Shown here: positions 1 through 32,865 of the stretch, piece after piece | Numbering within the stretch: position 1 is the first letter of the stretch | Layout of the letters: each line of letters starts with the position of its first letter | Origin: Candidatus Nomurabacteria bacterium | GTDB lineage: Bacteria > Patescibacteriota > Minisyncoccia > Phycocordibacterales > UBA9973 | Assembly: GCA_943354645.1 (NCBI GenBank) | Contig: CALRCO010000003.1 | Span: forward strand, 1-32,865 | Direction of reading: 5' to 3' | Length of the DNA stretch: 32,865 nt | The notes under the pieces: model-generated | Told to the model about the DNA's origin: nothing | Seen by the model: the letters and a program-made list of their open reading frames with translations, nothing else | Database searches by the model: none | Translations under genes and position numbers: made by a program

Positions 1-2
1 CG

Positions 3-167
3 ATCATGAAGCTTGAGGAATTCGTGTACACAGAACATGATATTTACACCACCTTTGGACCGTACTTTAAAATTCACCGTATTTTAAAATCACATAAACA
101 TATTCGTGACGGTAAGCCATATAAGCGCCGTACTATTTCGGTATATATGGAAAAATTACCAAGCTAG
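3..167 (+). CDS. C-terminal fragment of a gene running in from the left edge (function not assignable)
   Basis: Open frame from window edge: IMKLEEFVYTEHDIYTTFGPYFKIHRILKSHKHIRDGKPYKRRTISVYMEKLPS, TAG at 165-167. Confidence 0.6.
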   Translation: MMKLEEFVYTEHDIYTTFGPYFKIHRILKSHKHIRDGKPYKRRTISVYMEKLPS

Positions 168-172
168 CAAAG

Positions 173-200
173 TTGACATGTGGTGATATTTGTGTATAAT
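173..200 (+). promoter_or_regulatory. sigma70-type promoter
   Basis: TTGACA (173-178), 16 nt spacer, TATAAT (195-200). Confidence 0.7.
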
Positions 201-224
201 TGCACATAGATAAAACCCCGCATA

Positions 225-311
225 ATGCAAAAAGAGAAAACAAAAGAAGAAATTGAGATCGCTAATGAATTTTGGAAAAGATGGAAAGATATCTATTTTC
301 CTAAAAAATAA
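225..311 (+). CDS. 28-aa small ORF, not in ORF track
   Basis: MQKEKTKEEIEIANEFWKRWKDIYFPKK*, between a consensus promoter and a terminator hairpin. Confidence 0.5.
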   Translation: MQKEKTKEEIEIANEFWKRWKDIYFPKK

Positions 312-333
312 CAGTATCTCATCACAAAGATGC

Positions 334-359
334 AAAAGCCCTCCAGTTGGAGGGCTTTT
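334..359. terminator. bidirectional intrinsic terminator
   Basis: aaaagccctcc-agtt-ggagggctttt between convergent ORFs. Confidence 0.75.
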
Positions 360-371
360 CTTTTTGCTATC

Positions 372-722
372 TTATCTAGAATCGTCCTTATATTCTTCAA
401 TAAAAGATTCAAGGTTCATGCAAATAGTCCAGTCATATTTTTTTAAGAGAGTATGGAAGATCTCATAAATTTCTTTTGTTTTTTCGTCAAGTAGACCTCT
501 TTTTAACGACAAGGTTATTTCTCTTAGTGCACTATCTTTGTTTAAACTGAAAAGGTTGTGAAAATTTTCAATAATGATATCTTTGTCTGCGCTAAGCAAT
601 TTGTCGATATTAGCCATATCTTCCGCATCAAAATGGTGGCCAAGATTTTTTTCAATTAAAATAAAGTCTTTATTTGTTGAAAAAGCGTATTCGCGGTTTA
701 GATTGTTTTTTTCCTGTTCCAT
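372..722 (-). CDS. hypothetical protein (116 aa)
   Basis: ATG start with TATACT 7 nt upstream on minus strand; ends at the terminator. Confidence 0.7.
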   Translation of the reverse strand: MEQEKNNLNREYAFSTNKDFILIEKNLGHHFDAEDMANIDKLLSADKDIIIENFHNLFSLNKDSALREITLSLKRGLLDEKTKEIYEIFHTLLKKYDWTICMNLESFIEEYKDDSR

Positions 723-744
723 GAGATAAAGTATATCAAAATTA

Positions 745-938
745 ATGTGTGTCGGAAACGGACTTGCCCGCAGCTAAAATTTCGCCGACGCTCAATTTTG
801 CTTGGGCACCGCCTCGTGATTTTTCGAAACGAAAAATAACACTCCGGCGTTCAAGTCCGCACGCATACAATGCAGATTGCATGCTTCGACCGCGCATATG
901 AAAAATCACCACAATTGTGGTGATTTTTCATATGCGCG
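745..938. repeat. tRNA-3'-associated structured element, copy 1 (tRNA-Asp)
   Basis: 766-858 aligns ungapped (72/93) to 17483-17575; 48-bp perfect palindrome 891-938 runs into the tRNA acceptor; inverted copy of the T arm GTTCAAGTCC at 849-858. Confidence 0.85.
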
Positions 939-1009
939 AGCGATGGGACTTGAACCCACGACCTCTCCCGTGACAGGGGAGCGCTCTGAACCAGCTGAGC
1001 TACGCCCGC
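935..1009 (-). tRNA. tRNA-Asp(GTC)
   Basis: Reverse complement GCGGGCGTAGCTCAGCTGGTTCAGAGCGCTCCCCT-GTC-ACGGGAGAGGTCGTGGGTTCAAGTCCCATCGCTCGCG folds as a cloverleaf; CCA not encoded. Confidence 0.97.
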
Positions 1010-1668
1010 ATATTGGCAATATATCTATCAAACTGAACCTTTTTTCTTTTTAAACATAAGGAAACAGTACTGGTATTATACATAAAATCATAAATTTTCA
1101 AAGCATCTCCTGTACTAAATTGCAGTCTAAAGTATGACCCACTTTTTGAAGTTACGAGACATCCTGTTGTTTTCAATAGAGATGTCAGCTTATTTTTTAA
1201 TTGGTACAAAAATTCACTAGAAGCAGAAGTAAAGGCTAGTTGTAGCACAGTATGGCTGGTTCTTCTTTCCTTGTGTACTTTTCCTTGCCAAATATTACCA
1301 TCTCCATCAAAATAACCTTTTACAAAATAAGGAAACATGACTTTAGGAATCTTGATAAAAGGAAGGTGTTTTGTCTTTGTCTTCCCAAATCCAATTTTTT
1401 GAAATCCCTCCACTATCTCTTTCGATCCTATTTGCAAGCGATAAAATGATGTATTGGTTAAAGAATTTTTTCTCTTGGATATTTTATGGAGAGAACCCAT
1501 GGCGTCTTTAATATCCGAAATTATCTGTCTGTCTTTTGATTGAAATGAAATATAATAACCCCCTCGATTATTAATTGAGAGATTGCCATCTGCTGCGAAA
1601 AATCCAAGGATGTAAGTCATATCAGGACTCCATTTTTTAAAAAATAGCGCTACCTTTTCTGTTTGCAT
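1000..1668 (-). CDS. free-standing double-motif LAGLIDADG endonuclease family protein
   Basis: Two motifs YILGFFAADGN and FVKGYFDGDGN; basic protein; stop codon lies inside tRNA-Asp. Confidence 0.85.
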   Translation of the reverse strand: MQTEKVALFFKKWSPDMTYILGFFAADGNLSINNRGGYYISFQSKDRQIISDIKDAMGSLHKISKRKNSLTNTSFYRLQIGSKEIVEGFQKIGFGKTKTKHLPFIKIPKVMFPYFVKGYFDGDGNIWQGKVHKERRTSHTVLQLAFTSASSEFLYQLKNKLTSLLKTTGCLVTSKSGSYFRLQFSTGDALKIYDFMYNTSTVSLCLKRKKVQFDRYIANMRA

Positions 1669-1767
1669 ATTGTTAATAGTATACCCGATGACAGTAAATT
1701 ACCCTAACCATGTTATCAACAATTCATTACCTTTTGGAAAAGTTGGTGTGGGGGTATACTCATACAT

Positions 1768-2622
1768 ATGATGAAGCATATAGAAGGAATCGGCGTTGCA
1801 CTTTTTTTGATGGGGGCATTTTCATTTGGGGTGACACTTCTATCAAAAGAAACAACATTGTTGGCGACAACGCCGTCTGTTCCTATTGTTGCGTCTGTGA
1901 AAAATATTGTTTCAGGGCCAGTACAAATAGAGAACGACGAAGCAGTATCGCAGCAAGTTGCCTTGGTGATTACTGCTGCTACTGTTGCGCAAAAAAACAC
2001 CAGTGCGCCGTTGTTTCGCTCTAGTTGTCTAAAAGGAAGTGGTGATCCTGATGCATCTATGATGGCGATTTCTCCAACTGTCGGTATTAATGTTTCTTAT
2101 GTACCAGATGACCTTGTGTCGATACCCAAATCATATACAAAGGATAGTAGTTTTTGTTTGACCCAAGCAACTAAAGATGCAGTTGTGACACTTATTGATG
2201 CTGCTCATACCGAGGGATTTTCAATAAAAGTATCGTCTGCATTCAGAAGTTATGGTACACAATCGTATTTATATCGTATGCATTTTGATATTTTGAAACT
2301 AACAAGAAAAACAGTTGCACTTGCAGGGCATTCTGAACATCAATTAGGGACTGCGGTTGATCTTTCAGGTGCATCTATTGGATATAAAAGTGCAGCAGCA
2401 TCTTTTGGCACCACTCCTGAATATGCATGGCTGATTGCTCATGCGAGCGAGTATGGATTTGTACAAAGTTATCCAAAAGGAACAGAATCAATAACAGGAT
2501 ACGCAACAGAGCCGTGGCATTTTAGATATGTAGGCAAAGAGATTGCACAAGCTATTGCTCAAGAAGGAGTTACGCTGTATGAGTATCTGAATAAAATGAC
2601 AGGAGAAGCGGTGTCAATATAA
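1768..2622 (+). CDS. M15B / VanY-family D-Ala-D-Ala carboxypeptidase, N-terminally anchored
   Basis: SAFRSY..Q, GHSEHQLGTAVD (SxHxxGxAxD) and EPWHFRYVG motifs; hydrophobic N-terminus. Confidence 0.9.
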   Translation: MMKHIEGIGVALFLMGAFSFGVTLLSKETTLLATTPSVPIVASVKNIVSGPVQIENDEAVSQQVALVITAATVAQKNTSAPLFRSSCLKGSGDPDASMMAISPTVGINVSYVPDDLVSIPKSYTKDSSFCLTQATKDAVVTLIDAAHTEGFSIKVSSAFRSYGTQSYLYRMHFDILKLTRKTVALAGHSEHQLGTAVDLSGASIGYKSAAASFGTTPEYAWLIAHASEYGFVQSYPKGTESITGYATEPWHFRYVGKEIAQAIAQEGVTLYEYLNKMTGEAVSI

Positions 2623-2624
2623 AA

Positions 2625-2671
2625 CAAAATTAAAAGCAGTGCCAGCGAAGCTGGCACTGCTTTTAATTTTG
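2625..2671. terminator. bidirectional intrinsic terminator
   Basis: caaaattaaaagcagtgccagc-gaa-gctggcactgcttttaattttg between convergent genes. Confidence 0.85.
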
Positions 2672-2684
2672 TCCGGTCGTCTCT

Positions 2685-4394
2685 CTATTGAATTACTATT
2701 TTCGTCACACTATACGGACGCACTACCATACTTGTTGGATTTTGTATGGATTGTAATGCGGTGAGGGTAACAGGAGAGAATGTTCCAGTGAAATTCTTTT
2801 CTCCATAACTTGAAGAAAGAGCAGATCCATATATTGATTGTGACTGCACTGTTTTACCCGCTGGGACAATTGATGCATTATTTACTTTAATATCTTGTAC
2901 TGCAATTGATTGTCCTGTCCAGTTTGAAACAATGTAGGTGAGTTTATTTGTTGCTGTGTCTTTTGCACCAAGGACTTGCACATCAAGTTGGTCAATGCCT
3001 GTTGGGATTGTGAGAGTGTTCGTATCGAGTAGTTTATGGTTACCGTCAAATACTGATGCAAGTAATTCAAATACATGCATGGTGGTGCGTTTTACCATAC
3101 TGGTGCCAATTTTTTGCACGTTACCGACATCATCTGAAGATGTATCGTACTTACTGATTGCTGCACGATTGTCTCCAACACCATTTAAGTAATACATTGA
3201 TTCAACAACATTATTATGTGCTGCATTGTATTTCATCACCCCCGTGATAAAGTCTGTGGTGAATAGCGCTTGTGCTATGGTGTTGTTTACTGAGAATGCA
3301 CTAAACGTATTTGGGACGACACCATTATTGTCGGTACCCCATGAATTTACCACTATTTTATATCCGGGATACGCACTCATGCGAGCGTCTAATTTTGAAG
3401 GAATGTTACTCGTATAGTGGTGTGTTATTGTTTTGAAACAATCAAATCTTACAGCAGAATCTCCTGTGGTGCAGGTTTGGTCGACATTTTCATCGTTGTC
3501 CATAACCATATAAATACCCGCATAATCAAACCATTTATTTGCCCCCGTGTTTGAGTTTATAAGTGCTGTGTTCCATGCAGTAATAAATGGGTCCTTGGCT
3601 GCATTTAATGGATTAAGAAGTCCAACAACAACTTTTACATCTGGGTGAGCAGATTTTACGCCAAGACTCACTGCTTTTGCACGAGTGATATATGTTTGCG
3701 GATCATTATTAAGGACAGGGCGAACTTTGTTGTCAGAAATTTCAACACCGGCGAGCCATTTATCAACATTGAGTCCTTTTGCTTTTGCGTCTGCGATCAT
3801 ACCAACGTTTTCTGTAATTGCGAGTTGATTACTTGCATCATCCGTTGGGAGAAGTGCAATACTGCCACCACCAGCTTTTTGTGTGCGGATATTACCAAGT
3901 GCGTACAATTTTGCATCACTGCCGAATGCTTGCATAAATGCAGTAAATCGATCCCAATGTTTCCATGTGGTTGTTGCTGTTTTATTTGCCCAATTATTCA
4001 TGGCTGGGTCAGTGTTTCCGGCAGAAGCGAGTTCACTTGGGAGCATTCCTAAATAATTACCTTGCCAATGTGACCAGTTCATTGCTGCTAATAAATTAGG
4101 GTCATAGGAATGTACTCCAGACGCTTTCCATATATCAACGAATCCTGGTTGTTGATCAAAGACAGGAAATGCGCCAGTAAGAGTTGCTCCCATAAAGTAA
4201 TGGTTTATTTTAGGGCCGATAGTTGCTGGAGTGATTACGACTTGACCACCATTATTGTTATTGTGACGCCACGGAAAGAAAACAAGTCCTGAAAGAAATC
4301 CAGGATTACTTGCCGTGTTTGCATATAAAAATAGTCCAAAAAACAAAAAGACTCCGCAAAAAAAGACACCCTTAGTAACATTTTTCACTGACAT
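2685..4394 (-). CDS. secreted or anchored protein, glycoside-hydrolase clan-A-like (barrel plus C-terminal beta-sandwich)
   Basis: N-terminal hydrophobic segment; WLAGVE resembles W.IGNE; C-terminal VVRPYSVTKIVIQ resembles GH30/39/51-type termini. Family call is inference. Confidence 0.55.
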   Translation of the reverse strand: MSVKNVTKGVFFCGVFLFFGLFLYANTASNPGFLSGLVFFPWRHNNNNGGQVVITPATIGPKINHYFMGATLTGAFPVFDQQPGFVDIWKASGVHSYDPNLLAAMNWSHWQGNYLGMLPSELASAGNTDPAMNNWANKTATTTWKHWDRFTAFMQAFGSDAKLYALGNIRTQKAGGGSIALLPTDDASNQLAITENVGMIADAKAKGLNVDKWLAGVEISDNKVRPVLNNDPQTYITRAKAVSLGVKSAHPDVKVVVGLLNPLNAAKDPFITAWNTALINSNTGANKWFDYAGIYMVMDNDENVDQTCTTGDSAVRFDCFKTITHHYTSNIPSKLDARMSAYPGYKIVVNSWGTDNNGVVPNTFSAFSVNNTIAQALFTTDFITGVMKYNAAHNNVVESMYYLNGVGDNRAAISKYDTSSDDVGNVQKIGTSMVKRTTMHVFELLASVFDGNHKLLDTNTLTIPTGIDQLDVQVLGAKDTATNKLTYIVSNWTGQSIAVQDIKVNNASIVPAGKTVQSQSIYGSALSSSYGEKNFTGTFSPVTLTALQSIQNPTSMVVRPYSVTKIVIQ

Positions 4395-4511
4395 AATAAA
4401 GTTAAAGTGTGGTTATTAATAAATAAGATTAAAGCGACGATAATTTTATTATACAAAATTCATTGCAATTATCATGATAAAAGGGTGGATAAATAATAGG
4501 GTGTGTATTGG

Positions 4512-4540
4512 TTGAAAATAAAGGGTGAAAATGGTAGTAT
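4512..4540 (+). promoter_or_regulatory. putative promoter for tRNA-Thr(GGT) and its hairpin leader
   Basis: TTGAAA, 17 nt, TAGTAT with TG extension. Confidence 0.5.
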
Positions 4541-4581
4541 CAAGCGTGGTTTAAGCGATGATTTTTGTGATTGAAGAGCGT

Positions 4582-4776
4582 GGTCGGAAATTTTTTCACA
4601 CTGCGTGTAAAAAAACTTTCCGACCTGAATTTTGTGCAAAATTTTATGGCCGGAAAGCTTTTTCACGCTACGCGTAAAAAAGCTTTCCGGCACAAATTAG
4701 GCCAAAATTAGTCAGAAATTTTTTTGCGCTTTGCGCAAAAAAACTTTCTGACATGAATTTTATGGCGTAAAATTCA
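4582..4776. repeat. three tandem ~65-nt hairpin units directly 5' of tRNA-Thr
   Basis: Palindromes at 4582-4625, 4649-4691 and 4711-4752 with covarying outer stems, separated by related AT-rich linkers. Confidence 0.85.
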
Positions 4777-4851
4777 GCCGTCATAGCTTAGTGGTAAAGC
4801 ACGATATTGGTAATATCGAGACCGTGAGTCCGATTCTCACTGACGGCTCCA
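4777..4851 (+). tRNA. tRNA-Thr(GGT), CCA encoded
   Basis: Acceptor GCCGTCA/TGACGGC then T-CCA; anticodon arm CGATA-TT-GGT-AA-TATCG; T-loop variant TCCGATT. Confidence 0.95.
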
Positions 4852-4890
4852 GGATTTAGTTTGTTAATTAAGTTATTACCACTTTTTATT

Positions 4891-4919
4891 TTGACAGTGG
4901 TATGTAAGTTCACTATAAT
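4891..4919 (+). promoter_or_regulatory. perfect sigma70 promoter of the HNH gene (leaderless)
   Basis: TTGACA (4891-4896), 17 nt, TATAAT (4914-4919), ATG at 4927. Confidence 0.85.
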
Positions 4920-4926
4920 TAACTAT

Positions 4927-5382
4927 ATGCCAAATCCTAAAAAACCTAGACCAAAATGTTTGTTTTGTGGAGAGGAAACATTCCGACCCGGGTATATTTA
5001 TTGCAGTAATATTTGTCAGCAAAAGTATCAGCGTCAAGGATATCTTAGTAAGTGGAAAAAAGGAGAAGTGAAAGGCTTGCAAAGTATAGGAATCGTTTCG
5101 ACTTCGATTAAAATATACTTGCGAGAAAAATATAATAACAAATGTTGTTTGTGTGGGTGGTCAGAAACCAATTTAAAAACGGGATTAGTTCCATTGGTTG
5201 CCGATCATATTGATGGTAATTGGCGCAATAATATTGAAAGTAACTTACGATTACTTTGTCCAAATTGTGATTCGTTAACTCCCACATATGCAGCATTGAA
5301 TAAAGGAAATGGAAGAAAAAATCGAGCAATCAGTAAAAGAGTAAAAGAAGGACGTTTGTTAATGATAAAGAAGCCAAGGTAG
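4927..5382 (+). CDS. HNH endonuclease with zinc-binding CxxC motifs (151 aa from ATG 4927)
   Basis: CLFC..YCSNIC, CCLCG, LVADHIDGNWRNN..SNLRLLCPNCDS. Confidence 0.9.
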   Translation: MPNPKKPRPKCLFCGEETFRPGYIYCSNICQQKYQRQGYLSKWKKGEVKGLQSIGIVSTSIKIYLREKYNNKCCLCGWSETNLKTGLVPLVADHIDGNWRNNIESNLRLLCPNCDSLTPTYAALNKGNGRKNRAISKRVKEGRLLMIKKPR

Positions 5383-5440
5383 TTGTTTTGGTAGATACGA
5401 TGAGTAGCGGAAATAAAAAGAAATAAAAATAAAATAATTC

Positions 5441-5513
5441 GCCACCTTAGCTCAGTTGGTAGAGCGTTGGTATCGTAAACCGAAGGTCCGCAGTTCGATC
5501 CTGCGAGGTGGCT
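5441..5513 (+). tRNA. tRNA-Thr(CGT)
   Basis: Acceptor GCCACCT/AGGTGGC; anticodon arm TTGGT-AT-CGT-AA-ACCGA; GTTCGATC T arm; CCA not encoded. Confidence 0.95.
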
Positions 5514-5517
5514 CATC

Positions 5518-6396
5518 ATGGATTCTTCCATCATAGACAATCGCATAGACGAAATCGAAACAGCTATGACAGGTGGGGATTTTTGGGCGGATAAGGATAA
5601 GGCCCAAGCAATGTTGCGCGAGCTTGCGGAGCTTAAACAACAAAAAGAAGGCAAGGCAGCATTTGATAAAGGTGGCGCGATTATGACTATCATTTCCGGT
5701 GCGGGTGGCGATGACGCGGAAGATTTTGCGCGAATGCTTTTTGATATGTATGTGCAGTATTTTCCTCGTGCGAAATTTTCTTACAGTGTGCTTTCAGAAA
5801 CCAAAAATGATCAGAATGGCTATCGAAATATTTCAGTTGAGATTTCCGGCAAAAATACATATGGCACTTTAAAGCATGAAAGTGGAGTACATCGGCTCGT
5901 ACGGACTAGCCCATTCAACTCGAAAGCGAAACGCAGTACCAGTTTTGCGCTTGTAGAAGTGCTACCTAAAATTCCAAAAGCAGCGATGCCGGAACTTCGC
6001 ACGGAAGATATCGAAGTTGATTTTGCGCGCGCTGGCGGTCCGGGCGGGCAGAATGTGAACAAGCGCGAGACAGCAGTCCGCGTGACACACAAGCCGACAG
6101 GTATCACCGTGCTTGCACGTGAAGAACGCTCTCAAGAACAAAACAGAGAACATGCGCTTGAAGTTTTGCGTGGTAAATTATTTAAAAAAGCAGAAGACGA
6201 ACATAAGGAATTAAAAGAAAGCATGCAATTTTCAAAATCGACCGATATCGAATGGGGGAATCAGATCCGCAACTATGTGCTCCATCCGTACAAATTAGTG
6301 AAAGATTTGCGTACGGGCGTCGAAACCGCGGATGTTTCCTCCGTTCTCGACAAAGGAGAATTGGGTGCATTTATTGAAGCGGAGCGAGCGTTGTAG
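5518..6396 (+). CDS. prfB: peptide chain release factor 2, shortened domain 1, no frameshift
   Basis: SPF motif (HRLVRTSPF), [22 protein letters not shown]. Confidence 0.95.
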
Positions 6397-6410
6397 TATA
6401 ATAAGATAAT

Positions 6411-6674
6411 ATGAAAAATTTATTTCACAAATGTGTACCCATATTAGCAATAATACAGATTGGGGTATTGCTTTCAGTATTATTTTCTAATATATCTCAA
6501 TTAGATAACCCCTCTTCAAGTTCGATGTTTACATGGATGCTTTTGGTTTTGGTTACTGAAACAGTTTTTGTGGTAATTTCACTTTTAACTAAAAATAAAA
6601 AAGTATACCAAATTATTAATATTGGTTTACTCGCAGTTATCTCTTTCGTATTGTTGTTATTTTTATATAGATAA
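6411..6674 (+). CDS. small membrane protein (about 3 TM segments)
   Basis: Three hydrophobic stretches; TATAAT 8 nt before ATG; followed by terminator. Confidence 0.7.
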   Translation: MKNLFHKCVPILAIIQIGVLLSVLFSNISQLDNPSSSSMFTWMLLVLVTETVFVVISLLTKNKKVYQIINIGLLAVISFVLLLFLYR

Positions 6675-6717
6675 AACAAAGCGAGGAAAGCTAAATGCTT
6701 TCCTCGCTTTGTTTTAT
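6671..6717 (+). terminator. intrinsic terminator
   Basis: ataaaacaaagcgaggaaagc-taaat-gctttcctcgctttgttttat. Confidence 0.85.
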
Positions 6718-6795
6718 GGTCTTTAATTTCTGTTTCGTATTTTCCTATTTCTTGCTACAATAGAACATACGCAGTAATTCTTGTTTTTGTCTCCA

Positions 6796-6826
6796 CTACT
6801 TACTACTAACTACTTTCTACTTACTA
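6796..6826. repeat. short tandem (CTACTTA-like) tract before ftsE
   Basis: 28/31 identical to the reverse complement of 29706-29736. Confidence 0.75.
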
Positions 6827-6830
6827 AACC

Positions 6831-7511
6831 ATGATTCACTTCGACAATGTTTCAAAAATATATGCAGGAGACACACCTTCACTCGAAGATGTGACCTTGA
6901 GTATCAAGCCGGGAGAATTTGTTTCCATTGTGGGTCATTCTGGTGCAGGGAAGACGACGCTCACCAAGCTTATCTTGGCGGAAGAAAAACCAACTTCAGG
7001 TACGGTTATATTTGATAAACATGATGTGCATAAATTGCGTTCAAGTAAAATGCTCGAACTTCGCCGTCGTATAGGTATGGTCTTTCAAGATTTTCGATTG
7101 TTGCCAAATAAAACCGCGTACGAAAATATTGCATTTGCGATGGAAGCGGCAGGTAAGAGCGATGCAGAAATCGAAACAGACGTGCCGCATGTGCTGCTTC
7201 TTGTCGATCTTGAATCAAAGATGCACCATTTTCCACGACAACTTTCTGGCGGTGAAAAACAGCGTCTCGCTATTGCGCGCGCTATCATCAATCAACCAGA
7301 CCTCATTATTGCCGATGAGCCAACAGGAAATTTGGATCCGGTAAATACCTACGATATCGTGCAGATTTTGAAAAAAATCAATGACATGGGTACGACAGTG
7401 ATTCTCACGACACACAATCGAGGTGTGGTAGAATCAATCGGCAAGCGCGTTATCACACTGGAAAAAGGACGGGTCGTACGTGACGATAAAGATGGTAAAT
7501 ATGTGATCTAG
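6831..7511 (+). CDS. ftsE: cell division ATP-binding protein FtsE
   Basis: GHSGAGKTT, VFQDFRLL, LSGGEKQR, ADEPTGNLDP; upstream of ftsX. Confidence 0.95.
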   Translation: MIHFDNVSKIYAGDTPSLEDVTLSIKPGEFVSIVGHSGAGKTTLTKLILAEEKPTSGTVIFDKHDVHKLRSSKMLELRRRIGMVFQDFRLLPNKTAYENIAFAMEAAGKSDAEIETDVPHVLLLVDLESKMHHFPRQLSGGEKQRLAIARAIINQPDLIIADEPTGNLDPVNTYDIVQILKKINDMGTTVILTTHNRGVVESIGKRVITLEKGRVVRDDKDGKYVI

Positions 7512-7582
7512 TAGCAAGTAGCAAGGGACATGTAGCAGGGAGCAACTAACAACTAAAAGCTAGCAACTAACAACTATTATTT

Positions 7583-8500
7583 ATGTGGCGAACAATTCGT
7601 AGAGTAATCAGATCAGGATTCATAAACTTTTGGAGAAATGGTGCTGTTTCGATTGCGTCATTTTTAGTGATGACGGTGACGCTTTCTGTGGTGACGGGAA
7701 TATTGCTTTCACAGGCTGTCCTTGAAAATTCTCTTACACAAATAGAATCAAAGGTTGATATCACGGTCTATTTCACCACAGTTGCACAAGAAAATGATAT
7801 TTTAGATTTAAAAGGCCGTATCGAAAAATTGCCGGAAGTAAAAGAAGTGAGTTATGTATCGCGCGACCAAGCACTCGAAGATTTTAAAACAAAACATTCT
7901 GGCGATTACCTCACGCTCCAAGCCCTCGATGAAATTGGTGAAAATCCATTGGGTGCTCTGCTTAATATCCGCGCAAAAACACCAGCAGAATATGAAGGGG
8001 TAGCAAAATTTCTAGAAAACACATCAGCACTCTCATCGGGTGGGGCATCTATTGTTGATAAAATAAATTACAATCAAAACAAAGTAGTGATTGACCGACT
8101 TACGAATATCATTGCTGGGGCACGACAACTTGGACTTATTATTACCCTTGTCCTTGTTATTATTTCTATTCTCATTTTGTTTAATACGATCAGTCTTACT
8201 ATTTTCTTTGCTCGCGAAGAGATCAGCGTCATGCGCCTTGTTGGTGCAGAGAATAAATACATCCGCGGTCCATTTATGATCGAAGGTATTATTTACGGGG
8301 TATTGTCAGCCATATTTACAGGACTTGCCTTTATTCCAATTACTATGTGGCTTGGTACAAAAATGACTGCGTTTCTAGGGCTTGATTTATGGGCATATTA
8401 TCGGGCAAATTGTCTACAATTATTCGTCATTACGCTTATCGCGGGCGCGCTCCTCGGGGTCATTGCTAGTTTCTTGGCAACAAAACGATATTTAAGGTAA
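7583..8500 (+). CDS. ftsX: cell division permease FtsX
   Basis: 4-TM pattern, ENPL, NTISLTI..REEISVMRLVGA..YIRGPFMIEG. Confidence 0.93.
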   Translation: MWRTIRRVIRSGFINFWRNGAVSIASFLVMTVTLSVVTGILLSQAVLENSLTQIESKVDITVYFTTVAQENDILDLKGRIEKLPEVKEVSYVSRDQALEDFKTKHSGDYLTLQALDEIGENPLGALLNIRAKTPAEYEGVAKFLENTSALSSGGASIVDKINYNQNKVVIDRLTNIIAGARQLGLIITLVLVIISILILFNTISLTIFFAREEISVMRLVGAENKYIRGPFMIEGIIYGVLSAIFTGLAFIPITMWLGTKMTAFLGLDLWAYYRANCLQLFVITLIAGALLGVIASFLATKRYLR

Positions 8501-8511
8501 TATAGACAGAT

Positions 8512-10161
8512 ATGAAAAAAAGTCCGCAATACATTTTTGTAGTTGGTGGCGTAATTTCCGGAGTAGGGAAAGGGATAACGACCTCCTCGATTGCAAAAAT
8601 TTTAGCGGACCGCGGCCTCACTGTCACTGCTATCAAAATCGACCCCTATGTCAACGTCGACGCAGGCACTATGAACCCCACCGAGCACGGTGAGGTTTTT
8701 GTTTTGCATGATGGTGATGAGACCGATCAAGACATGGGTAACTACGAGCGATTTTTGAACACAACATTGTCGCGCGACAACTATATGACAACTGGTCGTG
8801 TGTATCAGAGTGTGATTGATCAAGAGCGCAGTCTCAAATTTAAAGGTAAGTGTGTCCAAGTGGTACCCCATATTCCAATGGAAGTGATTGCGCGTATCAA
8901 ACGCGCACAAGAAAAAGCGAATGCAGATGTGGTGGTGATAGAAGTAGGCGGGACAGTAGGCGAATATGAAAATATTTTATTTCTTGAAGCAGCGCGCATG
9001 CTTGCTATTGGAACACCAAAGTCTGTGCATTATGTGATGGTGTCATATCTGCCAATCCCGTCGAAAGTCGGGGAGATGAAAACAAAACCAACACAGCATG
9101 CAGTGCGTGCGCTCAACGCATCCGGTATCCAACCAAATATAATCATTGCGCGCAGTGAAAAACCTCTTGATGAAAAACGAAAAGAAAAGTTATCATTTTT
9201 CTGTAATATTTCTGCCGACAGAATTATTTCTGCACCAGATATCGACAGTGTGTATGATGTGCCAATCAATTTCGAAAAAGAAGGATTGGGGGATCTTTTG
9301 CTTGCAGACATGGGGATGAAGAGAACAGGCGGTGAGCGATTAAAAGGGTGGAGTGCCTTTGCGAAAAAAGTGCATACGGTGAAAAAAGAAGTTCGAATTG
9401 CGGTTGTGGGAAAATATTTTGATACAGGAAAATTTGTGCTGACGGATTCGTATTTGTCCGTGATTGAAGCAATAAAATATTCTGCGTATCAAGAAGGACG
9501 AAAACCCGTGCTCGAGTGGCTCTCCGCAGAATCATTTGAAAAAGATTCGAAACAATTAAAAAAATTGAGTAAGTACGACGGTATTTTAATTCCAGGAGGA
9601 TTTGGTACTCGCGGTATTGCCGGTAAACTTGCCGTGATCAAATATGCACGCGAGCATAAGATTCCATATTTTGGCTTGTGTTACGGTATGCAATTGTTGG
9701 TTATCGAATATGCGCGCAGTGTGCTTGGTTTAAAAGACGCATCATCGCGAGAAATTGATCCGAAAAGTAGTAATTTAGTCATCGATACGATTCCCGAACA
9801 AGTACAAAAATTAGCAGACGGCAATTATGGTAACAGTATGCGGTTGGGCGAATGGCGCGCAAAACTCACGAAAGGAACAATTGCATATGATGCCTATAAA
9901 TCTAGCACCATCACCGAGCGTCATCGTCATCGGTACGAAGTAAATCCTGAATATGTCGATCAGCTAAAAGAAAAAGGTCTTATATTTTCAGGTACGTCTA
10001 TGGATGGATCTTTGATGGAAATTGCTGAATTGCCGAAAAAGGCACATCCCTTTTTTCTCGCCGTGCAATTTCATCCGGAATTCCTCGCACGGCCGCTTAG
10101 CCCGCACAAACTTTTTACTGCCTTTGTTAAAGCTTGTGTGAAAAAAAGTAAAAATACTTAA
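8512..10161 (+). CDS. pyrG: CTP synthase
   Basis: GGVISGVGKG, KIDPYVNVDAGTM, KTKPTQH, GLCYGMQ, ERHRHRYE, QFHPEF. Confidence 0.98.
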   Translation: MKKSPQYIFVVGGVISGVGKGITTSSIAKILADRGLTVTAIKIDPYVNVDAGTMNPTEHGEVFVLHDGDETDQDMGNYERFLNTTLSRDNYMTTGRVYQSVIDQERSLKFKGKCVQVVPHIPMEVIARIKRAQEKANADVVVIEVGGTVGEYENILFLEAARMLAIGTPKSVHYVMVSYLPIPSKVGEMKTKPTQHAVRALNASGIQPNIIIARSEKPLDEKRKEKLSFFCNISADRIISAPDIDSVYDVPINFEKEGLGDLLLADMGMKRTGGERLKGWSAFAKKVHTVKKEVRIAVVGKYFDTGKFVLTDSYLSVIEAIKYSAYQEGRKPVLEWLSAESFEKDSKQLKKLSKYDGILIPGGFGTRGIAGKLAVIKYAREHKIPYFGLCYGMQLLVIEYARSVLGLKDASSREIDPKSSNLVIDTIPEQVQKLADGNYGNSMRLGEWRAKLTKGTIAYDAYKSSTITERHRHRYEVNPEYVDQLKEKGLIFSGTSMDGSLMEIAELPKKAHPFFLAVQFHPEFLARPLSPHKLFTAFVKACVKKSKNT

Positions 10162-10244
10162 ACTAATTAACATTTAGGTGTATTTTACCCATTCTTTTGA
10201 AATAAAAGTGGTACAATAGGTGTATATAAATAAGTACGAATACT

Positions 10245-10604
10245 ATGCACACGCCGCCTCCTTACAAAGAAGAACGACCTTGGGGTTCATTCGAACGATT
10301 TGCCAATAATGAGCAAGTTACCGTTAAATTACTTACCATAAAAGCCGGTGAGGCATTTAGTTTGCAGTCACACAAAATGCGTGATGAGTTTTGGCGAGTA
10401 ATTAGCGGTGATGGATTTATTACACTTGGTGAGGAACGAGTACCGATTGTTGTCGGAAGTGATTATAGTGCGCCACGAGGTACCAAACACCGAGTTGAAG
10501 CTGGAATGACAGACGTACTTATGCTCGAAATAGGACGAGGAAATTTTGATGAACAAGATATTATTCATTTTGAAGATCGGTATGGTCGCACTGATCCGCA
10601 ATAA
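10245..10604 (+). CDS. stand-alone type II mannose-6-phosphate isomerase cupin
   Basis: ERPWG, SLQSH..RDEFW, KHR, EQDIIHFEDRYGR match the C-terminal cupin of ManC/PMI-II. Confidence 0.88.
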   Translation: MHTPPPYKEERPWGSFERFANNEQVTVKLLTIKAGEAFSLQSHKMRDEFWRVISGDGFITLGEERVPIVVGSDYSAPRGTKHRVEAGMTDVLMLEIGRGNFDEQDIIHFEDRYGRTDPQ

Positions 10605-10626
10605 CTTTTAATTTACTGTAGGATTC

Positions 10627-11724
10627 ATGTCGCTCCTTGCAACAATTATTGTCGTCATCATCTTTAACACCATAGTGGCTGTTGCTGCGCTTATGCTTTT
10701 TGATATGTATAAGCAGTCAGCAAAGAAGTCTACTAAAAAACAAAATAGTGTCGAGCGACATCACAAAAATCCTGTGCTCGCACCTCACCCTGATCATCCA
10801 TGGGAATCGTACAGCACCTTTAATCCAGGTGCAGTGTTGGATGATGATGAGCAAGTGCACTTACTCTATCGTGCGATGGGTGATGATGGGGTTTCGCGTA
10901 TGGGGTATAGTAAAAGTGAGGACGGGTTTCATTTTGGTGAAAAAATCGGTTATCCGGTATTTTCTATGCAGAGTCCACGAAAAATGCATCCAACCATAAT
11001 CAGACGTCCTGACCCAGTGATGTATCCATCTGGAGGAAGTTGGGGAGGATGTGAAGATCCACGCATTGTGCGCATTGGCGATACCATATATGTTACCTTC
11101 AATGCATTTGATGGGTGGGATTTTATTCGCATGGGGTGCGTCTCTATTAATGCAAAAGATTTTTTTGAGAAAAAATGGAACTGGAGCCAGCCGATGCTTA
11201 TCTCACCGCCAGGTGAGTTGCATAAAAACTGGGTATTATTTCCAGAAAAAATTAATGGCAAATTTGCAATTCTCCACAGTATTTATCCAGAGATTTCTAT
11301 TGAGTATGTAAATCGTCTTGAAGATCTTGCAAGTGGTGTACAGGTCATCAAAAGCCCTTGGAAAGACCGTATTCCCAGAGATAGTTGGGATACTTGGCTC
11401 CGAGGCGCAGGACCACCACCATTACGCACTGAGCGCGGGTGGCTCGTCTTGTATCACGCTATGGATGCGTCTGATCCTAATCGCTACAAGTTGGGAGCTT
11501 TTTTGCTTGATTTCCATGATCCAACTAAAATTCTTGCTCGCGCACCGGAACCGCTCCTTGTGCCTGATATGTGGTATGAAAACGCAGAGCCCGGCATTGT
11601 CTATGTGTGTGGTGCACTCATTAAAAAAGATACTCTTTTTATCTATTACGGTGGTGGTAATAAATATGTCTGTGTTGCAACGGCGCCACTTGATCATATT
11701 CTCAATAAATTAGTCGCAGTGTGA
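10627..11724 (+). CDS. GH130-family glycosidase/phosphorylase with N-terminal TM anchor
   Basis: NPVL..WE...FNPGA, LLYRA, GCEDPR, KNWVLFPEKINGK, GWLVLYH, IYYGG. Confidence 0.88.
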   Translation: MSLLATIIVVIIFNTIVAVAALMLFDMYKQSAKKSTKKQNSVERHHKNPVLAPHPDHPWESYSTFNPGAVLDDDEQVHLLYRAMGDDGVSRMGYSKSEDGFHFGEKIGYPVFSMQSPRKMHPTIIRRPDPVMYPSGGSWGGCEDPRIVRIGDTIYVTFNAFDGWDFIRMGCVSINAKDFFEKKWNWSQPMLISPPGELHKNWVLFPEKINGKFAILHSIYPEISIEYVNRLEDLASGVQVIKSPWKDRIPRDSWDTWLRGAGPPPLRTERGWLVLYHAMDASDPNRYKLGAFLLDFHDPTKILARAPEPLLVPDMWYENAEPGIVYVCGALIKKDTLFIYYGGGNKYVCVATAPLDHILNKLVAV

Positions 11725-11753
11725 TACAATTTTATTAGCATTTTATTTTTTCT

Positions 11754-13634
11754 ATGTTTACTATTAAACGAGATACGCACAATCCACTCTTATCACCACG
11801 TAACGAACGTGATTTTGAAGCAGCGGGTGCATTTAATTGGTCGCCTGCGATTGAAGGAGATACAACGTATGTAGTGTATCGTGCACAAGGTGACCCCATG
11901 TTCCATGAAGGTATTCGTATGTCGCTCTCTTCAATTGCTATTGCTGAGAGTATAGATGGCACTCATTTTACAGATCGCCGACAATATATAAAACCAGAAG
12001 AGGAATGGGACAAGTTTGGTTGTGAAGATCCACGAGTCACGCGTATCGGTGATACAAATTATATTTTTTATACAGGACTTTCAGAGTACCCATTTGGGCC
12101 TAATGGTATTCGCATTGCGATGGTCAAAGCGGATAAAAACATGAAGATTTTAGAGAAACATCCTGTCACGCCATTTAATGCAAAAGCGATGGGACTTTTT
12201 CCTAAAAAAATAAATGGCAAATTTGCCGCATTGCTCACCCCAAACACCGATCTTCCACCATCAGATATTTGCTACGTTGAATTTACGAAAGAATCCGATA
12301 TGTGGTCACAAGAATTTTGGGACAAGTGGTACGCAGATCTCGCATCTCATGTCGTACCGCTTCGCAGAGGTGACAATGACCATGTTGAGCTCGGTGCACC
12401 ACCAGTCTATACCTCAAAAGGGTGGCTCGTGATTTACTCGCACATTCAAAACTATCGCGGAGGCGGAACGCCGACATTCGGTATTGAATTTGTATTGCTT
12501 GATTTAAAAAATCCGCAGAAAATTATTGGACGTACGAAAGGTTCGGTATTTGCCCCAGAGGAGCATTATGAAAAAGTTGGTCATGTTGGCAATATCGTGT
12601 TTCCATCAGGCGCGCTCGTACGAGGTAAAATATTAGAAATATATTATGGTGCCGCAGATACACATTGCTGTATTGCTCGTGCAAATCTCGGCAAGGTAGT
12701 AGATGCACTGTTGCGCAAAGAAGAATTATTTACGCGTAGCCGTCACAATCCAATCCTTGCCCCACGTGAGGGTATCGCATTTGAAGCGCATGGTGCAATA
12801 AATCCTGCAGTGGTTGATATTGATGGCACGATGCATATTTTGTATCGAGCAATTTCAAATGACAATGTCTCGACAGTTGGCTATGCGACAAGTAAGGACG
12901 GGCTCACGATTGACGAGTGCTTCAAAGAACCAATTTATCTTCCTCGGGCAGATTTTGAAAAGCCAGGTGGTTGTGAAGATCCTCGTACGGTGATTGTTGA
13001 TGAGAGAATAATCATGATGTATACCGCATTTGATGGCAATAATGCGCGCGTTGCGGTCACTTCGATTGCAGTAACAGATTTTCTTAAGAAGAAATGGAAT
13101 TGGGAAATGCCGATTAAATTAACGATTCCCGGAGTCTTCGACAAAGATGGTGGCATGATTCCGAAAAAATTTAATGGCAAGTATTTTGTCTTTCATCGCA
13201 TTGATGACAATATTTGTGGTGACTTTGTCGACTCGCTTGATTGGAAAGATGAATCGATTAATACCTGTATTCCATTACTACATCCACGTCCTGGTATGTG
13301 GGATGGTGCAAAAGTGGGGATTGCAGGGCCTCCGATTGAAACAAAAGAAGGATGGTTACTTCTCTATCACGGTGTCTCACCAACACGACATTATCGCGTG
13401 GGGGCAATATTGCTTGATCTTAAAGATCCAACAAAAGTATTGGCCCGAACCGCGACACCTCTTTTTGAACCAAAAGAAAAATATGAATTAGAGGGGGCAA
13501 TGTCCGGCGTTGTCTTTCCGTGTGGTGTTGTTGCTCGCGGTAAGACTATGTTTGTTTATTACGGCGCGGCAGATTTGGTGACCGGCGCAGCAACGGCAGA
13601 TATTAAAACTATTTTAGACACGCTTTCACTTTAA
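11754..13634 (+). CDS. tandem two-domain GH130-family glycosidase/phosphorylase
   Basis: Motif set NP(L/I)L.P, YRA, GCEDPR, GWL..Y, VFP.G, YYGAAD occurs twice. Confidence 0.9.
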   Translation: MFTIKRDTHNPLLSPRNERDFEAAGAFNWSPAIEGDTTYVVYRAQGDPMFHEGIRMSLSSIAIAESIDGTHFTDRRQYIKPEEEWDKFGCEDPRVTRIGDTNYIFYTGLSEYPFGPNGIRIAMVKADKNMKILEKHPVTPFNAKAMGLFPKKINGKFAALLTPNTDLPPSDICYVEFTKESDMWSQEFWDKWYADLASHVVPLRRGDNDHVELGAPPVYTSKGWLVIYSHIQNYRGGGTPTFGIEFVLLDLKNPQKIIGRTKGSVFAPEEHYEKVGHVGNIVFPSGALVRGKILEIYYGAADTHCCIARANLGKVVDALLRKEELFTRSRHNPILAPREGIAFEAHGAINPAVVDIDGTMHILYRAISNDNVSTVGYATSKDGLTIDECFKEPIYLPRADFEKPGGCEDPRTVIVDERIIMMYTAFDGNNARVAVTSIAVTDFLKKKWNWEMPIKLTIPGVFDKDGGMIPKKFNGKYFVFHRIDDNICGDFVDSLDWKDESINTCIPLLHPRPGMWDGAKVGIAGPPIETKEGWLLLYHGVSPTRHYRVGAILLDLKDPTKVLARTATPLFEPKEKYELEGAMSGVVFPCGVVARGKTMFVYYGAADLVTGAATADIKTILDTLSL

Positions 13635-13636
13635 TT

Positions 13637-14395
13637 ATGGATCACATTTCTCCTGCGAATATTAAGTTGGTTGTCTTTGATATAGATGGCACGCTTGCAC
13701 CAAGTAAAAGCCCTGTTGAGCACGACATGGCGTTGTTACTCGCACAATTATTGAACAAAAAATTAGTTGCCGTTATGTCAGGTGGTTCTTATAAGCAAAT
13801 TAGTGAACAATTTGTTGCGTCGTTACCTACAGATATCGATTACAAAAATCTATTTATTTTTCCAACGTGTGGGACAAGTATGTATACATTTGAACAGGGA
13901 ATATGGAAGGAACGATATGCAGATCATTTTGAGAGTGAAGAAAAAAAGATGATTATGGATGCACTTAAACAAGCACTCGATGGAGCAGGATACGTACAAC
14001 CAGCGCAAATATTTGGGGAGATTATCGAAGACCGTGATTCACAGATTACTTTTTCTGCACTTGGTCAATTAGCACCGCTTGATTTAAAATCTACATGGGA
14101 TCCAGATCGATCAAAACGCGCGCATATTATCGAACTCCTTCAATCAAATATCCCAGGATTTGAAGCACGAATTGGTGGGACAACCTCTATCGATATTACT
14201 CGCACGGGGCGTGATAAAGCATTTGGTATTGACGCAATTGTCCGCGAACTCGGTGTACCTATTTCCGAAATGGTTTTTGTCGGCGATTCTCTCGGTGCTG
14301 GTGGAAATGATGAGTCCGTGAAAAAGACAGGCATCGCTACTGTCGCCGTTGCTGATCCTGATGAGACCGCTGTGTTTATCAAAACATTTTTGTAA
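13637..14395 (+). CDS. HAD-IIB hydrolase, eukaryotic-type phosphomannomutase-like
   Basis: FDIDGTL, IEDRDSQITFSALG, IGGTTSIDI..G.DK, FVGD..GGND. Confidence 0.85.
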   Translation: MDHISPANIKLVVFDIDGTLAPSKSPVEHDMALLLAQLLNKKLVAVMSGGSYKQISEQFVASLPTDIDYKNLFIFPTCGTSMYTFEQGIWKERYADHFESEEKKMIMDALKQALDGAGYVQPAQIFGEIIEDRDSQITFSALGQLAPLDLKSTWDPDRSKRAHIIELLQSNIPGFEARIGGTTSIDITRTGRDKAFGIDAIVRELGVPISEMVFVGDSLGAGGNDESVKKTGIATVAVADPDETAVFIKTFL

Positions 14396-14405
14396 AACAT
14401 ATAAA

Positions 14406-14446
14406 ATTAAAAAGAGCGGCGCCCTACGGGCGCCGCTCTTTTTAAT
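14406..14446. terminator. bidirectional terminator, copy 1 of an identical 41-bp palindrome
   Basis: attaaaaagagcggcgccc-tac-gggcgccgctctttttaat. Confidence 0.85.
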
Positions 14447-14477
14447 TATTTAAAGCGTTTCAAGAATGCTTTATTGT

Positions 14478-14657
14478 TTAATTTGCACCACTTGGTGATC
14501 CTGACGAATCGCCTGCGGGCATCTTGAGTTCGATGTTCACGCCACCATTATCACTTACAGGTTTCTTGTGGGAGGTAAACCACCAGACACCAACACCGAC
14601 AATGATTACTAAGATGATAACGAGAAGGGTCGTATTGGTACCTGAATTATTTTCCAT
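14478..14657 (-). CDS. 59-aa single-TM protein, not in ORF track
   Basis: MENNSGTNTTLLVIILVIIVGVGVWWFTSHKKPVSDNGGVNIELKMPAGDSSGSPSGAN*. Confidence 0.75.
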   Translation of the reverse strand: MENNSGTNTTLLVIILVIIVGVGVWWFTSHKKPVSDNGGVNIELKMPAGDSSGSPSGAN

Positions 14658-14680
14658 AAAATAGAGTGATTAGTTACTAA

Positions 14681-15091
14681 TTACTGAGACACTTTTTTCA
14701 CCTTTCGTATTGTTTTCTTTGCAGCTTTTTTCATCGCAGTGCCAGCACTACGAGACGCTTTTTTGCCTGCGTGTTTTGCGATACCACGCCATTCTTTTTT
14801 TATATTTTGTACCGCGAGTGCAAGTTCTGCAGGAGCGATATGTTTAGCTTTTTTATACGTGGCTTCGACATCATGCACTATCTTTTCAAAGACCGGAGCG
14901 GTCACTTCTTTTGCCGTCTCCATTTTTTCGATAATCTCACCTTTCATTTTTACCACCCACCCTTTGATGTTTTTTCTGTTCGCTTTTCCTTTAGGGCCAA
15001 ACAATAAGTATGCGGCAGCCGACAATGCAGCAACGCTTGCTAGTGCGACGACAGTACTTCCTCCCGAGAATGATTTTTTTGCCATATACAT
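14681..15091 (-). CDS. hypothetical membrane-anchored basic protein (YtxH-like layout)
   Basis: Hydrophobic Ala-rich N-terminus then LFGPKGK..R; Lys/Ala-rich tail. Confidence 0.7.
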   Translation of the reverse strand: MYMAKKSFSGGSTVVALASVAALSAAAYLLFGPKGKANRKNIKGWVVKMKGEIIEKMETAKEVTAPVFEKIVHDVEATYKKAKHIAPAELALAVQNIKKEWRGIAKHAGKKASRSAGTAMKKAAKKTIRKVKKVSQ

Positions 15092-15141
15092 TTCTTGGTT
15101 ATCTGGTAATACAGTCAGTATACGCTTTTTTCTTGCAGAAA

Positions 15142-15387
15142 CTATTTTTTATGGCGCTTTTTTGCAAACAATAGATTAAAAACCACACTCTCTCGAACTT
15201 TCGCGCCAAGTGCGGCAACTTCGTCGCTTGCGTGTTCAACTTTTTCTTTCAGGAGTGCAGTCGATGCACGCACATCATGAAGGATGCGAATCAAATAATA
15301 GAGCGCGATACTGCCTAATAGGGTAAAAATAATAACCGCGATAGTCGTGATAAAGAAAAAGATGTTTGCCTGAGCGAGTGTTTCCAT
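15142..15387 (-). CDS. small single-TM coiled-coil protein (DUF948/YtxG-like layout)
   Basis: One long TM then amphipathic helix; TATACT 6 nt before ATG. Confidence 0.7.
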   Translation of the reverse strand: METLAQANIFFFITTIAVIIFTLLGSIALYYLIRILHDVRASTALLKEKVEHASDEVAALGAKVRESVVFNLLFAKKRHKK

Positions 15388-15416
15388 GGGTATAGTATAG
15401 CAAGAATTGAAGACAT

Positions 15417-15457
15417 ATTAAAAAGAGCGGCGCCCGTAGGGCGCCGCTCTTTTTAAT
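15417..15457. terminator. terminator, copy 2 of the 41-bp palindrome (inverted loop)
   Basis: attaaaaagagcggcgccc-gta-gggcgccgctctttttaat. Confidence 0.85.
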
Positions 15458-15467
15458 GGTACAGCTA

Positions 15468-15620
15468 TTATGCTGCCGCTTCTTCCTTCACTTCTTCTAC
15501 TGGTGCAGCAACTTCTTCAGTTGCAACAGGAGCAGGATGTGCACAGTGTTCACACACCATAACACCGTCTACCATTTTCATCTCATTTCCACATGTAGGA
15601 CACTTTGTTGTTTCTTCCAT
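15468..15620 (-). CDS. 50-aa zinc-ribbon microprotein with acidic tail, not in ORF track
   Basis: MEETTKCPTCGNEMKMVDGVMVCEHCAHPAPVATEEVAAPVEEVKEEAAA*; double stop then terminator. Confidence 0.8.
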   Translation of the reverse strand: MEETTKCPTCGNEMKMVDGVMVCEHCAHPAPVATEEVAAPVEEVKEEAAA

Positions 15621-15684
15621 TGTATATTGGTTATTTAGTAAAAGAGCTTTGAGTATAGCATTGCTTTACTCAAATACCTATTCA

Positions 15685-16920
15685 TTAGTCGATAAAGGTG
15701 AGTGCTTTTCCTTTCTTGCCACCACGACCGGTACGGCCGATGCGGTGGATGTAATCATCATGGGTTGCAGGAATATCGTAGTTGATGACGTGAGAAATAT
15801 CTCTGACATCGATACCACGCGCCGCGACATCCGTTGCAACAAGAATTTGGATACCGTCGCCCTTGAATGCTTCGAGTGCGCGTGAACGTTTGCTTTGATT
15901 TTTGTCACCGTGAATTGATTCTGATTTGAAGCCTCGCGCAATCAAATCTTTGTGGAGTTTTTCAACGCCATGTTTTGTTTTGCCGAAAATAAGCACCTTA
16001 GAAAAATCAGTTTGAATCAAGAGGTCATGGAGTGCATCAATTTTATTTTTTCCTTTTTCAACACGCACGACATCTTGTTCAACAGACTTTGCGGTGTCGC
16101 CAGTTTTGACCGAAATGCTGATTGGATCGCGCAAGAAATCTTTGATAAGTGCTTCAACCTCGCGAGACATCGTTGCAGAGAAAAAGAGCGTGTGACGATC
16201 TTTTGGCATACGAGACATCATATATTTCATATCCGCGATAAATCCCATATCAAGCATGCGGTCTGCTTCATCAAGTACGACTGATTTAAAAGTCGAGAGA
16301 TCAAGCGCTTTGCGTTCCATTAAGTCTTTGATACGTCCTGGAGTGCCGATGACAAAGTTGTGTGAACGGCGAAGTCCTTGCAATTGTTTACCGATATATG
16401 AACCACCGACCGTACAGACAGAAAAAATACGAAGTCCTCGTGCGAAGCCGATCAATTCTTCTTCGATTTGCTGTGCGAGTTCTCGGGTTGGGACCACGAT
16501 GAGTACTTTTTCTGCTGGATTTTTAATCACCTTGTTTAAAAGGGGAATAAGAAATGCTGCCGTTTTACCGGTTCCTGTGTTTGCAATACCGACAATATCT
16601 TTTCCTTGCAAGATGTGCGGAATGGTCCGATCTTGAATCGGCGTCGGGACAGTGTATCCTTTCGTAATAATATTTTGCTTCAATCGTTCATCCACGAGAA
16701 AATCACTGAACATGTGTTCAGGTTTGAAATCTGGTATGACTTCAGTAATAACCGCTTTGTTGATATAGCGGGAGACGTCTATTTTACTACCGACGAAACG
16801 GCTACGGCCGCTTCCGCCGTTTCGCTTTCCTCCAAATGAAGAAGGTCGGCGACTAAAAGAGTTGCCACCACCTGTTGATGGTCGCTTTGCGAAATTGCTT
16901 CCGCCTTGTTTTTTATACAT
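15685..16920 (-). CDS. DEAD-box RNA helicase (411 aa from ATG 16920)
   Basis: PTPIQ, ANTGTGKT, PTRELA, TPGR, LDEADRMLDMGF, SAT, ARGID, HRIGRTGR. Confidence 0.97.
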   Translation of the reverse strand: MYKKQGGSNFAKRPSTGGGNSFSRRPSSFGGKRNGGSGRSRFVGSKIDVSRYINKAVITEVIPDFKPEHMFSDFLVDERLKQNIITKGYTVPTPIQDRTIPHILQGKDIVGIANTGTGKTAAFLIPLLNKVIKNPAEKVLIVVPTRELAQQIEEELIGFARGLRIFSVCTVGGSYIGKQLQGLRRSHNFVIGTPGRIKDLMERKALDLSTFKSVVLDEADRMLDMGFIADMKYMMSRMPKDRHTLFFSATMSREVEALIKDFLRDPISISVKTGDTAKSVEQDVVRVEKGKNKIDALHDLLIQTDFSKVLIFGKTKHGVEKLHKDLIARGFKSESIHGDKNQSKRSRALEAFKGDGIQILVATDVAARGIDVRDISHVINYDIPATHDDYIHRIGRTGRGGKKGKALTFID

Positions 16921-17070
16921 TATTGGTTCGGAGCCACTGTTAGAATATAAATGTAAGGTGGCTCGGTCTCGAAGTTTTCCAATAAAGACAAATAAATGTG
17001 CGTATTGCGCCTCTATATTTCTGAAGCAGTGCTTCTGAAACAAAAACTAATGAGATTTACTTACTCATCC

Positions 17071-17099
17071 ATAATAGCCTAAAACACGATTTTTGTCAA
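17071..17099 (-). promoter_or_regulatory. sigma70 promoter of helicase, about 145-nt 5' UTR
   Basis: Minus strand TTGACA, 17 nt, TATTAT. Confidence 0.7.
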
Positions 17100-17104
17100 A
17101 TTCC

Positions 17105-17422
17105 TTAGTTGAATTCAATTAAAATATCTCGGAAATTTTTAATTTTGTCATTTTTATCCAGTTCAATCTTTTCTTTTTTATATAGTGCGAGCCGCTCTTT
17201 CCGATGTGAAGGTGAGACCCAGATATGTCCATCTGCATACACAATCCGATGGAAGGGGATATTTTTGACGCCATTGTCATATGCTTTTCCCAAAATTGTT
17301 GTGATGCTTTGTGCGGCAATGCTACCTGCGCCTGCCGCACGTGCAATTCTGCCGTAGGTCGTCACTCGACCTTTTGGGATGCTTAATGCGATTTTGAGAA
17401 CGCGGTCGGAGAAGGTTTGCAT
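17105..17422 (-). CDS. MGMT-family alkyltransferase-like (ATL) DNA-binding protein
   Basis: IPKGRVTTYG.IA..AG and IPFHRIV, with no catalytic Cys. Confidence 0.85.
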   Translation of the reverse strand: MQTFSDRVLKIALSIPKGRVTTYGRIARAAGAGSIAAQSITTILGKAYDNGVKNIPFHRIVYADGHIWVSPSHRKERLALYKKEKIELDKNDKIKNFRDILIEFN

Positions 17423-17464
17423 AAAATGATTCAGAATCTGCCTATTGTCGATTTTCTTTGCAAA

Positions 17465-17641
17465 GCTGGGAGACTAGGGGTCGCCCGCGACTAAAACTTT
17501 TTCGTCAAAAAGTTTTGTCTGGGCACCGCCTCACGATTTTTCGAAGCGAAAAATAACGTTCCGGCGTTCGAATCCTAGTCGCGAGTGAAGCAGTTCACTC
17601 GCTTCCCGCAGCAAAATAAGCATCGCTTATTTTTGCTGCGG
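17465..17641. repeat. tRNA-3'-associated structured element, copy 2 (tRNA-Gln)
   Basis: Core 17483-17575 homologous to 766-858; inverted tRNA copy GTTCGAATCCTAGTC (17566-17580) and CCCGCAGC (17605-17612); degenerate direct copy 17465-17478. Confidence 0.88.
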
Positions 17642-17706
17642 GACTAGGATTCGAACCTAGATGACACGATTCAGAGTCGCGTATCCTACCATTAGATGAT
17701 CCCGCA
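17636..17706 (-). tRNA. tRNA-Gln(CTG)
   Basis: Reverse complement TGCGGGATCATCTAATGGTAGGATACGCGACT-CTG-AATCGTGTCATCTAGGTTCGAATCCTAGTCCCGCAG. Confidence 0.96.
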
Positions 17707-17817
17707 ATATTTAATCAAACCATTTATGAGGTAACCGAAAAATTGTGATCCTGTAATATTTTTGACTCACTTACTCTACATTATTTTCAGGATTTTTCAA
17801 CTTGGATATATAAAAAT

Positions 17818-17845
17818 GAGGGATTTTCATTAATGAAAATCCCTC
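17818..17845 (-). terminator. 28-bp perfect palindrome, probable terminator
   Basis: gagggattttcattaatgaaaatccctc just after the 17857 stop. Confidence 0.7.
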
Positions 17846-17856
17846 GTGTTGTTGTC

Positions 17857-18147
17857 TTAAATTGTCGAATAAATCATACCGGCGTATGAAATTTTTGGAC
17901 CAGCGACTCGAAACCATTGTAGAGCGTTTTTGAAGCGTCGTTCAAAAGCAGGTCTGTCTTTTGTTGTTTTAAAATCAGCACGAAGTGAGGTCATTATTTC
18001 TAACCATAATAAGTGCCATTCGTGAGAAGTTAATTCCGCGAGTATCCGTTTTTGTGGTTGTGTTTCAACAATGGTTTTTCCATTTGTTATTGGAACATCT
18101 TTGGGCACTATTTTCATGTTGTTTGAATTTAGGTGCATTCTAGACAT
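17857..18147 (-). CDS. hypothetical protein (start uncertain)
   Basis: Only ORF in the gap, followed by a hairpin. Confidence 0.55.
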   Translation of the reverse strand: MSRMHLNSNNMKIVPKDVPITNGKTIVETQPQKRILAELTSHEWHLLWLEIMTSLRADFKTTKDRPAFERRFKNALQWFRVAGPKISYAGMIYSTI

Positions 18148-18212
18148 TTTTCATCTCCTTGTCAAAGGTATCAACAATTGCTTTTAGGTAAATCTGTTAC
18201 AATATATTTTAT

Positions 18213-18851
18213 ATGAAGCAACTTCGTTTAGAATCACTCGCAGATGGTATTTTTGCCATCGTCATTACCTTGCTCGTATTCCATATTCGACTTCCTGAAT
18301 TACCCGTGAATGCAGGGGATGGTGCAATTTGGAATGCAATATTTGATATGCGTACACTCTTTGCAAGTTACGTACTTTCATTTGCGGTGCTCTTTACCTA
18401 TTGGCGTGCCCACCATTTTATTGCATCTGTATACGCAAAAGGAATTGATCAGATGTTTGTGAATATCAATGCGGTCTTTTTTGTGCTTGTTGCACTCGTG
18501 CCATTTTCTGCAGATATGCTCGGTAGATATAGTAAGTCACCGCTTGCGATTATGATTTTTTCTTTTAATATCGTCTGTATTGGTGCGGTGCTCTATTGGA
18601 TGCGGACATATGCAAAACGTGCACAGACAATTGAAAATCAAGATATATCTCCTTCCGAAGAACGTCATGCCATGATGCGCATTATGGTGCCAATGTTCAC
18701 TGCATTATTTGCGGTAATCATTGCGACATACAATACAGACGTAGCACTTGTTGTTCTTACTGCTGGTATTTTATTTAATTTGTCTCGCAGAAGTACTCAC
18801 GTCACCACGCGGATGCTCGGCATTGTCTTTGTTGATTTTAAAGAGAATTAA
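18213..18851 (+). CDS. TMEM175-family (DUF1211) potassium channel
   Basis: RLESLADGIFAIVITLLV (R...FSD...AI..TLL motif), SYVLSF, YWRAHH, LVPF. Confidence 0.88.
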   Translation: MKQLRLESLADGIFAIVITLLVFHIRLPELPVNAGDGAIWNAIFDMRTLFASYVLSFAVLFTYWRAHHFIASVYAKGIDQMFVNINAVFFVLVALVPFSADMLGRYSKSPLAIMIFSFNIVCIGAVLYWMRTYAKRAQTIENQDISPSEERHAMMRIMVPMFTALFAVIIATYNTDVALVVLTAGILFNLSRRSTHVTTRMLGIVFVDFKEN

Positions 18852-18932
18852 AATTAGTCCGACCTTTGTCGGACTCCGACGACGGTCGGAGTAGGTAGCA
18901 AGTAGCAAGGGAGATAATTCAGCAAGAAAAAT

Positions 18933-19733
18933 ATGACAGATAAGGCATTTCAAAAATTAGTCTTTGACTTCTATAAAAAGAATAAGCGCTCATTTCCTTG
19001 GAGGGAAACTAAAGATCCATATGCGATCTTTATTTCAGAGGTGATGCTGCAGCAGACGCAGGCGCCGCGTGTGGTGGCAAAGTTTGTTGCGTTTATGAAA
19101 AAGTTTCCGACGGTACAAAAACTTGCGAAGGCAAAAGATTCGGACATTATCCGAGAATGGCAAGGGCTTGGGTATAATCGTCGCGCACTCAATTTGGTGC
19201 GTGCAGCACGGGAGATGGTCACGAGGCACAATGGTGCCGTGCCGCGCGGTACAGAGGCATTGGTCGCACTTCCTGGTATTGGTCCATACACCGCAGCTGC
19301 TATCCGCTCATTTGCATTTAATAGTAATGCGGTAGTTATTGAGACAAATATTCGCTCGGTATGTATCCATTATTTTTTCCCGGAGCGACTGACAAAAGTA
19401 ACCGATGCAGAGTTGTTGCCGATTATCGAGCGGACATTTCCAAAAGGGAAGGCGCGCGAGTGGTATGCAGCGCTCATGGATCTTGGTGCAAAGTTAAAAA
19501 AAGAAGGCAAGGGAAGTCCATCGAGAACAAAAGTGTATACGAAACAATCTACGTTTAAAGGTTCAAATCGCGCACTTCGAGGGATGATACTACGAGAAGC
19601 AGCGCGGAACTCTTTTGTTGCAAAAGAGTTCCGCGCTGTAGGTTATGCCGGCAATCAAATCCGTCAAGGTATAGCCGACCTGATCAAAGAAGGATTTATT
19701 GTACAAAAAAGAGGGAAAATATACTTGAAATAA
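18933..19733 (+). CDS. mutY: A/G-specific adenine glycosylase, short form without Fe-S motif
   Basis: FPWR, SEVMLQQTQ, WQGLGYNRRA, LPGIGPYTA, ALMDLGA, QSTFKGS.R..RG. Confidence 0.85.
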   Translation: MTDKAFQKLVFDFYKKNKRSFPWRETKDPYAIFISEVMLQQTQAPRVVAKFVAFMKKFPTVQKLAKAKDSDIIREWQGLGYNRRALNLVRAAREMVTRHNGAVPRGTEALVALPGIGPYTAAAIRSFAFNSNAVVIETNIRSVCIHYFFPERLTKVTDAELLPIIERTFPKGKAREWYAALMDLGAKLKKEGKGSPSRTKVYTKQSTFKGSNRALRGMILREAARNSFVAKEFRAVGYAGNQIRQGIADLIKEGFIVQKRGKIYLK

Positions 19734-19767
19734 ATTATAAAATCCGGCGTATGCCGGATTTTATAAT
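19734..19767 (+). terminator. intrinsic terminator
   Basis: attataaaatccggc-gtat-gccggattttataat. Confidence 0.75.
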
Positions 19768-19822
19768 AGTTGACGGATATATTTATATATGATACAATAT
19801 AGAAAACAAAAAATCAAAAATC

Positions 19823-20356
19823 ATGGAACTAAAAAAATCACATAATACTCAATTTTGGATTACTGCAGGGATGATCGCTATTCTTGTAATAGGTCTGATA
19901 TTTTGGGTGACTTCGTACGACACTTTACAGGGAAAGTTTTTATTGATGTGGTTAGCAGCTAGCATCTGGTTTGTTACTTTTATGTTTTTTTGTATTTTCT
20001 TGGGAATGCTTATCTATGGAGATGAAAAAGGAAAACCCCTCACTTTTAAAGACCTTAATCCTGATATTGTTTTTTATTTGGAAAAAGAAAGTCTCGACAT
20101 GAGAAAAAATCTTCTTAAACAGTGGGGGTATTTGTACAGAATTTCTTCCGGAAAGGAATCTTTAATATTAGCAGATTGGGGCCTTTTTGAGGAAGGAGAA
20201 TATATTAAAGAAGCCAGCACAGAAAAAATTCAGAAAGTATTTACACTTGATATTGGAAAGAAAAAAATAATCAAGAAAAAAGTACCAAATAAATTAATAG
20301 TAAAACCTGCTGTTAAGAAACCAAAGAAAAAACCTGTTGTTAAAAAAGAAAAGTAA
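19823..20356 (+). CDS. hypothetical 2-TM protein with Lys-rich tail
   Basis: Own promoter TTGACG-17-TACAAT (19770-19798) and terminator; AT-rich. Confidence 0.75.
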   Translation: MELKKSHNTQFWITAGMIAILVIGLIFWVTSYDTLQGKFLLMWLAASIWFVTFMFFCIFLGMLIYGDEKGKPLTFKDLNPDIVFYLEKESLDMRKNLLKQWGYLYRISSGKESLILADWGLFEEGEYIKEASTEKIQKVFTLDIGKKKIIKKKVPNKLIVKPAVKKPKKKPVVKKEK

Positions 20357-20372
20357 AAAATAACTTTAATTT

Positions 20373-20400
20373 AAACTCCCTCATTAGTTTGAGGGAGTTT
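20373..20400. terminator. bidirectional terminator
   Basis: aaactccctca-ttagtt-tgagggagttt. Confidence 0.75.
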
Positions 20401-20402
20401 TT

Positions 20403-21149
20403 TTATTTCAATCCCAACTGTTCCAAGAGAGATTCTTTTTGTTTTAGGGTAAGTGGTTGAAGAATGTTTGCTGGCACGTGGTCGATTTTAAATGAAAGCA
20501 ATCGCACGCGTACGAGCTGACGCACGCTGTAACCAAATTTATCACACATACGGCGCACTTGGTGATGCTTGCCTTCGGTGAGGGTAATTCGGAAGCTCGT
20601 ATTCGTAATCCATTTCACTTGTGCGGGTTTTGTTTTAAATTCTTCAAGCTGGACACCACGCGAAAGCGCATTCAAAAATGTTTGCGTGATTGCCTTGTCG
20701 ACAGTGACTTCGTATTCTTTTTCATGATCAAATTGTGGTTCGAGTAATCGCTTCGGTACACGGCGATCATTCGTGAGCAAGAGCAATCCTTCTGATTCTT
20801 TATCAAGTCGCCCTACCGGCACCACACCGTTTGGAATACGCACCAAGTCTTTGATTTCTTTCTCTTTCATCTTGGTGGTGCGCACTGCGTTTACCGTCAC
20901 GACACCTCGTGGTTTGTTGTACAAGAAATACTGATAGGGAACTGCCGTTCTATTTTTTACTTCCACATTATCCGTTGGCTGTACCATATCGCCCAACTTT
21001 GCCGGTTTACCATTGATAAATACTTTTTTAGCAACAATAAGTTCATCACCTTCACGTCGTGAGGCAAGACCGTTATCGGCTAAATATTTATTGATACGCA
21101 CTCCTGTTCGAGTTGGTTTGTTATCTGGTGTCTTTGAGTTTGATTGCAT
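20403..21149 (-). CDS. RsuA/RluB/RluF-family rRNA pseudouridine synthase with S4 domain
   Basis: RINKYLA..G.ASRR, YNKPRG, VGRLDKESEGLLLLTND, EGKHHQVRRM. Confidence 0.95.
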   Translation of the reverse strand: MQSNSKTPDNKPTRTGVRINKYLADNGLASRREGDELIVAKKVFINGKPAKLGDMVQPTDNVEVKNRTAVPYQYFLYNKPRGVVTVNAVRTTKMKEKEIKDLVRIPNGVVPVGRLDKESEGLLLLTNDRRVPKRLLEPQFDHEKEYEVTVDKAITQTFLNALSRGVQLEEFKTKPAQVKWITNTSFRITLTEGKHHQVRRMCDKFGYSVRQLVRVRLLSFKIDHVPANILQPLTLKQKESLLEQLGLK

Positions 21150-22281
21150 AATAGAGTCCTGACAATACCACGATTCCTAAAATAAAGAAAAGGACGCCAT
21201 AGGAAGAGAAAAATAAGATTGCGCTACCGAGTAATGGCCCAATGATAAATGCGGTCGGTGCAGTGAGTCGGTAAGTAGATAACATGCTCGTATCGCGCTC
21301 GCCGATTTGTTTGAAAAAATATATTTCCGCCATACATTCGATAGTTGCAGCACCGATACGAGACAGAAACAATAATCCTGCCCATGCATACAGTGTTGCG
21401 TCGGCAAAAAAAGGAACAAGAAGACATGATAATCCCATCACACATAACCCCGAAATCAGTAGCTCTTTTTCTCCAAGATTTGTATCTGCAAGTTTACCAA
21501 GCGGATATTGCAATATGACAAATGCCGCGAGCATGACGGTAAACATAATACCGACCTCTTCCCAAGAAAATCCTAAATGTTTTACAAGGTATACGGGAAG
21601 AAACACAATCATCCATGAATAAAAAAGTTGGAGAATAAAATTAACGGATGCAATGTTGCGTAAGTTTTTATTGGCGAGGAGGGCACTGATCCCGTGTCTA
21701 AAAGAAATTGTTTTGTATACAGGATTTTTATAGCCACGCAATTTGCTGCCGAGGAATAAAAACGTACAGAGAACAAATACCATCGAGAGGCCATAGAGCA
21801 TTGTAAACCCATAATGCGCTAAGATGTAGCCGGAGATAAGCGGTGCAAACATCCATGCAATATTTAAGACAGTGAGATAAATACCCCGCATACGTCCTGT
21901 TTCTGATGGAATAGGGTTGACGTGTTCAATAAAAAGATCAAATGCGTACATGATTGCAGAGTTGGTGGCAAGATACGCGACGAAGGCACCAATGATAAGT
22001 ATTGGCCCTGATCCTTGGCCGATAAAAAATAAGGCGAATAAATTCACCATTAAAAACAAAAGCGCGTATTGTCGATTGCCGATGTTGCGGATGATGCGAG
22101 GAGCAAGTCCAAGCATGACGAGTGCGCAAAAAGCCCCCACACTGTAGATGAGACCAATCCACACTTCAGGAACAAAGTGACCAAGATACGTTGAGTTGAT
22201 GTATGCCGCAAGTGCGCCTTGCAATCCGAAACAAAAACTTGCGATGTAGATGTACTTTGTAAATTTTGAGTGACGGAACAT
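21121..22281 (-). CDS. MFS transporter
   Basis: About 12 hydrophobic segments; GKLADTNLGEK loop motif. Confidence 0.88.
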   Translation of the reverse strand: MFRHSKFTKYIYIASFCFGLQGALAAYINSTYLGHFVPEVWIGLIYSVGAFCALVMLGLAPRIIRNIGNRQYALLFLMVNLFALFFIGQGSGPILIIGAFVAYLATNSAIMYAFDLFIEHVNPIPSETGRMRGIYLTVLNIAWMFAPLISGYILAHYGFTMLYGLSMVFVLCTFLFLGSKLRGYKNPVYKTISFRHGISALLANKNLRNIASVNFILQLFYSWMIVFLPVYLVKHLGFSWEEVGIMFTVMLAAFVILQYPLGKLADTNLGEKELLISGLCVMGLSCLLVPFFADATLYAWAGLLFLSRIGAATIECMAEIYFFKQIGERDTSMLSTYRLTAPTAFIIGPLLGSAILFFSSYGVLFFILGIVVLSGLYYAIKLKDTR

Positions 22282-22330
22282 GATATAAGTATACGGTATA
22301 CAGTATCAAGTATGAAGGGGGAAACAGTCC

Positions 22331-22377
22331 TTTGTGTCATTCCGGACACGAGTCCGCGAAGTTTGATCCGGAATCCA
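22331..22377 (+). repeat. GTCATYCCGG-type palindromic repeat, left arm
   Basis: tttgtgtcattccggac[15-nt insert]ttgatccggaatcca; inverse of 22856-22887. Confidence 0.8.
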
Positions 22378-22435
22378 TTGCGGAAAATAAAAAAGCCCAA
22401 CCATATTTGGAAGGGCTTTAAATTTTTTGTCCGCG

Positions 22436-22750
22436 TTATTTTTTTTCGATCGGTTCTAATTGGTCATGAGGAAGGAGTGAATTTAACGACACTCTTGTTT
22501 GTTCCCATGTAGATGGATACTGGTTGTAATTTCCTGCAACCATTGATCGGATTGCTCTTTTTATCGCAAGAACTGAGTACTCGTTCAATCCCATCGCTTT
22601 GAGCATTGAGGCGGTTGAGTAAAGGGCAAGTATGTCTGTGCCGGTACTTTCTGTGTATATTTTTGTGAAGAATTTTTGCAGAGCTTCGATAATTTTTATC
22701 GGGTCTGTTTCTTTGTGTAGATGACTGAGAATTTCAAGATTGTTTTCCAT
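22436..22750 (-). CDS. orphan hypothetical protein (104 aa)
   Basis: Own minus-strand promoter TTGACT-17-TATCAT (about 22784-22812) and hairpin 22393-22419. Confidence 0.7.
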   Translation of the reverse strand: MENNLEILSHLHKETDPIKIIEALQKFFTKIYTESTGTDILALYSTASMLKAMGLNEYSVLAIKRAIRSMVAGNYNQYPSTWEQTRVSLNSLLPHDQLEPIEKK

Positions 22751-22855
22751 GGGTTTATTTTTTAGTTTATGAGGTTTGTATATATGATAGCATATTTTAC
22801 TATAAAAGTCAAGTAAAATATCCTTATAAATAAAGGGGATTTAAGAAGGTTAGCC

Positions 22856-22887
22856 TGGATCCCGGATCGAGTCCGGGATGACACAAA
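22856..22887 (-). repeat. GTCATYCCGG-type palindromic repeat, right arm
   Basis: tggatcccggatcgagtccgggatgacacaaa. Confidence 0.8.
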
Positions 22888-22928
22888 CCTCACCCCAGCC
22901 CTCTCCTGCAAAGGAGAGGGGGCCGGAC

Positions 22929-22969
22929 AACACAAAGAGGAGCAGGCAAAGCCTGCTCCTCTTTGTGTT
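22929..22969 (-). terminator. rnj terminator
   Basis: aacacaaagaggagcaggc-aaa-gcctgctcctctttgtgtt. Confidence 0.8.
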
Positions 22970-22996
22970 TATACTAAATACTGTATACCGAATACT

Positions 22997-25093
22997 TTAT
23001 ACCGATAGCAACACGGGGATAACGAGCGGTCGCTTTGCTGTTTTTTGGAATAAGAATTTCGTCATTGTTTCTGCGACGATGTCTTTGACGGCATCAAAGT
23101 CATTTTGATTTGCGCGCGCATTGTCTTCGATTGTTTTCTTCACGAGTAATCGCGCTTCACGGAGTAGTTCCTGATTTTCTTTCAAATACACGAATCCGCG
23201 AGAAATAAGATCTGGAGATTTTTTCAATTTGCCTTGTGCGTCGAGTACGGCAACAACCACGAAAATACCGTCTTGGGCGAGTGCTTGGCGATCACGGAAC
23301 ACAACACCTTGTTCGTCCGATACAGAGAGTCCATCGACGGCCATCGGCGCTGACGGCGCTTTTTCTTTTAAGACGACTAATTTCTCGCCATTATTTTGGA
23401 TTTCAATAAGTGAGCCATTATCTGGTACTGCAATATGATTTTCTGGCATCCCAAGTCCCATTGCAAGATCCGCATGTAATCGCAACTTATAGTGCCATCC
23501 GTGAATCGGAACAAAGAATCTTGGTTTTAATTTGCGGTGTAGCCACTTGATATCTTCTTGGTTGCCGTGTCCTGTCGCGTGAATATGATCTTCACCGGTT
23601 CGGTAGCTGATGATTTTGACGCCTTGTCGCGCAAGATTGTCTTTTACTTTCGTCACTGCGATTTCGTTTCCTGGAATAACTGATGCGGAGAGAATAATGG
23701 TGTCTCCTTTTTTGAGTTGGAATTTTTTGTGCGTTTTATTTGCAACACGAGAAAGTGAGGCAAATTCTTCGCCTTGTGCACCGGTCATCAAAATAATTAT
23801 TTTATGCGCAGGATATTTGTCGACATCTTCAATATTGATGAGGGTGTCTTTTTTTGGCGTAAACAGGCCTGCTTGGATACAAATTTCCAAGTTTGTTTTC
23901 ATAGAACGTCCTTCGAGGACTACTTTTTTGCCGAGTCGTTCTGCAATTTCTACGATTTTTGCAAGACGGGTGATGTGTGACGCGAATGCAGCAATAATAA
24001 TGCGGCCGTCGGTACGCGTGATAATGCGCTCAAGTCCTTCGTGCACTTTGTATTCAGGAAGTGAAAATCCTTCATTATCGATATTCGTTGAATCCGTGAG
24101 CAAGAGCAATGTTTTTTCTTTGTCGAATATCGCATACTCTTTTTCTTCACTTGTCGTTGCAACGCCGTCAACTTGGTCGAGCTTGTAATCGCCTGGCGTT
24201 ACGATATTGCCGTACGGTGTTTCAACAATAAGTCCCATTGAATCTGGAATCGTGTGGGTGACGCCGAAGAATCGCAAATGCATATTACCGACACGAATGC
24301 GATCTGTTTTTTCTACGATATTAATATTGAGCGCAGCAAGGCTCGGATAATCTTCCTGACGTTTTTTGATCATGAGTGTCGTTAGATATCGAGAATAAAT
24401 TGGTGGATTACCGATGCGATTTGCAACAAGTGCAATACCACCTGTGTGGTCTAGGTGACCGTGCGTCACGATCATGGCGCGGATTTTGTCCTTACGTTCT
24501 TCGAGGTAGGTTGTGTTTGGAATGATGTAGTCAACGCCTGGTGTGTCATCAGTTTCAAATTGCATACCCGCATCGATAACAATGATGTCATCCGCTGTTT
24601 CAATGACGGTCATGTTCTTGCCGATTTCTTCAACACCCCCAAGAGGAATAATACGGATATCACCTGGAGCGATAGGAGGGATTTGTATTTGTGGTGCGCG
24701 TTTTTTGATGTGCGTGTAACTTGCACTTCGAGAAAGTTTCATTCGTGGCGGATGGCTAGATGAACTACCGTGTGATTTTGAACGACGAGGAGGAAGCGCT
24801 GGTTTTGTCGCAGATGCTGTCACGTGCTGTGGAGGGCGTGCTTGCGTATGCGTGTGGTGCGTCGGTCGTTTGTAGGCAATCCGAGTAGGGTCGTTTGCTG
24901 TTTTCATTAGTGCTGACTGCAACGATGAACGCTGTTCTGGCGTTTTTTGTAGTGGAGGGCGAACTTGCGATTGAGCTGTGCCTACTGGTCGTGGTCCTTG
25001 TGGGTTATATGGACGTCGAAATGGGCCGTTTGATGGACGGCGAGGAAAATGGCGTTTTGGGCCGAGGGGTTGAGATGGTTGTGATGGGGGCAT
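22997..25093 (-). CDS. rnj: ribonuclease J with long low-complexity N-terminal extension
   Basis: PLGGVEEIGKNM, THGHLDH, HTIPDS, GDYKLD, TGAQGE, HATGHG, PIHG, SRGFVY. Confidence 0.95.
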   Translation of the reverse strand: MPPSQPSQPLGPKRHFPRRPSNGPFRRPYNPQGPRPVGTAQSQVRPPLQKTPEQRSSLQSALMKTANDPTRIAYKRPTHHTHTQARPPQHVTASATKPALPPRRSKSHGSSSSHPPRMKLSRSASYTHIKKRAPQIQIPPIAPGDIRIIPLGGVEEIGKNMTVIETADDIIVIDAGMQFETDDTPGVDYIIPNTTYLEERKDKIRAMIVTHGHLDHTGGIALVANRIGNPPIYSRYLTTLMIKKRQEDYPSLAALNINIVEKTDRIRVGNMHLRFFGVTHTIPDSMGLIVETPYGNIVTPGDYKLDQVDGVATTSEEKEYAIFDKEKTLLLLTDSTNIDNEGFSLPEYKVHEGLERIITRTDGRIIIAAFASHITRLAKIVEIAERLGKKVVLEGRSMKTNLEICIQAGLFTPKKDTLINIEDVDKYPAHKIIILMTGAQGEEFASLSRVANKTHKKFQLKKGDTIILSASVIPGNEIAVTKVKDNLARQGVKIISYRTGEDHIHATGHGNQEDIKWLHRKLKPRFFVPIHGWHYKLRLHADLAMGLGMPENHIAVPDNGSLIEIQNNGEKLVVLKEKAPSAPMAVDGLSVSDEQGVVFRDRQALAQDGIFVVVAVLDAQGKLKKSPDLISRGFVYLKENQELLREARLLVKKTIEDNARANQNDFDAVKDIVAETMTKFLFQKTAKRPLVIPVLLSV

Positions 25094-25104
25094 GAGTGAT
25101 TATG

Positions 25105-26850
25105 TTAATTAATAGGCGCTATTTGATTTTTGTTTTTTGCAAAAAATTTCCAAACACTATCGGTGCGTACATACCAGGTGTATGCGTTGCGGAACTGTTC
25201 TCCTTGATAGGTGCTTGCGGTTGGAGTGAAGTTGTTGATTTGTTTTTGCATAATATAGATAGCGTCTGGTTCATACAAAAATACTGCGGGTGCATCTTTC
25301 ACTAATAGTTGCTCGAGTGAGCTATAGAGTGTTTTTGCTTTTGCTTGATCGGTTTCTTTCGGTGCGGATTCAAGTATCGAGTCTACTTTTGTATTCGCAT
25401 ACAACGCAACATTGAGTCCTGGGTCATTTCGTTCACCTGAGTGCCAAAACGAATAAAGATCTGCTGGTGTGTTTACAATTTGACCAAAAAGCAAGGCTTC
25501 ATATTCACGTGGTCGGATGATTGTCTGATTTAAAATACCTACTTCGTACACTTTGAGTTCAACGCTCATGCCGATTGCTTCCAAATCTTGTTTGACGAGT
25601 TCTGCTGCTTTGCGGAGTTCAGGTGCATCACCTGTCGAGATAGAGAAGGCGAGGCGAGTGCTCCCTTTTTTAAGGATGCCGTCGGTATCTTTTGTGTATC
25701 CAGCTTTTGTGAGTATGTTTTTTGCAGCATCCGCGTCTACCTTCTGCGGCGTAATGGAACCATCTTTAAACATTTCTGGGATTGGTCCTTGCGCAACGTG
25801 GCCATAACCCAATAATACTTCATTTACGATTTGTTGTTTATCAACGGCGAGATTAATTGCATCAATGACAGCGCGATCGGTAAATAACGGTGCTTGTGAT
25901 TGATTAAAAAATAAAGAAAAAATTCGTGGCAGTGGTGAGTGCGTAATGGTGTACTTTTCTTGTGCGAGAGCTTCTGTTTTTTCTGGTGAAATATTACTGA
26001 TCATATCGACATTGTTGCCGGTAAATCCTGCAACAAGGTCTCGTTCATTTGTGTACACAATAAAATCAAGATGTTCAATATATGCACGACCTGGTGCAAA
26101 ATGAGAAAATGCGCGAAGTGCATATTTTGTCGGCGTACCTTCGCTGTTATTTGTAATCTTACTTATTTTATAAGCACCACTGCCGATTGCTTGTTCGTTC
26201 AAATTAGTAAGCGCAAATGTATCTGCGGTAACATTCTCCCATACATGTTTTGGTAAAATACCTACTGTTGCACTTTCGAGAAATGGTGCAAATGGTTGTT
26301 TGAGTGTAAAGACGACGGTTTTTGCATCTGGCGCAGCTACCTCGATACCTTCAAAAAGGGGGCGCTTCGGACTTTTAATGAGTGGATCTTGGATTTTAGT
26401 AATAGTGTAAACAACATCATCTGCAGTGAGTGCTTTACCATCATGAAAAGTAAGTTTGTCGCGCAAAGTAAATGTGTACACTAAGCCGTTTGGAGAGACG
26501 GTGTAGCTTTGTGCTGCGTCAGGTGTAAGTGTACCTGTTTCATCTTTATGTATGAGTCCACTGTAGACCACAGAGGTAAGTGTTTTGTCTGCTTCTGAAA
26601 TTGCGAGCACAGGGTTGATGAATCTCGGTGTACCGACGATACCAGCTCGAACCGTGCCGCCGTGTGCAGGTATTTTGACGATGAAATGATTATTGATAGC
26701 GACGAGTATTGAAAAAGTGGTAATACCAAGCGCTATAATAAGACCAACAAACAAAAACCATTCGCGTTTAGTAAGCCCGCGCATTGCTTCGCGGAGTTCT
26801 GTTTTTGAGGGCATACGCCACTTCTTTATAGATTGTAAGAGAGTGCTCAT
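25105..26850 (-). CDS. family 5 (OppA/DppA-like) substrate-binding protein, TM-anchored
   Basis: GLVYTFTLRDKL.FHDG..LTADDVVYT, IGSGAYK, AI.LAVDK; no permease genes adjacent. Confidence 0.9.
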   Translation of the reverse strand: MSTLLQSIKKWRMPSKTELREAMRGLTKREWFLFVGLIIALGITTFSILVAINNHFIVKIPAHGGTVRAGIVGTPRFINPVLAISEADKTLTSVVYSGLIHKDETGTLTPDAAQSYTVSPNGLVYTFTLRDKLTFHDGKALTADDVVYTITKIQDPLIKSPKRPLFEGIEVAAPDAKTVVFTLKQPFAPFLESATVGILPKHVWENVTADTFALTNLNEQAIGSGAYKISKITNNSEGTPTKYALRAFSHFAPGRAYIEHLDFIVYTNERDLVAGFTGNNVDMISNISPEKTEALAQEKYTITHSPLPRIFSLFFNQSQAPLFTDRAVIDAINLAVDKQQIVNEVLLGYGHVAQGPIPEMFKDGSITPQKVDADAAKNILTKAGYTKDTDGILKKGSTRLAFSISTGDAPELRKAAELVKQDLEAIGMSVELKVYEVGILNQTIIRPREYEALLFGQIVNTPADLYSFWHSGERNDPGLNVALYANTKVDSILESAPKETDQAKAKTLYSSLEQLLVKDAPAVFLYEPDAIYIMQKQINNFTPTASTYQGEQFRNAYTWYVRTDSVWKFFAKNKNQIAPIN

Positions 26851-26921
26851 GTGAGTTTAAAAGAGAGAGAAATCTGCACGAAGCAGATAAAAAATATCTT
26901 TTTAGTAATTAAGAGTTGAGT

Positions 26922-27152
26922 TTAGAGAAAAACTGCAATACCTGCAGTGAGTATGAACAAAATGCCTACCACCATAGAAAAATAGAAGAGCGCTTTTTCA
27001 AAGCCACGCTTCGTGTGGAATGCGGAAATGTCGTCAGAACCACCGAATGCACCACCTGCACCTGCAGAGGATGGTTGGAGGAGAATAGAAACGACAAGCA
27101 CTATGGAGAGAACAATTTGTATATAAGGGAGAATCGAGAAAAACGTACTCAT
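26922..27152 (-). CDS. secG: preprotein translocase subunit SecG (76 aa from ATG 27152)
   Basis: ILLQ....G.GGAFGG...RG.EK.L motif with two TMs. Confidence 0.92.
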   Translation of the reverse strand: MSTFFSILPYIQIVLSIVLVVSILLQPSSAGAGGAFGGSDDISAFHTKRGFEKALFYFSMVVGILFILTAGIAVFL

Positions 27153-27257
27153 GGGGATTATGATAGCATGACGGGGTGTTTTTTGCAATTTCAACCAAGT
27201 GATATAGTTTTTAATTAGAAAAAAAATACGAAGTATCATATACTACTATTACCATAT

Positions 27258-27392
27258 ATGTTCAACCGTCACTTTTTCAAAATGTTCCTTGGGCTTATTG
27301 GCATGATATTGCTTGGGCTCATTACGCTCGTTTTGGTTAATTTTTACGAGAAAGATTCTGCACCTGTTCGTATTCCAGAGACACAATTGTGA
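27258..27392 (+). CDS. 44-aa single-TM protein, not in ORF track
   Basis: MFNRHFFKMFLGLIGMILLGLITLVLVNFYEKDSAPVRIPETQL*; TACTAT 8 nt before ATG. Confidence 0.65.
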   Translation: MFNRHFFKMFLGLIGMILLGLITLVLVNFYEKDSAPVRIPETQL

Positions 27393-27494
27393 TTTTTTTT
27401 ATACTCAAAAAATCACGTATCAAAGATTATTAAGCGCAGCTTAATAATTTTGAGACGCTGATTCCCAAACTAACAGGCCTGGCCTGTTAGGTTT

Positions 27495-27524
27495 TTGACA
27501 CAAATAGGTATTTTATGCTACTAT
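27495..27524 (+). promoter_or_regulatory. rplJL promoter
   Basis: TTGACA, 18 nt, TACTAT with TG extension. Confidence 0.7.
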
Positions 27525-27532
27525 CTTTTGGT

Positions 27533-27577
27533 GCCGTAGACAGCAGGGGACGCAAGTCTTAATATCCTGCCGAGGTC
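27533..27577 (+). ncRNA. ribosomal protein L10 leader (core)
   Basis: ccgtagacagcagg...taatatcctgccgaggt matches the L10-leader consensus; upstream of rplJ. Confidence 0.85.
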
Positions 27578-27833
27578 GAAATCATCCGCGTTAGCGGATT
27601 TCGTCTGCGATACGGCCGGCTCCAATTAAGGAGTGCGGCTATTTATTTTAGAAAAATAACGAGTGGAACGAGTATATTTTTCTTACCCAGCACTTAGCGC
27701 AGTTACCTCTTTTTTAATTAATGAAAGAGAATTGGTCCAAAGTAAGGATCATTAAGTAATCTGTTTGTAAGTACGCTAAGTGCTGGGTGAAGATTTTTAT
27801 ACTTCACTTCATTTCGTTAAAAATCATTCAATT

Positions 27834-28334
27834 ATGGCAATTACTAAAGAAAAAAAGAAAGCGCTTATCGGAGAACTCGATACGTTGCTTGGTGCAAGTG
27901 ATTCGCTCGTCTTTGTCTCTTTCAACAAATTAACGGTGAAAGATGCAAATGAGCTCCGTCGCATGCTCTTGGCAGTAAATGTCGGCTACAAAGTTGCAAA
28001 GAAAACTCTTTTGAAGCGATCACTCGCGAACAAAAAAGTAGAAGGCACCCTCGCTGACTTGCCAGGAGAAATCGGTGTCGCATTCCTTAAGGGAGGCGAA
28101 GATATCACCGCTCCAGCTCGAGAAGTGTACAGTTTCTTGAAAGCTCATAAAGATGTCGTTCGCATCGTCGGCGGTATCTTTGAAGGAGTATATAAAGATG
28201 AGGCTGCGATGATGTCGATTGCGACAATCCCACCTCGAGAAGTCATGTACGCGCAGTTTGTCCAACTTATCAATTCGCCTATACAGCGATTTGTTATCGG
28301 TTTGAATCAAATCGCTGTAGTCAAAAGTTCTTAA
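27834..28334 (+). CDS. rplJ: 50S ribosomal protein L10 (166 aa from ATG 27834)
   Basis: MAITKEKK, LTV....LRR, YKVAKKTLL, IATIPPRE; precedes rplL. Confidence 0.95.
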   Translation: MAITKEKKKALIGELDTLLGASDSLVFVSFNKLTVKDANELRRMLLAVNVGYKVAKKTLLKRSLANKKVEGTLADLPGEIGVAFLKGGEDITAPAREVYSFLKAHKDVVRIVGGIFEGVYKDEAAMMSIATIPPREVMYAQFVQLINSPIQRFVIGLNQIAVVKSS

Positions 28335-28417
28335 AGTTATAAAGTTCATAAAGTATTCCGAATCGCGATTGCTTTATAACTTTACAAACTTTTAACATTA
28401 TAACTAATAAATTATTT

Positions 28418-28804
28418 ATGGAAGAAACAAAAACAATCCCAGCAAAATTCAAGGACATCATTTCAACTGTTGAAACTATGTCAGTCGCTGATCTTCACGA
28501 ACTCGTGCAGACACTTGAAGCACACTTTGGTGTGTCAGCAAATGCAGTTGCCGCAGCTCCAGCAGGAGCAGCAGCGGGTGCAGCAGAAGAAAAAGATGCA
28601 TTTACTGTTGTCTTGGCCTCTGCAGGTGAACAAAAAATCGCCGTTATGAAAGTTATCAAGGAAGCTCTCGGTTTGGGTCTTAAAGAAGCAAAAGACCTCG
28701 TTGATGGCGCACCTATGACTATCAAAGATAATGTGAAGAAGGCAGAAGCAGAAGACATGAAGAAGAAGATTGAAGAAGCGGGAGGAAAAGTCGAGTTAAA
28801 GTAA
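28418..28804 (+). CDS. rplL: 50S ribosomal protein L7/L12
   Basis: FGVSA, Ala hinge, [30 protein letters not shown]. Confidence 0.98.
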
Positions 28805-28840
28805 AACAAAAAATCCCACTTCGGTGGGATTTTTTGTTTT
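28803..28840 (+). terminator. rplL terminator with UUCG loop
   Basis: aaaacaaaaaatcccac-ttcg-gtgggattttttgtttt. Confidence 0.85.
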
Positions 28841-28843
28841 CTG

Positions 28844-28987
28844 TCGACTTTTCCTCCGGCTTGGGAGGTGGTCGAGGAACGGTAGTTCCTCGTGTAGGAG
28901 AGCAGCGAGTCCTCGAGCGTTGAGAACTGTGGGTTCTCAAGGAGGAGCATAGCGACGACGGTTGGTGGGAAAGTGGAATTAAAGTAA
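28844..28987. repeat. rplL-3'-associated structured element (antisense copy, hairpins, synonymous direct copy)
   Basis: 28844-28862 is 18/19 complementary to 28776-28794; 28964-28987 re-encodes GGKVELK*. Confidence 0.85.
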
Positions 28988-29000
28988 TCAATCTGCTAAT

Positions 29001-29031
29001 ACAAAAAACTTCCATATTGGGAGTTTTTTGT
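29001..29031 (+). terminator. second terminator after the duplicated rplL end
   Basis: acaaaaaacttcca-tat-tgggagttttttgt. Confidence 0.75.
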
Positions 29032-29081
29032 TTGTTTTTGTCTAGTTGCATGGAGACTCACTTCTCTTTATACTACTGTTC

Positions 29082-29708
29082 ATGATAGAAACTCTAGGAA
29101 AGCTGTTCGGATCGCAAGCACGAGTGAAGGTAATGCGCCTTTTCATGCAAAATCCTGAAACGCCGTTCGATGCAAAAGAAATTGCAAAGCGTTGTCGTAT
29201 CCGTATTGGTGAAGCACGTAAAGAACTCAATCTGTTGCTCGGTGCAAATTTTCTTAAGAAGAAAATTTTTTCAAAAATCATTGAAGGTAAACGAAAATCT
29301 CGTCGCGTGCAGTTTGTTGGAGGATTACTCAATCAAGAATTTGAATATTTAGATGCGCTTCGAGTCCTTGTTGTTGAAGCAAGTCTCATCCAACCAAAAT
29401 ATCTCATTCGTAAACTTCGTCCATCTGGCAAATTAAAATTGGTTATTATGGCGGGTGTCTTTACGCACAATCCAGAGTCCCGACTTGATCTTTTAGTTGT
29501 CGGCGATAATCTTCGTCGCAATGTGATTGAAACAGCAGTTCGCGCTATTGAAGCAGAAACCGGAAAAGAGCTCGCGTATGCAGTATTTGAAACATCTGAA
29601 TTCCAATATCGCATTGATATGTACGACAAGCTCGTCTGTGATGTCCTCGAATTCCCCCATGAAAAATTGATTGATTTGATTGGGGTAAGCGAGAAAATTA
29701 GAATTTAG
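29082..29708 (+). CDS. winged-HTH plus nucleotidyltransferase-like protein (208 aa from ATG 29082)
   Basis: LFGSQARVKVMRLF...EIAKRC..ARKELNLL HTH; AGVF......RLDLLVVGD; promoter TTGCAT-17-TATACT 7 nt before ATG. Confidence 0.75.
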   Translation: MIETLGKLFGSQARVKVMRLFMQNPETPFDAKEIAKRCRIRIGEARKELNLLLGANFLKKKIFSKIIEGKRKSRRVQFVGGLLNQEFEYLDALRVLVVEASLIQPKYLIRKLRPSGKLKLVIMAGVFTHNPESRLDLLVVGDNLRRNVIETAVRAIEAETGKELAYAVFETSEFQYRIDMYDKLVCDVLEFPHEKLIDLIGVSEKIRI

Positions 29709-29748
29709 TAAGTAGATAGTAGTAAATAGTAAGTAGATTCGAACAAAC

Positions 29749-29793
29749 AACAAAAAGGACTGATTTTGCGAAGCAAAATCAGTCCTTTTTGTT
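29749..29793 (+). terminator. intrinsic terminator
   Basis: aacaaaaaggactgattttgc-gaa-gcaaaatcagtcctttttgtt. Confidence 0.85.
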
Positions 29794-29930
29794 AATCCAC
29801 AGGCTGCATATTGCACTTCTTTTAAAATGCTATACTTAAACCAAGTTTAAAGGTCGACTTTAAACAGCGTATTATTAATAATAAGTCGGCAAATATCATT
29901 TGCCATCGGCGTCAGCCGAAATTTCACGAT

Positions 29931-30620
29931 ATGTTGATTAACACATGGGGAAGTGTCTTTAGTGCATCACTCCAAAATCTTTGGTGGGGTTTCATTAATT
30001 TCGTCCCAAATCTTATCGTAGCCATCGTTATTTTTATTATTGGTTGGGTAGTTGCTTCACTTCTTTGTCGCGCGATTGAACACTTGGTTGGTGCTCTCAA
30101 AATCGATCGTCTTTTTGCAAGTGCAGGAGTCGACGATGTGTTGCATCGAGCTGGTATGAAGCTCTCAATCGGTGGTTTCTTGGGTGGCGTGGTTAAATGG
30201 TTCACTATTGTGGTGTTCCTTATGACATCACTTGAAATCCTTGGTTTGACGCAAGTAAATGATTTCCTCCGTGAAGTAGTACTCTCGTACCTTCCACGCG
30301 TTATCGTTGCTGCACTTATCTTGGTGCTCGCAACCGTTATTGCAGATGCAATGCGACGCCTTATCCAAGGCTCAGCAAAGGCTGCAAGTGTACACTCAGC
30401 AAATCTCCTCGGCACTATTGCAAAATATGCTATCTGGATCTTTGCACTTATCATTGCATTGTCTGAACTTGGCATCGCGTCACAGTTCATGCAAATCTTC
30501 TTCACTGGTATCGTAGCGCTTATCGCTATCGGCGGTGGACTTGCATTTGGTTTGGGTGGTAAAGAAGCAGCAGCTCGCTTTATCGAACGTCTTCGAAACG
30601 ATACAAATTCGTCAATGTAA
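29931..30620 (+). CDS. TM-helix-repeat protein (MscS N-terminal / CmpX-like)
   Basis: Two repeats FVPNLIVAIVIFIIGW and YLPRVIVAALILV; ends GLAFGLGGKE. Confidence 0.85.
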   Translation: MLINTWGSVFSASLQNLWWGFINFVPNLIVAIVIFIIGWVVASLLCRAIEHLVGALKIDRLFASAGVDDVLHRAGMKLSIGGFLGGVVKWFTIVVFLMTSLEILGLTQVNDFLREVVLSYLPRVIVAALILVLATVIADAMRRLIQGSAKAASVHSANLLGTIAKYAIWIFALIIALSELGIASQFMQIFFTGIVALIAIGGGLAFGLGGKEAAARFIERLRNDTNSSM

Positions 30621-30640
30621 TTTATTTGTCTATCTATCCA

Positions 30641-30668
30641 AACAAAACCGCCGAAAGGCGGTTTTGTT
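30641..30668 (+). terminator. intrinsic terminator with GAAA loop
   Basis: aacaaaaccgcc-gaaa-ggcggttttgtt. Confidence 0.85.
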
Positions 30669-30887
30669 GTTTGTTGGCTGGGGTTGTTTTTTCGCTAATC
30701 ACTAAAGCGAGTCTTCTCTACAGAAAAAGCCTTGCGCAAGTTGGCGAACTGAGCAGAGCAAAATTTCAGCAGAAATTTATGCGTGCTTTTTCTGTAGAGA
30801 TGGCGAGCGACCTTTTTCCACAGAGACTTCTTTTATAAATTCTTTAAGTGGTATACTTATTAGGTTACTAATTAATCTCATATACAA

Positions 30888-31211
30888 ATGAACCAAAATA
30901 CAAATAGTATTAAAACAATCATTATTGTCGTCCTCGTCCTTATTGCTGGGTATTTCATTTATCAAAATTATGCGAATCGCCAAGCTGACCAATCAGGGCG
31001 CATCATCACTAATACTTCTAGTACAAATCCAGGGGTAGCTAAACAGCCTGATCACGTTGCTACATGTACAGGAACAGCATCTAATGGATCTACTTATTCA
31101 GGTACATGGATTGTGTACACAGATGGAACCCACAGTGAACCTTGTCAGGGTATTGCAATGAATCCAAGTTCTGGGGGAACTTCAGTAAAAAATACTTCTC
31201 AACAGTATTAA
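30888..31211 (+). CDS. hypothetical single-TM exported protein, Ser/Thr-rich, two Cys
   Basis: N-terminal TM; followed by hairpin 31227-31264. Confidence 0.75.
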   Translation: MNQNTNSIKTIIIVVLVLIAGYFIYQNYANRQADQSGRIITNTSSTNPGVAKQPDHVATCTGTASNGSTYSGTWIVYTDGTHSEPCQGIAMNPSSGGTSVKNTSQQY

Positions 31212-31301
31212 AAAAGAGGGTAGCGTAAAAAAGTCAATCATGGTAACCCGTGATTGACTTTTTTATTATATCTGATATAATAGTTTTAAACCTTTTAAAC
31301 C

Positions 31302-31709
31302 ATGAAAAAAATGTTTGCAGTGATGATCATTTCGCTTATTGCTTTGCCTATTGCATTTGCGCAGGCCGGCAACAATGATCCAGTAAGTCAAATTGCTATA
31401 CTCGGTGTTTCTCCTTCGGGTATTCCTTCAAAACCAAGGGAATATCGTTGGGATAATCAAGAAATAATTATCGCGTATGAGGCGAAAAGTGCAACAGCAT
31501 CTGAACTTATAAAGTTTCTCTCCATTGAGAAAAATGTAAAAGCATGTACTGATGCATTCGGAACACAATTTTGTCTCCTTGCCATTGAGCTTGATGGTGT
31601 GACTAAAATTATAGTAAAAAATGGAATTGTAGGGAAGCCAGAATTTTCTCTTCCGAAAGCCCCGATAACATGGGCTGACGATGTTCATTTTTTATTGAAA
31701 GAAAAATAG
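31302..31709 (+). CDS. hypothetical secreted protein
   Basis: Signal peptide MKKMFAVMIISLIALPIAFAQA; followed by hairpin 31727-31770. Confidence 0.78.
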   Translation: MKKMFAVMIISLIALPIAFAQAGNNDPVSQIAILGVSPSGIPSKPREYRWDNQEIIIAYEAKSATASELIKFLSIEKNVKACTDAFGTQFCLLAIELDGVTKIIVKNGIVGKPEFSLPKAPITWADDVHFLLKEK

Positions 31710-31848
31710 TTTGTTAATTGAATTTTAAAGCCCGTTTTCTTGTAAAATTATTTGCAAGAAAACGGGCTTTTTTTATACCTTTTCCACACCTATTTTCGAC
31801 TCCCGTTTAACCCTTATACCATAAGCTCTAAACCCCCAAAACAGACGC

Positions 31849-31911
31849 TTGACTTTGATTTGCCCACGCGTATAATAGCCCTACGTCTAACAAGGCGTTT
31901 TTCTTTGACAA
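31849..31911 (+). promoter_or_regulatory. rRNA promoter and boxA-like antitermination site
   Basis: TTGACT (31849), 16 nt, TATAAT (31871); TTCTTTGACA at 31901-31910. Confidence 0.75.
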
Positions 31912-31981
31912 TTTTATTGCATTAATTTTGATAACAAGAGCCCGTACAGTAGAGTCTGTATTTTCTCTTGTTTCGTTTGTT

Positions 31982-32865
<884 letters not shown>

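Follow-up and report, generated by a model that had tools for sequence, protein, structure and literature searches.

Gene-less repeats at the 3' ends of tRNA genes in a Candidatus Nomurabacteria bacterium that look like a new sort of site-specific mobile DNA

Two short non-coding segments behind the genes for tRNA-Asp and tRNA-Gln were found to belong to a family which, with a probability of roughly 70%, consists of gene-less, non-autonomous mobile DNA elements that are site-specific for the 3' ends of tRNA and tmRNA genes, with protein genes as occasional targets. The element looks like an apparently new sort of site-specific mobile DNA without an identifiable enzyme. Both segments (sites A and B hereafter) lie in the window, which is the whole stretch of 32,865 nucleotides that was analysed.

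Two copies in the window and their parts

Positions 766-858 and 17483-17575 align without gaps and are identical at 72 of 93 positions. The 21 differences include five compensatory pairs (in the numbering of site A, 772/773 with 801/802, 780 with 795, and 816/817 with 841/842); eight further differences fall into the tip of the first hairpin (783-793), one into the loop of the second hairpin (829), and two (853 and 855) into a T-loop copy that reads TTCAAGT at site A and TTCGAAT at site B, as in the neighbouring tRNA-Asp and tRNA-Gln, respectively. The initial annotation of this DNA had described the gapless match, the five compensatory pairs together with the tip differences and the tRNA-following T-loop bases, and a perfect palindrome of 48 nt at 891-938, and all of these were reproduced (890-939 is not palindromic). 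Sites A and B retrieve each other in a genome-wide nhmmer search with an E-value of ~1e-29, which excludes chance likeness. Their parts are arranged as follows.

Site A
747 to 765, no strand: degenerate direct repeat of the tRNA-Asp 3' segment, antisense on the + strand; stops at the T-loop junction ...GGACTTG
766 to 807, + strand: core hairpin P1, with a GCCC/GGGC base, AGC/GCT, an A/T-rich stem and CGAC in the tip
810 to 849, + strand: core stem P3 (810-813 with 846-849) around hairpin P2 (816-842; AA bulge at 838-839)
850 to 861, + strand: inverted arm part 1, a sense copy of the tRNA-Asp T loop (TTCAAGT) and an imperfect copy of the T-stem 3' strand
862 to 885, + strand: hairpin H with loop GCAG, which separates the T-stem copy from the acceptor copy
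886 to 895, + strand: inverted arm part 2, which copies the acceptor 3' strand of tRNA-Asp imperfectly in sense and overlaps the palindrome (CGACCGCG versus CGCTCGCG)
891 to 938, no strand: perfect 48-nt palindrome, a terminator hairpin of A-tract, GC-stem and T-tract that reaches into the last bases of the tRNA
934 to 1009, - strand: neighbouring tRNA-Asp(GTC) (ARAGORN, Rfam)

Site B
17465 to 17483, no strand: decayed remnant of a direct repeat of the tRNA-Gln 3' segment, also present in the congener G001
17483 to 17524, + strand: core hairpin P1
17527 to 17566, + strand: core stem P3 (17527-17530 with 17563-17566) around P2 (17533-17559)
17567 to 17580, + strand: inverted arm part 1, an exact copy of the tRNA-Gln T loop and T-stem 3' strand
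17581 to 17602, + strand: hairpin H (GCGAGTGAA GCAG TTCACTCGC)
17603 to 17612, + strand: inverted arm part 2, an exact copy of the tRNA-Gln acceptor 3' strand
17613 to 17634, no strand: terminator hairpin in the interval between arm and tRNA
17635 to 17706, - strand: neighbouring tRNA-Gln(CTG) (ARAGORN, Rfam)

A degenerate direct copy of the tRNA 3' end had been claimed as well. It is weak at the Asp site, where it amounts to seven contiguous nucleotides (CAAGTCC, shared with tRNA-Asp positions 56-62) and scattered matches in an otherwise decayed remainder, with CAAGTCCG..CGAC in common with the inverted arm; it is clearer at the Gln site (12/14), and perfect in many copies of the larger sample described below. 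Hairpin H, which has a covarying stem, interrupts the arm at the same place in the copies of the T-loop register, and the arm, the terminator-like hairpin and the gene end together form one long hairpin or palindrome.

Two neighbouring genes were considered and rejected: an orphan ORF at 372-722 as cargo (it has no Pfam family, and a search of 40 relatives with this query gave no match), and a LAGLIDADG endonuclease as the driver (a single such gene exists in the genome, beside tRNA-Asp). An element-free form of the tRNA-Asp site retains the terminator palindrome (896-938) and also lacks the adjacent orphan gene, so that it might have arisen by deletion instead of being a genuine empty site.

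A family that follows its neighbouring tRNA genes

Covariance-model searches returned ~15 matches in this 573-kb genome. Across 41 genomes of the order there were 212, spread over 28 genomes (0-18 per genome, with none in the other 13), and only 3 of 150 other genomes in a phylum-wide sample contained a match. The element is ~110-190 nt long and holds no meaningful ORF. Being short, multi-copy and non-coding, it resembles a MITE, but terminal inverted repeats of its own and a target-site duplication of fixed length were not found, because the inverted flanks copy the local target and differ from site to site, and the direct repeats range from ~7 to 61 nt. That it had not been recognised as a named family earlier agrees with Rfam (release 15), where only the tRNAs scored, both at the gathering threshold and by E-value, and where matches over the palindrome were microRNA-type hairpins far under gathering scores. 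The element was not found in phage and plasmid collections using blastn, and, of the viral-contig matches to two exact core 14-mers (at least 120 for each), none of the 240 loci examined holds it (nhmmer), so that these 14-mer matches are due to chance and do not by themselves show absence from phages. Publication listings and the openings of abstracts contained nothing on tRNA-linked repeats in these bacteria, and a report in print may still exist.

Placement was evaluated for 126 of the 212 matches, comprising the best locus per genome, the listed hits of G001, G024, G029, G027, G016, G022, G033, G017, and G018, and three further listed hits of G005; the remainder are the listed hits of G006, G010, G014, G020, and G039 and 62 unlisted matches. 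A convergent tRNA or tmRNA gene was present within 400 nt of 105/126 copies and within 120 nt of 81/126, against 6, 13, and 4 copies in the other three gene/element arrangements, and the element-to-tRNA distances are concentrated around 45 nt and in the range 59-92 nt. The tmRNA neighbours were confirmed with Rfam. Placement behind tRNA 3' ends, as proposed initially, is thereby supported, whereas the linkage of every hit to a tRNA holds only in part: 16/126 copies (~13%) have no adjoining tRNA, and some of these stand behind protein genes, copy their 3' ends likewise and carry matching arms (28845-28858 versus 28776-28789 in the window, and also locus L041).

The direct repeat was perfect (15/15 scored positions of the neighbour's 3' end) in the left flank of 14/57 copies, and strong repeats start at T55^C56 in 10/16 cases and one base later in two, so the family displays the direct repeat from T loop to gene 3' end that characterises tyrosine-integrase elements in tRNA genes. 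Repeat length varies between 7 and 61 nt with a fixed T-loop boundary, and G017 has exact repeats of 15-61 nt. The arm reaches from T54 to the 3' end, that is, over the direct-repeat stretch plus 2-3 nt. Arm scores of at least 13 with the neighbour were obtained for 21/57 copies as opposed to 32/3108 non-cognate pairings, which corroborates the earlier claim that arms follow the local tRNA. The arm is an inverted copy of the tRNA 3' strand: it agrees with that strand at 11/15 informative non-Watson-Crick stem positions and with the 5'-strand complement at only 2, and a pseudo-tRNA (a tandemly copied tRNA whose T loop harbours the core) was rejected on these counts. Where direct repeat and tRNA differ, the arm equals the tRNA at 69/76 positions and the repeat at only 4/76, and an origin of the arm as a copy of the old direct repeat was thus rejected, too. 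The repeat decays with age and the arm stays matched to the tRNA.

These observations would be accommodated by two insertion registers, one inside the T loop (mostly T55/C56) and one at the very 3' terminus. Insertion would double the 3' segment of the gene, such that the proximal copy preserves the gene and the distal copy behind the element is left to decay, and either selection or a templated correction inside the palindrome may keep the arm tRNA-matched after insertion. A bolder sub-case of mobility is that the element retargets itself by nucleic-acid pairing. Here, the arm would act as a self-carried guide: by pairing with the tRNA gene's displaced strand, it would steer a structure-specific nickase or recombinase, the extent of pairing would select and measure the site and set the duplication, and the arm would then be rewritten from the new target, so that a single scaffold could be aimed at more than 20 tRNA/tmRNA genes and some protein-gene ends using a housekeeping or unknown small enzyme. 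The near-coincidence of arm and repeat stretch, the variable repeat length at a constant boundary, the arms preserved beside decaying repeats and the arms of the protein-gene copies would all fit. However, only three of 11 copies with a near-perfect direct repeat have near-perfect arms (rho -0.31, p 0.08, a weakly negative correlation), and arms are thus often mismatched in young-looking insertions. Moreover, no mechanism accounts for how new arms would be written to the left and right of hairpin H, and the guide-dependent enzyme families searched for in this genome (IS110, TnpB) were not found. The earlier proposal that the arms are guides consequently gained no support from these data, and I consider self-retargeting possible but unlikely.

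Signs of mobility and the tyrosine integrase comparison

Apart from the direct repeats, the copies have a history that resembles that of mobile DNA. Tandem copies stand behind tRNA-Leu, with remnants behind tRNA-Val and tRNA-His. In G001, a congener, the T loops of tRNA-Val and tRNA-Glu contain inserted copies that this genome lacks, with the old 3' end retained behind them, and congeners differ in the tRNAs that bear the element, which amounts to gain and loss. In G017, copies follow on the final 7-20 nt of another core, and tandem repeats of unit length occur. The nearest core relative was located in the same genome for 41/105 copies (7% expected by chance) but at the same tRNA type for only 5/105 (2.5% by chance), and nearly identical cores occur at different tRNAs although their arms, both before and after the conserved hairpin H, are wholly different; to my knowledge, no known transposition chemistry accounts for this, which is a point against the mobile reading. 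Nor was a circular or excised form seen among the assembled contigs. A non-autonomous element, one of the alternatives raised at the outset, fits the direct repeats, the tandem arrays, the gain and loss between congeners and the patchy distribution.

Work by Williams in 2002 reportedly placed tyrosine-integrase islands and prophages in tRNA and tmRNA genes, with the T loop as one sublocation. The family shares with such islands the T-loop insertion point, the direct repeat to the 3' end that leaves the gene intact, the use of tmRNA and the stacking of successive insertions behind one gene. In contrast, it measures only 110-190 nt, lacks an integrase gene, uses more than 20 different tRNAs within one family, bears an inverted target copy and a conserved hairpin core, and resides in genomes with mostly one Xer-like recombinase. 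No integrase was found in the element and no dedicated one in this genome, which has one Xer-like gene; exactly one tyrosine recombinase, Xer-like, is present in 33/41 genomes, independent of element load.

The element might accordingly be viewed as a miniature integrative circle that uses host Xer in the manner of an IMEX, in which core and arm, terminator and tRNA 3' end cross over in the T loop and bring a replacement 3' end. A T-loop-to-end direct repeat with tmRNA among the targets is the classic signature of tyrosine-integrase elements, Xer is the only recombinase that nearly all genomes have, and the unit-length tandem repeats of G017 would be expected. In G001, moreover, the new tRNA-Val T loop (CAAGT) equals that of the arm while the displaced old copy retains CGAAT. 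Yet one core lineage serves many tRNAs per genome, such that each circle would need a different pre-made 3' end; a perfect repeat next to a foreign-looking arm (e.g., at tRNA-Asn of G037) better fits target duplication; and the 13 genomes free of the element have Xer to the same extent. This explanation appears somewhat less probable still than self-retargeting.

Folded DNA, structured RNA and the search for an enzyme

The core consists of two hairpins, namely P1, and P3 enclosing P2. For the 14 pairs of P2/P3, 95.7% of 1576 pair cells were standard, compared to 67% in shuffles and 41-56% with slid partners, and 452 cells had changed on both sides, with two-sided changes at 13/14 pairs, albeit in an alignment (A3) that was fitted to the model and so favours the structure. 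A MAFFT alignment of 14 copies from this genome, made independently of the model, still gave two-sided changes at 12/14 pairs. P1 folds with a mean of 14.8 bp in 124 family members versus 9.2 bp in shuffled sequence, and its tip reads CG(T/A)C(G/A) in 88/126 copies. The constant structured scaffold noted initially is thus well supported by covariation. Wobbles were scarce: the core contains 34 GT/TG cells, 20 of them at one single pair, versus 20 AC/CA cells, and apart from that pair there was no strand bias and wobbles were few (13 vs 16). Such near-pure Watson-Crick pairing without strand bias points to a core that, judged by its sequence, would function as folded DNA and not as RNA.

Strong structural conservation is likewise compatible with a functional RNA and was counted against the mobile reading. 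Such an RNA could be a small RNA whose 3' domain resembles a tRNA, a control of pre-tRNA folding or 3' processing by antisense or read-through, or a strong terminator or insulator. Besides the very strong P2/P3 covariation, the lasting complementarity of the arm to the tRNA, the constant position beside terminators and the one pair with 20 U-G wobbles on the + strand agree with it. Wobbles are otherwise scarce and unbiased, though, and the copies group by genome and not by tRNA, occur in tandem, truncated and decayed forms, sit at different tRNAs in congeners and are missing from 13/41 related genomes. Promoter-like sites within or next to sites A and B were at chance level, which is a weak test, and so were the counts of a simple terminator scan, which misses palindromic terminators. 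The pre-tRNA folding switch and the antisense RNA suggested earlier therefore fared poorly against Watson-Crick pairing without strand bias and copies that resemble selfish DNA, and a role as functional RNA is improbable.

Under the preferred reading of mobile DNA, the core would act as folded single-stranded DNA that is recognised by an enzyme in trans, and the long hairpin, when single-stranded, would rebuild the double-stranded T-loop cut site. Integron attC and the attP hairpin of the CTX phage are recombination sites of folded single strands. The element resembles these, and the folded sites of HUH rolling-circle systems, by analogy in its imperfect hairpins, Watson-Crick-only covariation and conserved bulged bases, and in a hairpin that would rebuild a duplex chromosomal target, a single-stranded intermediate being only presumed for the element. 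It differs from attC and CTX attP in that there is no integron integrase or phage context here, and tRNA genes are targeted rather than attI or dif.

Candidates for the enzyme were sought among the 41 genomes. Y1 transposases were present in 16/28 element-bearing and 4/13 element-free genomes and thus missing from 12/28 bearers. This genome has a Y1 (HUH) transposase-like gene between inverted palindromes, which are unrelated to the element and unique to that locus, and given this different palindrome and the above counts, the pairing of gene and repeat seen in IS200/IS605 or REP-RAYT systems was not found. REP/REPIN with RAYT, and palindrome-associated IS200/IS605 derivatives, are short, gene-less hairpin repeats. 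They have in common with the element that they are multi-copy intergenic hairpins near terminators with structure conserved at the DNA level, and a Y1-like gene is at hand in this genome; REPs, however, neither target tRNA T loops nor copy their neighbours.

A paper on IS91 (PMC13181058) gives 5'-GTTC, CTTG, and CTCG tetranucleotides as targets, and describes single-stranded circular intermediates and the capture of flanking DNA by read-through of a terminus. These targets resemble the T-loop junction, since G53-T54-T55-C56 is GTTC and the flank beside P1 ends in NT(C/T)G, and both kinds of element have imperfect subterminal palindromes at their ends. The element joins the T loop at GGTT^C or GGTTC^, with P1 abutting, but the tetranucleotide is universal in T loops and the match is hence not specific. 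IS91 makes no target duplication; the present elements are over 10-fold smaller and have a target-matched arm. IS91-type Y2 transposases were absent from this genome and present in 1/41 genomes overall, an element-free one. Work by Durrant and colleagues and by Hiraizumi and colleagues, both from 2024, is said to describe the bridge RNA of the IS110 family. Like that RNA, the element is a structured non-coding segment (of ~150-190 nt) with target-matched sequence, but its arms are long and contiguous (~12 + 8 nt around a hairpin, by eye) instead of split guides in two internal loops, and its structure has no RNA-type wobble bias. This genome, at 88% completeness, yielded neither an IS110 (DEDD) transposase nor TnpB. 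For Rep_trans, a single match below threshold was obtained across the 41 genomes, and Rep_1 gave 0/41 in a search that is uninformative, as its control was likewise without any match.

Reverse transcriptases did not co-occur with the element, being present in 13/28 element-bearing and 6/13 element-free genomes and missing from the element-rich G024, G029, G022, and G017. This weighs against a retroelement in which a read-through transcript of tRNA, terminator, antisense arm, core and old 3' end is reverse-transcribed from a primer provided by a T-loop nick in the target tRNA gene. Target-primed copying would, by reasoning only, yield the observed sequence of parts (old repeat, core, arm, terminator), and this genome does contain a diversity-generating-type reverse transcriptase with an Avd-like neighbour; jumps between tRNAs would, on the other hand, be predicted to produce chimeric tRNAs, and such an origin seems very improbable. 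Lastly, a T-box or other tRNA-binding leader was rejected owing to the wrong orientation (that strand has no gene downstream) and the lack of a Rfam T-box match, the core string GGGCACCGCC being reminiscent of the T-box sequence, and a group II (class C) intron remnant was rejected as too small and without a match to Rfam intron domains.

If mobile, the family would represent an unusually small and precise element that enters essential single-copy tRNA genes without breaking them in genomes of ~0.6 Mb. It would be aimed at one T-loop phosphodiester, with one scaffold for many tRNAs and with no transposase, integrase or reverse transcriptase in sight. The origin of the arm matching could reveal a new manner of target recognition, by pairing or by folded DNA, or else a strong and hitherto unnoticed palindrome correction beside terminators. 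The element model enables annotators to label ~200 unannotated intergenic stretches in the order, and in bacteria of the candidate phyla radiation the family singles out tRNA loci as hot spots of genomic change.

Two copies in the window and the parts of the element

The element is a gene-less, hairpin-rich repeat of ~110-190 nt, and its copies in the window lie behind tRNA-Asp (site A) and tRNA-Gln (site B). The initial annotation had aligned these without gaps, and recomputation returned the same 72 of 93 identical positions and the same 21 differences: ten make up five compensatory pairs, eight fall in the tip of one hairpin and one in the loop of the other, and the remaining two, in a heptamer resembling a T loop, track the neighbouring tRNA as had been claimed. 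Its reading of a perfect palindrome at site A was equally accurate, as was that of a position just downstream of a tRNA gene at both sites. The element had not been recognised as a named family, and Rfam returned none, either at the gathering threshold or in a permissive scan; a titles-level literature search likewise gave no description of such an element (other sources may hold one).

Features at the two sites
766-858: aligned stretch of the element at site A, strand opposite to tRNA-Asp
891-938: perfect 48-nt palindrome
934-1009: tRNA-Asp gene (ARAGORN and Rfam)
17483-17575: aligned stretch of the element at site B, strand opposite to tRNA-Gln
17635-17706: tRNA-Gln gene (ARAGORN and Rfam)

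Parts of the element, in order along its own strand
Part 1: direct repeat of the tRNA 3' segment, oriented like the tRNA and with its end in the T loop; perfect to unrecognisable
Part 2: P1, a long hairpin with interruptions and a conserved tip, CG(T/A)C
Part 3: P2, a hairpin with a bulge of two bases, enclosed by P3 (3-4 bp)
Part 4: arm, a reversed copy of the tRNA 3' strand
Part 5: terminator-like hairpin (A-tract, GC-stem, T-tract)
Part 6: the tRNA itself

Copies occur in two registers. In the T-loop register, core and tRNA are 59-92 nt apart and the arm runs through T loop, T-stem 3' strand, a conserved hairpin H (GCAG-type loop) and acceptor 3' strand; in the terminal register the distance is ~45 nt, the arm is just the last 5-8 tRNA bases, and H, with A and T tracts at its sides, acts as terminator. 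The loop of H holds a 34-nt insert, AAGCAGTCGATGCCTCATCGCACCGTCGGGGGTA, behind tRNA-Ser GCT (locus L004, contig C15) and tRNA-Val (L006, contig C13) of the window's genome and at L064 (contig C22) of the congener G001, and this looks like a still smaller nested insertion aimed at the GCAG loop.

Distribution, placement and fold of the core

In the 572,655-base genome holding the window, iterated nhmmer returned 12 copies at E below 1e-8, and a covariance model built from 14 of the genome's own copies found ~15. Copies stand behind 9 of its 28 ARAGORN tRNA genes, a shortened one behind a tenth tRNA (Arg-TCT) and one behind the tmRNA gene, while two have no tRNA nearby. Long reversed arms are absent from its tRNAs without a core, with the sole exception of tRNA-Ala, where a 10-nt arm and an inner-hairpin stump look like the remains of a decayed copy. 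An element is also found behind a tRNA with anticodon TTA (ARAGORN 'tRNA-Stop'), which would read UAA and occurs in at least three genomes of the family (L007, contig C9:948-1021 of the window's genome; L063 in G001; L042 in G013, 73.5 bits in Rfam); a role as suppressor or an unusual genetic code could account for it.

Among 41 genomes of the same order, all of them metagenome bins with tRNAs called by ARAGORN, the model made 212 matches in 28 (0-18 per genome); of 150 other genomes sampled evenly across the phylum, just 3 had a match. The 126 places that were fetched and examined extend the proposed tRNA linkage: 105 have a convergent tRNA or tmRNA gene (opposite strand, downstream) within 400 nt, 81 of them within 120 nt, and the three alternative arrangements account for 6, 13 and 4 cases. 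Sixteen copies lack such a neighbour, and a further five are interrupted by a contig end; some of the sixteen lie behind protein genes or unidentified sequence, and their arm is a copy of that local sequence. A ~33-nt GC-rich repeat, GTCACCCCGGCGGAGGCCGGGGCCCAGGCTAAT, has 11 copies in the window's genome (including L011 and L012 on contig C21, and L054:701), two of which directly adjoin tRNA-free element copies.

The covariation anticipated from the two window copies was recovered in a 126-copy alignment fitted to the covariance model, in which standard pairs fill 95.7% of the 1576 cells of the 14 modelled pairs, against 67% with shuffled partners (none of 500 shuffles was as high) and 41-56% with slid partners, and both sides of a pair change in 452 cells. 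An independent MAFFT alignment of 14 copies from the window's genome has both-side changes in 12 of the 14 pairs, and the P1 hairpin forms in 124 copies, averaging 14.8 bp compared with 9.2 bp for shuffled sequence. Pairing in the core is nearly all Watson-Crick, with 34 GT/TG against 20 AC/CA; one pair holds 20 of the GT/TG, and elsewhere the counts are 13 and 16. Transcribed RNA normally has a wobble-pair bias; wobble pairs this scarce and unbiased are expected of a structure read on DNA or on both strands.

A second structured core, core2, is unrelated in sequence to the first and has the same architecture. It occurs at tRNA-Gln of G001, in two further genomes of the order (G022 and G033), at about four places in the window's genome (with copies on contigs C19, C36 and C2), and inside the window behind rplL, where a new terminator comes first, followed by an antisense copy of the final codons, the core, a direct repeat of the gene end and an older terminator.

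Features behind rplL
28776-28803: end of rplL
28839-28965: core2 copy
28845-28858: arm, antisense copy of the last codons
~28972-28985: direct repeat of the gene end (TTAAAGTAA)
~28995-29030: old terminator

Probable insertion traces and the origin of the arm

Beyond the core, 14 of 57 copies have a direct repeat that reproduces the 3' end of the neighbour perfectly. Among 16 strong cases the repeat starts at the T55/C56 junction in 10 and one base later in two more; terminal-register repeats are short, with 7 of 23 reaching at least 6 nt, and begin at the final 2-3 tRNA bases. Two tandem copies behind a tRNA-Leu have a perfect tRNA 3'-end copy between them, and stumps of earlier copies behind tRNA-Val and tRNA-His each start at a T-loop half. 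In one genome, G017, five copies with cores 93-99% identical stand behind five different tRNAs with exact repeats of 15-61 nt; just ahead of two of them lie the final 7-20 nt of another core. Of 105 cores, 41 have their nearest relative within their own genome (7% expected by chance) and only 5 have it at the same tRNA type (2.5% expected), and I infer that cores move among tRNAs.

Relative to the window's genome, G001 carries one additional copy each in the T loops of tRNA-Val and tRNA-Glu, and at both the former 3' end and, beyond it, the earlier element are intact; in tRNA-Val the working T loop is that of the arm (CAAGT), while the displaced copy still reads CGAAT. At tRNA-Gln both genomes have the same decayed repeat and unrelated cores, and their acceptor stems differ, each arm fitting the stem of its own genome. 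At tRNA-Asp, window positions 369-895 (527 bp), comprising the element and an orphan 116-aa ORF (372-722, minus strand; no Pfam family, no match in 40 relatives), are replaced by TAAGTG in G001 and in an independent lake-metagenome contig. Since this element-less form retains the terminator and lacks the orphan gene, it may have arisen by deletion instead of being a virgin site. The adjoining block 896-1775 is 99% identical to G001, against 85-91% for neighbouring DNA, which suggests recent exchange. The genome's only LAGLIDADG homing-endonuclease-like gene (222 aa, 1000-1668, minus strand) ends inside the first bases of tRNA-Asp. Two further repeat families, of ~135 nt (at least 7 copies in G001) and ~30 nt (at least 10), have loci at L055:16561-16727 (contig C9 of the window's genome) and at window 1731-1760.

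The claim that arms follow the local tRNA was supported. At 15 tRNA-specific positions at least 13 match the neighbour in 21 of 57 copies, against 32 of 3108 non-cognate pairings, and at the 76 positions (27 copies) at which the direct repeat no longer matches the tRNA, the arm has the tRNA base 69 times, the repeat base 4 times and a base found in neither 3 times. Of 15 stem positions that are non-Watson-Crick in the tRNA, the arm shares 11 with the 3' strand and 2 with the complement of the 5' strand, the other 2 fitting neither; it is thus a reversed copy of the 3' strand and not another tRNA 5' half. Where the repeat is near-perfect, only 3 of 11 copies have a near-perfect arm, and high repeat scores go weakly with low arm scores (rho -0.31, p 0.08, n 34). 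Arms are often imperfect in young-looking insertions and matched in old-looking ones, a weak trend which suggests that the arm is corrected toward the tRNA, or under selection, rather than a guide required to match on arrival.

Candidate enzymes and a probable mechanism

The window's genome encodes one Xer-like tyrosine recombinase, one diversity-generating-type reverse transcriptase and one Y1 (HUH) transposase-like gene; IS110 and TnpB were not found in it. None of the families searched tracks the element across the 28 bearing and 13 element-free genomes: Y1 is present in 16 and 4 of these and the reverse transcriptase in 13 and 6, exactly one tyrosine recombinase occurs in 33 of the 41, an IS91-type transposase in one, and Rep_trans gave just one sub-threshold match. 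The enzyme would therefore be a housekeeping protein, one of unknown family, or one supplied from outside the binned genomes. The Y1 gene (218 aa, L054:1243-1899) lies between inverted palindrome copies at 1194-1222 and 1900-1928 (CCCAGGAGGC..GCCTCCTGGG), which occur nowhere else in the genome and are unrelated to the element, a layout like that of a RAYT gene with its flanking repeats. The reverse transcriptase (L002, contig C20; 353 aa, 1342-2403, minus strand) and a small four-helix-bundle-like protein (2345-2701, plus strand) have the layout of a diversity-generating retroelement.

At the T-loop junction the sequence is GTTC, or NT(C/T)G on the other strand, as in the tetranucleotides that IS91-family elements use (PMC13181058). 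This tetranucleotide is, however, universal in T loops, and an IS91-type enzyme was not found in the window's genome.

The observed placement, target-derived repeats and turnover lead me to infer that the element is mobile. The most likely reading, I think, is non-autonomous mobile DNA inserting at either of two points in tRNA-like genes, the T loop or the 3' terminus. The different arms on both sides of the constant H could have been acquired by one scaffold through templated correction within the long imperfect palindrome, through copying from the target at insertion, or because only gene-restoring insertions survive. The hairpin core would be the part recognised, as folded single-stranded DNA, and in this form the arm-terminator-tRNA hairpin would rebuild a duplex copy of the cut site, resembling attC, the CTX-phage attachment hairpin and HUH rolling-circle ends. 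Entry at the T loop or 3' terminus would leave the 3' segment of the gene present twice, so that the gene would survive the insertion.

Follow-up and report, generated by a model that had tools for sequence, protein, structure and literature searches.

Downstream of a tRNA-Gln gene of Candidatus Nomurabacteria, the 3' part of the tRNA sequence occurs twice more, once inverted and once as a degenerate direct repeat. Which process placed these copies there, and do they serve the tRNA gene or something else? The locus lies in a window of 32,865 nucleotides, the whole stretch of DNA that was analysed, from a genome (G000) of 572,655 bases in 52 contigs which is 88% complete. The DNA sequencing runs containing the stretch are lake and freshwater metagenomes. 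The tiny genomes of CPR/Patescibacteria are generally regarded as poor in mobile DNA. Here, one structured non-coding element, present in up to 20 copies, occupies the ends of single-copy essential tRNA genes.

Three copies of the tRNA-Gln 3' end

The tRNA-Gln(CTG) gene (17635–17706; minus strand, as all features of the window described here) was detected by ARAGORN and Infernal, with 57.8 bits for the Rfam tRNA model. Its 3' part, from C56 in the T loop to the discriminator, constitutes the proximal direct repeat (DR1, 17635–17653) as revealed by direct-repeat comparison. The gene end is part of a near-perfect AT-rich palindrome (17604–17643), the outer arms of which are the acceptor 3' strand and its complement (17604–17616 and 17631–17643; 13 nt, 100% in the repeat search). 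The inner stem of the palindrome is weak and AT-rich, without a T run after it, and a consensus scan called no canonical terminator at this first hairpin of the tRNA-Gln copy. In other copies of the element described below, the inner part of the palindrome is a canonical bidirectional terminator.

The inverted copy consists of two parts. IR-acc (17603–17612; the plus strand reads TTCCCGCAGC) is the reverse complement of the acceptor 3' strand and the discriminator, and IR-T (17566–17580) is that of the T loop, the T-stem 3' strand and two acceptor nucleotides (G53 to C67). Between them is hp3 (17581–17602), a hairpin of 9 bp with a 4-nt loop (CTGC on the tRNA-sense strand; plus-strand sequence GCGAGTGAA-GCAG-TTCACTCGC), which is supported by covariation across copies and splits the inverted copy at the T-stem/acceptor junction. 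Two core helices follow, both defined from a 20-copy alignment with a manual structure. P3 (17527–17566), also represented in the covariance model R1 introduced below, has a 4-bp stem, an internal loop (GGA opposite GA) and an AT-rich hairpin. P4 (17483–17524) has the form GCCC-A-GAC, hairpin loop GACG, GTC-GC-GGGC, and adjoins without a gap the distal repeat DR2 (17465–17483), a degenerate direct repeat of the tRNA 3' part. At this locus the element is about 170 nt long and has no ORF inside; the gene downstream encodes an MGMT-like DNA-binding protein (Pfam).

An initial annotation of the locus had described the tRNA 3' half as inverted and split by a hairpin, with a degenerate direct copy in addition, and this was confirmed by repeat search and shuffling. 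The longer pair of inverted arms (17566–17583 and 17639–17656) comprises 18 nt with 94% identity, and the direct pair (17465–17483 and 17635–17653) 19 nt with 79% (15/19). Each strand of the window contains the 15-mer GTTCGAATCCTAGTC of the inverted copy once, and none of 100 dinucleotide shuffles contains it. By itself, DR2 with its 15 of 19 matches would be weak evidence; its meaning comes from the family-wide pattern. Since its acceptor part, TCTCCCAGC, is the tRNA-Gln acceptor strand of the relative G029, and since the repeat and its flank are common to G001, a genome from the same genus as G000, DR2 looks like the displaced fossil 3' end of an older tRNA-Gln.

The 5' side of the gene has a repeat of its own. 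Positions 17746–17761, 49 nt upstream of the tRNA-Gln gene, form a 16-nt direct repeat (88%) with 17697–17712, which covers the tRNA-Gln 5' start and the bases upstream of it. In G001, a remnant resembling the tRNA-Gln 5' end (TGGGAGATCAT...) lies upstream of the tRNA-Gln gene. As far as sequence comparison goes, such 5'-like repeats near tRNA-Gln genes may be traces of earlier replacements or inversions. In a synteny comparison based on the neighbouring helicase gene, the tRNA-Gln gene was still nearby in only one of 12 named relatives.

A family of elements behind tRNA and tmRNA genes

Positions 17465–17634 are one copy of a small non-coding, structured and repeated element of about 130–250 nt. 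BLAST against the own genome showed that 17471–17603 recurs elsewhere in G000 at 78–89% identity. Twenty copies from G000 and its relatives were aligned (alignment A2), and a hand-written structure was used for the covariance model R1. Searches with R1, BLAST and nhmmer gave 14 matches in G000, of which 13 reach E ≤ 1.7e-8. Eleven of these 13 copies are located directly behind a tRNA or tmRNA gene on the same strand, the hosts being the tRNAs for Gln, Pro, Asp, Ser-GCT, Leu-GAG, Arg-TCT, His, Glu and Val-GAC, a 'tta' tRNA, and tmRNA. One of them is found in the window itself, downstream of tRNA-Asp (934–1009, minus strand), at 735–931 on the minus strand (R1 match 761–886, 129.2 bits). The other two of the 13 are a tandem second copy and a copy on contig C21 without a recognised RNA gene.

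Two of these loci have peculiarities. No tRNA or tmRNA is recognisable ahead of the copy at G000:C21:6592–6717, where the upstream sequence ends in ...CCGGGGTGACACAAAACG and has no Rfam match at E ≤ 0.1. The 'tta' tRNA (G000:C9:948–1021), which carries an element of the short type, is reported by ARAGORN as 'tRNA-Stop'; by eye, its loop can also be read as CTTTTAA, giving tRNA-Lys(UUU), and the assignment may be a register artefact.

Among 41 relatives from the same order, 33 have R1 matches (0–20 copies per genome), as do five of 151 genomes sampled across the phylum, for which stricter filters were applied. Within one family, some genera have no copy and others have 20. From four distant genomes 19 loci were fetched, and a script found a same-strand tRNA just upstream in 17 of them; beyond these 17, a tRNA-Glu-like gene was seen by eye at locus L064. 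An exact-motif scan of metagenome contigs yielded at least 120 loci, and there were 84 motif matches among the 80 loci listed. Seventy of the listed matches have at least 250 nt of upstream sequence. A same-strand tRNA ends 77–199 nt before the motif in 47 of these, and an opposite-strand tRNA is upstream in none of the 70. Five of the 23 listed matches without a tRNA are chance matches in GC-rich coding DNA; the others are mostly located behind tmRNA 3' ends or are tandem copies. The tRNAs hosting the listed metagenomic copies represent 27 anticodons. The host range comprises Candidatus Nomurabacteria-like and other Patescibacteria genomes.

The three-copy layout, whose absence from other loci would have counted against the initial annotation, recurs behind many tRNA genes and tmRNA. 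Read in the tRNA sense, the general arrangement begins with the 3' part of the tRNA, extending from around C56 in the T loop to the discriminator. Next come a hairpin, usually a bidirectional terminator, and the exact reverse complement of this tRNA part, often split by hp3. The conserved core with two covarying helices follows, and the last piece is a second direct copy, putatively the displaced original tRNA end, which often still has the original terminator. The minimal unit contains the hairpin, IR-T, the core and DR2; the acceptor part and hp3 are missing from many copies.

The family behind tRNA and tmRNA genes of CPR bacteria is apparently undescribed. We found no description in Rfam 15 or in the full-text literature (main texts, mostly open access), and an earlier one may exist. 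In the regions searched with Rfam 15, only tRNA and tmRNA reach the gathering and E-value thresholds, and at E ≤ 10 the stretch has only the tRNA and chance-level matches. The strict core motif had no match in viral contigs; a looser motif had at least 120 viral loci, and R1 matched none of the 80 listed. The element accounts for odd tRNA trailers, tandem fragments of tRNA ends and contig breaks in CPR assemblies, and the covariance model R1 can serve as a marker for its loci.

Each copy is matched to its own tRNA

The repeats of an element correspond to the tRNA gene beside it. In 30 of 49 metagenomic copies, DR2 is identical to positions 61–72 of the own tRNA (12/12), which is the case for none of 490 permuted tRNA/element pairs. 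At least 10 of the 12 positions agree in 36/49 copies, compared with 10/490 permuted pairs. The repeat starts around C56, in the T loop. DR2 is decayed in 19 of the 49 copies.

The inverted copy is equally specific. IR-acc matches at 7/7 positions in 20/49 copies versus 4/490 permuted pairs, and the former number is an undercount since the register is off by one for some tRNAs. The T-loop complement was found in 42 of 48 copies. For the tRNA-specific nucleotides of IR-T, at least five of seven agree in 27/48 copies, while this holds for 39/347 of the other tRNAs with the same T loop. IR-T also mirrors T loops that are rare (TCCGACT, TCCGAGT and TCCGATT).

The strand from which the inverted copy derives can be read from G·U pairs within the tRNA. 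At G2·U71 of tRNA-Glu and G3·U70 of tRNA-Ala, the only rows used in the metagenomic comparison, the inverted copy complements the 3' strand, and the same is true for the tRNA-Ala of G000. This rejects a duplicate of the tRNA 5' half as the origin of the inverted copy. A self-priming or primer-binding site was rejected as well: the complementarity enters the genomic trailer rather than CCA, and short copies are without the acceptor part. In the two cases in which DR1 and DR2 differ (tRNA-Gln of G000 and tRNA-Val of G001), the inverted copy agrees with the tRNA, and thus with DR1, but not with DR2.

The core is conserved in structure

In alignment A2, the 41 pairs of the structure are 92.3% paired. 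Shuffled alignments are paired to 75.5%, with none of 500 reaching the observed value, and when the partners are slid by 1–3 columns only 36–50% remain paired. Compensatory (two-sided) changes occur in 32 of the 41 pairs; independently, RNAalifold found them in 26 of 31 pairs. For hp3, seven of nine pairs show such changes. The core of about 95 nt has the same helices behind more than 25 tRNA species (counted by anticodon) and tmRNA in distant lineages. Cores cluster by genome or lineage and not by tRNA type in a FastTree analysis of a short alignment, read from its topology and with faulty strand labels for minus-strand rows. The internal loop of P3 (17527–17566), GGA opposite GA, is invariant, and in a structural model it could form tandem sheared G·A pairs resembling a kink turn.

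Non-canonical pairs were used to determine the folding strand. Read in the tRNA sense, an alignment of 53 copies contains 1786 Watson–Crick, 50 G·U and 18 A·C cells, with the reservation that it was fitted to the RNA model and leans towards RNA pairs. In hp3, where this alignment is unambiguous, the ratio is 16 G·U to one A·C. A MAFFT alignment of 20 copies gave 13 G·U and 11 A·C. The share of G·U is low, about 2.5% of pairs. The excess of G·U over A·C points to the tRNA-sense strand as the strand that folds, either as RNA or as single-stranded DNA. The element alone is predicted to fold into a rod (−67 kcal/mol, z = −5.7).

The strong covariation and the conservation of unpaired bases would be compatible with a host RNA gene as well. 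The segment from IR-acc to DR2 would then be a host or domesticated tRNA-like small RNA which is transcribed in the direction of the tRNA, by read-through or co-transcription, and excised by tRNA-processing enzymes. Its acceptor-like helix, hp3, the T-stem-like helix and the three-way junction of the core would mimic the acceptor/T helix of the neighbouring tRNA. The covarying helices and invariant unpaired bases, the excess of G·U over A·C on the tRNA-sense strand both overall and in hp3, the fixed orientation relative to the tRNA, the terminator often present after DR2 and the predicted rod all agree with such an RNA. We nevertheless regard it as unlikely. The inverted copy matches DR1 and not DR2 where these differ, DR2 is decayed in 19/49 copies, and copy numbers range from 0 to 20 between genera of one family. 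A strong terminator separates the tRNA from the element in most copies, and at the tRNA-Gln copy, the one considered in this respect, no own promoter was seen. The small G·U share, in an alignment that was itself fitted to an RNA model, also argues against a host RNA.

Competing folds of read-through RNA

The initial annotation had proposed that the inverted copy pairs either with the tRNA or with the distal copy, and these mutually exclusive pairings hold in silico. For a read-through RNA that starts with the tRNA and extends through the distal copy, the predicted minimum free energy is −113.5 kcal/mol. In this fold the inverted copy pairs with the 3' half of the tRNA, and the distal copy with its 5' acceptor strand. 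When the cloverleaf is enforced in the same RNA, −96.3 kcal/mol is obtained. An RNA ending after the first hairpin retains the cloverleaf (−30.1 vs −30.7).

From such pairings, the annotation had derived an attenuator or processing switch: the inverted copy would compete for the tRNA 3' half or pair with the distal copy as a decoy, and would thereby regulate how the tRNA matures or whether transcription reads through into the downstream gene. The alternative pairings do exist in the folding predictions, the tRNA-disrupting fold being 17 kcal/mol more stable in read-through RNA, and the first hairpin at the tRNA-Gln copy is not a canonical terminator. A switch is highly improbable all the same. 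There is no constant downstream gene, the genes behind different copies being unrelated, and relatives have anything from 0 to 20 copies. Identical tRNA genes of sister genomes work with or without the element. IR-acc and hp3 are absent from many copies, and in most copies a strong terminator lies ahead of the inverted copy. In Rfam, no leader, riboswitch or other known cis-regulator was matched. Thus, of the two interpretations offered by the annotation, the attenuator-like switch found no support, and the footprint of an insertion that regenerates its target did. The alternative pairings may still have a side effect on read-through transcripts. Since the first hairpin is not a canonical terminator there, read-through and competing folds could matter more at the tRNA-Gln copy than elsewhere.

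Presence and absence of copies in related genomes

Comparison of G000 with G001 revealed loci with and without an element. tRNA-Val(GAC) carries a long element in G001 and none in G000. DR2 of G001 and the next 70 nt correspond to the tRNA end and trailer of G000, including the T-loop variant CGAAT; the present tRNA of G001 and its inverted copy both have CAAGT. The tRNA-Arg(GCG) genes of both genomes are identical, and G000 has only a terminator where G001 has an element. The terminator behind DR2 of G001 resembles the native one of G000, with compensatory stem differences. At tRNA-Gln, G001 has an element of a different family before the same DR2 and flank as in G000. An insertion that regenerates its target, as envisaged in the initial annotation, is supported by the layout matched to the own tRNA, by the filled and empty sites at tRNA-Val and tRNA-Arg, and by the distal repeat and terminator which correspond to the native gene end.

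Both presence/absence cases could be losses via recombination between the direct repeats instead of gains. Contigs of four DNA runs contain one joint, from 17421 to 17634, which hints at an empty allele of the tRNA-Gln locus; found in a single contig with 29 nt on the short side, it is too weak to count. Tandem copies occur in G000, in distant genomes and in metagenomes. In genomes G183 and G086, the direct repeat runs through the terminator, IR-acc and part of hp3 (>60 nt), as expected from a circular form integrating by recombination within that segment.

Rearrangements were noticed at two of the loci. The upstream flank of tRNA-Arg(GCG) in G000 (G000:C9:5300–6300, compared with L041) is located downstream and inverted in G001, and comparison of window positions 16900–18600 with L037 revealed an inverted copy of the DR2 flank upstream near the tRNA-Gln gene of G001. 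Inversions seem to accompany the element loci at tRNA-Arg and tRNA-Gln.

These rearrangements bear on an explanation without dedicated mobility, in which the copies would be by-products of local DNA events at tRNA genes, namely template switching at terminator palindromes, unequal crossing-over, or att leftovers of prophages and islands, and would spread between strains by ordinary homologous recombination only. The inversions at tRNA loci between G000 and G001 are in line with it, as are the A-B-A' layout with repeats through terminator and hp3 in G183 and G086, and the long near-perfect palindromes centred on terminators, a pattern resembling quasi-palindrome correction. We consider this origin quite unlikely. 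The same core of about 95 nt with its helices is present behind tmRNA and more than 25 tRNA species in distant lineages. A core resembles the others of its own genome more than those found at the corresponding tRNA in other genomes; att leftovers would not have a common structured core.

Two further structures were observed behind tRNA genes. At G000:C5:18943–19010, tRNA-Ala is followed by a terminator, a complement of the acceptor/CCA end and a decayed hp3-like hairpin, with no core; from its sequence, this is possibly a 'solo' remnant after element loss. A second, unrelated element family is located behind the tRNA-Gln gene of relatives (L037 of G001, 1799–1960; L011, L020 and L028). In this family the inverted tRNA 3' half is contiguous and is followed by a G-rich core (GGGAAAGGGGTCGGGGAAAC...) and a direct repeat; Rfam gave no match.

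A probable insertion element with a T-loop target

The family is linked to tRNA and tmRNA genes, has repeats matched to the respective target and a covarying core, differs in presence between genomes, forms tandems and reaches 0–20 copies. We consider it probable that it represents a non-autonomous insertion element with a structured core, which targets the T loop and regenerates the tRNA. The element would insert site-specifically at the T loop, around C56, and would supply or duplicate the 3' end, so that a single-copy tRNA gene is kept intact; the three copies would be the footprint of this insertion. We infer that the element moves and that it folds as a single strand, either DNA or RNA, of tRNA-sense polarity. 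Pairing of the tRNA 3' part with the inverted copy would form or guide the recombination site.

The hardest point is that, for each tRNA to which it moves, such an element must gain the target sequence in direct as well as in exactly inverted orientation. We know of no mechanism that provides a mover with both for each new target. As candidate routes, the target might be duplicated and then undergo palindrome correction, a folded single strand with a stem mimicking the tRNA gene end might integrate, or the inverted copy might serve as a guide.

The last of these routes can be extended to a protein-less, nucleic-acid-guided element which retargets itself, with the inverted copy as a programmable guide. 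We put this forward tentatively and think it rather unlikely. A single-stranded RNA or DNA form would select its site by 12–22 nt complementary to the T loop and the 3' strand, while the conserved core would recruit a host or helper enzyme. The constant T-loop part could sample any tRNA or tmRNA gene, and the variable part would be rewritten for each new neighbour. If this is true, a self-retargeting insertion element exists in some of the smallest bacterial genomes.

For the T-loop-targeting insertion element in general, mobility would mean that a parasite uses essential genes as safe harbours without encoding a protein. How the target comes to be copied in both orientations at every new site would then be a mechanistic puzzle. 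The element could also lead to a novel recombination activity that is guided or directed by structure.

Relation to known systems

Tyrosine integrases direct genomic islands and prophages into tRNA and tmRNA genes, at the T loop or the 3' end. As an example, attB of phage Ms6 lies in the T loop of a tRNA-Ala (PMC1762012). The element resembles such islands in its tRNA and tmRNA targets, the repeat from T loop to 3' end, the regenerated gene, and the original end displaced to the far side; flanking T-loop repeats and both empty and filled sites were found. It differs by its size of about 130–250 nt without an integrase or any ORF, by up to 20 copies per 0.6–1.3-Mb genome at many tRNAs, and by the internal inverted target copy and covarying core. 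CIMEs are flanked by att sites and have no recombination genes of their own; they are kilobase-scale decay products of ICEs or IMEs. Att-like direct repeats, the lack of an integrase and presumed movement in trans are common features, but here the whole element is a tiny conserved structured unit.

REPINs are small non-autonomous repeats moved by RAYT Y1 transposases. Like MITEs and REP/REPIN sequences, the element is short, non-coding, rich in hairpins, multi-copy, intergenic and non-autonomous. Unlike these, it is strictly located at tRNA and tmRNA 3' ends in fixed orientation, and its 'terminal' repeats are derived from the target. MITEs have terminal inverted repeats of their own and a short target-site duplication of fixed length; not typical of them are the inverted segment that varies with the tRNA and the direct repeat of about 12–20 nt (>60 nt in G183 and G086).

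Integron attC sites and the attP(+) hairpin of CTX phage are recombination sites formed by a folded single strand, on which IntI or XerCD acts. By analogy, inverted segments of the element would fold to a duplex site, with structure conserved over sequence and with strand asymmetry. The target is a tRNA gene, however, and not attI or dif, there is no known IntI-type gene, and the rebuilt duplex would be the tRNA 3' half itself. Guides are known from the EBS of group II introns, of which IIC introns insert after terminators, and from the bridge RNA of IS110. Common to these and the element are an internal segment complementary to the flanking target and the insertion right behind a terminator hairpin. 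The element has, in contrast to group II introns, no intron domains or Rfam match; unlike for IS110, no IS110-type recombinase (PF01548) is found in G000 (88% complete); and it differs from both by duplicating its target.

Candidate enzymes

None of the copies encodes a recombinase or transposase, or has one beside it, and no excised or circular form of the element was seen. The single tyrosine recombinase of G000 (PF00589) is Xer-like and is encoded on another contig. The resolvase, rve and TnpB families, like IS110, have no match in G000 at its completeness of 88%.

G000 has a gene for a Y1 (RAYT/IS200-like) transposase of 218 residues with HUH and Tyr motifs (G000:C46:1196–1928, L210), flanked by two inverted 29-nt hairpins (CCCAGGAGGC...GCCTCCTGGG) which occur nowhere else in G000. 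It was rejected as the mover: its private hairpins, present only twice in G000, differ from hp3, and Y1 does not co-occur with the element. Y1_Tnp is found in 71 of the 151 sampled genomes and in two of four other element-carrying genomes. Reverse transcriptase was dismissed as a candidate because its gene adjoins bAvd, which assigns it to a DGR. This DGR, a reverse transcriptase gene with a divergent bAvd-like gene at G000:C20:5254–6613 (L045, 1342–2701), is present in a genome of 0.57 Mb.

Follow-up and report, generated by a model that had tools for sequence, protein, structure and literature searches.

Small elements with a folded core and copies of their target at conserved gene ends of Patescibacteria: a probable family of protein-less mobile elements

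The stretch of DNA analyzed here (the window, 32,865 nucleotides) is part of contig CALRCO010000003.1 of a Candidatus Nomurabacteria bacterium (assembly GCA_943354645.1), whose genome (G000) comprises 573 kb in 52 contigs and is 88% complete. It carries rplL, the gene for ribosomal protein L7/L12, preceded by rplJ (Pfam Ribosomal_L10) and the L10 leader (Rfam RF00557). Orthologues of rplL were found in 37 of the 41 genomes searched (40 relatives and the source genome), with 58-95% identity in the relatives. Downstream of rplL the end of the gene recurs, once in antisense and once in sense orientation, on the two sides of a folded core (type A) and between two terminators, the second of which is followed by a 220-codon gene with no family in Pfam or NCBIfam. 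Two elements with a core of another type (type B) lie next to tRNA genes of the same window. The features are:

28418-28804, plus strand: rplL (ribosomal protein L7/L12), ORF of 128 codons, the target gene
28781-28804, plus strand: copy 1, the working rplL end (last 7 codons and stop; GGKVELK followed by the stop)
28803-28840, plus strand: terminator hairpin T1, a perfect 17-bp stem (arms 28803-28819 / 28824-28840, 100% complementary) with a 4-nt loop and a T run
28844-28862, plus strand: antisense arm, the reverse complement of rplL 28776-28794 in 18/19 bases, pairing with copy 1 across T1
28858-28947 (~90 nt), plus strand: type A core, consisting of helix 1, a conserved purine stretch, a small variable hairpin and helix 2
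28873-28880 / 28885-28892, plus strand: core helix 1 (GC-rich hairpin 28873-28892)
28897-28905, plus strand: conserved purine stretch of the core
28920-28927 / 28933-28940, plus strand: core helix 2 (GC-rich hairpin 28920-28940)
28941-28963, plus strand: linker, common to the rplL-associated type A copies of genomes G000, G016 and G023
28964-28987, plus strand: copy 2, a sense copy of the rplL end, reading GGKVELK and stop, 20/24 identical (83%) to copy 1
29001-29031, plus strand: terminator hairpin T2 (arms 29001-29014 / 29018-29031)
745-933 (approximate), minus strand: type B element 3' of tRNA-Asp; it has an antisense arm and, in degenerate form, a sense copy
17455-17634, minus strand: type B element 3' of tRNA-Gln

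A triplet of rplL ends (sense, antisense and recoded sense) had been described in the first-pass annotation of this DNA, and its coordinates, the 18/19 and 20/24 matches and the synonymous nature of the changes all hold. Copies 1 and 2 differ at four bases, each in a third codon position and each synonymous. The antisense arm belongs to a 31-nt inverted repeat (28776-28806 / 28832-28862) that encloses T1, and T1 forms the loop portion of the long hairpin built by the rplL end and the antisense arm. The arm can pair in two mutually exclusive ways, with the rplL end or with copy 2. The whole repeat stretch folded much better than its shuffled versions (z = -7.9; 0/200 shuffles as good). None of 200 shuffles contained a downstream window with 6/6 residues of the last five codons and stop, and none of 100 reached the antisense match score of 16. 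No ORF was found within the 183 nt of the element at rplL. No start codon or usable frame upstream of copy 2 is common to the rplL-associated copies of the three genera (G000, G016 and G023), and copy 2 was ruled out as an independent mini-ORF since these three share no start codon.

Two explanations raised beforehand against an inserted element, an assembly artefact and a tandem duplication of rplL with no recurring core, were both dismissed. The first was controlled with Logan contigs from public lake-water runs (contigs only). A contig of one run, which may be the source sample, spans positions 28300-29400 with 0 differences. Contigs of three further runs, also with 0 differences, cover the junction of rplL, terminator, antisense arm and core (28633-28886, 28752-28903 and 28693-28866), and in two of these three runs (X7 and X8) contigs with 0 differences cover the core, copy 2, the terminator and the next gene (28919-29250 and 28936-29400). 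The bridging of both junctions in other samples, together with the same layout in other genomes, rules out the artefact. The tandem duplication was ruled out as only the last 8 codons of rplL recur, and the core recurs elsewhere.

A search of the source genome with the intergenic stretch behind rplL revealed a piece related to the core on contig C36, and simple motif searches added copies on C2 and C22. The four copies (rplL, C36, C2 and C22) align with compensatory changes in both hairpins and were used to build a covariance model, R1. On the window copy the model scored 86.4 bits (E = 2.3e-24), a match obtained by construction; because this copy was in the training set, independent support for the type A family comes from the other hits of the model. 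Five full-length copies were detected in the source genome. Among 61 genomes of the same order, scanned with stricter filters under which a genome with no hit is not proof of absence, 19 (the source genome included) gave hits, with a maximum of 8 per genome. A degenerate pattern, which catches only 16/35 test copies, was used to scan one genome per species. The matches listed included many from Parcubacteria, Saccharibacteria, Kaiser-, Taylor-, Lloyd-, Campbell- and Moranbacteria, and G+C-rich genomes contributed matches by chance. In 43 named Patescibacteria loci, chosen by record title from the listed pattern matches (at least 120 stretches), R1 confirmed 44 hits. In an alignment of 73 copies, which was fitted to the model and somewhat favours the structure, 98.6% of the cells paired and 13 of 16 pairs showed a compensatory change with both sides changed. 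None of 500 shuffles reached any of the measures, and slid controls paired at 30-73%. The helices of the window core coincide with the pairs covarying across these 73 copies. Rfam gave no match over the core when the window was scanned at gathering scores, nor at E <= 5 in four loci; the conserved core represents a candidate RNA family absent from Rfam. Its strong conservation over lineages of phylum level could equally signal a working RNA.

The surroundings of 75 copies, 35 from relatives and 40 from named genomes, were compared. In most copies examined the order was a conserved terminus, an optional terminator or spacer, the antisense copy, the structured core, the linker and the sense copy, often followed by a second terminator. 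Thirty of the 75 copies lie at most 160 nt from the 3' end of a tRNA gene, and at least 12 amino-acid types are represented. At tRNA genes the antisense arm is complementary to the T-loop together with the stem after it, and the distal repeat extends in most cases from the last T-loop bases to the discriminator base. The 3' ends of protein genes serve as targets as well, namely rplL (G000, G016 and G023), rpsI, rpmG and one unnamed gene. Other copies have as target the 5' ends (first 11-18 codons) of fusA and further translational GTPase genes, where the element is on the opposite strand, and of a glyS-like gene, where it is on the same strand. Tandem arrays of elements occur, among others at rpsI. 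The ORF found between two tRNA-Thr genes gave no match in Pfam.

By a simple ungapped score, a direct repeat was present in 46 of the 75 copies, and those on C36, C2 and C22 have short repeats or none. Repeat lengths in the family range between 6 and about 60 nt. In 36 of the 46 repeat-bearing copies the antisense arm straddles the left edge of the repeat, typically beginning 7 nt ahead of this edge and ending 4-20 nt past it. The sequence of the arm differs with each target. In G016 and G023 the arms downstream of rplL track the codons of each genome's own rplL.

The divergence between the two sense copies is of a coding type. Repeats were found by nucleotide similarity, and the real genes determined the reading frames. 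Among 19 copies at protein genes, partly dependent as several of the rpsI copies are related, 105 of 197 codons were identical, 68 differed synonymously and 24 non-synonymously, in agreement with what the first-pass annotation had read from rplL alone, that both ends had once been under coding selection. The base differences at codon positions 1, 2 and 3 numbered 21, 16 and 84 (84/121 at the third position), and switches between codon families were observed (Ser TCA vs AGT, Leu TTG vs CTA, Arg AGA vs CGC). Neutral decay of a dead copy is disfavoured because it would spread the changes evenly over the three codon positions, and antisense pairing fails as the cause because it would not single out third positions. 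In the simplest reading of these sequences, the two copies would be gene ends from different lineages, one of them native and the other brought in.

The ends of rplL and rpsI are hot spots for several element types. In relatives, the last five codons and the stop recur downstream in recoded form, with 5/6 residues or more kept, at 8 of 29 rplL loci (0/200 shuffles each), and the cores between these copies belong to at least four unrelated-looking types. Only a plain terminator was present at about 10 of the 29 loci. In G008 and G045 the antisense arm directly follows the stop codon, forming a hairpin of ~20 bp with the stop in its loop. The rpsI ends are likewise occupied by several element types. 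Type B is present in five copies in the source genome, and window positions 796-858, within the tRNA-Asp element, match the tRNA-Gln element at 86%.

Presence and absence of an element could be compared with G001, a genome of the same genus. The copy at C22:5157-5381 is missing there, the flanks abut, and the empty site contains a single copy of the 6-nt repeat that flanks the element in the source genome. At tRNA-Gln a type B element in the source genome is replaced by a type A element in G001, with the same degenerate distal copy and flank. Downstream of rplL in G001, T1 is identical and T2 with the downstream flank is nearly the same, and a 151-codon ORF with no match in Pfam or NCBIfam lies between them in place of the core. 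An empty rplL allele, the search for which was proposed with the first-pass annotation, was not found within the genus, where G001 carries the other cargo; about 10 of the 29 more distant loci have the plain terminator. Excision or circular junctions were also sought at rplL, and the contigs (not raw reads) showed no excised form, circle junction or deleted allele. The flanks of the C36 and C2 copies are not collinear in G001.

As to which of the two copies travels with the element, the loci contradict each other. Copy 1 appears as the element-borne one from the antisense arm, which matches copy 1 at rplL and, on C22, pairs with element-borne sequence after the 6-nt repeat. Copy 2 appears as such at rpsI, where the distal copy and linker hardly differ between G000, G024 and two named genomes, and copy 1 with the antisense arm follows each host. 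Correction of the arm by the hairpin after integration could reconcile the rpsI pattern. The account given in the first-pass annotation was largely borne out: the stretch behaves as an inserted small element whose core is found elsewhere, in the same genome and in relatives, and the layout guessed to be shared with tRNA genes is indeed present there as well as at rpsI, rpmG and the GTPase genes across many Patescibacteria. As to direction, two possibilities stand side by side: the element may have gone into rplL and "supplied" the working 3' end, or it may sit behind rplL and have brought copy 2.

Altogether, the family with its conserved fold, the target range, the arm geometry, the coding-type divergence, the one presence/absence case and the turnover of core types, all directly observed, point to a mobile element. 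We consider it probable that positions 28781-28987 represent a member of a family of mobile elements of Patescibacteria, about 100-250 nt in size and protein-less, which integrate at highly conserved gene termini via a hairpin attachment site copied from the target. In the mechanism that we propose, a small circular intermediate, possibly single-stranded, would carry the attachment site S beside its own inverted copy A (in the order S-loop-A-cargo), and the S:A hairpin may act as a double-stranded mimic of the target. A single crossover within S with a similar chromosomal sequence would produce the order sense, loop, antisense, core plus linker, sense. The full terminus would stay on the side of the gene, which would remain intact, and the other copy would be left outside. 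The two copies would differ like orthologous coding sequences, mostly synonymously, because one of them would derive from the earlier host of the element. The clean case on C22, in which A pairs with the element-borne part after the 6-nt repeat, fits the circle model. A fixed staggered cut does not fit the variation in repeat length, between 6 and about 60 nt. Candidates for the recombinase would be the resident Xer-like enzyme, an enzyme provided in trans or host recombination. The action of the element would thus resemble that of an integrative element by which an interrupted gene end is restored.

A more far-reaching version of this mobile-element reading is put forward tentatively, as possible rather than probable. 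The elements might form a retargetable protein-less class, in which a circle of ~150-200 nt, probably single-stranded, would use a hairpin site made of a target copy and its complement. A change of the arm alone would then shift the target (tRNA T-arms, rplL, rpsI, rpmG, GTPase gene starts), and the folded core would serve to bring in a recombinase of the host, for instance the Xer-like enzyme. Should the target indeed be set by the arms, the elements would amount to a minimal insertion system of natural origin, addressable by sequence and encoding no protein.

A precedent for the folded site is offered by the CTXphi-type IMEX and the integron attC sites, whose attachment sites arise, in the excerpted accounts, from folded single-stranded DNA, an inverted repeat letting the single strand fold into a double-stranded site (PMC3442271, PMC4792948). 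An inverted copy next to the attachment site is shared with the elements described here, in which the order sense-loop-antisense-cargo-sense was observed; by our own derivation, exchange of one strand followed by replication would give this order, according to the CTXphi-type logic. Those systems, as excerpted, use dif or attI with Xer or IntI (PMC3442271, PMC4792948), whereas here the hairpin copies many gene termini, among them tRNA, rplL and rpsI ends, and no identified dif site.

Candidate enzymes were sought in the genomes with and without the core. The only tyrosine recombinase of the source genome (the single PF00589 match, in an assembly 88% complete) is Xer-like and is encoded on another contig. 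Reverse transcriptase genes do not track the core (7/19 genomes with the core vs 20/42 without it), and the one of the source genome lies in a DGR-like locus on another contig; a retroelement or a DGR-linked repeat was ruled out by this lack of co-occurrence. The Y1 transposase (Y1_Tnp) does not track the core either (11/19 genomes with the core vs 21/42 without it), and no Y1 match was found in G023 and G027, with 7 and 6 copies of the core, respectively. A REPIN/RAYT system was ruled out on these grounds. The scaffold-then-guide arrangement of TnpB with omega-RNA was rejected as the source genome has no TnpB domain, and the bridge-RNA/IS110 system as it has no IS110 transposase domain; bridge-RNA guides are also much shorter than the arms described here. 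No serine recombinase is present in the source genome, which rejects that candidate. MITEs were ruled out by the target-dependent arms, by the spread of repeat lengths and by the missing TnpB, IS110 and serine recombinase genes of the source genome. The elements resemble MITEs and the RAYT-moved REPINs in being small, multi-copy, protein-less and hairpin-rich and in lying outside genes near terminators, and the source genome does have one RAYT-like gene. They differ from both in inverted ends that are copied from the target rather than intrinsic, in a repeat length that is not fixed and in the lack of association with a Y1 gene. An element carrying its own integrase was ruled out as there is no integrase gene inside; an enzyme in trans is possible. 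A phage origin is weakly argued against by the IMG/VR viral contigs, in which six matches of the pattern (catching 16/35 test copies) were found and 0 were confirmed by R1.

Among the remaining explanations, a cis-acting RNA switch in the 3' UTR of rplL is unlikely. The arm would pair with the rplL end or with copy 2, sense translation or read-through and set termination at T2 or the stability of the transcript. Such a function would agree with the two alternative pairings, with terminators on both sides, with an RNA-type conserved fold of the core and with a layout kept after rplL in three genera, in which the arm changes with each rplL end. The range of targets speaks against it, however: the element is opposite in orientation to the target gene at the GTPase 5' ends, more than 12 unrelated targets are occupied, tandem arrays are formed and sister species differ by presence or absence. 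Moreover, the pairing alone leaves the excess of third-position differences unexplained, and the three rplL copies have no mini-ORF with a common start codon. A transcription attenuator or leader acting in cis was ruled out as the position is not fixed, being 3' of tRNA and ribosomal protein genes but at the 5' ends of GTPase genes on the opposite strand.

The same low probability is given to the view that the copies are scars of integrase elements (prophages, ICEs or IMEs), in which attL and attR would be left after an inner deletion, as in a CIME, and the core would be leftover DNA of the attP arm. In the excerpted account of streptococcal ICEs with tyrosine integrases, insertion takes place in the 3' ends of rplL, rpsI, rpmG and tRNA genes, with repeats of 12-54 bp (PMC4701971). 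The likeness to ICEs, IMEs and their cis-mobilizable remnants thus extends, as far as that account goes, to the kinds of gene termini targeted, rplL included, to direct repeats of the gene end flanking the element (12-54 bp in the streptococcal elements and 6 to about 60 nt in the present ones) and to the target gene that stays intact (PMC4701971). The 6-nt repeat at the clean C22 insertion has the size of a recombinase overlap region, and the rplL slot of G001 holds an ORF as cargo; both would suit the scars. The elements of that account measure kilobases and carry an integrase gene (PMC4701971), whereas the ones described here have 100-250 nt and no ORF. They also have an antisense copy of the target by the proximal repeat and a conserved folded core, and their repeats differ at synonymous sites. 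A uniform small size and a base-paired core with compensatory changes in distant lineages would not be expected of leftovers, and attL/attR scars do not predict the antisense arm that accompanies 36 of the 46 repeats. Finally, no integrase was seen beside any of the copies inspected by eye, the Xer-like recombinase is the only one in the source genome at its 88% completeness, and no core was confirmed among the pattern matches in viral contigs.

It is very unlikely that no dedicated machinery is involved and that template switching at terminator hairpins, folding back to give the antisense arm, creates the structures, and that natural transformation together with homologous recombination then spreads them, the gene body and the duplicated terminus acting as homology arms. 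In favour of this view, the arm directly extends the terminator palindrome, hairpins with the stop codon in the loop exist in G008 and G045, repeat lengths are irregular, no enzyme association was found and the targets are the most conserved sequences, which would make the best homology arms between lineages, but it accounts neither for the specific folded core conserved across lineages nor for the precision with which, in most tRNA copies, the right-hand junction falls at the T-loop end.

The genomes of Patescibacteria, of about 0.6 Mb, are thought to carry few mobile elements. The present data reveal several very small element families at the ends of their most conserved genes, turning over between genera. 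No description of these elements was found in a literature search, supplements and subscription journals lying outside its range. A likeness exists to the tRNA-linked repeats of the Escherichia coli tRNA operons, which are partial copies of tRNA 3' ends located downstream of the genes; we know of no antisense arm, conserved folded core, protein-gene targets or spread across phyla in that case. In annotation, recoded copies of gene ends and displaced gene starts may be taken for pseudogenes or for errors of assembly. An exchange of gene ends between lineages is recorded in the synonymous differences that separate the copies, which offer direct access to horizontal transfer in organisms not cultivable on their own.

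The second core type (type B) occurs in five copies in the genome under study, two on contig C3 and one each on C39, C15 and C9. Two type B elements stand at tRNA genes of the window:

745-933, minus strand: type B element behind tRNA-Asp, with its own antisense arm and a degenerate sense copy
17455-17634, minus strand: type B element behind tRNA-Gln, likewise with its own antisense arm and a degenerate sense copy

Tandem arrays were seen in other genomes. Behind rpsI of the relative G016 (contig C1, about 146740-147030; locus L245), a type B-like element is followed by an element with the type A core, the two-hairpin motif known from rplL of the window, and the antisense arm of the distal element fits an rpsI ending whose Ser codon is not the one now used by the host gene. 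Two consecutive type A cores form another tandem array behind tRNA-Ser in a Moranbacteria record (L137, 4984-5205).

In the window, rplL is followed not by rpoB but by a 220-codon gene (29046-29708, plus strand), for which no family match was found. The start of its product (M..LGK.FGS..R/KVK..R.F) was recognized by eye behind rplL in many relatives. In the same-genus sister genome G001, the rplL slot, bounded by the same two terminators that flank the core in the window, is filled by a 151-codon ORF (L045, 978-1430, minus strand) without a match in Pfam or NCBIfam. This ORF may be an alternative cargo occupying that site, and what could be a truncated leftover of the antisense arm stands upstream of it. 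In the relative G045 (contig C15, 49142-49438; L207), a Y1 transposase-like gene lies approximately 1.7 kb upstream of rplL, which bears a 20-bp stop-codon hairpin element; their proximity may be a coincidence.

Elsewhere in the studied genome, a lone RAYT-like Y1 transposase gene is carried on contig C46 (L202, 1243-1899, plus strand). It scored above the cut-off for Pfam Y1_Tnp and under the cut-off for NCBIfam REP_Tyr_transpos, and similar genes reach up to six copies in some relatives. On contig C20 (L201, 3913-7521), a 353-codon reverse transcriptase gene adjoins a gene for a small helical protein and two mutually similar stretches of about 110 nt, at 2709-2981 and 3043-3255, an arrangement that looks like a diversity-generating retroelement.

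Between two tRNA-Thr genes of the window lies a 151-codon ORF (4927-5382, plus strand) encoding Cys pairs and an H..N..N pattern. Its product, judged by eye from the sequence, looks like an HNH endonuclease; no Pfam match was obtained at E ≤ 0.01. The last feature of the window was assigned via Rfam (795 bits):

31982-32865, plus strand: 5' part of the 16S rRNA gene, which continues past the window end
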